A stretch of DNA of 64,000 bases from Glaucostegus cemiculus (Eukaryota), in assembly GCA_976551045.1 (NCBI GenBank), contig CDPCPM010000106.1:24490001-24554000 (forward strand), read 5' to 3'. The translations under genes and the position numbers were made by a program. A model generated the notes under the pieces. It was not told the origin of the DNA and ran no database searches. It was given only the letters and a program-made list of their open reading frames with translations. Below, piece by piece: positions 1-64,000 of this stretch. The first letter of the stretch is position 1. Every line of letters begins with the position of its first letter.

Positions 1-1829
1 ATGTACTCTTTCCCACATTAGGGGTTGAAGTTCACATTCTTTTAAGATTGAAACTGATTTTTTTTAATGAAGCTAGTCATTAAATTAATTAAAATTTGCT
101 TAAATATATGTGAAGCTAGGAACTGGTCCATTAATTTCCTACCTTTTGTCCTAATATTGTGAGTGTTCTGGTTAGTTAATCTATAGAAATTATATTCTAT
201 AGGTTAAGTATATGATGCATACTTCCAGCAAAAGAAATATAATCTAATGTTCAATAATGGTAAATTGCCTCAAGTTATGTATTTTTTATTGCAAAGTTTT
301 AGTATTTGGGGAGAACATGAGAATCCTTCCCTTTTTTGAAACCCCTATTGATGCCATAGATAAAGCTTTTTCATTGCTGAAAAGAAGCACCAATGATAAG
401 TGCAAACAATTTGCCTGGAATGAAAACAGTCTCAGTGATAGAAATAAGTGTTGCACAATTAAAATACCAAAACTTCCAAAATTGTTTGCAAAAAGCAGCT
501 TGGATGAGTGCAGTTGTGGAATGTTCCCTGACTTGTGCATTTACTGTTGAGTTGGGTTATGTCAATTTTCTTAGACTTATTAGTGCATCAAAACTGATAA
601 AATATTAAGGAGAAAATGGTGGAATAGACACGTGGGTTTCTCTTCCCTTTTTTTTGAGTTACCTGTGTGCAAGTCCCAAGTGATAGCATGAAATTCTATT
701 TGGTATTCAAAGTACTTTTCCAGTTGTGCTTTACAGATCATGTGAAGAAGATAAATTCTGCAGACAATTTATAAATGTGAATATTTGATTTATAATAGCT
801 TGAGATATCCACTTTCCCAATGAGTATTAATTATACCTATTTCTTTTTGCATACATAGATGTACAAGGGTAGAAATTCAGCTGTGAATGCCAGATGTATT
901 CTAATCTTCACAGTTGGCTTCAATGAAGCAGATAGAAATGAATATTGGGATTGGACTTTCTTGTACCCGATTAGAGCTAATGACCAAAGAAAAGCATCTA
1001 GCCTTCTGTGTGTTGTGAATGCATTACTAATGGAAAATATCCCAACATTATCTATAAGTCTGCAGCTATTGACAGCACCTGCATTTTGTTTTGTTCCAAG
1101 GATGAAACAGAAAAATCTCTGATTAGGGTAATGTGCAGATAGTTTGCCTGACTTGAGCATTGGTAGGTGTTCGACGAGGGTATTATGCTGACTCGATTAC
1201 AAGTGAATGCAAAATAAAAGCTTGTAGTATTTTACAATCTTGGTAGGGAAATGCCAGCTGTGGACTACATTGACTGTAGAAAATTTCCACTGTCTGAGTA
1301 ATTACTGTAAGAAAAACCTCAAGTGTTTATTAGGGTCTCTGGTGTGAGCTGACTTTTGTTTTCCATTATGAATAATGTTAGGAAAGAAAAAGAGATAGGA
1401 TCACTTTTAAAAACTGAGCTGGGATTAATGAAAGATATGTAATAAACACCTGAGAGTTCAACCAACACAAAATAACTGATGAAGCTGAAATGGAATGTGG
1501 CAATGAAAGAGAGTATGGGTGAGAAAGAATTCATTGCAGTTTAAGTAATACCTAAATACAGCAACACGAAGTTTTGTTTATGTTGTGATATGATATGTGA
1601 TCCTATTCCCCACCCTCATATTTTTATAAGCTATGAAAATGCATGGTTTGGTATCTAACAATGATGTGATGGTTTGTTTCCCAACCAAACATCCTGCATA
1701 GATACTGGAGGGAGATGCAACTAGATTAAACAGTTTGTAGCACCACTTTACTATTTAATCAGATTTAAGTGGTAGATTAGCAATAGTCTGAATTAAAGCA
1801 TGTAGAGCGATCAACTGGGCTGTTACAAA

Positions 1830-2770
1830 ATATTTGCATACTAGCATTCCCAGGGGCTAGTATTGGGTTCACTGCTCTTTTTGAAATGTATTAATGGGTA
1901 TCCCTGACTTAATTTCAATGTTTGCAGATGATAAAAACCTCAATTGTTATAAATAATGAAGCACATTATAACACATTTAGACTGGTGAAATAATCAAGAA
2001 GCTATCACATAGAATTGTGACGTTACACCATTCAGTAGGAAGAACTCGGAGTAGCAACGTGAACTAAAGGATACAATTTTAAAGGAAATGAAGGAACAGT
2101 GAAAGCTGGGGATGCATGGATTCTTTGAAGGTGGAAGTAAAGTTGAGACTGTTGATGTAAAAGTGTATGGGATTTATAACTCTGCTGATAGTGGAATTGA
2201 GCATGAAAGTAAAGAATTTATTTTATTTCTAAAACATGAGTTGATCTAGAATAAAGTACTGTGTTCAGTTTTGGGCCCCTCGCTTGATGCATGATGGCAA
2301 GACATTGGAAGAAATGCACAATGGATTTATTAGAATCTAACTAGGCTTGAGGGTCTACAGGGTTCTGAAATGAATTGAGAACCTAAGGTTGTTCTCCTCA
2401 GAGCAGAAAAGATCAATAGGAGATCTGATAGAACTGATCAAAATTATGAAGGGTTTCAATAAAACGGATACAAAGAAAGTATTTCCAGTGGCAACAAGAC
2501 TGATAATCACAAAGTTAGATCATCAGCAAAAGAACGAAAGACAACAATTAGGTTTTTGTTTCACATAAGGCATTATTGTGATCTGGATTACTCTACCTAA
2601 GCAGTACAGGAAGCGAGTATATCGTTAATGTTCAAAAGAGAACTGAACAAATACATGAAGGAAAAAAATAACAAATCAGTGTTATGGAGAAAGAGCAAGA
2701 GAGTGAGGTGAATTAGTTAGCTTGACCAAAGAGCTGCCAAGAGGACAGTGAACTCCTGTGATATATCAAT
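1830..2770 (+). mobile_element. Old CR1-type LINE 3' fragment
   Basis: Degenerate PQG.VLG and FADD coding remnants followed by a typical CR1 C-terminus; boundaries approximate. Confidence 0.7.
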
Positions 2771-2994
2771 GTATGATGTATGATCAGGATTGGGATGATT
2801 GATGGTTAATATCCTGCACCCTTGGAGAATAATGAAGTCAGAACTAGTGTATAGTAAATATTTTAGAGTTTTGTTAAAATTAATAGTTAGATGCATTTTC
2901 AACAAGGAAAGGGTATGTCATTTTGTTTACTCATTCACCTGCAATTCTCATTATGGATAGTCATTCTATTCTCTTTTGATATCCTTTGGGACAG

Positions 2995-3073
2995 GGTGCT
3001 GAGAGAAAAATGAGAGATGAAGAACGTAAACAATCTAGAAGAAAAAGCAAGTACCCAGATTCCACCACAGATG
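2995..3073 (+). CDS. GRHL3: Grainyhead-like 3, internal coding exon (GAERKMRDEERKQSRRKSKYPDSTTD-)
   Basis: cag|GGT acceptor, G|gtgag donor; 79 nt, phase 0 to 1; GAERKMRD.ERKQ is the end of the Grainyhead DNA-binding domain. Confidence 0.93.
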
Positions 3074-3356
3074 GTGAGCAAGACAATGATTGAGATTTAT
3101 AACTTTTGCATTTAGCTGTCTCTGAGATCCATCAGGCTGCAGGGTCTGGCTTAGCAGATGTCCGGCTATAATACTGGGTTAATCATGCAGCTCTGGAATG
3201 GGAAGGGGAGATGAACTTCCGAAGTACAATCCTAATCAGAAGGATAGATCTTTTGACTTAGTGTGTTTATCCTCTACAGCCATGAATGGACATCCAATAC
3301 TGCAGGTGATGAAACTTAAAACTGAGAGAAAGGAAACCATAACTCCCCCAACCCTC

Positions 3357-3410
3357 CCACAGGCCATACCTAACATCTGGACACCACAGGCCATACCTAA
3401 CATCTGGACA
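3357..3410. repeat. Perfect 27-bp tandem duplication
   Basis: (ccacaggccatacctaacatctggaca)x2. Confidence 0.95.
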
Positions 3411-5067
3411 GCAGACCTTTCATCAAACCACTGCATTGTCGTTTGGTGTCCACTAGTTCATTCTCTCTTATCATTTCAGATTAGCATTTACTTCCCTTCT
3501 TTTCTACAGTTTTAATTTCTGCTGCACCCAAATTTTTTACATTTTTCCTTCTTAATGTTTATTTATTTTGTAAATGTGTGTTTGCTCTGAGCCTCACCTT
3601 TGTCATTTCATCCCTTTCTTCACTATTTGCACATTCTTTTGCCCTTTATGTTTGTTTGCATTATCTCATTGATGACCTTTAATATCAATACTTTCTACTT
3701 AGCAATGTTCAGGTTACTTAATTCATTAACCAGCTTTCTGTGGTTGGGGTAACTTGCTCCCTTTTTTCTGCCAACACTTCTGTTTTTGGTTTCACCAACT
3801 AATTTAACTTTAACTTTCTGCCTAATAAAGACTGCACACCAAGAATATCTTTTCTCCATGAAATGTTAGCCGACCTGCTGCTACTTTCCAGTATCTTCTG
3901 TTTATGTTTGGATTTCCAGCTTCTGCAGAGCTCCCTTTTTATTTAGTGGTAGGTTTCTCACTCAGTGCAGCTGCCACAAGGACACTGCAATTTAAAATAA
4001 AATTCACAGGCTTGCACTGGGATACACTCCTCCGAGGTCGCATCATTTTGAAAGAATGACATTATAAACAGAATGAACAGAAAGAGCTAGAATGGAAAGA
4101 ACTTGACAGAAGGTGATGACAAATATTCAGAGAGTGTCCAGACTGCTGGGGGGAAGGCTGAAAGCAGTTGAAGAGCCAACAAGGCCCGAGACATGGTGCT
4201 TCTTAATCCAAGAATCTTAATATTATTTTCAGATGCATTTTCCACCCGCCAGTTGAGCAAATTAGTGACCTGGCTGGAGTGGAGAGAGCCAGTGATGGAG
4301 CAATGCAAGGCAGGGAATACTTGGGAATAGTCAACAGCAGTCTAGGGTGGGAGATGTGGGGAGATTGCTCAGCAATTGTGCCTTGGAAGGAAAAAGAGGA
4401 TATGTCTTCTGGCACCGGGTCTAAACACTATTGGGGTAGAGGTATACAGGTGCCAAGAGAGTCTGCTGTTGCTAGAGAGGATGCCAAAGATCCCTTTTTA
4501 TGATCGAGAAGCACATCTACTTCTCTGGCCCACAGACAGTACTGGAAAAGGCAACTCAACCTTTGTTTCAATGTCTGTTTCCATCCCCTTAGAACTTTAC
4601 ACAATAGCTTCAAACTTTAAATCACAGGTAAAATATGTTAATAAAGTATCCAATCTCTCCATGAGATTTGGCTCAGGGAGTTGTCTTTCAGAAGGACATA
4701 AAACCCTCACCGTAAAAACTGAATCAGGTTTATATGAGGTGTTTTGAAGTTGCATGTCATGCATTTGATGGATTAACAACAAGCCCCTTCCCTCCTCCCA
4801 ACATACCTCAGCAAACCTTTTCAACCTGTTCTGGAGGAGTGCTAAATCAAGGGTAATGTGCTGTGGTGCTATGTTCATTCTGAATTCTTCACTTCTTTTG
4901 CACCTTTTAAGATAATGAAAAACTATTAACTGACCTTACCTCTGCTGGATGGGATTTGAGCCTAGACTATCAGAGACCTCAACTATTTCTCTTTGTGTAT
5001 GAACAGAATATATTCACAAAAGATAAACCATTATCTGACTTTATGCCCTGGCTCTTCCATTTAACAG

Positions 5068-5207
5068 TTGTGAGTAACAAGAGGATTCTACAGCCAGACC
5101 ACAAAGGAAATGATATCACATATTTTAAGCCCGTGACAGATGTAATTTCTCCTCCTGTTCTGTTCACCCCAGAAGCCCATTTCCTTTATTCACAGCGAAC
5201 TGGATTG
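5068..5207 (+). CDS. GRHL3: GRHL3 coding exon (VVSNKRILQPDHKGNDITYFKPVTDVISPPVLFTPEAHFLYSQRTGL)
   Basis: ttaacag| acceptor, |gtaagt donor; phase 1 to 0 fits the previous exon; GN..TY..P.TD...PPVLF.P..HF...QR.G motif of GRHL proteins. Confidence 0.92.
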
Positions 5208-5925
5208 GTAAGTACATAGTAATACTGCCTATTGTTCACTTATGTTTATGTTTTCATGGTACCGATTGTAGTTTTCCTTGCTTACCATTTTTCCCATCTT
5301 TTGCTCTTGCTTGTGTAACATCCCGCGGCCTCCTGAAGCAGCTGTTCCTCATGTGTAGAATGAAATAGTGAGGGCCAAGTGAGCTATTTTAGAATGGAAG
5401 GCTCACAGTCGGCCTCATTCTGCTCTTGCTGAGGGGTTCACGTCAATACTTCCTAGCCTGATGATCTACAGGCCAACTTTCATACCATTTTTGCTGTCTC
5501 AATGGAGATTGACCAATGCAACACAGACTAGAAATCCAGTTTACTTTCTTACTCTATATGGCTTGGTTCTACCCACCTGGTGTATTTTGTCACTCAGTCT
5601 TCAAGTCATTCATGAATTTTATTTTGAAGACTATTTTGGAACAGACTTTAGCCTATAATCCTTTTACACATGTTAAAGAGAAAACAAAAGGCATTCCCTC
5701 CCTCCAGGCTATTTACAGTCAAAGATTTGGAAAAGATTTATAAAAAGGTTAAAAGTGTAGCTATACGCCAGAGTGTCAGGATACACTTTTATGAGGAGAA
5801 GGCAGGAGAATGGGGTTGAGAGGGAAAAATTAATCAGCCATGATTGAATGGTGGAGCAGACTCAATGGGCTGAATGGCCTAATTCCACTACTATGACTTA
5901 TGGTCTCACACAGCATTGCTCCTAG

Positions 5926-6135
5926 AAACTGCAGACACTGCAATCTAAAGCAAAAAATAAACTTCAGGAGCAACTCAGCGGGTCAGGCAGCATCTGTGGA
6001 GGCAGAGGGAAGATCGACTTTTCGGGTTGAGACCCTGTAGATTGGATGTAGGGTCTTGCCCCAAAATGTTAACTATCCATCTGCCTCCACGGATGCTGCC
6101 TGACCCACTGAGTTTCTCTAGCAGTTTGTTTTCTT
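5926..6135. repeat. Palindromic dispersed repeat (Penelope-related or MITE-like)
   Basis: Inverted arms actcagcgggtcaggcagcatctgtggaggcaga / tctgcctccacggatgctgcctgacccactgagt. Confidence 0.8.
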
Positions 6136-8131
6136 CACTCCTAGTGAGCTCCATCCTCAAGCCCAGTTGTAAAACTGCAGCACCTCAATACAGTTGCTTC
6201 TTCAAAGTACAATCCTAGGTTGCCACAGAAACATATTGTACAAGAATATTAGCATTAATATTAGCAGATTTCTGTAGTTACAATTCAAGTGACCTAAACC
6301 AAGCCTGGACATGTAACATGGCCACATTCAGTATTCCCAATTTCAAACATGTCACTTTGATAGGTGACTTCCAAATTTTTCTTTCAATTTTAGCCACAAT
6401 TTCCATACTATTTTTAAATGCACCCTGGATATTGCTTGAAAATCATATTAAAACCTTGGGCTTGTTTGCTTTTAGGGGCACTCGATGGGTTGTGAGGTCA
6501 CACATCCTGAGAGGTAAGGAACATATTCTGTTTATTCTACAGCATTAATTATTCTATTGCGAGGTGGCTCGGGATACTTTCCTATGTTAACAGTGCGATG
6601 TATATATGTAAGCTGGTAGTCATCATAAGATCCTTCACATATAAGTTCTAGGAATTTAATCTTTTTCACTGCAGAGAACCCATAGGTGTGCCCCTGTACA
6701 GTAATTTGATAATCAGAAGAGATGAGAAGGAGATTACAGAAAATTCAAATGGCTTTGTGAACTGACAACACCTAAAGGGGATGTTGGAATGTAACATTTC
6801 AGCGCTCCTACCACAGTGACAGTACATCAAATGCATTTAATTGGCTGTAAAGCCTGTTGAAACATGCAGACATCACAAGACAATGATGTGCAAAACATAT
6901 TATCTGCTGATGTGTGAAGTTTAATCAGCAGTGCTTAATGGGACTTGCAGGCTCAACACCAACTTCATCATTTTCAGATTATAACCATTACCTAGTTCTT
7001 TAATTCAGGAGCTTTTGATACTGATTCTGGTGTGCAGTTATAGATCCAGCGTCCCACTACCACTCCTCCTGTCCTGCACCAACACCATTTAGCGATTCAA
7101 GCTCTGCTGCCATTCATACTATTTAAAAACTTCTCTTTGCCTTTACTTTCTTTCCCTCATTCCCTGCTTCTCTACTGGCTTAATATCATTCTTTTCAAAT
7201 TCTGATGGAAGGTTATCACTGTGAAATATTAGCTCTGTTTGTCTATCCACAAATATATATGATTCACAGAAAATTAATGCAGTATAAGATTGGAGCATCA
7301 TCTGACTGAGAACGTCATTTTATAAAGAACACATTTACACTGGTGGTTTGTTTCAGTATGTAGTAATTACACTCTACAAATCTATCAGTGTAAACTGGGA
7401 ATCAGGCAGGTCTGATACTAGAGCAGAGCAGAGTGGGAATGGAGGAGGAATCCTCTTATTGCCACAGTTCAATGGGGTCTGAAGTCAGTGCAGTGTCACA
7501 TCCATTATTTTGAATCATCTGAAAACGTGAGCCTAGACCAGCATTTACTGCCGTCCATTAATTGCTTTTTGAGAAGGCTATTTTCTTCTTGACTCTCTTC
7601 AGTTTGTGTAATGGAAGTACTCTACAGTTGATTCCTAAAGATTATAACCCAGCAACAATGGAAGAAATCTCCAAATAGTAATAGCATGTGACTTGTAGAT
7701 CTTTTTGGGGGTGGTGACATCTCAAGCAACCTCTTGCCCTTCTCTAGAGTGTCAGAGGTTGTGGTTTTGGAAGGTACTGTCGAAGAGGCCCAGATTGTCC
7801 AGAAGACGCTGCTTCCGTGTGAAGGGAGGGACTCTTGTAACTGGTTACAAGGTTCACAATTTAAATATTTTGGAGACCTGATATTCCCCTCCGGGCATTT
7901 CTGTTGAAACTGATGACAAAGGCTGAGCTACATGCCAACTTTGCCATTGAACAAAGGGATTCCAAAGATAACCTGGAATGGGACCATTTAAAAAAAATCT
8001 GGCTATTCTACCAAGAAATCTCAACTTACAATGCAGACATATTTATAATTTTAAGAAAGGTTCCAGTTGTTTGAATTTATGAATCTATTGTAAAGTGGTC
8101 TTGTTCATAATCATATGTTTTAAATGTGCAG

Positions 8132-8220
8132 GTTCCCTGTAAAAAGGGGAAACACGACACTGTACAAGGATGGTGAGGATCTACCAATCAAACATGCCAA
8201 GCTATGTGAACCAGAGAGAG
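8132..8220 (+). CDS. GRHL3: GRHL3 coding exon (-FPVKRGNTTLYKDGEDLPIKHAKLCEPER-)
   Basis: tgcag|G acceptor, G|gtacaa donor; 89 nt, phase 2 to 1, joins in frame to the VLLYVR exon; resembles human LPLKR...LPSKQAK. Confidence 0.8.
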
Positions 8221-9128
8221 GTACAACAAAAACAGACTTTAAAACCTCATTTTTAACTTGGAGTTTGTTTGTGATGGGTGGAGTATGGGATTGGGGGGGG
8301 GGGGGTGGGAGGTGGAATCCTTCTGTGGAGAGTTATACCTGGACCATTTTAACTCCTATGCCTCACTTGAACAGAGCAGCAGTCTCTCCTGCATGAGTCT
8401 GCAGCAAACTTAGTGCAAGAGATGAAGATGAGAGGGTGGGGTGAAGGTATGGGATTTAACTGGAAGTGGCATCACAGCAAGGCCAAGGATGGAGAGGACT
8501 TCTCGTGCCATCCTCCTTGTGGGCCTGAGGAGCATTCAAAATAGAAAAATTGACTTGGCCTTTTCCTGCCTCTTTACTGAGTTGGACAATGTTCATCCCC
8601 AGTTATCAGATCATATCTTGTGAATATAAAGTAGGATACTATCTGTCTGGGGCTAGGACCATGATGCACCTGTTTGTTTTAATATGAGTGGTAAGGAGCA
8701 GGAAGTCACAGTAAAAAACTTGCCTGTCATTTTACCAGCCCACCATGTGCTGGTTGTGCTGAAAAAAGAGGCTTAAGACTTTCTCCTTTATTCATAGTTG
8801 AGGCCACTGCATTGACGATCAATGATTTTTAAGCCTAGCAGCATGTTTGAAATCTTGAAAGGACAACAGCCCAAATGTCAGCAGGAATGAAGCAGAGTCA
8901 ACAGTAGGAGGCTGTAGCTTCTGAGATAAAGATATTAACATTGTAGCCTGGACCAATCCAAACAGCAATGTAATCAGAAACTGGGCCAGTTAACTCTATT
9001 CATCACCTTTCCAGCTGTTGGGTCTGACTCAGTGTTTTTGTGCTCACCCAGCTGTTCAGATCTTCCTCAGTCATCAGCGTAGATAATAAATTAATTACCA
9101 TGCCCTCCTCTAATAAGCAGCTATCAGG

Positions 9129-9195
9129 AAAAATGCAAGTTACTGATTAATGGAAAAGTGCAAGTTACTGATTAATAAAAAAGTGCGTGCTGATT
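9129..9195. repeat. 25-bp tandem repeat, about 2.5 copies
   Basis: tgcaagttactgattaat repeated. Confidence 0.85.
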
Positions 9196-10151
9196 GTATT
9201 TGAATTCAACCTTTTAATAACAAATGCAATAAAAATCAGAAGAGAGTTCTCTGATAACCATATAAAAAACCTAAGTCCTCATCAAAGCCTGTTATAAGAA
9301 CTGCATCTAATAGCGTGGATTTCATTGCTTCTGTTACTGCCAATTAATCATCATTAAAAGAAAAATCCATTCTTTTTCTAAATATTGGTCACATGAAAAC
9401 AAAATGTGGAATTAATAGATATCTAAGCAATCTAAAAATCATGAACTTTCTGTCCCAAATATTCACAATAAAGTTCTTGTAAATCCTCTCTCTAGATTAT
9501 TAACTATTGTATTAGACAATCGTTCCAAAATTGAAAATATAAGAAAATGTTTTCCAGCTTTTCAAGATTATAAGATAAAAAGATCAGTGATTTATTTTAG
9601 TTTTAAATAATAAATATTAGAGTTATTTACTCAGTATGATCCTGTTTATTGGTCAAAGGTCAGCACAAGGCTTCCTCATGGCACTACTAATTTAAAAGTA
9701 TATTTTATTGTTGTTAGAAGAATTGAATGGCTCCACTTTTGGATTTATTTTTGGAATGAAGCAAACATATTGCAGTAATAGTATTACAAGTTCTTTATTA
9801 AACATCTAGCATTAAAGTTAATAGCATAAGCCTATAAAGCATAAACATATTTCACTTCAGCATTTTGAAAATGTTCTTGTAAAGTGTAGAAAAGCTCCTT
9901 AAAATTTTATTGAGACATTGTTCAGTTTTGAAGGCTATTGACATAATTCAGATTGCAAACTCTTTTGATGTTTAAAATGTTGAACAACTCTATTGGAATG
10001 CCTAAAATTATGTGACTGACAATACAACATGTTCTGTCACTATTATATTAATATTGATACTTTACCTCACATGGCTTTCCCAGAAAGTTTAAGGAATATT
10101 GATCAAGCTTAAAATATAATGTAAATAAAAATCTCTCTATTCCTTTGCCAG

Positions 10152-10237
10152 TGCTGCTATATGTACGCAGGGAGTGTGAAGAGGTTTTTGATGCCTTGAT
10201 GTTAAAGACTCCTAATCTTAATGGATTAAAAAATGCT
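10152..10237 (+). CDS. GRHL3: GRHL3 coding exon ([29 protein letters not shown])
   Basis: ccag| acceptor, |gtaagt donor; start of the Grainyhead C-terminal dimerisation domain. Confidence 0.96.
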
Positions 10238-11398
10238 GTAAGTATTAGATTATGTTGTTCTCTTAAATGTAGATCCTGTATCTTATTGCATTTGGACAAA
10301 TTGGGGAAAAAATTCAGTGTGCAAGTTAGTACATCTTGTAGTATTAAACTGAGCATATTCATCAAAATGAGGAATTTCATGACTATCTCAATCTGGTATA
10401 GCAGAAGCTCGGTGGGGGAGCCTGTTTTGCATCTCTTCCACTGACATTCAAGGAAGTAAAAATCAAAGAAAGGTGTCAAGTGGGCTGCCAATTTGATATA
10501 ATTTGTTTACATCATTGCACAAAGTAGATAGTTTCAGCCGTTTGCATTTAACCTAGTCCTGTGAAGCTGAATGGCTCAAAAAGGGCTAATTGTTAACAAC
10601 GTTTATGAAGGAATGCTGCTAAACTGTCATATGATTTTAAACTTTTTTTGATGAACTTATATATGAGGTATTTTATTATTAAAATTCTGCCACCTTTGGA
10701 ACTGGGAAGTAACACTAAATCACTGAACAGTCATCCTGGGGAAAGAATTTGCTTCAAGTATATAGAAACCAACTGTTTGCAATGTCTATATAGATACAGA
10801 ATTCAACTAAATTAGTCATTTTCTAAATTCTGCTAACAATTTAGGAAGTTTTTTTAGTGAGTGAAAAAACCATGCCAACACGGAAATTTCTCCTAGTTTA
10901 GTAATCACAGCCTGCATAACTTTGTTAGTAGTACAACTGGTTTTAGTCTTCCTGACTTAGAGAGGAGTAAATTATCTAGAACTGCAGCTCCTGATAGATA
11001 TCAAGTGATCTACTGGATATGTATGAGAGCGGGTGCAGGTGAAGATAAGAACTTAGCTAATTTAGTGAAATATCAGAGGACTGGAACATGGTTACTGTAG
11101 TGGCTACATTACTGGAATGAGAGTTCAGAAAGATGGATTAATTACCTGAAGGCAAAAGCTCAAAATTGTGCATAGCAACTGAGCAATTTAAATGCAGTTA
11201 TTTAATGCAGTGAACATCCAAATAAACAACTTAACAGGGATAACTATAAAACCACCTCATGGTCATTAAGAGCCCATCTGATTCACTAACATCCTTTATG
11301 GAAATAAATTTGCATTCCTTACCTGTCTTGAGTATAGGCCTATTTGGATTCTATCCGAGGACTTTTTATTGTCTTGCAAAATAATATTACTGACTAGT

Positions 11399-11755
11399 CA
11401 CAAGATCACAAGATAATGGAGCAGAAGCAGGCCACTCGGCCCATCGAGTCTGCTCCAAAGGGAAGGGGGGTGGGGGAAAAAGAGGGAAAAAGAGGATGAT
11501 AAAGAATGAGAAAAAAAAACTATTCTAACTCCAAATTCCCGCCTTATCTCCATATCCCTTGATACCTTGACCAATTAGATATCTATCTATTTCCTTCTTG
11601 AATATCCCCAATGATCTGGCCTCCACTGCTTTCTGTGGTAAGGAGTTCCACAGGTTCACCACCCGCTGGCTAAAGAAATTCCTCCTTATCTCTGTTTTGA
11701 ACCTGCTTCCTCTAATTCTAAGGTTGTGCCCTCTAGTCCTGGACTCCCCCACCAA
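11399..11755 (-). mobile_element. Relatively intact CR1-type LINE 3' end
   Basis: SRTRGHNLRIRGSRFKTEIRRNFFSQRVVNLWNSLP; tandem tail (cacaagat)2. Confidence 0.9.
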
Positions 11756-12841
11756 GGACAGTTCAAAGGCAGTTAGAAATGGGCAAGAAATGCAGGTCTT
11801 CCCAATCATATTCATACCACTTGTGCCTGGCTGCTGTGAAGCTCTCCCAGGCAGGAACTTTATTGAAGGAGTGGTGGAAAGATGGATGAAAACTAACATT
11901 GAAAAATATGATGCTGTGTGTATATTCAGAAAGAGAAATCAGATTTATTATGCAGTAGAAATGCACTATGCAGTTGAACCATATGAATTTTTAGCATCTT
12001 ACTCTGACTGATATATTAATGAGGACATTAAGATTTCAAAAAAGTATTTTGCCATGTGCTTTACTCCAATTAGTCGATGACTTTCAGACTTCCTTGCAAT
12101 ATGTTAAGGCACAAACTGATACTCTGATAGTTCATACACCATATTTTATCCGTGGTGGTAATTTGCACTCCAGCAACAACTTTGTTACCATGTACTTTAT
12201 TTTTTAATACTGTGACAATAGTCCTTAAAACTGTCCTCTCTTTCTCTAGGTGAAGTAGATGCAGAGACTTTGAATATTTTTAACGCAAAGGTAGATAGAT
12301 ACTTGATAAGCAAGGGGGTGAAAGATTACTGCAATAGTTAGAAATTCAGGATTGAGGTTATAGTCAGATGAGCCATGATCTTATTAAAAGATGGAGCCAG
12401 CTTGAGGGATTGAGTGATCTGCTCCTGCTCCTGATATGTACCTTCATTCGTATAAAATTCACAGCAGAAAGAAAGCACAGAAAAGCGAGGGTAAGATCAC
12501 TGATCCTTAACTTCACAAATAAGCTGACTTTGAATAGTGTATAGGCCTGAGGTATGACCACTGGGGAGTCCCGAACTGATGAATATACTGTAATTTCATC
12601 ATTTGTTCATATTGAGGATGTTTTTGTCTTCTACAGTACTCTTTCATTTAGGGAAAAATGTTTTAAAAATCCACTAGGACCACAATTGTTAGTAAAAGCT
12701 TTCAGTAGATTGTATGTGGTCCCTCTTTCCCATTTTCAGCTCTCATTAAGACTTGCTAACATAAAGCCCTGAGAAGAGTTGACCTTTGAAGCAATTTTGT
12801 TTGACCCTTTTGACAATTGTATTTTGACATTCTCGACCTAG

Positions 12842-12906
12842 ATCTCAGAGAAGTATGGGCTGCTTGAGGAGAGAATTTACAAGGTTTACAAGAAATGTAT
12901 GAAAGG
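12842..12906 (+). CDS. GRHL3: GRHL3 coding exon (ISEKYGLLEERIYKVYKKCMKG)
   Basis: ctag|ATC acceptor, GG|gtgagt donor; matches the GRHL3 pattern ISEKYG..EE.IYKVYKKC.RG. Confidence 0.96.
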
Positions 12907-15520
12907 GTGAGTAATTGAGCAGATTTTATCTCTGTTGGGAGTGCCTTGTTTGCATTGCCCCATTACTAGCAACCCTCAGTGAGCTGGTGAGTACACAAAC
13001 TGGAGTCATGACCAGTACAAGAAGTCTATTCTTGATCTGTTGATACTCTAACAGACGCAGCGCTGAAATCAAAATAACTTTAGGTATTAGTTATCTTGAT
13101 GGACTAACTTTCCCTCTTAGAGTGACTCTCAGTTCTCATTTGATACTACTTAATTAGAGAAGATACATAGTTTAAAAGTGATGCAACATCTTACTCTGAA
13201 CAGAGATAGTCCTCTTCTAAAAAGCATAACTGCGTAACTCTAATATTGAAATCTATTAGTAGTTTGAGAAATTAATTTGGTTGTTTGCATTTTATTTTCA
13301 GTAGAGCATCTTAGTGTCCTGAATCATGTCTTTATTTACAGTATATATATATATATATACATATCAAAGGATTATTACTGTGGTAGTTAGGTACTGAGAG
13401 TGAGTACGCTCCAGAACTGAATTTCCTTTCAGCTAGTTCCTGACTCTGTACCAGTATTTAACAATTATGAATAATTGATCTTAAAGAAAATAATCTGAAT
13501 TATATTTGTAACTCACTTTGTGATCTGGGTAAGGCCAGCAATTATTGTTCATTCCTTAATGCCCTTGAGAAGGCAGTGATAAGCCACCTTCTAGAACCAC
13601 TGCAGTCCTTCTGGTGAGGGTACTCCCATTCTACTGTTGGGAGGAAGTTCCATGATTTAGATTTGGCGATGGTGGTGTATTTTCAAGTCAGGATGGTATG
13701 TGACTTGGAGGGGAATCCATAGTGAATTTGGGAAATGGGTTGGAGTAACCTGAGCAAGTAAGAGCAGTGCATTTTGTGTAAATAGTCTACACTGCAGTCG
13801 CTGTGCACCAGTCTGGAGAGGATAATAATTGGTGTTACACAATAAATATTAAGAGTCATGATATAGGGGATAGGTACAGTCCATTTCCAGTGACTTAAAG
13901 ATTTAAAATGAGGGGACAGAGCTATTTGATTAAATCTCATAAGTTACAAACTCAGTGTCATTGAAACAGTTGAACACAGAAGACAGTGAGCCAATGTAAT
14001 GAAGGCTTGGCTATAGTAATTGAACATTTAGGAATATTTTAGATAGTTAAAGGAAAGGAACATAAAAGGCTGAGAGAAAGGGATAAGAATGCAATGAGGA
14101 TTTTACTTCAATGGAGAATAAATGGCAACATTTATGGATGGGCCAAATGACCTGTTTTTGTGTTGTATTTCTCCATTAATAGTGTAATTTCCAGTCAGAC
14201 ATTTTTAAAGCTCACTTCTTGCTATTTGTTGTTGTACTCTAAGAATACTGCTAAACCATAGTATTCTTAACCTGCCTACTGAAGGCAGGGCACACTGCTC
14301 ACCAGCATCCAATCTCCTTGATTTTATTCCCAGATTATTATCCTGTGTTGGCATAAATGAAAAGCCAAAGTTTAACATCATTGTAAAGTACAGTGCATTG
14401 TAAAGGTTCCCAGCTATCATGGATCTGGAAATGGTCATGATAATTTCTTTGAAATGATTTTCATGCCGATTACTAGGGAGGTGTTACGATTGCAATGATT
14501 GTTTTTTTTATTTCAAAGATTGCTCTGAATTTGTAATTTACACATCATAACAATATCTTTGTTGAATTTTTACATTTGCATATTCTGATATGTGCTGCAT
14601 TCATGTAATGCCAAAGATGAAACATTTTAGACATTGAACTAAAGGTAAAACAGGAGATTAACATTAGTATTAAATGTTCCTGAAGCTGTTTTGTTCAATC
14701 CACTAATAAAAAATGTCATGTCAAAGCCTTCATTAAATATGATTTATGTATTTGATTATTTTAATATTAAAGCAATGCAAAATAAAAGGAATAGCAACTG
14801 AATAAGAGGAAGTAAATGTTCTCAAATCGTTAAAGGCCTTGGAATGTTTGTTCGTGATTGGACTGGAATGTGATCATTGCTGATTTGAGCACTGATTTTT
14901 TGCTCCTTACTCAATGACTCATCTCAAGAACACAAAACTGGTGTTCCCAGTTCATTGGAATGAATTTTGTATTTAATTTTAGATACAATAAATATTGTAA
15001 ACCAGTCAGGTTATTTTAACTCTAGTTTCCAAACAGGTGAACAATTGTGGCAGTGGTTTTGCTACAGTGACAGGTAAGGTTGAATTCTAAGTCAAAGAGA
15101 CTGAAGAACCAAGTTGCTAGTTAGAAGGTGTCATTCCACAGAAGATAAGAACTGCCTATTGTCTTTGCCACTTTCTTGGAAGCAGGCTTCCTCCTGGCTC
15201 CCTACCAAGTGGTATTAGCACTGGTCACAGGCAGAAAGCTTATACAAAGACGGCTTCACAGGGAATAAAGGTTGTCCAAAAATAGAATCATGGAAATTTA
15301 TGGCACAGTAAGAGACCATTGAGTCCATTTGTGCACAAAAGTAAACTTTAAATTAATTCCACCTCCGCACTTCTGGTGCATAGTCATAGTAATTTTAAAT
15401 GTTCTCTCCATGACTCAGGTAGGTGGAGCTCTTGTGGTGCAATTATTTTCTCACATTGGTAGTTTAGACCACAATTAATGACCTCTACTTAACATTAATT
15501 TTCTAATTTGCCTCCTGCAG

Positions 15521-15635
15521 AATCTTGGTGAACATGGATGATAACATTGTGCAGCATTACTGTAACCATGCCGCATTTTTGGTGGAGATAAAGGACATAT
15601 GTGGAGGCTGTCAAATAACACTTAAAGAGGTTTAA
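15521..15635 (+). CDS. GRHL3: GRHL3 terminal coding exon (ILVNMDDNIVQHYCNHAAFLVEIKDICGGCQITLKEV*)
   Basis: cctgcag|A acceptor, TAA at 15633-15635; HY.NH.AFL resembles GRHL3 rather than GRHL2 (HYSNEDTF); STPG1 as neighbour supports orthology. Confidence 0.95.
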
Positions 15636-18399
15636 GGAGACTCAACATTCTTACACAAACTCAAAGAAGTACAGAATATAGGAAAAGACCAGGAATTACT
15701 CTACCTCTGTCCCTTCTGTCCATGAACATTTACTATTGGCTGCTTTGGACGAAAGAACGTTGTGCCATTATTCACTTCTGACCTAACAACGAAACAGGCT
15801 GTTAAAGCCAAGCATGAAGAGTTCAATATTGCCTTAATTTTATTCTACACTTGTTTGGATATTTCCCGAAGCAATCTTTTCTTCTTTGTTTATACCGCTC
15901 AACATGGTCCTTCTAGGATCTGAAAGTCATACATGCTTTCACTCCATCTAACCAAACTTTATTGACTGTTGGACTGTATACTGGGTCACCAGCCAGTCTA
16001 TGTATATTTCATTATGTCAGAATGTTTGATATTTTAGAATCATTTGCTCATTTCTGTGATTTACTTGTCATTTTTGTTTAAATCTCAATTCAATCGTTTC
16101 AGATTTCCAACAGGTTTTTCAATATATAGTATTTACACAAGGAATGGCAAATAGATTGCTATTTATGGTGCTCATGAAGTATATGGAAGAATTCATTGCT
16201 CATAAGTAAACATTATTTTCTTCTGTGGAGGGGGACCTGCCTCCAATAATTAAAAGAACATTTCTTTCTTCTTTAAATATTACTGTGTAGTTCCACTGAA
16301 ACATCCTTCCATGTTACACATCATAAGTCTGCACCATCATTGTCTAATATTTCAGAGGAGGAATCATTTTATTGCCACAAATGGTACCAGCACATCCTGA
16401 TGTGAATAAGGATTTCCATATTCTTTAAGATTATCAGCATGCACGGAATTGTGTGTTTTTAGAATCATGGTGTGCTGGTAACATATCATGATTTGCAACC
16501 TTGAAAGCATTGTATTATGGATGTGTATAAAATATTGTATCATAGGATAACAACTCAGTAATTTAGCATGCCCAGCTACCAAAGTACTACTCGGGTTACT
16601 AGATTTAACATTTTAGTAGCCCTAATAACTGCCCAATTCTTTTTAAAAAAAAACTTGTTTATGCCCTGATTTGTTTAGCAAGTATTTTCCTTGATTGGCA
16701 CATGATGAAATTAACCAAGGAAGCGGTGCTTTTCTTTGCAGTACCATTGAGAGAACACTGGTTTCTATTAAGTTGGATAACGTTTTTACTGAGCTTCCAA
16801 ATTTGGTGGTCATTGGCCTGATTATTTGTAGAGACATTACATTTATACACCTGAAGATATGGTAAAAAGTGTGATTTAAATATTTCTGACTTCCTCTGAC
16901 TGATTTACTAAACCAACATAACTTTCTTGGGATATATTTTCACTTGTTTACTAATGTTTTTCAATATTTTTACTTGGGTATAAAGCCAGAGATATACATT
17001 ATACTCAATCAAAGATTTTCACTTACATTATTACAGATAAACAAGAACATTTCTTGCAATGAGTTGTCTTTTTTCATTACTATTTTTGTGCATCTAATAT
17101 AGTCAGTTTTATTTTTCATTTATTGGTATTGTACTCAGGATCTCCACGATGTGAAAGCATATATATTGTAAATATAAAGAGTTAGTCTCAAGTATAAACA
17201 TTGTGGTGATGGACATTTCATGTTTATGATGTATTTTTCAAACTGCAGATGAGATCTCACAATTGTGGGATATATTTTTGTTATCCTATTGTAATGAGTT
17301 AGCAATATCTGGTGTAACACTCTAAATTGTAGCTTCCTGGGTGTCATCATTGATTTTTAATGTCAAAGAGTTACGTAAACTTCACTGCCAAATTCCTGTA
17401 AAAATTTCAATTGATTAAAATGTAATTTGTTTTTAAAAAAAATCTCCAACTTGTTGTATTCCTCATCTAACAAGGGAATGATGCTCCAACTGTGTCCATG
17501 TGTCATTACCAATTTTCCGTCTTTTGAGTGTTCACAGAGATGTTTTTAAAGTCGACCATTCTAAACAAATATTGACATTAAAATTTTAACTGTAAAATAT
17601 TTCTATCAGTGTGGTACATTAATAAGAACCCTTTTGCCCTCTTAATACCATCCACCACCTTCTACTCCTCCTTTAGTAGCTTCCATTTATTAGGTTCACC
17701 AGCACAAGGCCTTTCTTCACATCCCTCATGGGAAAAATTAGATAATACTGTCAGTGCGAAACTCCATTTGTTTCTTATAGGAGGAAAATTGATTTTAAAC
17801 TTCTAAGAACAAAATAGAATACCCATGATGATGCAGTCTACTACAATACCTTTTATTCTACATGTCTCATGCTGTAATAACACATGTTAGTTATTTGCTC
17901 CAATGCCCATTCTGGAATTTGCCCTGCATTGTCCTCACTACTCGTCACAGCGTCAGTTCCTTGTAAAGTGGCCAATTGTGTTGGGTGGTGAAATATACAG
18001 GGGGAGGGCAGGGGGGGGAACCTTTCAAAAATAGTAAAGTGTTGTTAATCTTTCACTTCCTTCAGCAGCGCTTCATCAGGGGAAACATGTCCAGTAACAA
18101 CCAACTAATGACAATGGCAAACAGCAGTGAAGGAAACATTGAGAGTTGTGAAGACAAAGTTCACAGTGAAATATCTTGTTACAGCCCATGCTGCGTGTGG
18201 TTTATGAGTTGGCCTTTCCTTATGTAAATTGCATATCCCCCTTTGTCCTTACTGTTTCTTTTTGAGTCAGGTACTGTGACAGTTGATTGCGAATCAGGTT
18301 GGAAAATGCTGATTGAACATGTAACACATTTTATTAACTGGGAAACTTTGTCAAATGAACAAAGAATTGTTTTTTTTATTTGAATTTAGAAGAAAATTA

Positions 18400-18405
18400 A
18401 ATAAA
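18400..18405 (+). terminator. Candidate GRHL3 polyadenylation signal AATAAA
   Basis: AATAAA followed by a GT/T-rich tract, after about 2.8 kb of repeat-poor AT-rich putative 3' UTR; other ATTAAA sites lie upstream. Confidence 0.4.
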
Positions 18406-20369
18406 AGAATTTTATAGCTTGCTGTGTTTTTTTCTCTGCCCTCTAATACATGGCCATACTGGACGTTGAGATGATTTTAGAATTGCAGGCAGCTGAAGCA
18501 CCCACTGTGCAGTGACAGATGAGTGATGGGTCAGACCTCTTATTTTGGTCATGAGACATTTTTCCAACAATTGCTCCTCATGCACATTAATGACTATAAA
18601 ACAGATGCAGTGAGGTCCACTTCCTTCCTGATATGTCTCTGTTCCCCTTGGCTCTTTGGCCTCAGTATCAACAGTGATTGAAATGATCCCTATTGGGTCG
18701 AGAAAATTTACTTCACTGACAATGTTGCTATGCTTCCGATTTCATTACAACTTTAAGTTAATAGAAGGAGCAAGCCTGTTCTTGAACTGTGGCACGGTCT
18801 GACCCAAGTTTTCACAAGGCTGTACATAGTCACAACACCATTCCCACCAAGAGTGGAGAGGATTGATTAATTCTCTTGAATTAGTCTGGTTACCATCAAG
18901 CCTGGTAACTGCACTGTTGTACATGACTAATATTGACCTTACACAGAAAATTTGTTCTAATTATCCCGCTTTTACTGGGAGGAGATATTATGGTTTCAAT
19001 TGTATTCTATTTTCTCTGCTCTTTCGAAAACAGTGTCAATTTAAATTGATTTTGTAATGCAATATATCATTTACTATGAGTCCAATTACACCCACACTAA
19101 TTCCCCACTGACCTACAACTCATTGGCTGAAGCCAATTTGTCAATAAGCATTCTGAACTAAAATACCTGTATAGTGCCTGAAAAGACATGATACAATGAA
19201 AGTACATGGAGGAGAATGGCTAACTTTGTTTGAGACTTCTAGCAGTGATACTTTATAATATATGGGGTGGGGAGGCAGTGTCACGGGGTAGTTAATTGAG
19301 ATGGAGTGTCGCTCAGGATGGCAGGGTGAAAATATCATGGCAAGTGATATTCAAAAAAATCAGTCAGGTATAGTTAGTTGGGGGAGGTGCCATTTCCGAA
19401 TGTTGGTTAAGTAAATAATATAGGGTGGAGTTGTTGGGGAGAAGAATGACAGATCTGTATACATAAAATTTGATGTGGGGTTGGGGTGTGTGGGGAAAGT
19501 CTATTTAAGGTGGAAGTGAAGAGGAAATTCCTCTTTCCAAGGTTGTTATTCTTTGGAATTCCCTACACCAGAGAGCTGAGGATATGGTGTCATTGAATAT
19601 ATTGAAATCTGAGAATAATGTTTGCTCAGAAGGGGAATTAATGGTTATGAAGATCAAGCAGGAAAGAGGAGCAGAGGCCACGACCTTATTGAATGCACAG
19701 TAGGCTTGAGAGGCCGTATGCTCTTGATCTACTCTGATCTTATGTACTTTATTTTCCAGATCTTCTGGAGCATCCAATAAAAGAGTGATGATGTAACTAC
19801 ATTGTGTGCAATCTGATCTGATCCTAATCACAACTGCACTTTCTCGCTTATTCTCCATAAAGTATTGACTCTTCCATGATCCAAAATTTGTTTATCAATG
19901 TATTAATTGACAGAGTCCTCTGGTGTTAATAATTCCAAATATTCAGGATCCTGTGAGAAAAGAAACTCCTCCTTACCTCCTCCTTAAATGGGTGACCCTT
20001 TACTCTGAAATTATGCCCCTAGTTTTGGACTCTCCTAGGAAGGGAAACATCCTTTCAAGTGCCTCACAATCTTGCATCTGCATCCATTTCTTTGACTCCA
20101 GGTTTGGGACTATTTTAATCTTTTCTGATTAGTTTGAGTAAATACCTCTCCAATAGTAACAATGATTGTTTTAAGTTTGTCTTTCCTGTTGTTGTCTGAT
20201 TTTCTACTATTTGACCTTGTACCCAATACCAAACACATGATCTACCTAACTGATGATGCTTGTCTTTCTCAGTACTTCAGATTCTTGCACTACCTACAGG
20301 AGGTACCTCAAAGCACTAGAAAGATATAACCAATGCTTTGTCTGCAAAATCTTCCAAAACAACTTTTAA

Positions 20370-20515
20370 AAGACAGTTGGACAGTTACATGGATTGGAAA
20401 GGTTTAGAATGTTATGGGCCAAATGCTGGAAAATGGTACTAGATTGAATGGGGCATCTTGGTCGGCATGGACCAGTTGAGCCAAAAGGCCTGTTTTCATG
20501 CTGTATGACTCTACA
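20370..20515 (+). mobile_element. CR1-type LINE/SINE 3' tail
   Basis: ggcatggaccagttg...ggcctgtt...gctgtatgactcta tail, shared with other copies in the window. Confidence 0.7.
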
Positions 20516-21165
20516 ACATCCTCTTCTAGAGCAACACCCTCAGCATCACTCAACCAGCTTAGATAAGCCCTGTGTTCACCAGAGTTTAGCACAATGAGAG
20601 GAGATCGTATTGACACTTACAAAATTATTTAGGGGCTTGGCAGGTTAGATGCAGTGAGGATGATATTTCCCAGGGCTGAGAAGTCCAGAACCATGGCAAC
20701 TCTCATGGCAAAAGACTATCAGGAGACAGAGAATATACTTCAAGGATGTTCTTAAAACCCCATTGAAGAAAGGTAAAATCATTGCTATCTCATGGGAATC
20801 CCTGGCCCATCACCAATCAAAATGGTGAAGGAACGTCTGGGAATGCACCGAAAACCTTGAGTCTCTTTGTGAGGAGCATTAAATCGCAGCAAAACTAGGG
20901 AAAGAGCGTACCTCATTGCATACTTCCTGCTCACCCACCTGTGGCAGAGTTTATGGATTCATCCATCTCACTACCCACAGAAACAGAGTGGGAGCAACTC
21001 ATCCTCAACCAGAAGGGACAGCAAAGAGAACATAGATGCTTTTACTGTCTTCTACCATGAAGGGAGATATTTGTTCAAAATAGCTCATTGCTAACACTCG
21101 CATTTGCGCAATTTTCAAAGATAACAGAAGCAATGAGAATGAAAGATGGAGCATTGTTTTTAATA

Positions 21166-21171
21166 TTTATT
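21166..21171 (-). terminator. Candidate STPG1 polyadenylation signal
   Basis: TTTATT on + (AATAAA on -) about 650 nt past the STPG1 stop; alternatives near 21218 and 21489. Confidence 0.35.
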
Positions 21172-21821
21172 ACTTTAATATTATACAGCTTTGTTCCTTG
21201 GGTATTGGTCTAACTTGTTTATTTTGAAATTTATTACTATTGCAATATCAGGTGGATGGGGGGTGAACTAGAATATCTAGAAAGACCATAACCAAGTTAA
21301 CTTTTAACAGACATTAGACAGACTTCACTTTTTCTTACTATCTGCAGACCTGCAAATGATACATTGATTGAGAATCTGATTCCTCCTGCCACTATTGGAG
21401 GCAAATATATAAGGAATGCTCAAAGAACTTGAAAGCCAAAATCTCCTCTTATGGTTTAACAAAGCCAAACCTTTAAGGCTTCAATATATTTATTGATGGT
21501 AAAAATAATAGCTTAATTGAAAATTGAGATACTGTCAAACTTGACAAAATGACTGATTACTACAGAACAACTATTTTTTTCTGGAGGGGTGCTTTACAGT
21601 TCATGAGGGAACAAGTGCATTACATGATAAATACAGGTGAAGCAGCCTCCTACCCAAAATCATAAATAATCTTCAAAATTTGATTAAGATCATCTTTTTC
21701 TACAAAGCTATCTATTTTATCATAACGGCATATATCCATTGTGCAAAGTAAACTCACTGGAAGTACAATCAACAGAAACCCCATCTGGGCATGAGCTCCG
21801 TGTTTGTTTTTCCATCCATGT

Positions 21822-21895
21822 CTATAATGGTACCCACTTTCTATTAACATTGTACAGGAATGACTGTTTTTCATTTTTCTTTGGCACATACGAAG
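21822..21895 (-). CDS. STPG1: STPG1 (sperm-tail PG-rich repeat protein 1 / MAPO2) terminal coding exon (ASYVPKKNEKQSFLYNVNRKWVPL*)
   Basis: Polypyrimidine tract plus cacag acceptor, phase 1; KQSFLYN..KW.P matches the human C-terminus. Confidence 0.93.
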
Positions 21896-24800
21896 CTGTG
21901 GGATGCAGAAAAGAGAAACATCACATGAATACATGTTGTTTTAATATTTATTTGTTAAAATTAATTGAGTGACTATTTCAAGATTGGCAAGTATCAAATA
22001 TAATACCTAGGATTAAAGTATTGGCCATGGATTCAAGGCACTTAAATCCTATCTAAGAGGAAAGAGTTTCAAACTCAGCCGAAAAATATCTTTTCTACTT
22101 AGATTTTGAATGGATTTCAGATTTATTATTTGTGGTTTGCTTCAGAGAGATGAAGGATAACAATAAATGACAGTGATCATTTCACCACTTTGCAAACCCC
22201 TCTCCTAATCAGAAGTTCCTTGACTCTTCAGAACAGGCCATTTTATTAGCTGGATGTTCCAGTGACTTCTGATAACCAACCGTTCAAGTTCCTGTCAGGA
22301 CTGACCAACAGCTGCAATTTTTTGATGTTCACGGCCAGTTCTGCTGCAAGGTCATCAACCTCTAACTGTAACTCAGTTTTTCTCTCTCCACAGGTGCTGT
22401 TTATCTGCTGGGTATTTTCACCATTCTCTTGTATTTCAGATCTTCAAAAATTGCTATGCTCTATAGTTCCTGCACTGTTCTTCTCCCTGTTCCCATTCAT
22501 CTCCCTTTAATTACACCTGCTTTGGACAGATCAGTTAACAAGCAAGTCTTCATCACTCTGTCTCAGTTAGTTCAGTTTGTCTTGGCCTCCATCTTATCAC
22601 AAGCATTCCTTTTGTTCTCTCCACTCCACACCCTTCTCTGCAACTCTTCTGCAGATGCTGTCCGTCCAACTGAATATTTACATCAGTTTTTGTTTTTACT
22701 TCAGATTTCGAACCTTTGCAGTTTTCTGCTTTTTGGCCATAATAAAATTGTTATGTAATTGGGTATGAATAAATGAACATAATTCTAGAGACCTTAAAGG
22801 TATATCACAGTGAAACTGAAGAAATGTAGGGAGTAGATGCTATGAGTATGTGTCTTCTGGTGGAGGCTAGAACTGGCAGTCCTGACCTTAGCATGAGGCA
22901 TTTAATATGAAGACAAGGGAGAATTGTGAATCTTTGGATTTCTCTGTGCCAAATAACTGTGGATGCAAATCATTATATTCAAAGCCATGATATATTTCCA
23001 GACTTTTGAGAATTAAAGTTTATAGGCACAGGGCAGAAACATGGAGTTAGAACAAAAGATCAGAGCAGACATGGTCTTATTGAATGGCAGAGCAAGTTGA
23101 AAGGCTCATCAAGCCCTTTCCTACTCTTACGTCTTATGAGTTTACATCCCAGGATTCCCATTTGCATTCTAATATTGGCATGGGAGACTACCCAGGTTTC
23201 CAGATCTCAATATAAAACAAGAATTAGGTCCCTAAAATACATAAAAACTGGATCCTAATGTCTATTTTTGGTGCCATTCTTTATGTTGGTCTGCTTTATG
23301 CATAATGGTCCAATACAAGCTGGGGCTACCAACAGTATTTGGAGTTTTTTTTTAAATATACTCCTGTACGCCTCTTAGATCTGCAGCAATACTGAAACTG
23401 CTATTGGATGCCTTCCCGTTTCTGATTCACGCTTTTCCCAAGAACAAATTCAGGGTCATGCTGGGAAGGAAGGAAACCTAAAACTGAATCCCTTACGAGG
23501 ACTAAACCGGTTCTGAAGGCATAACATGCCCTTAACTCAACATGTTACCAAACTGAGACCCGAGACTCAGGATGGAGACGCATAGCTAGTTCTGAGCAAG
23601 ATATCCTAATCACTCTGGACAGATATTATCCAAAGGGTCTACTGGCACTGAGTGGTGATAGGAAAGATATTTGTACAATAATAATACGCTGATTCTGTAC
23701 AATCACTACAATTTCTTTGTAATAGGTGTAAAGCTTCCCTATCTCTTCCAAAATTGTTGTGTGTAGTTGAGTTTTAAGTTGACAAAGGACCTGGGTAGGA
23801 TTTCTCCAAATGAACACTGGTGGGAGCTAAAAGATGGAGATGGATTTGCTGCAATTCTTAGCCTCTTGACCAGAGATTTGTCTCAGTGAAGCATTGGATA
23901 TTTAATTGGGCCCTGATTTTCTTTTGTGTAGAAGAAAAGCTCATTTACTAAAACTTGTAACCTAATGAATTTGGTTTTAGCATCTGCACTTTTGAGAATT
24001 AAAATAAAAATTTTGCAGAGTGTTCAGATTATATCAATGAAAGTCATAATCAGCTTGAAGCAGAGGAAGGAGACTAGTAGTTCTGGTTTAACAACATTAC
24101 AAAATTTAGTAAAGATGTTGATGAAGGCATTAACTCTTCTGAACCATTATAGATCTTGAGACTGATTTCCTCCCTAATACTGCAAATTGGAAGAAAATAA
24201 CTAAAAAATAAAGCATTTCTTTCTTGATTTGGTGTTAATATGCTCAGTTGCCACAGAATAACTTGTTCTTAAACTTGGAATCACTTTTCTTTCTCTGTCT
24301 CTTTGCCATTTTATTCATATCCTGTCCTTTTCATGCATGTTACAGAGACATTAGAGATAATCATGTAGTCTTGCTTCATTGCCAAGTTTATTGCAGCAAG
24401 TTGTGTGTGCAGAATGAGTTGACCTTGTGCGATTTTGCATGAACAGCTCATTTCTGTATTTAGAATGCATTCTCTTAACACATTGGATAGGAATTTGTTG
24501 CATTTGCAAGTTAATCTCCTCATCTTTTATCCCTTAATTGCTGCTAAGGCATTGTTTAAAGAATTGGACATCTCAATTGGCTGCATCTCAAGACTTTTGC
24601 AGGAAATAGTTTCTTAATATTAGAGAGCCATTCCAAAGACTGTATGGCAGGAAAGAATTGACAGATTGAAAACATTGGTAAACCAAAATTAATCATCAGG
24701 AGGCATGAAGAGCAAAGTGATGAGAAATTCCTGTAGTGGCGCACTTCAATATGTTTTTTTGATGAATCGCAAGAGGTGTACAGCTTCATGGGAAAAGCTT

Positions 24801-26344
24801 TCCAAAACCATTTAGCTGCATGATAAATTTCAGAGAGGATATACTGATGGTTTGACATCTATCTTATGCCATATTGATACCTATTGACCAACAACACCTG
24901 AAGAATACTGGCAAGATAAAACTGTGTGCTAACACAATAGGAGCTAACACAAACTGGAGAAGAGTTCAGAATTCACAGCCTCTGAATATGATCAGGCAAA
25001 GAGAACAATTTTATAAAAGAAAAATATAGTATATATTTATTGTAATTTTTTGAGGGTGTAGAAAGATGGATATGGGAAAATCAGTGGATGTAACATATTT
25101 AGCCTTCAGACAAAATTCCATAAGGTGCCAACACAAGAGATATTAACAGGAGAGCAGGGGTCATAGGATTGGGGAGATGTTAACATGAATTGATATCTGG
25201 TTAACAAAAAGTGAACAAACAGCAGCAATTAATAAGTAGATTTTCTAGCTGCTTGCCTGTTGCTAATGAGTGGTGTAAGTGCCAGACCATGGGCCTCATC
25301 CATTTACAATTTGTAGCACTGACCTTGTTGAGGGCACAATTTGTAATATATACAGGCTTGGTGATCCAAAGCCAGCTGGAAAGAAAGTTCTGAAATATAA
25401 CAGTGTTTAACTTCTCAGTGCCAATACCACTGATGGAGTCAAAATTGCACCTTAAAGTATATGAATCATCAGTTTTTGGGAGGAATTTTTTAACTCTTTT
25501 CTCTCTGTGCCTCTTTGACATTTCACTCAGAATAAAAGAGTGAAATGTTAACGAGGGACAAAGAGAAAAGAGACCCAAAGACAAAGAACAATTCATTCGG
25601 TGCAGAGTGAGCACAAATGACACAAGTGCTAGCTACTCACCCGTTGTTAACAGTGAACTCACCTTCGCTACTCCACCCCATCCCCCTCACCACACTATCG
25701 AAAACTGCTCCCCATCCACAACAAGGCAGCTCAACCAAAATCTTTCCAAGATGCAAACTACTTCTGAAGAAGTTTTGAAACGGAACAAACAGCTTCCTCA
25801 ACACATTTCCAAAAACCCATATTTACATAAGAGCTGGCAACGTATCAAGGAAGTATCATCATACATCAATCACAGAAAACACAAAAGGATGACAAATATT
25901 TGGTGATTGTATTTTGTTTGCAAAACTGAGCTGATATAGTTTAGTTTGATGTTAGCTTCCTAAGTATTACATATGCTCCCCTTTCTTTCTTGAATCAATT
26001 CAACTGCCTCTCTTGTAATAGTTTACAGTTTTATTTTATTATTACAAAATAAACTTTATTTATCATAAAAAAAACTGTATACAACAATAAAACAGTGAAA
26101 ACTTTTACACTCGTGTATGGATCAATCATTAGTGTTCCCTTTATTAAAAAACCACAGCACCAATGCCACTCATGCGGCTCCCTGGGGTGCTACCCCAATC
26201 CCATATTTACAATATTTAAGGGCTTCCTTGCCTGACCCCACCCCTCCCTCTCAAGTGGCAGAACAACCCTAAACTGTAGTCCTTCCATTGCTTTACGAAA
26301 TGGCTGGGTTAACATATCATACTGTACATGCTTATGGAACTTTC

Positions 26345-26625
26345 CATGCAGTAGCAGTTAGCTATTACAGCGCCAGCGACGCGGGTTCAATTCCGGCTAC
26401 TGTCTGTAATGAGTATGTGCACTCTATCTGCGTGAGTTTCCTCCAGGTGCTTCGGTTTCCTCTCACAGTCCAAAGACGTACAGGTTAGGAGCTGTAGGCA
26501 TGCTATATTAGTGCCGGAAGAGTGGTGACACTTGCGGGCTGCCTACAGTGCATTCTCAGTCACGTAAAATGAAGAGTTTTGATGTACATGTGACTAAGAA
26601 ATAGATATCCAAATATTTATCTATT
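26345..26625 (+). mobile_element. tRNA-derived V-SINE
   Basis: GGTTCAATTCC B box, V core, same 3' part as the 45055 copy. Confidence 0.8.
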
Positions 26626-27119
26626 TATCCCTCTTTTGATCAACTCTTGATCTTTATTTTGCATTTCTTCCACTTGTGACAGTTCACTAAGGAATGGGGC
26701 ATGGGGATGGGGGTGGGGGTTTGACTGTCCCCTCACCCTCTTCCAGTGGCTCTGCTTAGGATTATCCCACAGGAAGTACATCTCAGGGTCCAACACAACT
26801 AGTGAAAACATCTTCTATGGCAAACAGTTTGGAAAATTTGCCACACTGTGCCTGTTTGAAAGGGGGAAGGGATAGGAGAGTGCTAGTGAACCTGACAAAA
26901 ATACTTGCCGGAGTTAGTATTTAACTGTGTCAGGGGTTTACTTTGAACAGTTCATTTATGACATCCCAGGGATCTGTAAAGAATTTGCCTGAATGTGATT
27001 CAGTACAATGATGCCCAGAAATTAGCACACTTAAATGGCTGTTGTTGGTTGTGTTAGGACCCTAATGAAAGACCCACACAAAAAATACATTAAAAAGGAA
27101 AAAAGGAAATCAGGGAGAA

Positions 27120-27950
27120 GCACTTTGCAAAGGATGTGAGAAGTCTTCAAGAGTAATCATACTAATGGAAAATGGAAAATAAAGTGAAATCATACACCAT
27201 GGCAAAAAAGATAGTATTTTTTAAATGGTTAAATTCTGAAAGGTGTTGGTGTTCAGAAGGAACTGCATGTCCTTGTACATGAATTGTTGAAAGTTACTAA
27301 GCAGCTACAGCAAGCAATTGGGAAGGCCAACAGTACATTGGCCTTTATTGCAAGAGAATTTGAGTACAAGTATAGAGACACTTTGCTCCAATTACGTAGG
27401 ACCCTGGTGAGACTGCATCTGGAATATTTTGTACAAGTTTTGTCTCTCTACCGAAGGAAGTATATACTTACAACTGAGGGGTTGCTGCAAAGGTTCACCA
27501 GATCAATTCCTGGTGTGGCAGGTTTGCCATATGAGAGATTAAGCAGACTAGGTCTGTAATTTCTTGATTTTAGAAGAATCAGAGGTGATCTCATTGAAAC
27601 TTACAGAATTCTTAAGGGGCTTCACTTGTACTGGTAGGGTTGGTGTTTCCCCTGACTAGAATGTCCAGAATCAGCCATCACAGTTTCAAAATAAAGCACC
27701 AGCCTTTCTAAACAGAGAAGGAATTCTGTCACCAAGGGAATGGTGACTCTTTTAAATCCATTCCCCAGGAGCGCTTTGGAGGCTTGATCACTAAGACATT
27801 CAGGATAGAAGCTGATAGATTTTTATATTTTAAGGTAATAAAAGCAGTGTGGTGTAAGTGTTGGAAAATGGCATTGAAGTAAATGATCAGCCATGATCTT
27901 ACTGAATGGCAAAGCAGATACAAGAATCTGAAAGTTCTACTCCTGCTAAG
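27120..27950 (+). mobile_element. CR1-type LINE 3' fragment
   Basis: KANSTLAFIAR..LVRLHLEYFVQ..QRFTR.IPG; boundaries approximate. Confidence 0.8.
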
Positions 27951-28174
27951 TAATTTCAGAAAAAGTTGGGGTGGTGTTCACCCGGATTCAGGAAATATAG
28001 AAATGATTCTTAATGGTAGCTGCCTGTAGGGCTCACTGCTGCTTTGCCTCTGCCACAATAAAGCACGTGTATTATCAACATATAGGTGCTTCTGAAACAA
28101 TAGCAAATGCCTATTGTTTTAATCATAATATATTACTCTCTTGCTCCTTCTCTATAGCAGCTGAAGTATCCTAC

Positions 28175-28365
28175 CTGGTCCTGGAATATCTTTGTCATGG
28201 ACATTTCCAGTCCAGCGGCTACTGTTAGACACAAACACTGCACTGGTCATGTAGCGCTTAGGTGGATCGTGAAAATCGACCACATCATAATAGCCGGGGC
28301 CTGGAGGAGTTGGGTTTCGGCGCACTGGGAAAGGAGGAGCAGAAATACACATGTAATGTTTCTTC
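28175..28365 (-). CDS. STPG1: STPG1 coding exon (KKHYMCISAPPFPVRRNPTPPGPGYYDVVDF...SAVFVSNSSRW...DIPGP-)
   Basis: ttccag| and |gtagga; 191 nt, phase 2 to 1; PGPG.Y SHIPPO-type repeats. Confidence 0.95.
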
Positions 28366-29762
28366 CTGGAAAAAATTGGAAAGCAACAGAAATAACAGTG
28401 AGAAATAACAAATATTTTGTCAAATTATAATGTGCATATTATAAAAATGATAAATTAAACACAGAAACTTGTGAAGCTGACCACAACTCATTTTACATGG
28501 TTATTACTTTTGCACTCAATCTGGACTATAGTATTTATAGAACATTTGTTCCTTGCTATGTCATTCTCCTGGTTCGCGTGTCTGGAATCAGGCATCACAG
28601 TTTCCCGGAGTTTCAACCATTCCAAACAGAGATGAAAAGAAACTAGTAAAATACAGAAGGTTCATCACATTCTGTTTGTCACCATTATGGTTCAATTCTT
28701 CACCAAGTCTCAAGCTGTGTCCTGTACCACAAAACCCTGGGGTGAGGGCTTTGCTAGGATCCTGCATCTTATCTTGTAACTCCATCATTCCTGCAGGTTT
28801 TTGACGCAGTTGAGGCACAGAACATCTGCCTGCAACATGCCTTTCACCATCACCCTCTCCCCTCCAACACCCTCTCCCCTCCACCCACATCCCACCTGTT
28901 CCTCTCCTGGCTGCCTGCAATTTTCTACCGATTCTGAACTTCTACAAGTGACATTTATCAAAATGATCAAGGGCTTGACAAAATCTTTAAGATATTACTT
29001 TAAAGTAGGCAGATAGCTGCGATTTATATTTAAATACAGCTGACTCATGGTACCAGGTTTGGGAAAAGCAAACAGAAGATCATGGCCAGGAGTTAAGAAC
29101 ACCAAATATATGTAAAGCCTAATTTACCTGCTCACTTACTGAATTATGGGTATTTTTGATGCCTGTTTATTCATCCATTTGTTTTAGATTCTCACACAGT
29201 GCACTATTTGTTGTTTTAGAATTTCAAGTACAGCAATGTCCATTCTGTTTTGCTTTTCACATAATGTACCACCCATTTGTTTGAGGCGTTTACACAAAAT
29301 ATATTTTGGCTTCAATATGATTCATATTGCATTGTCCATATATAGAGAAAAGTAGGAACATAAATCAAATGTCATTATCAAGAGTAAGATTAATAGATTC
29401 TTCTTTTCAGCTTTGGGAATCTGAGTATACAGAACAATTGCATGTACATGGAGTTGAAGTACAGTTCAACCAGAATAAAGTTGAGGGGATAGATGGTCTT
29501 AGAGTTTCTATGTCACAGAATCATTGTGAATGTGGTTTTGATTCTCATAAACTGCACTGTCTTTGTTCTTGTTCATCTAGGGTAAGTTATTCTACACAGT
29601 TCACTCACTCCCAATCCTGAAATATTTAAATTACACAAAGGATAAAATCTTCACCCCTTTTGAAAATTCAGAATCTGCACACAATTTTTTTCTCATAGAC
29701 CAGTCTGCCTTTTCTGTATTCATTTAGAGAGCAGCTACTGAAATGAAGTCAGTCACCCATAC

Positions 29763-29943
29763 CAAGGGTGTAAATGTGCGATTTGCATCCTGTCTTCTGT
29801 CATTGATTTGTATGGTTGATAGGTTGCTGGTCCTGGGCTCATTGAGTCAATTGGATACTTCAGACGAGTGGTCTTGGATTTGAAAGAAGAAACTATTGCC
29901 TTTGGTGACTCTTTGGTCAAGGAGTGATTGATTCTGTAATGGC
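29763..29943 (-). CDS. STPG1: STPG1 coding exon (CHYRINHSLTKESPKAIVSSFKSKTTRLKYPIDSMSPGPATYQPYK...)
   Basis: ttccag| and |gtatgg; 181 nt, phase 1 to 2; HY.IN.SL.K.SP...S.FKSKT.R motif. Confidence 0.93.
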
Positions 29944-30971
29944 CTGGAAAAGAATTTTACAGCTGATACACAACATTGCTGGTGATGCATGTAAAGACAG
30001 ATATGCTTTGCTAATTATTTCCCAATGATAATTGCAACAATAGAATCGTGTTATACATAAAACTATTACTAAAATTAGAAAATTTATATTGCCTAATATA
30101 TTTGATACTCATGCCACACGGTGACAAGATCTCCCTGATCAGCAATCATTACCTATACACAGGTAGTTAATACACACTTGACAATGTCAGCTACATTCTA
30201 AAAAACAAACAAAATAACACTGGCGAATTTTCACTACCCTCCATGGATTTTTCTTCTATTCAACCTTGCAATGATGTAGGTTAACAACTGCAATCAGTGC
30301 ATGAACAGCCCAGCAGCAGAGACAATACAGTCAGAAATAAATTGGCTATTTTGTACTTTGGGTCAAATTATTGGCAAGTTTGGGCTTCTGTTTATTAAAA
30401 TAAACATATAGATGATAGGAAGGAAAACAGAAACTGCTTATATCCATTGGTGAGGACTCAGACTTTCTCATGCAATCAGGAAAGATGAATATTGGTCATA
30501 TGACTTTACAAAACTATTCAAAGAAATCACTTCAGATAAAAGTTCAAAGCATTTCACTAAACTTATTGATTTAGTGAGAAAGGAATTAAAATTTGTTGTC
30601 ATTTGTTCAATTTCTTTCCAAAGCTTTGCAACTCCATTCGTTAAACCTGAAATAATGGAAAATGGTTCATAATTTTTTTTTGTACACAGAAAGGGTTATT
30701 GTGCAGTTATTATTACTTTGTGAAAGAAGATCTATTTAATAATATCGATAATAAAGATTGGGAGCTTAAGTGGAACAAACCTTAACATGCAGATCAGACC
30801 AAAACATTTTGCTCATAAATATGTGCTATCACTTAAGGTTAAATTCATATTTTCGGCTTCTTCAGCAGCTCAGCTGGCTCCTTCAGTGAGGAATGCAGTC
30901 TTATCATATTATCGCACAAACCCACTAACCTTTGATTATTCCTTTTGTATTTACAAAATGTGCATACTTAC

Positions 30972-31083
30972 ATGGGGAGGGTCCATGTAGTACTCCTTGT
31001 GGAACTGCCTCTCTCCTGGTTTTTGATAAAAATGCTGATTCAGCAGAGACATTGTTAGCTTTCCCAAGAAAAACATTGGAAAT
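30972..31083 (-). CDS. STPG1: STPG1 coding exon (ISNVFLGKANNVSAESAFLSKTRREAVPQGVLHGPSP-)
   Basis: ctccag| and |gtaagt; 112 nt, phase 0 to 1; NNV....F.SKT.R motif. Confidence 0.92.
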
Positions 31084-32338
31084 CTGGAGAAAGATTTTAA
31101 AAATTAAATTAAGTTCCTGCAGTCCAAAAACTACTTTGAATGGCGTCTCATGTTTTTCTAGCCTCTCCACCATCTGTTGAACTGAAAATACAATTTGAAA
31201 CAAAATGATTGTCTTAGCAAATAATACATTCAAGTACAATACATTGATAACTATATGATTAAAATAATATTAAAGTTTGCATCTTGTTCTTCTGTACCAA
31301 TGAATTTATGCAGGAATACCAAGGAATCTCATTCTTCAACCACAATGCACAATATTGATTTTTCCCCAGATTAGAATAATGGCATAATGCCATTTTATTC
31401 TAGGAAAAAAACAGTTAAACAATTGAACTATTGGTAAAGTGCCAGTCATATGTCAGTGAAGAAAATATTGATATTTTCCTGCAGTGAACATGGTTGCCTA
31501 CAATTGTTGAGATCTCAAGCACATTTACATACTATTGGAGGTTCCTTATGTTAACGAGCCAGTCATAGAAAGCTGCTAAAATGAAAGTTTACATGAGTTT
31601 CCAAATCTTTGGTTGATGGAAAACCATGTAAAACAGGCTGTGCATAGTGGACCAAAGAATATTTCCCCTCCCCCTCAAGGGCCCAACACTGCAAATTCTA
31701 TAGCACGAGGCCCAAGGCATTGTGTGTACAAAATTCCTTACTCTGATGGGCTGAAAAGCTTAACACCATCCAAGTCAAAGCAGTAGACTTGGCTGGTAAA
31801 TTAATAAATCAAAAGAAAACTGCAAATGCTGTAAATATGAAATAAAAACAGAAAATGTTGGAAAGACTCAGCAAGTCAGGCAGCGTCCTGAAATCTGTTT
31901 GTGTTCAGATTAGAGACACTTCATCAGTGATGCAGCCCCTCTATAAGGAGGCAGCATCACAAACAACTAAGACATGGAAGTCATGAAGAAGACCCAAGAT
32001 TTGTGATTCTCATGCACAGGAAGCATTACAGGTCTTGAGTATCAGAAAAATCACTCCTCCATGGCCTTGCACAGGTGCCACATCAGTTCCCTGTGCACTA
32101 CCGTTTTATTGCACTTCTAGAAGCAGAGGAGAATTTTTAGGCCAGAGCTTGTGTGAACATAATGAGCAGTAAAAGATATTAAAAGAAACAAACAATGAAC
32201 TACCTTACATCTCCATTTGGACTATGGTATGCGCCAGATTGCTTTACCTAATCTGAAAAATAAAATCCATAGCTTGTTTGAGCCTAGTACAACAATGTAC
32301 TACGCAAACGTTAATCTTTCTTGAACTTCACAACTCAC

Positions 32339-32518
32339 ATTATATTCATTAGGACCTGGTGTCCTGTTTTTGTTATCGTCCACTTTCATAGCAATGGGTG
32401 GCTGGAACATGCTGCTGTTCCCTAGGTGATAGTCCATCTTTGTCAGGATTTTAGAAGGAATGTTGTATGCATTTGCTCCTGGGGTCTGGATAATTCTTCT
32501 CCGTTCCACACGGGGTAC
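32339..32518 (-). CDS. STPG1: STPG1 coding exon (VPRVERRRIIQTPGANAYNIPSK...SSMFQPP...TPGPNEYN)
   Basis: cttag| and |gtgagt; 180 nt, phase 0 to 0; P.ANAY.IPS and SSMFQ motifs. Confidence 0.95.
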
Positions 32519-32884
32519 CTAAGCAGGAACAAGAGAACAACAGACAGGTTTGTTATAGGCCCAGCCTGATTCACAACGCCTTCCTTTCACTAAGCTAGCC
32601 CATGGTCTCATTTGGATTTTGCAGCTGTGCAACTCCATAACATCCTCCCATCCCTGCCGAAGCTGTAGGGGGCCCAGATGGTATCCAATAGCTTGTGGTG
32701 TCAAAGACCTTTTCCACTGTTTCAAAATATCTCTGATGATCACAGACATTTAGAATCGATTGAAAATGGTGAAATAATTTTTTTTAAATAAAAATAATTA
32801 ATGAAAAAGCACTCTCTCAAAACCACATTCAAATTTTGCAGATTAACTTATAAACAATATATTAAATAAGATAAAGAAAACATA

Positions 32885-33618
32885 GTTAAGTCCCGGGGCC
32901 AGATGGGATATATCCAAGGTTATTATGGGAAGAGAGGGAAGTGATTGCTATGCCTTTGGTGATGATCCTTGCATTTTCACTGGCAACAGGAGTAGTGCCA
33001 GATGATTGGAGGGTGGCAAATGTTATTCCTTTGTTAAGAAAAGGAGTAGGGATAACCTGGGATTTATAGACCAGTGAGTCTTACTTCAGTGATGGGCAAA
33101 TTATTGGAAAAAATTGTTAGGGACAAGATTTATGAGCATTTGGAGAAGCATAGCTTTGTGAGGGGCAGGTCACGAGTCTGATTGAACCCTTTGAGGATGT
33201 GACATAACACATTGATGAGGGTAGAGCAGTGGATGTGGTGTATATGGATTTCAGTAAGGTGGTTGAAAAAGTTCCTCATGATAGGCTCATTCAGAAGGTC
33301 AGGAGACATGGGATCTAGGGAAACTTGGCTGTATGGACTTGGGATTGGCTTACCCATAGAAGGCAGAGGGTGATTGTAGATGGAGCATATTCTGCCTGGA
33401 GGTCAGCAACCAGTGATGTTCCACAGGGATCTGTTCTGCGACCACTGCTCTTTGTGATTTTTATAAATGACTTGGATGAGGAAGTGGAGGGGTGGGTTAG
33501 TAAGTTTGCAGATGACACGAAGGTTGAAGGGTCGTGGATAGGGTAGAAGATTGTCATAGGTTACAACAGGATAGAGACAGGATGAAGACTTAGTTGTATA
33601 GGTCTATGTTCTATGTTC
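32885..33618 (+). mobile_element. CR1-type LINE RT fragment
   Basis: [40 protein letters not shown]; (ctatgtt)n tail. Confidence 0.9.
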
Positions 33619-33918
33619 AAACTATTTATATCCCCATCTCTTTATTGAAGGTCAGCAGCCCATTAAAATGAATGGGGTTACAATAGATGTGCCAGCTAAA
33701 GTTGGCATAAAATTGAGGGGACAGAAGCTTCAGTTATATATGGAATATTCCAGGATGCAATAGTGACCCAGGGCTCTATTTTTTTAATGAAGGCTACTTA
33801 TTTATCTTTTCCGGAAATAACTAGGAATAACTAATTATTTGCTGAACAGTTAGCAGAGGGCAAAGCTTGACAACAAGTACTTAATGTTATTTTAACAGAA
33901 CAATTACTAAAAACTTAC

Positions 33919-34020
33919 TTTGGATGCTAGCCCACCCATTCCTCTTTTGGAGAAGGAAGTGCTGAAGGTTTCAAGTGACCCATGAGTGTAATCGTATGTA
34001 CCCGGTCCTGGGTTTTCACT
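33919..34020 (-). CDS. STPG1: STPG1 coding exon (SENPGPGTYDYTHGSLETFSTSFSKRGMGGLASK)
   Basis: ttttag| and |gtaagt; 102 nt, phase 0 to 0; PGPG.Y repeat and S.SK.G. Confidence 0.94.
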
Positions 34021-34092
34021 CTAAAAGAAAGTTAATATTCAAGCATATTACAACTGAATCAAACCATTAGCATGTAAAATCACTATACTAAG

Positions 34093-34924
34093 TGTTACGA
34101 AGTAGCTTACTATAGGCAAATATCCCTTTAAGATGGGACATTGTGTGTGTGCGCCTATAAGAACGTATTACGTCAACAGAAGACTAACGTGATGAGGTCA
34201 TTACACGAAAGAAAAAGAGAGGAGAGAGAGAGAGACAAACAGACGGAGAGAGAGAAGAAGGAGAGACGGCAGCCTGTTTTGTTTCTGTCAATGGATGAAG
34301 GACAGTAGCTGTGTTTGCCACTAAAATCTGTGGATGGATTTCTGGAGTAGTCCAGTGGAGTTCACTTTGTCGGTAACCTGTAGAAGGACACAGGTGTTTG
34401 CGTGGATGACTACATTTTGGATGCTCTTCAGAGTGGCAGATACTGTGGAACAAGGTGACGGAATTCACTTCGCTGCTAACCTGTAGCAGAACACAGGTAT
34501 TTGCATGGACAGTCACGATCCAGGAGTTTTCGGGGTGAGAAAGTCACTACCGAGTTAGCCCTGAAGTGTCGTTCGAGTTTCGAGTGGAACATTCGGATTT
34601 CGTGATTCCTCTCTAATCTCTCTCTATATCTATGTTTTGTCTTCGGTGGATGGTGCTTGTGAAGAAGCCTTTATTCATGTTTCACCTTACGGCTTATTGA
34701 ACTGAACTTTAAGAACTAACTCCTGGACTTGGAGTTTAGGAATTCAACACGCACACACGACAAGTAGTTTTGGGGTTATAGTTTAAGATTCCAATATTTT
34801 ATTGTGTACTAGTATACTAACTTTTTATTCTTATTTTATGTATTATCGGATGTAGTTATTAATAAAGTAGTTTTAACACTGAAGTTTGAATTGGTGTGCT
34901 TCTTTTGTTGCTGGTTTCGTAACA
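34093..34924 (+). repeat. 5' LTR, 832 bp, chimeric
   Basis: 9-bp inverted termini; AATAAA at 34861; left part matches the 3' LTR, right part matches the nested inverted LTR. Confidence 0.93.
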
Positions 34925-34929
34925 AAATT

Positions 34930-35378
34930 CTCACCCCGAAAACTCCTGGATCGTGACTGTCCGTGCAAATACCTGTGTTCTTCTACAGGTTAGCAGCAAA
35001 GTGAATTCCGTCACTTTGTTCTACAGTATCTGCCACTCTGAAGAGCATCCAAAATGTGGTTGTCCACGCAAACACCTGTGTCCTTCTACAGATTACCGAC
35101 AAAGTGAACTCCACTGGACTACTCCAGAAATCCATCCACGGATTTTAGTGACAAACACAGTTACTGTCCTTCATCCATCGACAGAAACAAAACAGGCTGC
35201 CATCTCTCCTTCTTCTTTCTCTCCGTCTGTTTGTCCCGCTCTCTCTCTCTCCTCTCTTTTTCTTTCTTGTAATGACCTCATCACGTTAGTCTTATCTTCT
35301 GTTGATGTAATACGTTGCACACACACACAATGTCCCATCTTAAAGGGATATTTGCCTATAGTAATCTACTTCATAACA
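34930..35378 (-). repeat. Inverted left half of the LTR (about 450 bp)
   Basis: Reverse complement of the LTR from its start to ...GGGGTGAG; ends ...CTACTTCATAACA. Confidence 0.92.
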
Positions 35379-35671
35379 TCGGCCTTAGCTAATTCTTTAG
35401 CTTTAGCTCGGGTTACTGCACAAGATGGATAAACGTCTGCCTCATTCTCAGATTCAGTAAAGCTTGGTTTAGTTGTTAACTGTACCACAGAAACAAATTC
35501 TTCACCTGCAAGGTCTTCACCTGCAAGAAACACCCTCCACTGGTAAACTTGGTCGTATCCCTATCTCAACAGGTCCTTCTACGAACTTTGATTTTAAAAT
35601 CACCTTGTGCAAAGGGACAAACATGGTATCACCTGTAACACCTCACACTAGATTTACCTCACCAGTTTCAG
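35379..35671 (-). pseudogene. Inverted pol fragment: protease C-terminus and linker (ETGEVNLV*GVTGDTMFVPLHKV...PVEGV/DLAGEE...YPSCAVTRAKAKELAKA)
   Basis: Its first ~53 nt duplicate 37726-37778; it continues with the sequence missing between 37778 and 38955. Confidence 0.9.
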
Positions 35672-35901
35672 CTTATTGAACTGAACTTTAAGAACTAATT
35701 CCTGGACTTTGAGTTTAGGAATTCGACACACACACGACGAGTAGTTTTGGGGTTATAGTTTAAGATTCTAATGTCTTGTTTTGTACTAATATACTAACTT
35801 TTTGTTCTTATTTTACATATTATCGGAAGTAGTTATTAATAAAGTAGTTTTAACACTGAAGTATGAATTGGTGTGCTTCTTTTGTTACTGGTTTCGTAAC
35901 A
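35671..35901 (+). repeat. Right part of the original 5' LTR, directly before the PBS
   Basis: Matches the 3' end of the 3' LTR; ends TTCGTAACA. Confidence 0.92.
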
Positions 35902-35905
35902 AAAT

Positions 35906-35923
35906 TGGGGGCTCGTCCAGGAT
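35906..35923 (+). other. Primer-binding site for tRNA-Pro (TGGGGGCTCGTCCAGGAT)
   Basis: 17/18 match to the canonical Pro PBS TGGGGGCTCGTCCGGGAT, 4 nt after the LTR end. Confidence 0.93.
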
Positions 35924-36083
35924 GTTCCCAAGATTAATGAGTGTCGTTCTGGGATCCAGTCCAAAGATTGATTAGGGTGGCTTGCAGTCAAACTTAAGAC
36001 TGGTATTGGAGGTCTGAGTTTGGACACATTGGGGTTGGTCCAATAAATTCTCTTAATTGGCGTGTGTGTGGAAACCAGTAACA

Positions 36084-37778
36084 ATGGATGTGTTTATGAA
36101 AAAACCCACCCCAAGTGGATTGCAGAGAATGAAGAAGTCTGAATTATTAAATCTTGCTGCAGAGCTAAAACTTGAGACGGTAACACAATCTATGAGAAAA
36201 GCAGATATCGAGAGAATAATAGCTGGTCATTATGTGAAGATGCAAGTGTTTGAAGAGGGAGTAGTAAAACAATTTCCTGGCAGTGAACAAACGATTTCTG
36301 ATGCTCAAATTCAGTTAGCAAAGATAGAGGCTGAAAGGGAACAAGCAAAGATACAAGCTGAACAAAAGAAATTAGAGCTAGAATCTGAACGAGAAAGGGA
36401 CCGATTGAAATTTGAGGCTGAAGCAGAGCAAAGGAAACTAGAATCTGAACGAGAGTAAAGGAAGCTAGAATCTGAATGAGAGCAAAAGAAGCTAGAATCT
36501 GAACGGGAATGATTGAAGTTTGAGGCTGAAGCAGAGCAAAGGAAACTAGAAACTGAACAAGAAAGGGAACGATTGAAGTTTGAGGCTGAAGTAGAACAAA
36601 GGAGACTGGAATTTGAACAAAAGAAACTAGAGGCAGAGGAAAAGAGGATGGAATTAAGGAGGATGGAGCTGGAAAGTAAGGAAAGGGAGAAACAAAGGAA
36701 ATATGATTTAAGACTGAAGAGACAGAGTTCAGATTCTGATTCTGATGATGAGTTTTCAGCCAGTAGGGAGGTTAGATTAGTCCCTCCTTTTGATGAAGAT
36801 CAGGTTGAACAGTATTTCCAACATTTTGAAAAGGTTGCTACGAGTTTAAATTGGCCAAAGAGGAGATGGGCTCTTATGTTACAGAGTGTGATTAAAGGCA
36901 AAGCTCAAAAAGCTTATTCTGCTTTGTCTGTGGAGGAGGCAGCTGATTATGAAAAGGTAAAACAAGCAATCTTGAAAGTGTATGAGTTGGTACCAGAAGC
37001 GTACAGACAAAAGTTTAGAGATTTGAAGAAAAGTTCAGATCAAACATACATGGAGTTTGCCAATGGAAAGAGAATATGTTTTGAACGATGGTGTATGGCG
37101 AAAGATGTAGTTGATGATTATAAGAAATTGGCAGAATTAGTTTTAATAGAAGACTTTAAAAGATGTGTACCAGCTGAAATAGCTGCATACCTAAATGAAA
37201 AGAATGTGGACACTTTACAAGAAACTGCTAGGTTGGCAGATGATTATGCTTTAACCCATAAATTCAGATGGGGACAAACTAAAACCTTTCAAAGGAGTTA
37301 CAAAGACAATCCAGGTAAACCAGAGATTAAATTGGGAGATAATCTGAAAGGGAAGGATGACAAGAAGCCAGTGCTGGAGAAACCAGTTGAGCGTCTTTGT
37401 TATTACTGTAAGAAGCCTGGTCATATGAAATTTGACTGTTCTGTTTTGAAGAAAAAGCAAGAAAAGGGAGCTGTGCCAACTGCCTGTTGTCAAGTTATTA
37501 AACCCGAAAATAAAAGAGGTTTCGGGGAGGTTGTGAAAGATCAGTCCTTGCTAGAGATGAAGTCTGAAAAGTTGGATGAGGTGAGGGAGGAATTCCGTTC
37601 ATATGTATCAGAAGGTTTTGTTTCACTGAAGGATGGGTCACCCCAGGTACCAGTGAAAATCCTTAGAGATACTGGAGCTTCCCAACCTCTCTTGCTGGAC
37701 AGTGTTTTAAATTTTGGTAAGGAAACTGAAACTGGTGAGGTAAATCTAGTGCGAGGTGTTACAGGTGATACCATGTTT
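36084..37778 (+). pseudogene. gag-protease: coiled-coil repeats, SCAN-related capsid region, CCHC knuckle, aspartic protease
   Basis: YELVPEAYRQKFR; CYYCKKPGHMKFDC; LRDTGAS; in-frame stops at 36456, 36477 and 36510; cut off by LTR sequence at 37779. Confidence 0.92.
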
Positions 37779-38118
37779 CATTACAAGAAAGAAAAAGAGA
37801 GGAGAGAGAGAGAGAGACAAACAGACAGAGAGAAAGAAGGAGAGATGGCAGCCTGTTTTGTTTCTGTCGATGGATGAAGGACAGTAACTGTGTTTGTCAC
37901 TAAAATCCGTGGATGGATTTCTGGAGTTGTCCAGTGGAGTTCACTTTGTCGGTAACCTGTAGAAGGACACAGGTGTTTGCGTGGACAACCACATTTTGGA
38001 TGCTCTTCAGAGTGGCAGATACTGTAGAACAAAGTGATGGAATTCACTTTGCTGCTAACCTGTAGAAGAACACAGGTATTTGCATGGACAGTCACAATCC
38101 AGGAGTTTTCGGGGTGAG
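37779..38118 (+). repeat. Internal LTR fragment (left half lacking its first ~105 bp)
   Basis: CATTACAAG...GGGGTGAG matches the LTR; followed by AATTT and an inverted full LTR. Confidence 0.92.
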
Positions 38119-38123
38119 AATTT

Positions 38124-38954
38124 TGTTACGAAACCAGCAACAAAAGAAGCACACCAATTCATACTTCAGTGTTAAAACTACTTTATTAATAACTACATCC
38201 GATAATACGTAAAATAAGAATAAAAAGTTAGTATATTAGTACACAATAAAATATTAGAATCTTAAACTATGACCCCAAAACTACTTGTCGTGTGTGCGTG
38301 TCGAATTCCTAAACTCCAAGTCCAGGAATTAGTTCTTAAAGTTCAGTTCAATAAGCCGTAAGATGAAACACAAATAAAGGCTTCTTCACAAGCACCATCC
38401 ACCGAAGACAAAACATAGATATAGAGAGAGATTAGAGAGGAATCACGAAATCCAAATGTTCCACTCGAAACTCAAACGACACTTCAGGGCTTACTCAGTT
38501 GTGACTTTCTCACCCTGAAAACTCCTTGTATGTTGACTGTCCATGCAAATACCTGTGTTCTTCTACAGGTTAGCAGCAAAGTGAATTCCGTCACTTTGTT
38601 CCACAGTATCTGCCACTCTGAAGAGCATCCAAAATGTGGTTGTTCACGCAAACACCTGTGTCCTTCTACAGGTTACCGACAAAGTGAACTCCACTGGACT
38701 ACTCCAGAAATCCATCCACGGATTTTAGTGACAAACACAGTTACTGTCCTTCATCCATCGACAGAAACAAAACAGGCTGCCATCTCTCCTTCTTCTTTCT
38801 CTCCGTCTGTTTGTCTCTCTCTCTCTCCCCTCTTTTTCTTTCTTGTAATGACGTCATCACGTTAGTCTTATCTTCTGTTGACGTAATACATTGCACACAC
38901 ACACAATGTCCCATCTTAAAGGGATATTTGCCTATAGTAATCTACTTCGTAACA
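38124..38954 (-). repeat. Full-length nested LTR in inverted orientation
   Basis: Reverse complement of the whole LTR; followed by CCGA and resumed pol. Confidence 0.95.
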
Positions 38955-41085
38955 CCGAGAATTCTACACAGTCTGAAATTGTTCCTTGTGATAGTCCTAA
39001 ACAAGAGGAAAATTATGATGATTTGTCTGACACTTTTTTGTCTTCACTGGAGGATCAAAGTTTTGGTAGTGGGCCTGAATACAAAGATTTGTCTTTGTCA
39101 AGGAAAGAATTTATGGTGGAACAGAATAAAGACCCTGAACTGACTGAACTGAGGGAAAAAGCACTCTCATGTGAGGAAATTGAAAAAGTGCCAGTTGGAT
39201 ATTATGTCAAAGATGGATTGTTAATGAGGAAATGGAGACCACCTCATGTCCCTGTGAATGAGGAGTGGAAAGTTATTCATCAGGTTGTAGTTCCTAAAGT
39301 TTATCGGGATGAGATTTTAAACCTGGCCCATAGCATGCCTTTAGGTGGTCATTTAGGGGTGAATAAAACTGTGGGGAAGATTTTGAAACAATTCTATTGG
39401 CCTGGTTTGAGAAAGGATGTGGTGATGTTTTGTCGAACCTGTCATACATGTCAGATGGTAGGTAAACCAAATCAAAAACCCCCTGTGGCTCCTCTGAAAC
39501 CCATTCCTGCTTTTGGTGAACCCTTTTCAAAGGTGATTGCGGATTGTGTTGGACCATTGCCAAAGACTGAAGTTGGGAATCAGTCCGTGAGGAATGTCCC
39601 TAGGACATCTGTTGTTGACAATGAGGAAGGCCAATGTAGACCAAATATTGTTTCAGCAAGGCTAGAAAACCAAAATATCTTGGAGTACCTTGAGACAAAG
39701 TTGGACCATTTACAAGATTCACAGAAACGGCAGATGAAACAGTTACTTTTAAAATTTAAAAATCTTTTTCCCAATGTGCCAAACAAAACATCAATAATTA
39801 CCCATGATGTTGACGTTGGGGATGCAAAACCAATCAAACAACACCCATATCGAATGAATGTGGATAAGAGTAAACTTGTTGATCAGGAAATTGAGCATAT
39901 GTTAGAAAATGATATCATCAGACGTTCCAGTTCAAACTGGAGTTCGCTCTGTGTTATTGTGCCTAAACCTGATGGAACCATTAGATTTTGTACAGATTAC
40001 AGAAAAGTGAATGCTGTGACAAAGTCGGATGCATACCCCATTCCAAGGGTAGATGATTGTATGATAGAGTGGGGACAGCCAAATTTCTTACAAAGATTGA
40101 TTTACTAAAAGGGTACTGGTGTGTTCCATTAACAGAGAGAGGAAGGGAGATTTCTGCCTTTGCAACCCCTTCTGGATTGTATGAATACAATGTTTTGCCA
40201 TTTGGAATGAAAAATGCCCCAGCAACATTTCAAAGAATGATTAATTCAGTGATTCATGGGTTAAAACATACAGATGCCTACATTGATGATCTAGTGACAG
40301 GGAATGATACATGGGAGGATCACATTATTGCATTAGAAAGGTTGTTTGAAAGACTTTCCAAAGCTAACCTTACAGTCAATTTGGCTAAAAGTGAATTTGG
40401 CCATGCCACTGTGACATATCTTGGTTATGTTGTAGGTCAAGGCAAGTTAGCCCCTGTTCAGGCAAAAGTTCAAGCAATATCTGAATTCCCTGTTCCTACA
40501 GGTATCAGGACTGTTAGAAGATTTCTGGGAATGGTTGGATATTATCGGAAATTTTGTAAAAATTTTGCTGATATTGCTCTTCCCTTAACTAATCTTCTGA
40601 AGAAGGGAGTGAAATTTGTTTGGACAGATTCTTGTCAAGAAGCATTTGAGAAGCTAAAAGCCATTTTGTGTTACTATCCTGTGCTCAAGTCACCTGACTT
40701 TGAAAAGCCATTTTCATTAGCAGTAGATGCCAGTGATGAAGCTGCAGGAGCTGTGTTGTTGCAGAAGAGTGACCTTGATGATATTGACCATCCTGTAACT
40801 TACTTTTCAAAGAAGTTTAATGAGCATCAGAAGAATTACTCTACGATAGAGAAAGAATTGCTTTCACTTGTTTTAGCCTTACAACATTTCAATGTGTATG
40901 TTTGCACAACTCAGAAACCGTTGATTATATACACAGATCATAATCCGTTAGTGTTTCTGAGCTGAGTGAAAAACATAAACAGACGGCTGTTAAACTGGAG
41001 TTTAATTCTGCAAGAGTTTGACCTCATGATAATTCACATTAAAGGCAAAGATAATGTAATTGCTGATTGCCTTTCTCGATGTTAA
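38955..41085 (+). pseudogene. pol remainder: integrase (HHCC zinc finger, core deleted), reverse transcriptase, RNase H
   Basis: AHSMPLGGHLG..CRTCHTC and DCVGPLPKT, then a break near 39584; RFCTDYRKVN; frameshift near 40060; YIDD; AVDASD..YTDHNPL; TGA at 40963; ends NVIADCLSRC*. Confidence 0.93.
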
Positions 41086-41210
41086 ATGAAAGACTTGTAT
41101 CGTTACTAATCTGATATACTGTTATTATGTAGGATGATAATTATTAACATCACTAACTATATGCGCGGGTAATAATTTATTTTTGGAAAAAATTTTGTTT
41201 GTGTGGGAGG

Positions 41211-42046
41211 TGTTACGAAGTAGCTTACTATAGGCAAATATCCCTTTAAGATGGGACATTGTGTGTGTGCGCCTATAAGAACGTATTACATCAACAGAAG
41301 ATAAGACTAACGTGATGAGGTCATTACAAGAAAGAAAATGAGAGGAGAGAGAGAGAGACAAACAGACGGAGAGAGAGAAGAAGGAGAGACGGCAGCCTGT
41401 TTTGTTTCTGTCAATGGATGAAGGACAGTAACTGTGTTTGTCACTAAAATCCGTGGATGGATTTCTGGAGTAGTCCAGTGGAGTTCACTTTGTCGGTAAC
41501 CTGTAGAAGGACACAGGTGTTTGCATGGATGACCACATTTTGGATGCTCTTCAGAGTGGCAGATACTGTGGAACAAGGTGATGGAATTCACTTTGCTGCT
41601 AACCTGTAGAAGAACACAGGTATTTGCATGGACAGTCACGATCCAGGAGCTTTGGAGGTGAGAAAGTCACTACCGAGTTAGCCCTGAAGTGTCGTTCGAG
41701 TTTCGAGTGGAACATTCAGATTTCGTGATTCCTCTCTAATCTCTCTCTATATCTATGTTTTGTCTTAGGTGGACGGTGCTTGTGAAGAAGCCTTTATTCG
41801 TGTTTCATCTTACGGCTTATTGAACTGAACTTTAAGAACCAATTCCTGGACTTTGAGTTTAGGAATTCGACACACACACGACGAGTAGTTTTTGAGGTTG
41901 TAGTTTAAGATTCTAATGTTTTGTTTTGTACTAATATACTAACATTTTGTTCTTATTTTACATATTATCAGAAGTAGTTATTAATAAAGTAGTTTTAACA
42001 CTGAAGTATGAATTGGTGTGCTTCTTTTGTTGCTGGTTTCGTAACA
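41211..42046 (+). repeat. 3' LTR, 836 bp
   Basis: Follows the PPT; TG...CA termini; followed by TSD TAAG. Confidence 0.95.
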
Positions 42047-43759
42047 TAAGGGATAGCCACTTGTATCACAGCATGGAATTTAAAAATATTTAATATTAAG
42101 AATGTGCCCAAAATTGGACCTCTCTATATTCCTGCCATATATTGTTTCTCTCTTGTTCTGCTCCTTTCTTCAATTACTTTGCTGCATGACTTCAAACACT
42201 ATCTACAGATTGTTCACTGTCCATCACACAATGAAGTTGGCGATTGTTTAATGCACCAGATGAAGATGCACTTGGTGTGACTGTCCAACATCCTCTTTGA
42301 ATGTAAATGTTAAAAGCCACTAATCAATTTATTCATTTCCAAGACAGAGGCCATTCAACAATTCTTTCTCATCTGCTTCAAAATATACCCAGGCACCTAC
42401 CCTAGTCATGATGCCTCATTTTATTTTGAGGACCTATATCCAATCCATTTGATCTCAATCCCAATCACTACCGATGAGTTCCCTTCCCTTCCTGGCTTTC
42501 ATGCTTACAGGCATTGTACATCGCTCCCCCTTCCAAAACACTGTTCTCTCCCTTTTAATGTCACTTTACAACATCTTCAATAAACCCACTTTGAATTTTC
42601 TACCTCTCCATTTACTATCCTGTTCTCGCTCTCTGATTCAGAAAGATATATCAGCTGCAACTCTATTCAAAATCCCCTGTTCAAATTCCATCACTGTATT
42701 GCAAAAATGATTCTCCACACAACCATAGAAATATTCAACATGGTCTATAAACAGGTATGGAAAGATCAATGATGGCTCTGTGCACAGCCAAAGAAATGAT
42801 CCTGTGGATAATGTTACCAATACTACCTTTTTTTGTGCACCTCCTTCCAATTTCCCTTATTGTTGACAATCTTTCTCTGCCTTAATTTATCTTGCTTCAT
42901 ATGGGAACTTGACATGGAGTTCTTATCTCTTAAAAGGCAATTGTCACCACAGAACAGTTCTGCCTGTAATTGTGACAGTAAGCACTGCTATCACTGTATT
43001 CTCCAAGTCACCACTAAGACAATTCTAGACCGACCTTTCTGTGTATTTAAAACATTCAACTATAACTGAAGCTTTTTTTGGCAGACAAATATTTTCCTTG
43101 ATTTCCCATGGAAAGGACAACAGGACATAACACTTTACCAAATGCAATTGTCACCTTGTCCCTTATGGCTTAAATGCATTGAGAAAAATGCTGGTGGATC
43201 CAGCAATGGAGGTACAATTCATATGACAGTTTTATAAAATTAAGAAATCACACCCTAAACATGTAACAATCCATGACAGAGCTGGCAGAAGCAATGGGCT
43301 GTGGTGAGGGATGAGGCCAGTAGGAGATAGCTAAAGTGAGCTGAAAATTGTCAAGAGTGCCAGTCATAAGAATTATACAGCAGGGAAACAGGCCCTTCAG
43401 CCCAACTTGTCCATGCAGACCAAGATGTCTATCTGAGTTAGTCCCATTTGTCTCTGATTGTCTTTTTTATTGCACTAATGTCTTATTTTCTTTTCACTGT
43501 CCTGTATAATTTATGTATAATTTATATTCTGCATGCTGCCTGTACCTACATGCCTGTGATGCCACTGCAAGCAAGTTTTCATTGTACCTCTACCTCACGG
43601 GACTTGTGCACGTGACAATAATCTTGACTTGACTTGCTTTGCATCAGAATTTCTATTTGAGCTAGTCCAAATTGTTCCGTCCAAGCTAGTCACATCTGCA
43701 GTATAATCTAGGAGTAGGGAAAGCTTCTGAGAGGAAGGATATTTCTTGTATTTCCCTAT

Positions 43760-44060
43760 AACATAGAAGCCCATTCAGCCCATCAAGTCTATGCAGAGCA
43801 TTCCCATCAATCCCATTTCCTCCCTGTAACATATTCCCTCTCACATGCCCATCAACTCCCCTCAATTTTCCTGCCACCCACCTACACGGGATAATTTAGG
43901 GATAATTAACCTGGTGGCAGTTATTTAGCATGTGGGAGGAAAATGGAGTACTCAGGGGAAACCCATGCAGTCACAAGAAAAATGCGCAAGTGAGACTGAA
44001 ACCCAGGACACCTGAGCTGTGTGGCAGCAGCACCAACTTCTGTGGCACCGTGCTGCCTAC
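43760..44060 (-). mobile_element. V-SINE, older subfamily
   Basis: Reverse V core tgtgggaggaaa..gaaacccatgcagtcaca. Confidence 0.7.
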
Positions 44061-44459
44061 TTTTGCTGATGGCTTTCATCTTTAGTCACTCGGTAAACGT
44101 TAAGTGAAATATACTGTAGTTTTAGCAATAGCTGTGCCTACTTTACAGTACTCCTCTATTCAGTTGCAGACATGACTTGCTCCTCACCGGCACAAAACAG
44201 GACTGCTCAATGCCCTTCAATGTGGTATGTTTCGCCATCTGGTGGTTTATCCTGTAACCTACTATACTCCACATATTGAGAATAAAAACATTAGCAGCAA
44301 TTGGGTATAGCAAGTTCTGTAGCTACCTGGTCTGTTTGAAAATGGTGACTAATGCACTGGCCAGAAAATAAAAACAAGTTCAAGATTACCACTAGTAGTT
44401 AGTTTGGATATTTTGGATCTCTGCTCTTTTGATCATACTGTCACTTCTGGTATACCACA

Positions 44460-44800
44460 GCATCACAGAGAGATACAGCATGGAGACGGTCCCTCGTTCC
44501 ACTGAGTCCCTGTTGACCATTAACATGGATCCGACATTAATCCCAACTTCTTTTCTCTCCCTACATACTCGTCATCTCCCTCTTGGATTCTACCACTCAC
44601 CTTCACACTAGGGGCAATTTAGAGTGGCCACCTAACCTACCGACACACACAGCTTTGAGATGTGGGAGGAAACCAGAGCACCCAGAAGAACCCATGCAGT
44701 CACAGAGGGAATTCATGAACTCCACACAGAGAGTACCTGCAGTCAGGACTAAACCCAGATCTCTGGCGCTGTGAGGCAGCTCTACTGGCTGTGCCACTGC
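44460..44800 (-). mobile_element. V-SINE, older subfamily
   Basis: tgtgggaggaaaccagagcacccag is the reverse V core. Confidence 0.75.
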
Positions 44801-45054
44801 AAGTCCACCCTTGGTCCCTTCAGTTCATCAACCACATACCATCCCCACCAAGACGTAATCTACATATCACATCTTCTACTTCTGCAGTCACCACAGACTC
44901 CTCCAAATTCACTGCAAGGACAAGTGAAACAATGTCAGTTCCCTCTTTCAGGCCAACTGATTCCCAGTATCAGTTGGGTACATTGGAGAGGTCCTTGGGA
45001 TTAAGGGTGATTCACTTCGAATCTGCTTTTGTTCTGAAGTAGCTATTCTGAAGC

Positions 45055-45350
45055 AGGCATGGTAGTTTAGTGGTGAGCATAACACGTTACAGCACTAGCA
45101 ACCCAGGTTCAATTCCGGCCGCTGTCTGTAAGGAATTTGTATGTGCTTCCCGTGTCTGTGTGGGTTTCCTCTGGGTGCTCTGGTTTCCTCCCACATTCCA
45201 AAAGACGTAGGGGTTAGGAGGTTGTAGGCATGCTATGCTGGCACCAGAAGTGTGGCGACACTTGTGGGCTGCCCCCAGAACACTCTATGCAAAAGATATA
45301 TTTCACTGTGTGTTTTAATATACATGTGACTAATAAAGATATCTTATCTA
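45055..45350 (+). mobile_element. tRNA-derived V-SINE
   Basis: B box GGTTCAATTCC and V core; same subfamily as 26345-26625 and 52527-52685. Confidence 0.85.
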
Positions 45351-45439
45351 TTGAGGTCAATGTGGGGCTGCAGACTCTTCCACAGAGGAAACAAGTGATA
45401 GCTGGCAGGGCTGGTTTGTGAATTGTTGCATTCCTTTGG

Positions 45440-46080
45440 CCTTCCATACAGAGCCCCTACATGACCTGATGTGTGGCATAAAAGTTCACAATACCTCCCT
45501 GATGCTCCTTTTCCACTTTGAGTGATTGTGGGTCAGAGATTCCAAGGAGTTAGTGGGGATGTCATGTTTCATCAAGGAGGTTTTGGAAACATCCCTGAAT
45601 CTTTTCCTCTGTCCCCTGGATCTTCCCATGATCTTTCGGGAGCCTGACATTGGGCTTGGGGCATGGCCTCCCCAACATAGCCGACTGATTGCAACTAGGG
45701 CCTCAGTGCTAGGGATGTTCACCTGGGAGAGGTCACTGACATTGGTTAGCTTGTCCTTGCAGTGAAATGAAGTATTTTATCAATACAACATTGGTGGTAA
45801 TTTTTCAGAACCTTATAATGACTATTCTAGGTTTCAGAAGCACAGAGGAGGGCAGGGATGGCTACTGCTCAGTAGAATACAAGATTTGTGTCATGTCTGA
45901 GGAATTACCCTTCAAATATCCCTTTCCTCAATTGACCATCAGGCATTCTGGTGTATTGAGGGCAGTGGGGAGTTTCACCATCAATGTCTACCTTCCTCAA
46001 GATGTCTTGCGGAGGCCCATCCACCTGAATGCCTCAGTGAAAACCTCAACACTGGAGTTGATCCTCTGAGCATGTGCAAA
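45440..46080 (-). mobile_element. RTE-clade LINE fragment
   Basis: RLCWGGH..RSRGQRKRFRDVSKTSL..KWKRSI resembles an RTE C-terminus; a related + strand remnant lies near 20700-21030. Confidence 0.65.
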
Positions 46081-46934
46081 TGCATGCACCATTTGCATAC
46101 TGCAGCTTGACTGCTGAAATTGGGTAAACTTGGTTCTGAAATGTTGCTGCTATATGTTGAACTGCTTCCTGATACTTAACTCCACTGCTGTGGAAAGTTT
46201 ATTGGAAGGCATGGATTGGAATGCGTGACTGGTAATCAAGCCAGTAAATCTTCTAGCCCACACCTTTCTTTCTTCAGATTAACTTCCTCATCTCACTGCT
46301 CCTCTACTTCTAACTGCAACTTTCTCTTTCAGCTATTCCGCTCCTGCCTGTTAGAACACTTATGCACAAGTACTTCAGCACTGAACACAAAATATAAGAC
46401 ATAACAAACAATGTGATCATGATAGATGATACCAAAGATGTTGATATTAACTTGAAGAGCAGCAGCTGAGGCAGTGACTCCCTCTGCTCTGCTTAATATA
46501 TTGGGATAATCAGATAGGAAAGATCACAACTGATCTGAAGCCCTAAGTGAGCAAGTAGCAGGCTATAATGGCCTGCACCTGCTCCTACTTCTTATCTTCT
46601 TAAAGTGCACACTTGTGAAAAGTAGTTTAATTTATGGAAGAGTTAGAAAATTCCCAGATCATTCCTGCCATGTTTAGGGGTATGTTTGACCATTTTACTG
46701 CATAATGCATTTTGGAAAGGATTATATTTAAATAAAGCTCAGACAGAAGATTGATAAAATGCAGATGAACTATGCATTTAGTTTTGCACAAAGGATTAAT
46801 AATGAAAAGCAATTCAGTAGTTTAAGGACATCTGATCTTGGTTTTGAAGATGGAGGTTGTGGATATTCAGGAATGATTTGGCATAGCTCGTTTCCTTCGA
46901 GTTGTTTTGAAAACAGGGACAGAAATCCAAAATT

Positions 46935-47085
46935 AGAGAAAATACTCAGCAGGTCAGGCAGCACCAGTGGAAAGAGAAAGAGAGTTAATGCATCAGGTCA
47001 AAGACCCTTCGTCTCCCTCTTTCCACAGATGCTGCCTGACCAGCTGAATGTTTCCAGAATTTTCTATTTCAGATTTCCAGCATCT
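46935..47085. repeat. Palindromic dispersed repeat, same family
   Basis: cagcaggtcaggcagcaccagtggaaagag / ctctttccacagatgctgcctgaccagctg. Confidence 0.75.
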
Positions 47086-49539
47086 GTTTTTTTTTCATTT
47101 TCAGGAGCTGAAATAAACACTGCAGTCAAATTTCTAATTGGAAAGATGTTGGGATTGGCATTCATCCTGACTTTGAAGATAATTGTGCTAGAATTATGTG
47201 TCTTGACAAGACTGATAGTATCAATTGAATCAAGTAATCAAAACAAAAGCCTTTTCAACTTTTTGGGAATAAAGAAACTTGATGTTTCAAATGTCGGACA
47301 AATGAGTAAATTGTCCACCTGCGCAAAATCTAGTGAAAGAAATAACATGTATTTTGATAAGAAGACAAGATTATTACATAACTTTGGACGTAGCATCAAT
47401 TTTACATCATTCGTTAAATCTGAAATGTAAAGGTTATGGTATTTATTTACAGCTGTGCCTGCCACCCTTAAATCTACCTAAGGCAATCTTGAACTTGGAA
47501 CATCTACTATAACATAAGCACTAAGGAGCCTTGCATCTTGTGGCAGAATGCCACTCTTTGGGGTAGGAGATGGGCAGGGATGAAATTCCAGATGCCAGTG
47601 TTACAGAAGAGTGTAATTTTAAGCTCCAAATGCCAGCCATGAGCTAAAGCAGTGAATAAGTTGTCTTTTCCTCAGCCAAGCCTGCCTTGTCCTTGACCTC
47701 AGGTAAAGTGACTATCTCCTAGAATGAGTAGTTCAAGCGCTTGATTTCATCAAGCCAGATTTGTTGATGGGTTCTTAATCAAAGTACAGCAGCACTGTTC
47801 TATGGTGTCTAACATTCCTTAGACTTAGCATAGCCAATGGTTTATTTAAAATTAATATTCCAAGGGATTGAGTAACACAGTCAGTTAAGAGAGTGAGCAG
47901 AAAATTTAAAGTCATAGAGCCAGTGCCTTGTGGACAAAAATGGTGCACAATGTGTGGGTGCATATTTGTAATGGAAATCACTATTGTTACTCAACATTAG
48001 CTGCTTACAGGTTAATTGCCGGTTGGGTTCCTCTGGTTATTGCTATGGTTCTACAATGTTGGAGAACTGTCATCCCTTATGAGCCCCTGTGCATGTTATA
48101 ATCCATTGACAATAAGGCAATAATCCAAGTTGTCCTTGCACAAATCCAGATTGAAACTCCCTTCTGCAATTAGGTGTTGTTTGTGCTGCAGTGCCAGCTC
48201 AGAGATCTGCTCTCAGGTGCTGCATCCTGGCTGGGTTCATAAAGGTGTTTGGACACTGCTTGCACGTTGTACTGGATAATATTCAAGTTCTGTACAAAAA
48301 TCTTGTTCCAAATTGGTCTTGGATTCTTCCAAACTCCTTGGGATTAATTCCTGGCTTTCTGGCAGGTTCCCAATATAATAAGCATTAAGTGCATAGCATC
48401 AGCCTTCTTTAGTCCACAACTCTAATGAATCCAGTTGTAATTTCACCCTTTGGTGTACTGGCACCAGAGAAACCCTTGACCCTATCCTGACTGAAGGTCA
48501 TATTTGCTCTCTGTCCACCACATGCAGACCTTATCTCTGTGTATCTTTTAACTTGCGTGTCAACATTTGGTGGTTGTGTGATTGAAATTGAGAGACAGTA
48601 TGTTTAAATCAATCTTTTTGTTCTCCCTCCATTGCCCTATTAAATATATTCTTGAGTATCTGAAAGGCAAAGCCTAAAGCAGTGATGAGAGGAAGGAACC
48701 CAAGTGGTGCCTACTCACATCTTGTAAATCAAAACAGATTGTGGGATGGGGAAGGAGCTAGATCTGGAAATGAGGATTAACTAGGAGGTAGCAGTCATTT
48801 TGAAAACTTAATCCCTGCCTTTGACCATGCCCCAACAATTGATATTCCAGTCACAGTTAGCACCCTCTCTATCAGTGTTAGTGCATGCAAACACCTTGAC
48901 TGAGACGGAAGCAGGTATGTCAGAGACTGTCACACAATACACTTAATGACATGATTGTCATGGTTGAATGGCTTCCAGTCTGTGCTAGCTGTGAGAGGAG
49001 AGTGTGAGGCTTGAAGTACTGCTAAGTAAATGAAGTTGAAGTAAAGTATCCGAACGTTAGATACAAGTCCCAATTGATAGACTGAGTTGAACATTGTGGC
49101 TACTCATCCAATAAGTAGGATATGACATTTGAAGATGCATTCACCACTGATACAACTTCTTTCAGTGTTACATCCAGGCTTCCTGATGATCGACAAGTAC
49201 CAGACACACTCACTCTTCACCCTGAATCATGTAACTATCAGGAAACCCTTACATCTTAACTCACAGATTCTGAATGAATTGGGCTCACAGCCTAATGTGT
49301 CGCAGTCTAATGTTGTGCTTCATATACATCCAAGAAATGGCAGACACAGGTCTCTCACCAGAGTTACAGTAGGAGTATGGCAGAACATTTAGAAACTCAG
49401 GACTATACCAAACCAGGCCAAAACCAAACTGGAAGTGCCTAATGAATTATCTATGTAAAGATGTATCAGTTTAATTTGTTTTTGAAATTAATTATTTTGT
49501 CATTGCAATTGTTTGGTGAACACGTGAAGAATTTGTTAC

Positions 49540-49661
49540 CTGGCTTAAATCATCATCAAACCTCTTTGCCTGGGAACCAAACCCTTTCTTCTCAGCGATT
49601 TCATACATCACCGTTTGATATTTGGTTGGTATTGTTGAGGTCACCATGGATGGCTGCAATC
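49540..49661 (-). CDS. STPG1: STPG1 coding exon (GLQPSMVTSTIPTKYQTVMYEIAEKKGFGSQAKRFDDDLSQ)
   Basis: tgtag| and |gtaaca; 122 nt, phase 1 to 0; EKKGF.SQAKRF matches human STPG1. Confidence 0.95.
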
Positions 49662-51957
49662 CTACAGTGCAACAAATGCAAAACAACAATGCTATTAGAT
49701 GCAGAGATTAGAAAGTCTATTTTATTCATCAACTAGCAAAATATATCCTGCCAAGAAACAAAGATTAACTATCATACTTATTGTGTGATATTGGAACAGG
49801 TACCTCTAATCTGCATTATTTATTGACTGATTGATTGAGATACAAAATAATTCTAACTACAATGCAGAACTGTTTACATTGTTATCCTGGTACATTTGCA
49901 TGCCATTAATTACAAACTGTTTGCCCAGGATCAAGTGTGGTAAATATAATTGAAAATCAACTGATACATCTTAAGCATTAATGGAATATTAATACAAATG
50001 GCTTAAAGGATGTGAATTCATTGCTTCTAAATATGATATAAAGTTATTGTCTAAAGATAAATCCTGATTAAATCCTTACTGATTGATTTCCTCCTCTGAA
50101 TAACTAGTGCCAAAACAAAGTAATTTACAGATATTTTAGAAACAAATATATTAAGCTTAGAACATTATGAAATTAGGTATGGAATTTTCATACTTTATTC
50201 TGTCCAAGATTACACAGAAAACATCTTTCCAGATTTTCAGAAAAAGGAGAGGTAAAGCCTATAGTTACCTTCCTGCCAACATATTTTTCACTCCCAACAA
50301 TACTCCCATGGTTCTAGCCCCTGCCCCCCTCCCTACCCACAGGAGGGTCAACTTGGGCCTGAATCTATACATCTTTAGAAATGACTTTGGGTGCAGTAAA
50401 GACATCCCCATTATGGTACAACTCACCATCAGCAACCCTGGAAACTTAGGCAGACAGAATACCTGTTCCACTGGAATGGCATTGCAAAGAGAGCAACCCA
50501 GCTCTGGAGCTTGGACAACCTGCCATCTTGTTCCCAGATCAAAGAACTATTTGTCATTCATAGACTATGATTTCTTTACTTTCTACTTTGAACTCTTCAT
50601 GTGAATTTGAATCGAGATAAAATTGCGCATTTGTCCCACTTTAGAAGCACTCTGATATAGCTATAGTAATATTAGAAAGTGCTTGTTTTGCCTGAACATC
50701 CTTTTAGATTCTCTTTGGTTGATTAATTGCCCTAATCCATTGTGCCATTTATCGGTATATTCCTGACTTAACACAATCTGTATGGTCTACAAATTGTGCC
50801 GCATCAATAAGAGCCAAGTGCAATACACCCAGTGACTATTTTATCACATGGAAAGAATGTCTTATCTTAGGTAGAAAATCTCTTTCTGATTTGTTTCCTC
50901 ATTGTTTGCACTGATTGGGAGGATAGTGTATACTCTAAGTGTCACATTATCTATGAGGATCTCTTTTACATTGACTGCATTCTTCTGAGTTCAGTTTGAT
51001 AAACCTAGACAAACTCAGCAATATTTTTGAAGTGATTGTTTTGATAGATCTTGGTTTCTGACTTCTATCTTATGGTTACCCTCAGGCTCAAAGGTCTCAT
51101 TGGCTTGTTTCATTGGTCTCATAAGAGAAGGTTTTATCCACAGTAAGAAGTTAAATTTAATTGCTGCCAATAACAATTTAATTTGTGGGCATTTCCTCTA
51201 GTTTAAATCTGTTGAAAGCTGGCGCCAAAACCACAGACCGTAAAAAATGATTTAATCATCCTAAGGACTGACTCTCAGATGTTTCACTCCTTCCTCCAAC
51301 ACCCCTCCAGCTCACAAACTATAACTGCTCAGATCACTGGACCAGCAATTCAGCAGCAACTGGTAAATCCATACTTTTCTGGATGTTTTAAGATTTCCAT
51401 GTTGAAATACATCACTCTAGAACTTAGATCAAGCAACTCTGGCTGTGAATCTCACTGGCATAGATGATGCTTTTACCATGGATGATAGTGTTGTTCCTCA
51501 TGCAATGCTCTTTAAATCATTGTTGGGGAAATTAGTTTACATGACACTGAGGTGTGCCTCTTGTTGGCAGATTCAGGATAACAATATTTTAATAGCGTTT
51601 CTACCCCTGATTTAGAGGGTGAGCAGATCCAGTCCCAGCAATGGGAATCTAACTAATTGCCCCAGTCATATCATCACTGCAGCCAGTTCTCCTCTACACC
51701 TCACTGGTCTGATCCAAACACCCAACCCTAGCTTGTGACCCTAAGCCAACCCACACTCAGTGAATTGTATTTTACTTTCTTAAAGATTTTGGCAGATTAT
51801 ATTCTTAGTTGCTTTTTGAAATTACGCCATTCAAGAATTGCAGAAATATGGAGGACATTACTTGAAGTTAATACAAAGAAAAGAACATCCAAAATTTTGA
51901 AAGTAAACACACTCCAGCAAATTCGTTAGAAATTCAGCTGTATCTGACAGATTAAAG

Positions 51958-52225
51958 AAACAAAGGACTGCAGATGCTGGAATCTAGACGAAAAAAACTA
52001 TGATGCTGGAGGGTCTCAGCAAGCCAGGCAGCAACCGTGGAGTTAACTCTATGATGCTGGAGGGTCTCAGCAGGCCAGGCAGCATCCGTGGAGTTAACTC
52101 TATGATGCTGGAGGGACTCAGCAGGCCAGGCAGCATCCGTGGAGTTAACTCAATGATGCTGGAGGAACTCAAGCAGATGCTGCCTGGCCTGCTGAGTTCC
52201 TCCAGCATCATAGTGTTTTTCATTT
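51958..52225. mobile_element. Palindromic repeat with an internal 51-bp tandem array and a 13-bp flanking duplication
   Basis: Units start at 51998, 52049, 52100 and (partial) 52151; inverted arm 52172-52223; TGACAGATTAAAG on both sides. Confidence 0.88.
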
Positions 52226-52315
52226 TGACAGATTAAAGCAAGTTTCGTCTAAGAATTTCCAATAAAAGGGCACAAAGGGTCTAACAATAAATATAGCCTA
52301 CATCTTTAGTATTAC

Positions 52316-52415
52316 CTTTACTGGGATTTCCTGTTGGTAAAGAATGAAGTTTGTTGTACTCAGGGTTGTGAATCTGTTTGTTCTGAGGCTCTGGGGACTG
52401 GATATAATCTACCAT
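52316..52415 (-). CDS. STPG1: STPG1 first coding portion (MVDYIQSPEPQNKQIHNPEYNKLHSLPTGNPSK-); exon spans 52463..52316
   Basis: Pyrimidine-rich acceptor gattag| at 52463, ATG at 52415 with an in-frame stop upstream, AAG|gtaata donor in phase 1 giving a K-G junction as in the human protein; little sequence conservation. Confidence 0.72.
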
Positions 52416-52526
52416 AATGTTCTTGATGATAGTCAAGGTATTCCAGTCTCAGTCTGTGGACATCTAATCAGACAAAAGCAACAACAGAGGAACTGATTAA
52501 TCTGTTCATGTATTTCAGAACCAATA

Positions 52527-52685
52527 AGATAAGATTTCTTTATTAGTCACATGTACATCGAAAGACACAGTGAAATGCATTTTGCGTAGAGTGTTCTGGG
52601 GGCAGCCCGCAAGTGTCGCCACACTTCTGGCACCAACGTAGCATGCCCACAACTTCCTAATCCATATGTCTTTGGGATGTGGGAA
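52527..52685 (-). mobile_element. 3' half of a V-SINE
   Basis: Reverse complement of about 45190-45350. Confidence 0.8.
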
Positions 52686-55600
52686 TCTTCTAGTGACTTC
52701 TCAATGCTAGTCACCAAGTCTTGCCTGGGGATTTAGGAAGGAAAATAAAGGATTTGTGATATTAGGATTCCTTTCTTCTCCTTACATTTGCTTCCAGTAG
52801 AACAGCATTGGCAGAAGTCTGGCAGAAAATCTTTAAACAAGTTTAACCAAATATCTGAACTAGTGAGCATTGGTGGTAAATAATTAGCCAAGAACAAAAA
52901 TATAATTTTATCACAAAAACTATTTGCACAGACAAGATAGTTCAACAGTGCCCAATTGAGGCTATGAGAGGAAGATACAGTTTTGACCCCACCTCACCAA
53001 TTCATGCGAACAGGTACTAATCCACAGGGAAGGCAAGGAGGTGCCTGAATCATACCTGTGCACCTTCTAACTGGCCAGTTACAGAACTGCACTGTTCCAG
53101 GCCCTTGTAGAAAAATTTACACTGATTAAATTGCAAATAGGGCTTATTTTAAAAATACTGCCTAGTTCCAGCTCACATGTTCCAACTGCATCACCATCAC
53201 AGCCCCCTCCCCACTTCACTAGACTGACCCAACCTCCCTGAGCCCCAATTCAGAACCCTAAGCCAACTCTGCACTCCCCACTCACCGATCTCCCAACACC
53301 AGCCTTCAATCTCCTCGCTTGCACCCAAACCCATTTTATACTGTGAATCCCAAATCCAACAGACATTCTCCACCATTACGTCTGATCTAATTACGCCACA
53401 TTGACTCTCAGGTCTCAATCAACGCTCATCCCATCCTTCCACTTAGAGAGAATATCACCAATCGGTGGACCATCTTCTCTCATAAACCCCCAGATGTGGC
53501 CCCACTCACAGACATGTCTTCTCCTTTCTACTGCACACTCCACAATGATGCAGAGCCTCGGATGCAACTGAACTTAAGTGGTGCCCCAAGACCAAAATAG
53601 TTACGTGCGCAGCAACTTTTTACAACACCTCTGTGGCTATCAATTAGTCTCTGGGCAACTGTGTCTTGAATCTCACATACAGAGTCCCACACATCCATCA
53701 CTGTCTTCATCAGATTCAGAGGCTCTCTGATGAAGGATCTTTGACCTGAAGTTTTAACTGGTTCTCCTTGCACAGATGCTGCCTAGCCTGTTGAGCATTT
53801 CCAACATTTTCAATCTGCATTAAAAATACCACTACAGCATGTGGAACTATTTAGCAGCACTAAAAGAAGTAGATTTTTTTTTAATTCCTTAATTTTCCTT
53901 CCCTTTCAACTCCTGCATCCTATGCCCCACCCTCCTAAGCACACATCCACCCACCCCACATTAAATTGTGTGATAAGTTCCCCCCGCCAACCCAAATTCA
54001 TATCACTTACATGGTTTACATGAGCATCAGGCAAATCTAACCTCTGAAAATCAGTCCTTACTTCAAACCACTGCCTGCAGGTTGCAGCTGCTGTAAATTA
54101 AGACCTATATCTGTGGTGACACCTGTATGCAGGAGTAATAAGGTAACAGGTCTAGATGTCACCAGAAATTGGACCTTAAAGGTACCCTAATCAACCGAAT
54201 ATTCATATTCTTGACAGTGGAAAATTCAAACTGCCTCTGTAAACAACCTCTACTTGGATATAATAACTCCACAGCCCTCTTCAATGGGTAGGTTTTAGGA
54301 GAAGCAAACTAAGTGAAAACATTATAGTATCTTTCCAGAATTGGCAACCCCACCCGGATATATGAAATTTAATCTCTTGATCACTGGCAGGTGCAACTCT
54401 TGAGAAAAAAACGAGGCCAATTTAAAAATTGTTTATCCATTTTGTTCAAAAACTTTGAAGATAGTACTCCCAATCTCCCCTGCTTATTTCAGTCATTCAG
54501 TTTCTCTCAAGCAGAAATATTTAAATTTCATTCAACAAACAGCAGGAAGCCTGAAGCACTGTAAACGTACATCAACCATAAATACAGCAGTCTTCCCACT
54601 ATGGGTCTCTCCCCATATTGTTTTTATCTTTACACACAGGAAATTTATGCTCATGAGGGATTAAGCAGAGAAAAAACATCTTCAAGTTCTTAAGCCTTTC
54701 TAAAATCATAGTGCATTGTGTTGACCTGTGTTGAATATTATTTTCATTCCTGTAAGTACTTTGCATATTGCTTTTAATCCCTGGAATGAGGTAAGTTATG
54801 AAAGCTTTCAGTTTCTTAGCTGAGGAAAAGTAATGTTCACCTTGTCAGGGCAATTACACACTTTGACTAAATCTACGTTGCTACTGAGCCAGTTTTGGAT
54901 CCCACCTGGCACAATCTCCTGATCCCATGGGTTTTTGTTTTCATGATCAGACTTTTTTATGGGACTTTGTCAAAAACGCCTACATCAAATGTGCTGCCAT
55001 TATCAATCTCCCCTACTATCACCTTAAAAAAGATCCAACTTTGTTTAAGGTACAATTTACAAACCACTGGTGTTTGGTGATCGGCTAGTATTTAAAACTA
55101 ATTTGCTTTCTAACTTTCCCAGTTGATGAAGGGTCTTCAGCCTGAAACGCTAACTCCTTCCACAGATGCGGCCAAATCTGCTGAGTGTTTCCTACATATT
55201 TTGCTTTTATTATCAATTAAATTTACTTTATATCAAATAAATATTACTTCTTAAGAGACAATTATATTCCTATACTGAAAGGTTCTAAACATAAAATAGT
55301 ATTAAAGCATTAATGGTGAGAATATTCAGACCAAGCTCCAGGGACAGACACTTTGTTCAAAGCAAGAGATTGCCGGAGACAGAGGAAATGATTCAAGGAT
55401 TCCTGTAAGTCGTCTTAGTAAAAGTTAACATCCATGGCCAAAGACCATTCAAAATGAAACAAAAAACCTCGAGTCCATGCATCAGGAACACATGGAAGCC
55501 CAGTAAAAACCATGATAGAGCACCCAATCCTCCAAACAGCCCACACATCCACCCCATCAAGCACCTGAGGCAGAATTTGCAGTTCCCACAGTGGCCTCAT

Positions 55601-55756
55601 CAGCCCTCTCATTACCCACAGAACTGGTGTAAAAGCAAATCATTCTCAATCCTGACGGACTGCCTGAGAAGAAAAGTGACGAAGCTTCTACATCAAAAGA
55701 AGATGAAAGAGTTACAATTATTTTGGTTGGCTCATTAAAAACCATTTCATCATATT

Positions 55757-56027
55757 ATTAAGGTGCTGGGGAGTAGATATAGAGGAGACATCAGGGGTAC
55801 ATTTTTTACTCAGAGAGTGGTGAGTGCGTGGAATGGGCTGCCGGAAGCAGTGGTGGAGGCGGATATGATAGGGTCTTTCAAGAGACTGTTAGATAGGTAC
55901 ATGGAACTGAGTGGAGTAGAGGGCTATGGGTAAGCCATGTAATTTCTAGTGTTGGGACATGTTCGGCACAGCTTTGTGGGCCGAAGGACCTGAATTCTGA
56001 TGTAGTTTTCTATGTTCTATGTTCTAT
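55757..56027 (+). mobile_element. CR1-type LINE 3' end
   Basis: FFTQRVVSAWNGLP coding remnant; (ttctatg)n tail. Confidence 0.85.
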
Positions 56028-56714
56028 ATGCACTTAGTCGTATTATTTTTGCTGCAACAGTCACCAGGAGAGTGCATACCACAAGAGGGAGCAAGATATC
56101 CAACACCCTCCCCCCATCCCAAAGCATTCAGGACATTGACTAGCTTACAAATAAAGGGCTTGGCACGTGCCTTTACTCTTTCTCAAGACAGATCAATGTA
56201 ACCAAGATGGTAGCTAATAGTGAGCTGGAGAACTTAAGGCAAGAACTACTATGAGCAGCAGTTTTTTGGGTAAATTATTAAGTTCAATGGTATGGTTGAA
56301 GGAGTCAGTGTCAGTGAGGAACTGGAGCATTGATCAGATAAAATAATTAGGCTGAGATAGAGAAGTCATAAAATAAAAAATAACTGAAGAGGAGTCAGTT
56401 CCCCAGCAATTGACATCATCAGTGGCCATAACAGGAGGACATGGGCCTGAACTTTAAACCCAGCTGAGCACTGTGAATGTCTCCAATTAAAATCTTGAAT
56501 CATTGCTTGCAAAATCAGAATACTACAGGTGCTGGAAATTTTCAAATAAAAGCAGAAAAGAAAGGAAATTCTCAGCAGGTTACATACTGTGGAGAAAGAA
56601 GCAGTTATCACTTCAGGCCAGTGACCTTTTATCAGAACAGAATTATTATTTACAGCTTAAAAAATAATAATTTTAGAAAATTAAATTTAAAAAGTTTCAA
56701 TTTGATTTTGAATT

Positions 56715-57910
56715 TAATTTGAGTTTTTTGAAGAAGTAACCAAGAAGGTCAATGAGGACAGGGCAGTAGACATAGTCCATGTGGACTTCAGTAAGACCTT
56801 TAAAAAGGTTCCACGTGGTAGGCTGCTATGGAACATTAGATCACGCGGGATCCAGGGAAAGCAATCCAATCAGATACACAATTGGCTTAATGGTAGGAAG
56901 CAGAGGGTGATGGTGAAAGGCTTTTTTTGGACTGGAGGCCCACACCTAGTGGTGTTCCTTGGGGGTCGGTGCTAGGCACATTACTATTTGTCATCCATAT
57001 CAACGTATGAGAAAGTAAAGGCATGGTTAGTAAGTTTGCGGATGACACTAAACTAGGTGGTGCTGTTGATAATGAAGATGGTTATCAGGATTTACAGAGG
57101 GATCTTGATCAGCTGGGTAAGTGGGCCAAGGAATGGCAAATGGAGTTTAATTCAGATAAGTGCGAGGAGTTGCATTTTGGGAAGGCAAATGAGGGTAGGA
57201 CTTTCACGGTCAATGGTAGGGACCTGGGGAGTGTTGTAGAACAAAGGGACCTAGGAGTACAAGTGCATGGTTCCCTGAGAGCGGCACTGCAGGTAAACAG
57301 GGTGGTGAAGAAAGCTTTTGACATACTGGCCTTCATCAGTCAGGGCACTGAGTATAGAAGTTGAGATGTTATGTTGCAGTTGTACAAGACATACATGAGG
57401 CTACATTTGGAATATTTTGTTCAGTTTTGTTCACCCTACTGTAGGAAAGATGCCATTAAGCTTAAAAGAGTGCAAGGGAGATTTACAAAGATGTTGCCAG
57501 GACTTGAAAGATTGAGTTATGGAGGGAGGTTGAGAAGGTTGGGACTTTTTCATTGGAGCGTAGAGGAATGAGAGGTGATCTTATTGAGGGGATCATGTGG
57601 GGCATAGATAGTATGCACAGTCTTTTTCAGAGTTGGGGATTCAAGAACTAAAGGGCAAAGGTTTGTGAGAAGGGAGAGATTTAATAAGAGCCCCAGGGGC
57701 AACTTCTTCACCCAGAGGATGGACAGTATATGGAATGAGCTGCCAAAGGAAGTGGCTGAGGCAGGTACATTAGCAACCTGGATAGGAAAGGCTCAGAAGG
57801 AAATGGGCCAAATGTGGGCAAAATGGGACTAAGTCAGATGGGAATTTTGGTTGGCAGGTAGCAGTTGGGCTGAAGGGCCCATTTCCATGCCGTATGATTC
57901 TAGGACTCTT
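56715..57910 (+). mobile_element. CR1-type LINE, 3' 1.2 kb
   Basis: DFSKTF.KVP.GRL; [11 protein letters not shown]; WQMEFN.DKC; QRDLGVQV; LEYFVQF. Confidence 0.92.
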
Positions 57911-58356
57911 TTAGATCTAAACAATAATTCAAACCAGAGAAATTAAACAGTAAGCAAGAGAAATACTATTATTTTTATACATAAAAATAGAAATTCTATA
58001 GGAATCTTTAAATAAAAACATGATTTTACCTTAACCAAGGTGTTGCTCAAGTGATTTTAACCAGAATGGCAAATATGTCATTTCTTCCTGGTTAATACCA
58101 ATCTCAGCTCAGAGTAAAAGTAAGGGAGAGAAGTTGGATTGGAATGGCCTCAGAGTAAACAGGACACAGGAAACAATCCCTCCATGGGCATGACAGAAGC
58201 CTAATCCAAATTCCCCCTCTCGTTTAAATTAGACCAGTGCACCTCCTCTGGCAGATTGCTAAGTAAATGGGCATTAATTTGGTAAAAGCCCTCAGTGAGA
58301 TTCTGGCGAGGGATTGGTGGGGTAAATCAATTGCAACAGAGTCAAGAAGTGGCTAC

Positions 58357-59164
58357 TGTTACGAAGTACTTACTACCGGCAAATATCCCTTTAAGATGGG
58401 ACATTGTGTGTGTGTGTGCAATGTATTACGTCAACAGAAGATAAGATGAACGTGATGAGGTCATTACAAGAAAGACAAACAGACGGAGAGAGAGAAGAAG
58501 GAGAGACGGCAGCCTGTTTTGTTTCTGTCGATGGATGAAGGACAGTAACTGTGTTTGTCACTAAAATCTGTGGATGGATTTCTGGAGTAGTCCAATGGAG
58601 TCCACTTTGTCAGTAACCTGTAGAGGAACACAGGTGTTTGCATGGATAACCACATTTTGGATGCTCTTCAGAGTGGCAGATACTGTGGAACAAAGTGACA
58701 GAATTCACTTTGCTGCTAACCTGTAGAAGAACACAGGTATTTGCATGGACAGTCACGATCCAGGAGTTGTCGGGGTGAGAAAGTCACTACCAAGTAAGCC
58801 CTGAAGTGTCGTTTGAGTTTTAAGTGGAACATTCAGACTCATGATTCCTCTCTAAGTTCTCTCCATATCTATGTTTTGTCTTCAGTGGACAGTGCTTGTG
58901 AAGAAGCCTTTATTCGTGTTTCATCTTACGGCTTATTGAACTGAACTTTAAGAACCAATTCCTGGACTTGGAGGTTAGGAATTTGCCACACACACACGAC
59001 GAGTAGTATTTGGGGTTATAATTTAAGATTCTAATATTTTGTTTTGTACTAATATACTAACCTTTTGTTCTTATTTTACGTATTATCGGAAGTAGTTATT
59101 AATAAAGTAGTTTTAACACTGAAGTACGACTTGGTGTGCTTCTTTTGTTGCTGGTTTCGTAACA
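58357..59164 (+). mobile_element. Solo LTR of the same Gmr1-like family in STPG1 intron 1
   Basis: TGTTACGAA...TTCGTAACA, 808 bp, TSD CTAC (58353-58356 and 59165-59168). Confidence 0.95.
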
Positions 59165-59621
59165 CTACTGGTGGTCTTGGGGCTGATGTGGAGCCAGGAA
59201 GAGGCTTCATTTACATTCATGCACATATTTATTCACAATTCTTACATCTCCATTGGCAGTGATCAGTGGAACCAATTGCATTCTGGGGAGTCTGATTTAC
59301 AGAAGGACCCTTATACAACCTGAGGCTCCTCCTTTCTATATTCAGTTGGTCTAATACCTGGACGTGCAAGCTGTTGCCCTGCTAACAGAGTGGGTGATCC
59401 ACTTCTGATATGTAATTCACTTCCTTGCGCTTGTCACCAATCTGGGTGCTGAGATTTACTGTCATGTGATTTTGCTGAGTGCAATTTGGCCACCACAACA
59501 GAAAATAGTTACAATTATTACAGAGACCAAGGAAAACTATACAACATGTCTTTTTTCCCAAGAAAAAACATTAAATTGAATATAAGTTTTAAAGGCTAGA
59601 AAATGGATTTTCTTTTCCATT

Positions 59622-59872
59622 GGGGCGGCACGATAGCTTAGAGGTTAGTACGAAGCTGTTACAGCGGCAGCGATCGGAGTTCGATTCCTGTCGCTGTCTG
59701 TAAGGAGCTTGTACGTTCTCCCATGTCTGCGTGAGTTTCCTCCGGGTGCTCCGGTTTCCTCCCACATTCTAAAGGACGTACAGGTAGGTTAATTTGGGGG
59801 TTTAAAATGGGCAGCGCGGACTTGTTGGGCCGAAACGGCCTGTTACCACGCTGTGAATAAAATTTTAAATTT
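59622..59872 (+). mobile_element. tRNA-derived V-SINE (HE1-like)
   Basis: A-box-like head, B box GTTCGATTCC, V core ctccgggtgctccggtttcctcccaca, CR1-like tail. Confidence 0.88.
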
Positions 59873-61744
59873 TATTTTGGTCTCCCTCTATCACACACAA
59901 GCCAACAGGAGAGCTGCACAGAAAGATGCTTGGTGGCTTGAGGGAACAGTCCCTCTAGTTTTCCTTGTCTTCTTGTGTTAAATGCACAGCCTCACTGCAA
60001 TCTCCTCCTCCACCACAACACCCACTAGCATCATGCTGAGCCTCCATCCAATTTGAATCAGCAATGAAGACTGCCAACATTTTGCCATTGTGTTAGCATC
60101 CTACCTTCAGTTATTAATAAAGTAATTCTTGTAGAAAATATCACTCTACAAATTTAGTTGCACACACGTGATCCACAGGCAAGACTGGGGAACTACCCAA
60201 CCACATTCCAAGCCTTGGAGTCTGGCACTCAGAATCGTCCACAGGTAAGTCCTGTTTAAGTTCTCATCTTTCAAATCTGCCATGGGACTCACAAGACTAT
60301 ATTTCAGCCTGATCGTGACCCTAAACCTCACCATCCCCTTGATGACCTTGACCATCCCCTTGCTCTAACCAGCAACCCATTATTAAAGATTTGATTCCAA
60401 ACCCCCCCAGCACACTGAACAAGGATCTGTTGAGCCCACTCTTGGGTTTCTGTCCACTATTACACAACACATCCCACCTCCCACTGATTTGTTCATGACA
60501 CAGAAGTTATTCAAGTTCCTCTGATTCGTCTACCATTGGAGAATGAGCAGGGAGAGGCATACTTTCTATGGAAGCCCTGTTCAACCGCAATGAAGCTTTG
60601 GAAAATGAAGTTTGCAGCCACAGACCCACATATAAAACATGCATTAACCAACTGCAGTTTGCCAATTTAATGTGCCTTCACCAACATGAAGACCATCAAC
60701 ACTTTTTTTTCTAAAGCAAATTGATACCTTACTTCACTGAAGGCAAAATTTAGACCATGGTAACCTAGTTTGGTCCGATTCCAACAAGGCATGAACTAAA
60801 TTGCTATGACTTTGTGTCTGATTTCAATCTCTCGGCTGTAGAAAGGGCTGAACTGAAAGGTATTGTTAGGTATTTCATAAAAACTTGGATCAATAAAAGA
60901 TGTCACTTTAGTTGCTGCATTCTCTAGAGAGTGACAATAAAACAGTGTTGGTGAACAGTCATTGTGTGTGGGTCAATACTGTGGACTATAGACGTTGGAT
61001 GATAGATGAGAGTGTGGAATAATAACAATGGGTGTGAGTAGCCGGCAGATGAAATGTACCATTGCATTGCAGCTAACATTCACAAAGCAATTTCATATCT
61101 TTTTTTCACACTTAAGATCTGCAGTTTTAAAAGCTGCTGTATTACAATAATATTACCATTGCTTTATCAACACATTCTACATCAAATGTTGGAACTATGA
61201 TAGCTCTGGGCTAAGATAATAAACTAATACAAAAGAGTGAGCTTCATTAAAAAATACACTTTACTTGTCAGGAGTAATTAGCTGATGAATGCAAAAAACA
61301 ACTAAAAGAAAGGGGTGGGGGTACCTGGAACCTCTCCAATTCCTGTATTTTTTCTATAAAATGAAACATTATTTTAAGATAAATAATCAAAGAATTCAGA
61401 ATAAATTGAAGTGAAAAATTACAGGCAAATCCAAATGAAGTTACTTGTACCTTTTAGCCAGTTCAAAATGTGTAATAAAAACAGAAAATGCTGAAAATAA
61501 CATTACCTGCACAAATGCTGCCTGACCAGCTTAGTAATTCCAGCATTTTCTTTTTTTTATTATAACATCTGGAGTTATTTGTTTTCAGATTAAAATGTGT
61601 TACTAAGCAGTCCAAACAGATGCACATAGAAACTGAAAAAGGCACAACCTGATTTGAAAGCCACGTTATCAAGGATTGGTTTCACTAAGTTGGGTGAAAT
61701 AAATCAGAAGTAAATTGATTGTGAGCTTCATAAAATTTCACCAA

Positions 61745-62092
61745 GCATCTGTACAAAATTATAAGAGGCAATGATAGGTTAGGTAGCGAAAGTCTGTTTC
61801 CCATGGCAAGGGTGTCTAAAACTGGAGGGCATAGGGTTAAGATGAGGCAGAGGATCCAAGGGGTAAATTTTTTGCGCAAAGAGTAGTTGGTATCTGGAAT
61901 GAGCTGCCAGAGGAGGTGGTGGAGGCAGGAACAGTAACAACATTTATGAGGGATCTGGATGGGTCCTTGAATGAGCAAGGCTTAATGGGTATGGAATTAA
62001 TGCAGGCAAGTGCAATTAGTATAGTCATGATGGTCAGTATAGATGTGGCTGGCCAAATGGCCTATTTGCATGCCGTACAACTCAATAACTCT
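61745..62092 (+). mobile_element. CR1-type LINE 3' end
   Basis: GVSKTGGHR..VVGIWNELPEEVVEAGT remnant plus tail. Confidence 0.8.
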
Positions 62093-63239
62093 ATGAGGTG
62101 GACCCTAAATCATAAGGCATATTCAGCCTTTTTGATGGAGATACATATTCAGTCAAATTCTGTTTGTGACACATTTTTATCTCCTTTGCAATGTGGTTTT
62201 AATGAATATAACTTCATCTCGTTTAAAACCATGTTGCAAATGAAGCTTATATTCAATGAATATAACCTTCATAGAAACAATTACTGGTATTTCCTCTGCC
62301 GGTTTGTCAATAAAATGAAATAACACCACAGATTAGAATCAGGTTATTCTAGCCCTTAAAAATCACTGGAAGCATGCAAGGAAGAATATCCCAGGGAGTA
62401 CTCCACTGAACGATTGCAAACCCTCTCTGCCAGCGCTTCCACATCTACCAGCCATGTCCCCAAAACAACAAATTTCACGTCATCTAAGTCAGTGATAATA
62501 AATCTGATTCTGGTTCCTCTCCAGCCAAAACAGGAGGTCAGATTCAATGCCCGTCTTGACCAATACCATTTTGATGAGCAGGGATCAAAAGAGTGAATGG
62601 AATACTGAAATATTTAATCAAAATAGTATAAGGCATGTCAAAGGATTCGCCATCAATTAGCAGAGTATTCTGGTGAAATTTTGACGACCACCGTCACTGA
62701 GAAACAAGAGAGATAGAATAGACCAATATGAATGCTCCTGAGTATTAGGGCACCCATGGGTGTAATGAATGCTCTAGTTGTGCACCCCTGAGTATACAGT
62801 TAAGCAGAAACAGGTTAGGCCACTGCTTCAAGACTATTTGGGAACACCAGGTTCAGCAGGCAATGGCTCACTAGGTCAAGGTATACATCTTCAAAGCATT
62901 AAGAGGTAACATGCAGACTGATGTGGGGAGAGTGACCAGCTTGTGTTAGGGGGAGGACAAGCGAAGGCAATTTTAAAAAAACAGCAGGAAGCACCAGCGG
63001 TGGATGAAGTAAAATGGGCCGTAAAATTCACCATTCTTGTTATCTTATGACCAATGCCTACAGAAAAAGGTGGGCAAGGAACTGGTAAAAAAAATGGACG
63101 GCATACACGTTAAAACTTTATTTGTTCTACTTTCTAGCGGGGTTACCAAGTTTACATAAAACTACAGTGATGAATTCCCAATTAACTAATTTTCCATTCC
63201 CTGGACATTTTTAATCGCCAAGCGTTTTTTTAGTGAAAG

Positions 63240-63515
63240 AAATCGACCTTCTGCTCACATGAACGGCTGGGGCTGCTAATGCTGACGGGCAGCCGGCTGC
63301 AGAGCCTGCCAACCATTGTCCCGAACCCATCCGATCGCCCGGACTTCTCCTTACCCGTTGCTCGGCCGAACTCTGCCTCATTTCTGGGCACCAGAGACTT
63401 GTTTATACTCGTCTCCAAGGCAACGGCGCCGCCGAGCCGCCTCCCGTTCCATTCCATTCAGAAATACCTTCTTCCGCCAATGGGAGAAGCGCCTTACCGG
63501 CTCCGCCAATCAAAT
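63240..63515 (-). promoter_or_regulatory. CpG-rich promoter and probable exon 1 of STPG1 (donor CGG|gtaagg at 63355), with RFX X-box and two CCAAT boxes
   Basis: The clearest non-repeat CpG-dense patch in the window; GTTGCCTTGGAGAC on - at 63411-63424; TCCGCCAAT twice (CCAAT at 63477 and 63506); strong - strand donor. Confidence 0.7.
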
Positions 63516-64000
63516 GTTGCACATGGGACAAGGTTCTTGCTGCCAAATATTATGGAGTATGGAATAGATCAGCTTCGATTACAATTGCACAGAATAAGCT
63601 TCTACTTACATTGTAATCATCCAATGATGAAACAATGAGGCCATTCGCTCCGTTGTGCATATGCTTGCTTCTTGGCAGAGCTACCTAATTATTCCACACA
63701 GTCCTTTCAGTGTCCTCCCTTCAAGTATTTGTCCAGCTCCCCCTTGAAAGTTCCACCTGCCTTTCAGGCGGTGCATGACAGATAACATCAGTTTGTTCCA
63801 TAATCCAAAAAAGTTTCATTGAGTAACACCATTGTATAGCATAGAAACAGGCCCTTCAACACACCACAGAAGGAAATACCATTAACTGATTTCTTGAAGG
63901 TTATATTCATTGAATATAACCTTTGACTGAATATGTATCTCCATCAAAAATGCTGAATATACCGAATGACTTAGGGTCCACCACATAGACTCACGGAGTT

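Follow-up and report, generated by a model that had tools for sequence, protein, structure and literature searches.

A chimeric 5' LTR and a templated inverted duplication in a dead Gmr1-type retrotransposon with a nested insert ended by U3 on both sides

Gmr1-like Ty3/Gypsy retrotransposons are described as carrying a SCAN-bearing gag, a protease, an integrase placed ahead of RT-RNase H, and LTRs with a TSD (10.1101/2025.03.03.638093, PMC4131045). In human DUP-NML-INV/DUP rearrangements, which have been modelled as two steps, BIR and then MMBIR, the case of individual BAB8920 combines a switch between oppositely oriented, 93% identical LINEs with another that shows microhomology (PMC6902434). 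Several aberrant products of LTR-element cDNA are also known. Complex elements of the form LTR-internal-LTR-internal-LTR arise in plants before integration (PMC1950507; 10.1101/452573), and autointegration joins the processed CA end to a target, giving inversion circles that do not integrate (PMC7197481). End-to-end clamping by RT has been described (PMC8363836), Ty1 cDNA ends with extra, cDNA-only bases are end-joined (PMC11372161), and host extension of the unintegrated viral 3' end underlies aberrant HIV proviruses (PMC5041404).

Within the window, that is, the whole 64,000-nt stretch of Glaucostegus cemiculus DNA that was analysed, self-comparison and inspection of TSDs delimited an element (34093-42046) whose TG..CA LTRs bear 9-bp terminal inverted repeats and which is flanked by the 4-bp TSD TAAG (Table 1). 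Pfam placed SCAN (PF02023, E 1.3e-12, above cutoff) and zf-CCHC in gag, followed by Integrase_H2C2 and then RVT_1 and RNase H, a family being found in 4/5 frames scanned. The order from the region of the DTG protease motif through Integrase_H2C2 and RVT_1 to RT_RNaseH was colinear with the sawfish protein P0001, the best match among 921 homologues (77% identity), which by itself would make a ray or shark the probable host. Judged by domain order and SCAN, the locus is a Gmr1-type Ty3/Gypsy element, sharing with the Gmr1-like group the SCAN gag, the PR-IN-RT order and LTRs with a TSD (10.1101/2025.03.03.638093, PMC4131045); three 4-bp TSDs of this family (TAAG, CCGA and CTAC) are present in the window. 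Unlike Gmr1-like elements, this is a dead copy with a nested insert, frameshifts and a missing integrase core, and it was called dead because of the gag stop, the frameshifts and the loss of ~260 integrase-core codons. Relative to P0001 (residue 663 to 925), the codons absent at about 39585-39598 belong to the integrase core and C-part. AAAT sits between the LTR CA and the PBS at 35906-35923. No tRNA gene was found in the 64,000-nt window.

The LTR contains an internal repeat of ~50 nt, at 34356-34406 and 34459-34509 (103 nt apart), and two joints in public contigs skip 104 nt, consistent with a deletion between the repeat units. A TATA-like stretch at 34155-34161 is present in the outer LTRs and deleted in the nested LTR, in its duplicated arm and in the solo LTR, and a single AATAAA lies near the LTR end, at 34861; the positions of these two signals suggest a short U3 and a long R. 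The GA-rich tract of the solo LTR, which is 6-10% away from the other copies, is shorter by ~25 nt. Imperfect tandem repeats occupy 36321-36626, within the coiled-coil stretch of gag, where the stop near 36456 is located.

Table 1. Coordinates of the element, its rearranged parts and the related solo LTR in the window
Feature	Position	Strand	Remark
Left TSD TAAG of outer element	34089..34092	+	right copy 42047-42050
5' LTR left part (A-left), outer-element type	34093..34574	+	begins with 9-bp terminal inverted repeat
Homology-based switch interval, outer LTR to nested inverted LTR	34575..34730	+	from informative sites
5' LTR right part (A-right), copied from nested LTR C	34731..34924	+	from distances, bootstrap 98
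AAATT seam: PBS-preceding spacer, predicted unprocessed cDNA end	34925..34929	+	TT shared with inverted arm
Duplicated fold-back arm (B): LTR 5' 451 nt, inverted, intact LTR start	34928..35378	-	
Left TSD CCGA of nested insert, surviving only in the duplicate	35379..35382	-	
Inverted pol (protease-linker) duplicate, matching P0001 residues 352-448	35383..35671	-	frameshifted near 35525
Original right part of 5' LTR (E)	35671..35901	+	G at 35671 is the return microhomology
Spacer AAAT (4 nt) and primer-binding site (PBS)	35902..35923	+	PBS 35906-35923, 17/18 identical to MLV tRNA-Pro PBS
gag (SCAN, zf-CCHC) and protease region	36084..37778	+	stop near 36456
Main fold-back arm (D), 5'-truncated by later 344-nt deletion	37778..38120	+	1-nt microhomology at 37778
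Main seam AATTT	38119..38123	+	reverse complement of 34925-34929
Nested inverted full LTR (C)	38124..38954	-	
Right TSD CCGA of nested insert	38955..38958	+	
Integrase N-part (H2C2), core gap of ~260 codons near 39590, then RT and RNase H	38957..41082	+	frameshift near 40060-40110
Purine-rich tract upstream of 3' LTR	41198..41210	+	putative PPT
3' LTR (F), unrearranged	41211..42046	+	
Solo LTR of the same family, TSD CTAC	58357..59164	+	outgroup

The sequence-only reading had proposed that the left part of the 5' LTR shares variants with the 3' LTR and its right part with the nested inverted LTR, and the variants that it quoted were all found at the positions it gave. Seven LTR pieces were aligned, among them the whole 5' LTR (A, 34093-34924), the 3' LTR (F), the nested inverted LTR (C) and the remnant E. 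One of A, F and C was deviant at 66 sites, 50 of which paired A with either F or C. The best split gave 23 A=F against 7 A=C sites on the left and 2 against 18 on the right (Fisher 6e-6), and the max-chi value was reached in 0/5000 permutations (p 2e-4). In alignment columns 1-494, A differed from F at 14/482 positions (2.9%) and from C at 27/475 (5.7%), whereas in columns 651-845 it was closer to C (6/194, 3.1%) than to F (17/192, 8.9%); in the latter columns, E differed from F at 6/192 (3.1%) and from C at 11/192. The trees agreed with the site counts, A grouping with F for the left part (bootstrap 75), and A with C (bootstrap 98) and F with E (bootstrap 91) for the right part. The switch in signal along 34093-34924, sought by alignment, permutation test and trees, was thus found, the 5' LTR is confirmed as a chimera of an outer-type left and a nested-LTR-type right part, and the reappearance of the original right part in E was borne out by its distance to F and its place in the tree. 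With the solo LTR as reference, the last A=F sites were 34556 (non-CpG) and 34574 (CpG), and the first firm site at which A equals C and differs from E was 34731, so that the interval originally proposed for the switch holds; the sites inside it are CpG-prone or private.

The chimeric LTR is followed by an inverted copy of the nested fold-back and of pol, 0.94-1.10 kb in length. The junction at 34918-34937 is, as had been noted, the exact reverse complement of 38111-38130, and backward copying of about 1 kb through the fold-back and pol agrees with the size of the duplicate and with its inverted pol piece, which spans P0001 residues 352-448; the main copy reaches ~367-372 and resumes past the insert. 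The duplicate keeps 344 nt (236 of pol, 4 of TSD and 104 of LTR) that are deleted from the main copy, and a single mismatch is found in the 53-nt pol duplicate. Because these 344 nt, with the left TSD, were lost from the main copy and kept in the duplicate, copying ran from pol as donor into the LTR as recipient, and the template was undeleted. At the return junction exactly one G is shared, which matches the 1-nt microhomology claimed earlier. The start of E is equivalent to 34692, inside the switch interval, and therefore exit and return lie within about 120 nt of each other. Read from the arrangement of its parts, the event is a templated inverted insertion with little or no net loss.

Regarding the nested insert, the sequence-only reading had rightly recognized an inverted LTR, and had left unmentioned its two U3 ends, its CCGA TSD and the position of the seam at a predicted cDNA end. 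The TSD is found at 35379-35382 (reverse strand) and 38955-38958, the separately aligned pol pieces abut on P0001 without a gap at residues 448-454 and overlap by exactly 4 nt, and 2 contigs of run X4 carry an uninterrupted allele of the CCGA site; therefore the nested insert is an integrase product. Both of its termini are LTR 5' (U3) starts, the insert being composed of a 451-nt forward arm, the seam and a full inverted LTR, whereas an ordinary solo LTR or nested element presents one U3 and one U5 end at its TSD. The seam keeps AAA and a shared TT after CA and brackets the AAAT spacer that directly precedes the PBS. In general retroviral biology, if not for this family in particular, a tRNA-primed cDNA is expected to end at such a spacer, and we infer that the seam at CA-AAAT represents an unprocessed cDNA end.

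The duplicated arm follows C at 9/13 diagnostic events in columns 1-430 and at 0/5 in columns 431-461. The C form in columns 431-461 was matched 29/30 by the loose end of an X4 contig, from another organism, and for this reason the C form near the seam is regarded as a family haplotype. Different template molecules for the two arms would be the simplest reading; later gene conversion is a possible source of the haplotype difference. A cluster of C-only changes at 38515-38535 was considered as a private micro-switch and rejected: no local template of at least 11 nt was found, and the X4 contig carries the cluster, which marks it as haplotype. The insert would have originated from an unprocessed U5 end (CA-AAAT) that either was elongated along the first 451 nt of a second LTR copy, in inverted orientation, or became joined to them. 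The product would have had U3 at both termini, and integrase could have taken either end since the 9-bp terminal repeats are symmetric. It may have been LTR-sized from the start or may have been reduced later via LTR-LTR recombination.

Like the three-LTR elements of plants, the fold-back would combine two template molecules in one integrated unit with a TSD and chimeric LTRs (PMC1950507; 10.1101/452573). Those elements are tandem, and the word 'inverted' is absent from the excerpted text of PMC1950507, whereas the fold-back is inverted, U3/U3-ended and joined at the U5 end. It would resemble the inversion circles of autointegration in being LTR-element DNA that was inverted while still cDNA (PMC7197481), but an autointegration product was rejected: the AAA that follows CA at the seam is absent from the inverted-LTR parent, and the product integrated with a TSD, in contrast to the circles. 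As in RT clamping and Ty1 end-joining, a completed cDNA end appears to have been joined via a few paired bases, and extra, cDNA-only bases mark the join; those cases come from biochemistry or from insertions at host breaks, whereas here a U3/U3 fold-back with a TSD lies in the germ line (PMC8363836, PMC11372161). Among the matches listed from the open-access literature (PMC, bioRxiv), none described a U3/U3-ended fold-back with a TSD, although subscription papers and supplements may hold one.

Short public contigs of four runs (X1-X4) were aligned to 34762-35735; X1 and X2 represent one sample, and the shares of runs X3-X6 were small (0.05-0.17). Eleven joints were listed, 8 of them deletions within one piece. 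In the other 3 of the 11, the end of the forward LTR is linked with inverted LTR sequence, and all of them leave at 34927-34928. The joint from 34927 to 35167 had a depth of ~60 and was present in both X1 and X2, while that to 35153 (depth 3.9) was seen in X1 only and that to 35189 (depth 5.2) in X2 only. The bases preceding targets 35167, 35153 and 35189 are not AAAT, and therefore these joints are not plain nested insertions; their sides measure 19-27 nt at a likeness of 90, and they were flagged 'between: not known' and come from one sample. A plain nested-insertion joint (34924 to the inverted LTR) was absent from the 11 listed, which means that joint detection is incomplete and may be biased. 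The chance of ~1e-5 for three joints within 3 nt presupposes that detection is uniform and is given no weight here, and summed contig depth was not used as copy number. At a depth of ~60, compared to 4-5 for the others, the joint 34927-35167 possibly represents a fold-back derivative of this family that became amplified.

These joints suggest a recurrent product of cDNA end-jumping or end-joining that would still be able to integrate. In its full form, the proposal is that the Gmr1 family repeatedly makes U3/U3 cDNAs, the U5 end CA-AAAT being extended on the inverted partial plus-strand LTR of another molecule, and that these integrate with a normal TSD and plant germ-line palindromes that seed rearrangements, at least one type having possibly been amplified; we regard the chances for and against it as evenly balanced. 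The nested fold-back itself could alternatively derive from a full-length nested element rearranged after its insertion, by a switch at the 9-bp repeat that flipped the 3' LTR and a deletion that removed the interior. Inverted repeats are unstable and the terminal repeats do supply 9 bp of homology for the flip, but such a history, which concerns only the fold-back, needs the deletion to end by chance within ~2 nt of the cDNA end. In addition, the two LTRs of one element are the same at the outset, whereas the arms carry different family haplotypes next to the seam, and three further seams in public contigs lie at the same base. We hold post-insertion rearrangement to be rather unlikely.

For the locus as a whole we favour a scenario in four steps, to which we assign a probability of roughly 0.7. 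Insertion of a Gmr1-type element (TSD TAAG) would have been followed by that of an aberrant cDNA from a sister subfamily, which would have entered the pol of the first element in inverted orientation (TSD CCGA). Then, in the chromosome, the 5' LTR would have supplied a free 3' end, near LTR position 480-640, that annealed to the inverted LTR, 94% identical and 3.6-3.9 kb away, copied 0.94-1.10 kb beyond the homology via seam, arm, TSD and pol, and rejoined the rest of the 5' LTR through one G. Finally, a deletion at the base of the palindrome would have taken 344 nt out of the main copy. The make-up of the duplicate places the nested insertion before the duplication; the chromosomal nature of the latter is what we infer. 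Self-comparison of the window found the 3' LTR unrearranged, as expected of a post-integration event, which fits a chromosomal origin.

The third step was probably a chromosomal switch that was primed by homology and ended in a return through microhomology, which would make it similar to human DUP-NML-INV/DUP. Common to the locus and BAB8920 are a switch between opposite, ~93-94%-identical repeats that yields a chimeric repeat, and a second switch via microhomology that restores direction (PMC6902434). The locus differs in scale, with ~1 kb copied over 3.7 kb in one retrotransposon and not megabases, and in its gains: instead of two, one is clear, and beyond it at most 39 nt were gained or ~120 nt replaced, depending on which side of the return point the switch lies. 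Of the FoSTeS/MMBIR event proposed from the sequence alone, the homology switch, the backward copying of ~1 kb and the microhomology return stand, whereas the label itself is no more than plausible: with the return point (34692) inside the switch interval, one-ended break repair (SDSA and end joining) fits equally. A switch at the fork and repair of a one-ended break produce identical scars.

The duplication could also have been made during reverse transcription. A parent RNA with the inverted insert would hold a minus-sense LTR, to which plus-strand strong-stop DNA could jump by homology, copy ~1 kb and jump back, altering only the 5' LTR of the daughter. On this account the 3' LTR should be intact, the return should fall close to the exit, and the outer and duplicate pairs should be of equal age, all of which is seen; template switching is able to build complex single-TSD elements (PMC1950507; 10.1101/452573). 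The outer LTR pair differs at 21/713 sites and the duplicate pair at 13/587 (p 0.49), and the arm differs from C at 9/417 (p 0.57); the outer and duplicate ages being inseparable, the step order is not given by ages and a switch during reverse transcription is allowed. Nevertheless, a pol-disrupted RNA with a 450-bp stem would have to be packaged and copied in trans. The three arms have 6, 10 and 8 private changes, none of them A>G, which argues weakly against passage through double-stranded RNA, and the divergence of the arms (9/417, 6/310) is not above that of the outer pair, unlike the expectation for an older parental insert, although not significantly so. Taken together, we consider an origin during reverse transcription improbable and retain the chromosomal switch.

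Mis-assembly of a high-copy repeat is very improbable. Copies of the family are very numerous, with 25,775 contigs from run X1 on 974 bases, and none of the contig pieces listed for 34762-35735 bridges the junctions of the locus itself, an absence that was not counted as evidence of mis-assembly because the contigs are short and a further 51,024 pieces fell outside the listing. The evidence for the assembly is all internal: the duplicates differ at 13/587 sites, which upholds the earlier argument from small differences against an artefact, 344 nt and a TSD missing from the main copy are present in the duplicate, and all TSDs and frames are coherent. Hardly credible is a return junction made by integrase through one-ended insertion of a cryptic end, since the CA at 35669-35670, which does end the copied pol strand directly before the shared G, is expected by chance in ~1 of 16 cases, the sub-terminal sequence is not that of an LTR end and no TSD flanks the return junction.

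Other features were observed in the window. The region at about 32900-33585, just upstream of the element, has a weak match to 56752-57051 and is presumably a truncated RT fragment of a CR1-type LINE. Imperfect palindromes occur at 5954-6132, 25494-25572 and 51990-52221; the first and the last of them look alike on inspection, with GGCAGCATC..GATGCTGCC arms, and are possibly of a MITE- or SINE-like kind. A 232-codon open frame at 46732-47430 (+), which has no Pfam match, is possibly a host exon.

The duplication records, in compact and fully legible form, the kind of two-step switch that underlies inverted complex rearrangements in humans, and on copies like this one neither the dating of LTR pairs nor the annotation of solo LTRs works. 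Taken alone, it is one dead locus and a small-scale case of a known rearrangement class, and the main interest lies in the fold-back that acted as donor. If the recurrent seam is true, the cycle of LTR retrotransposons would gain an error product that is able to integrate, and the cDNA end of the family would become readable from genomic fossils.
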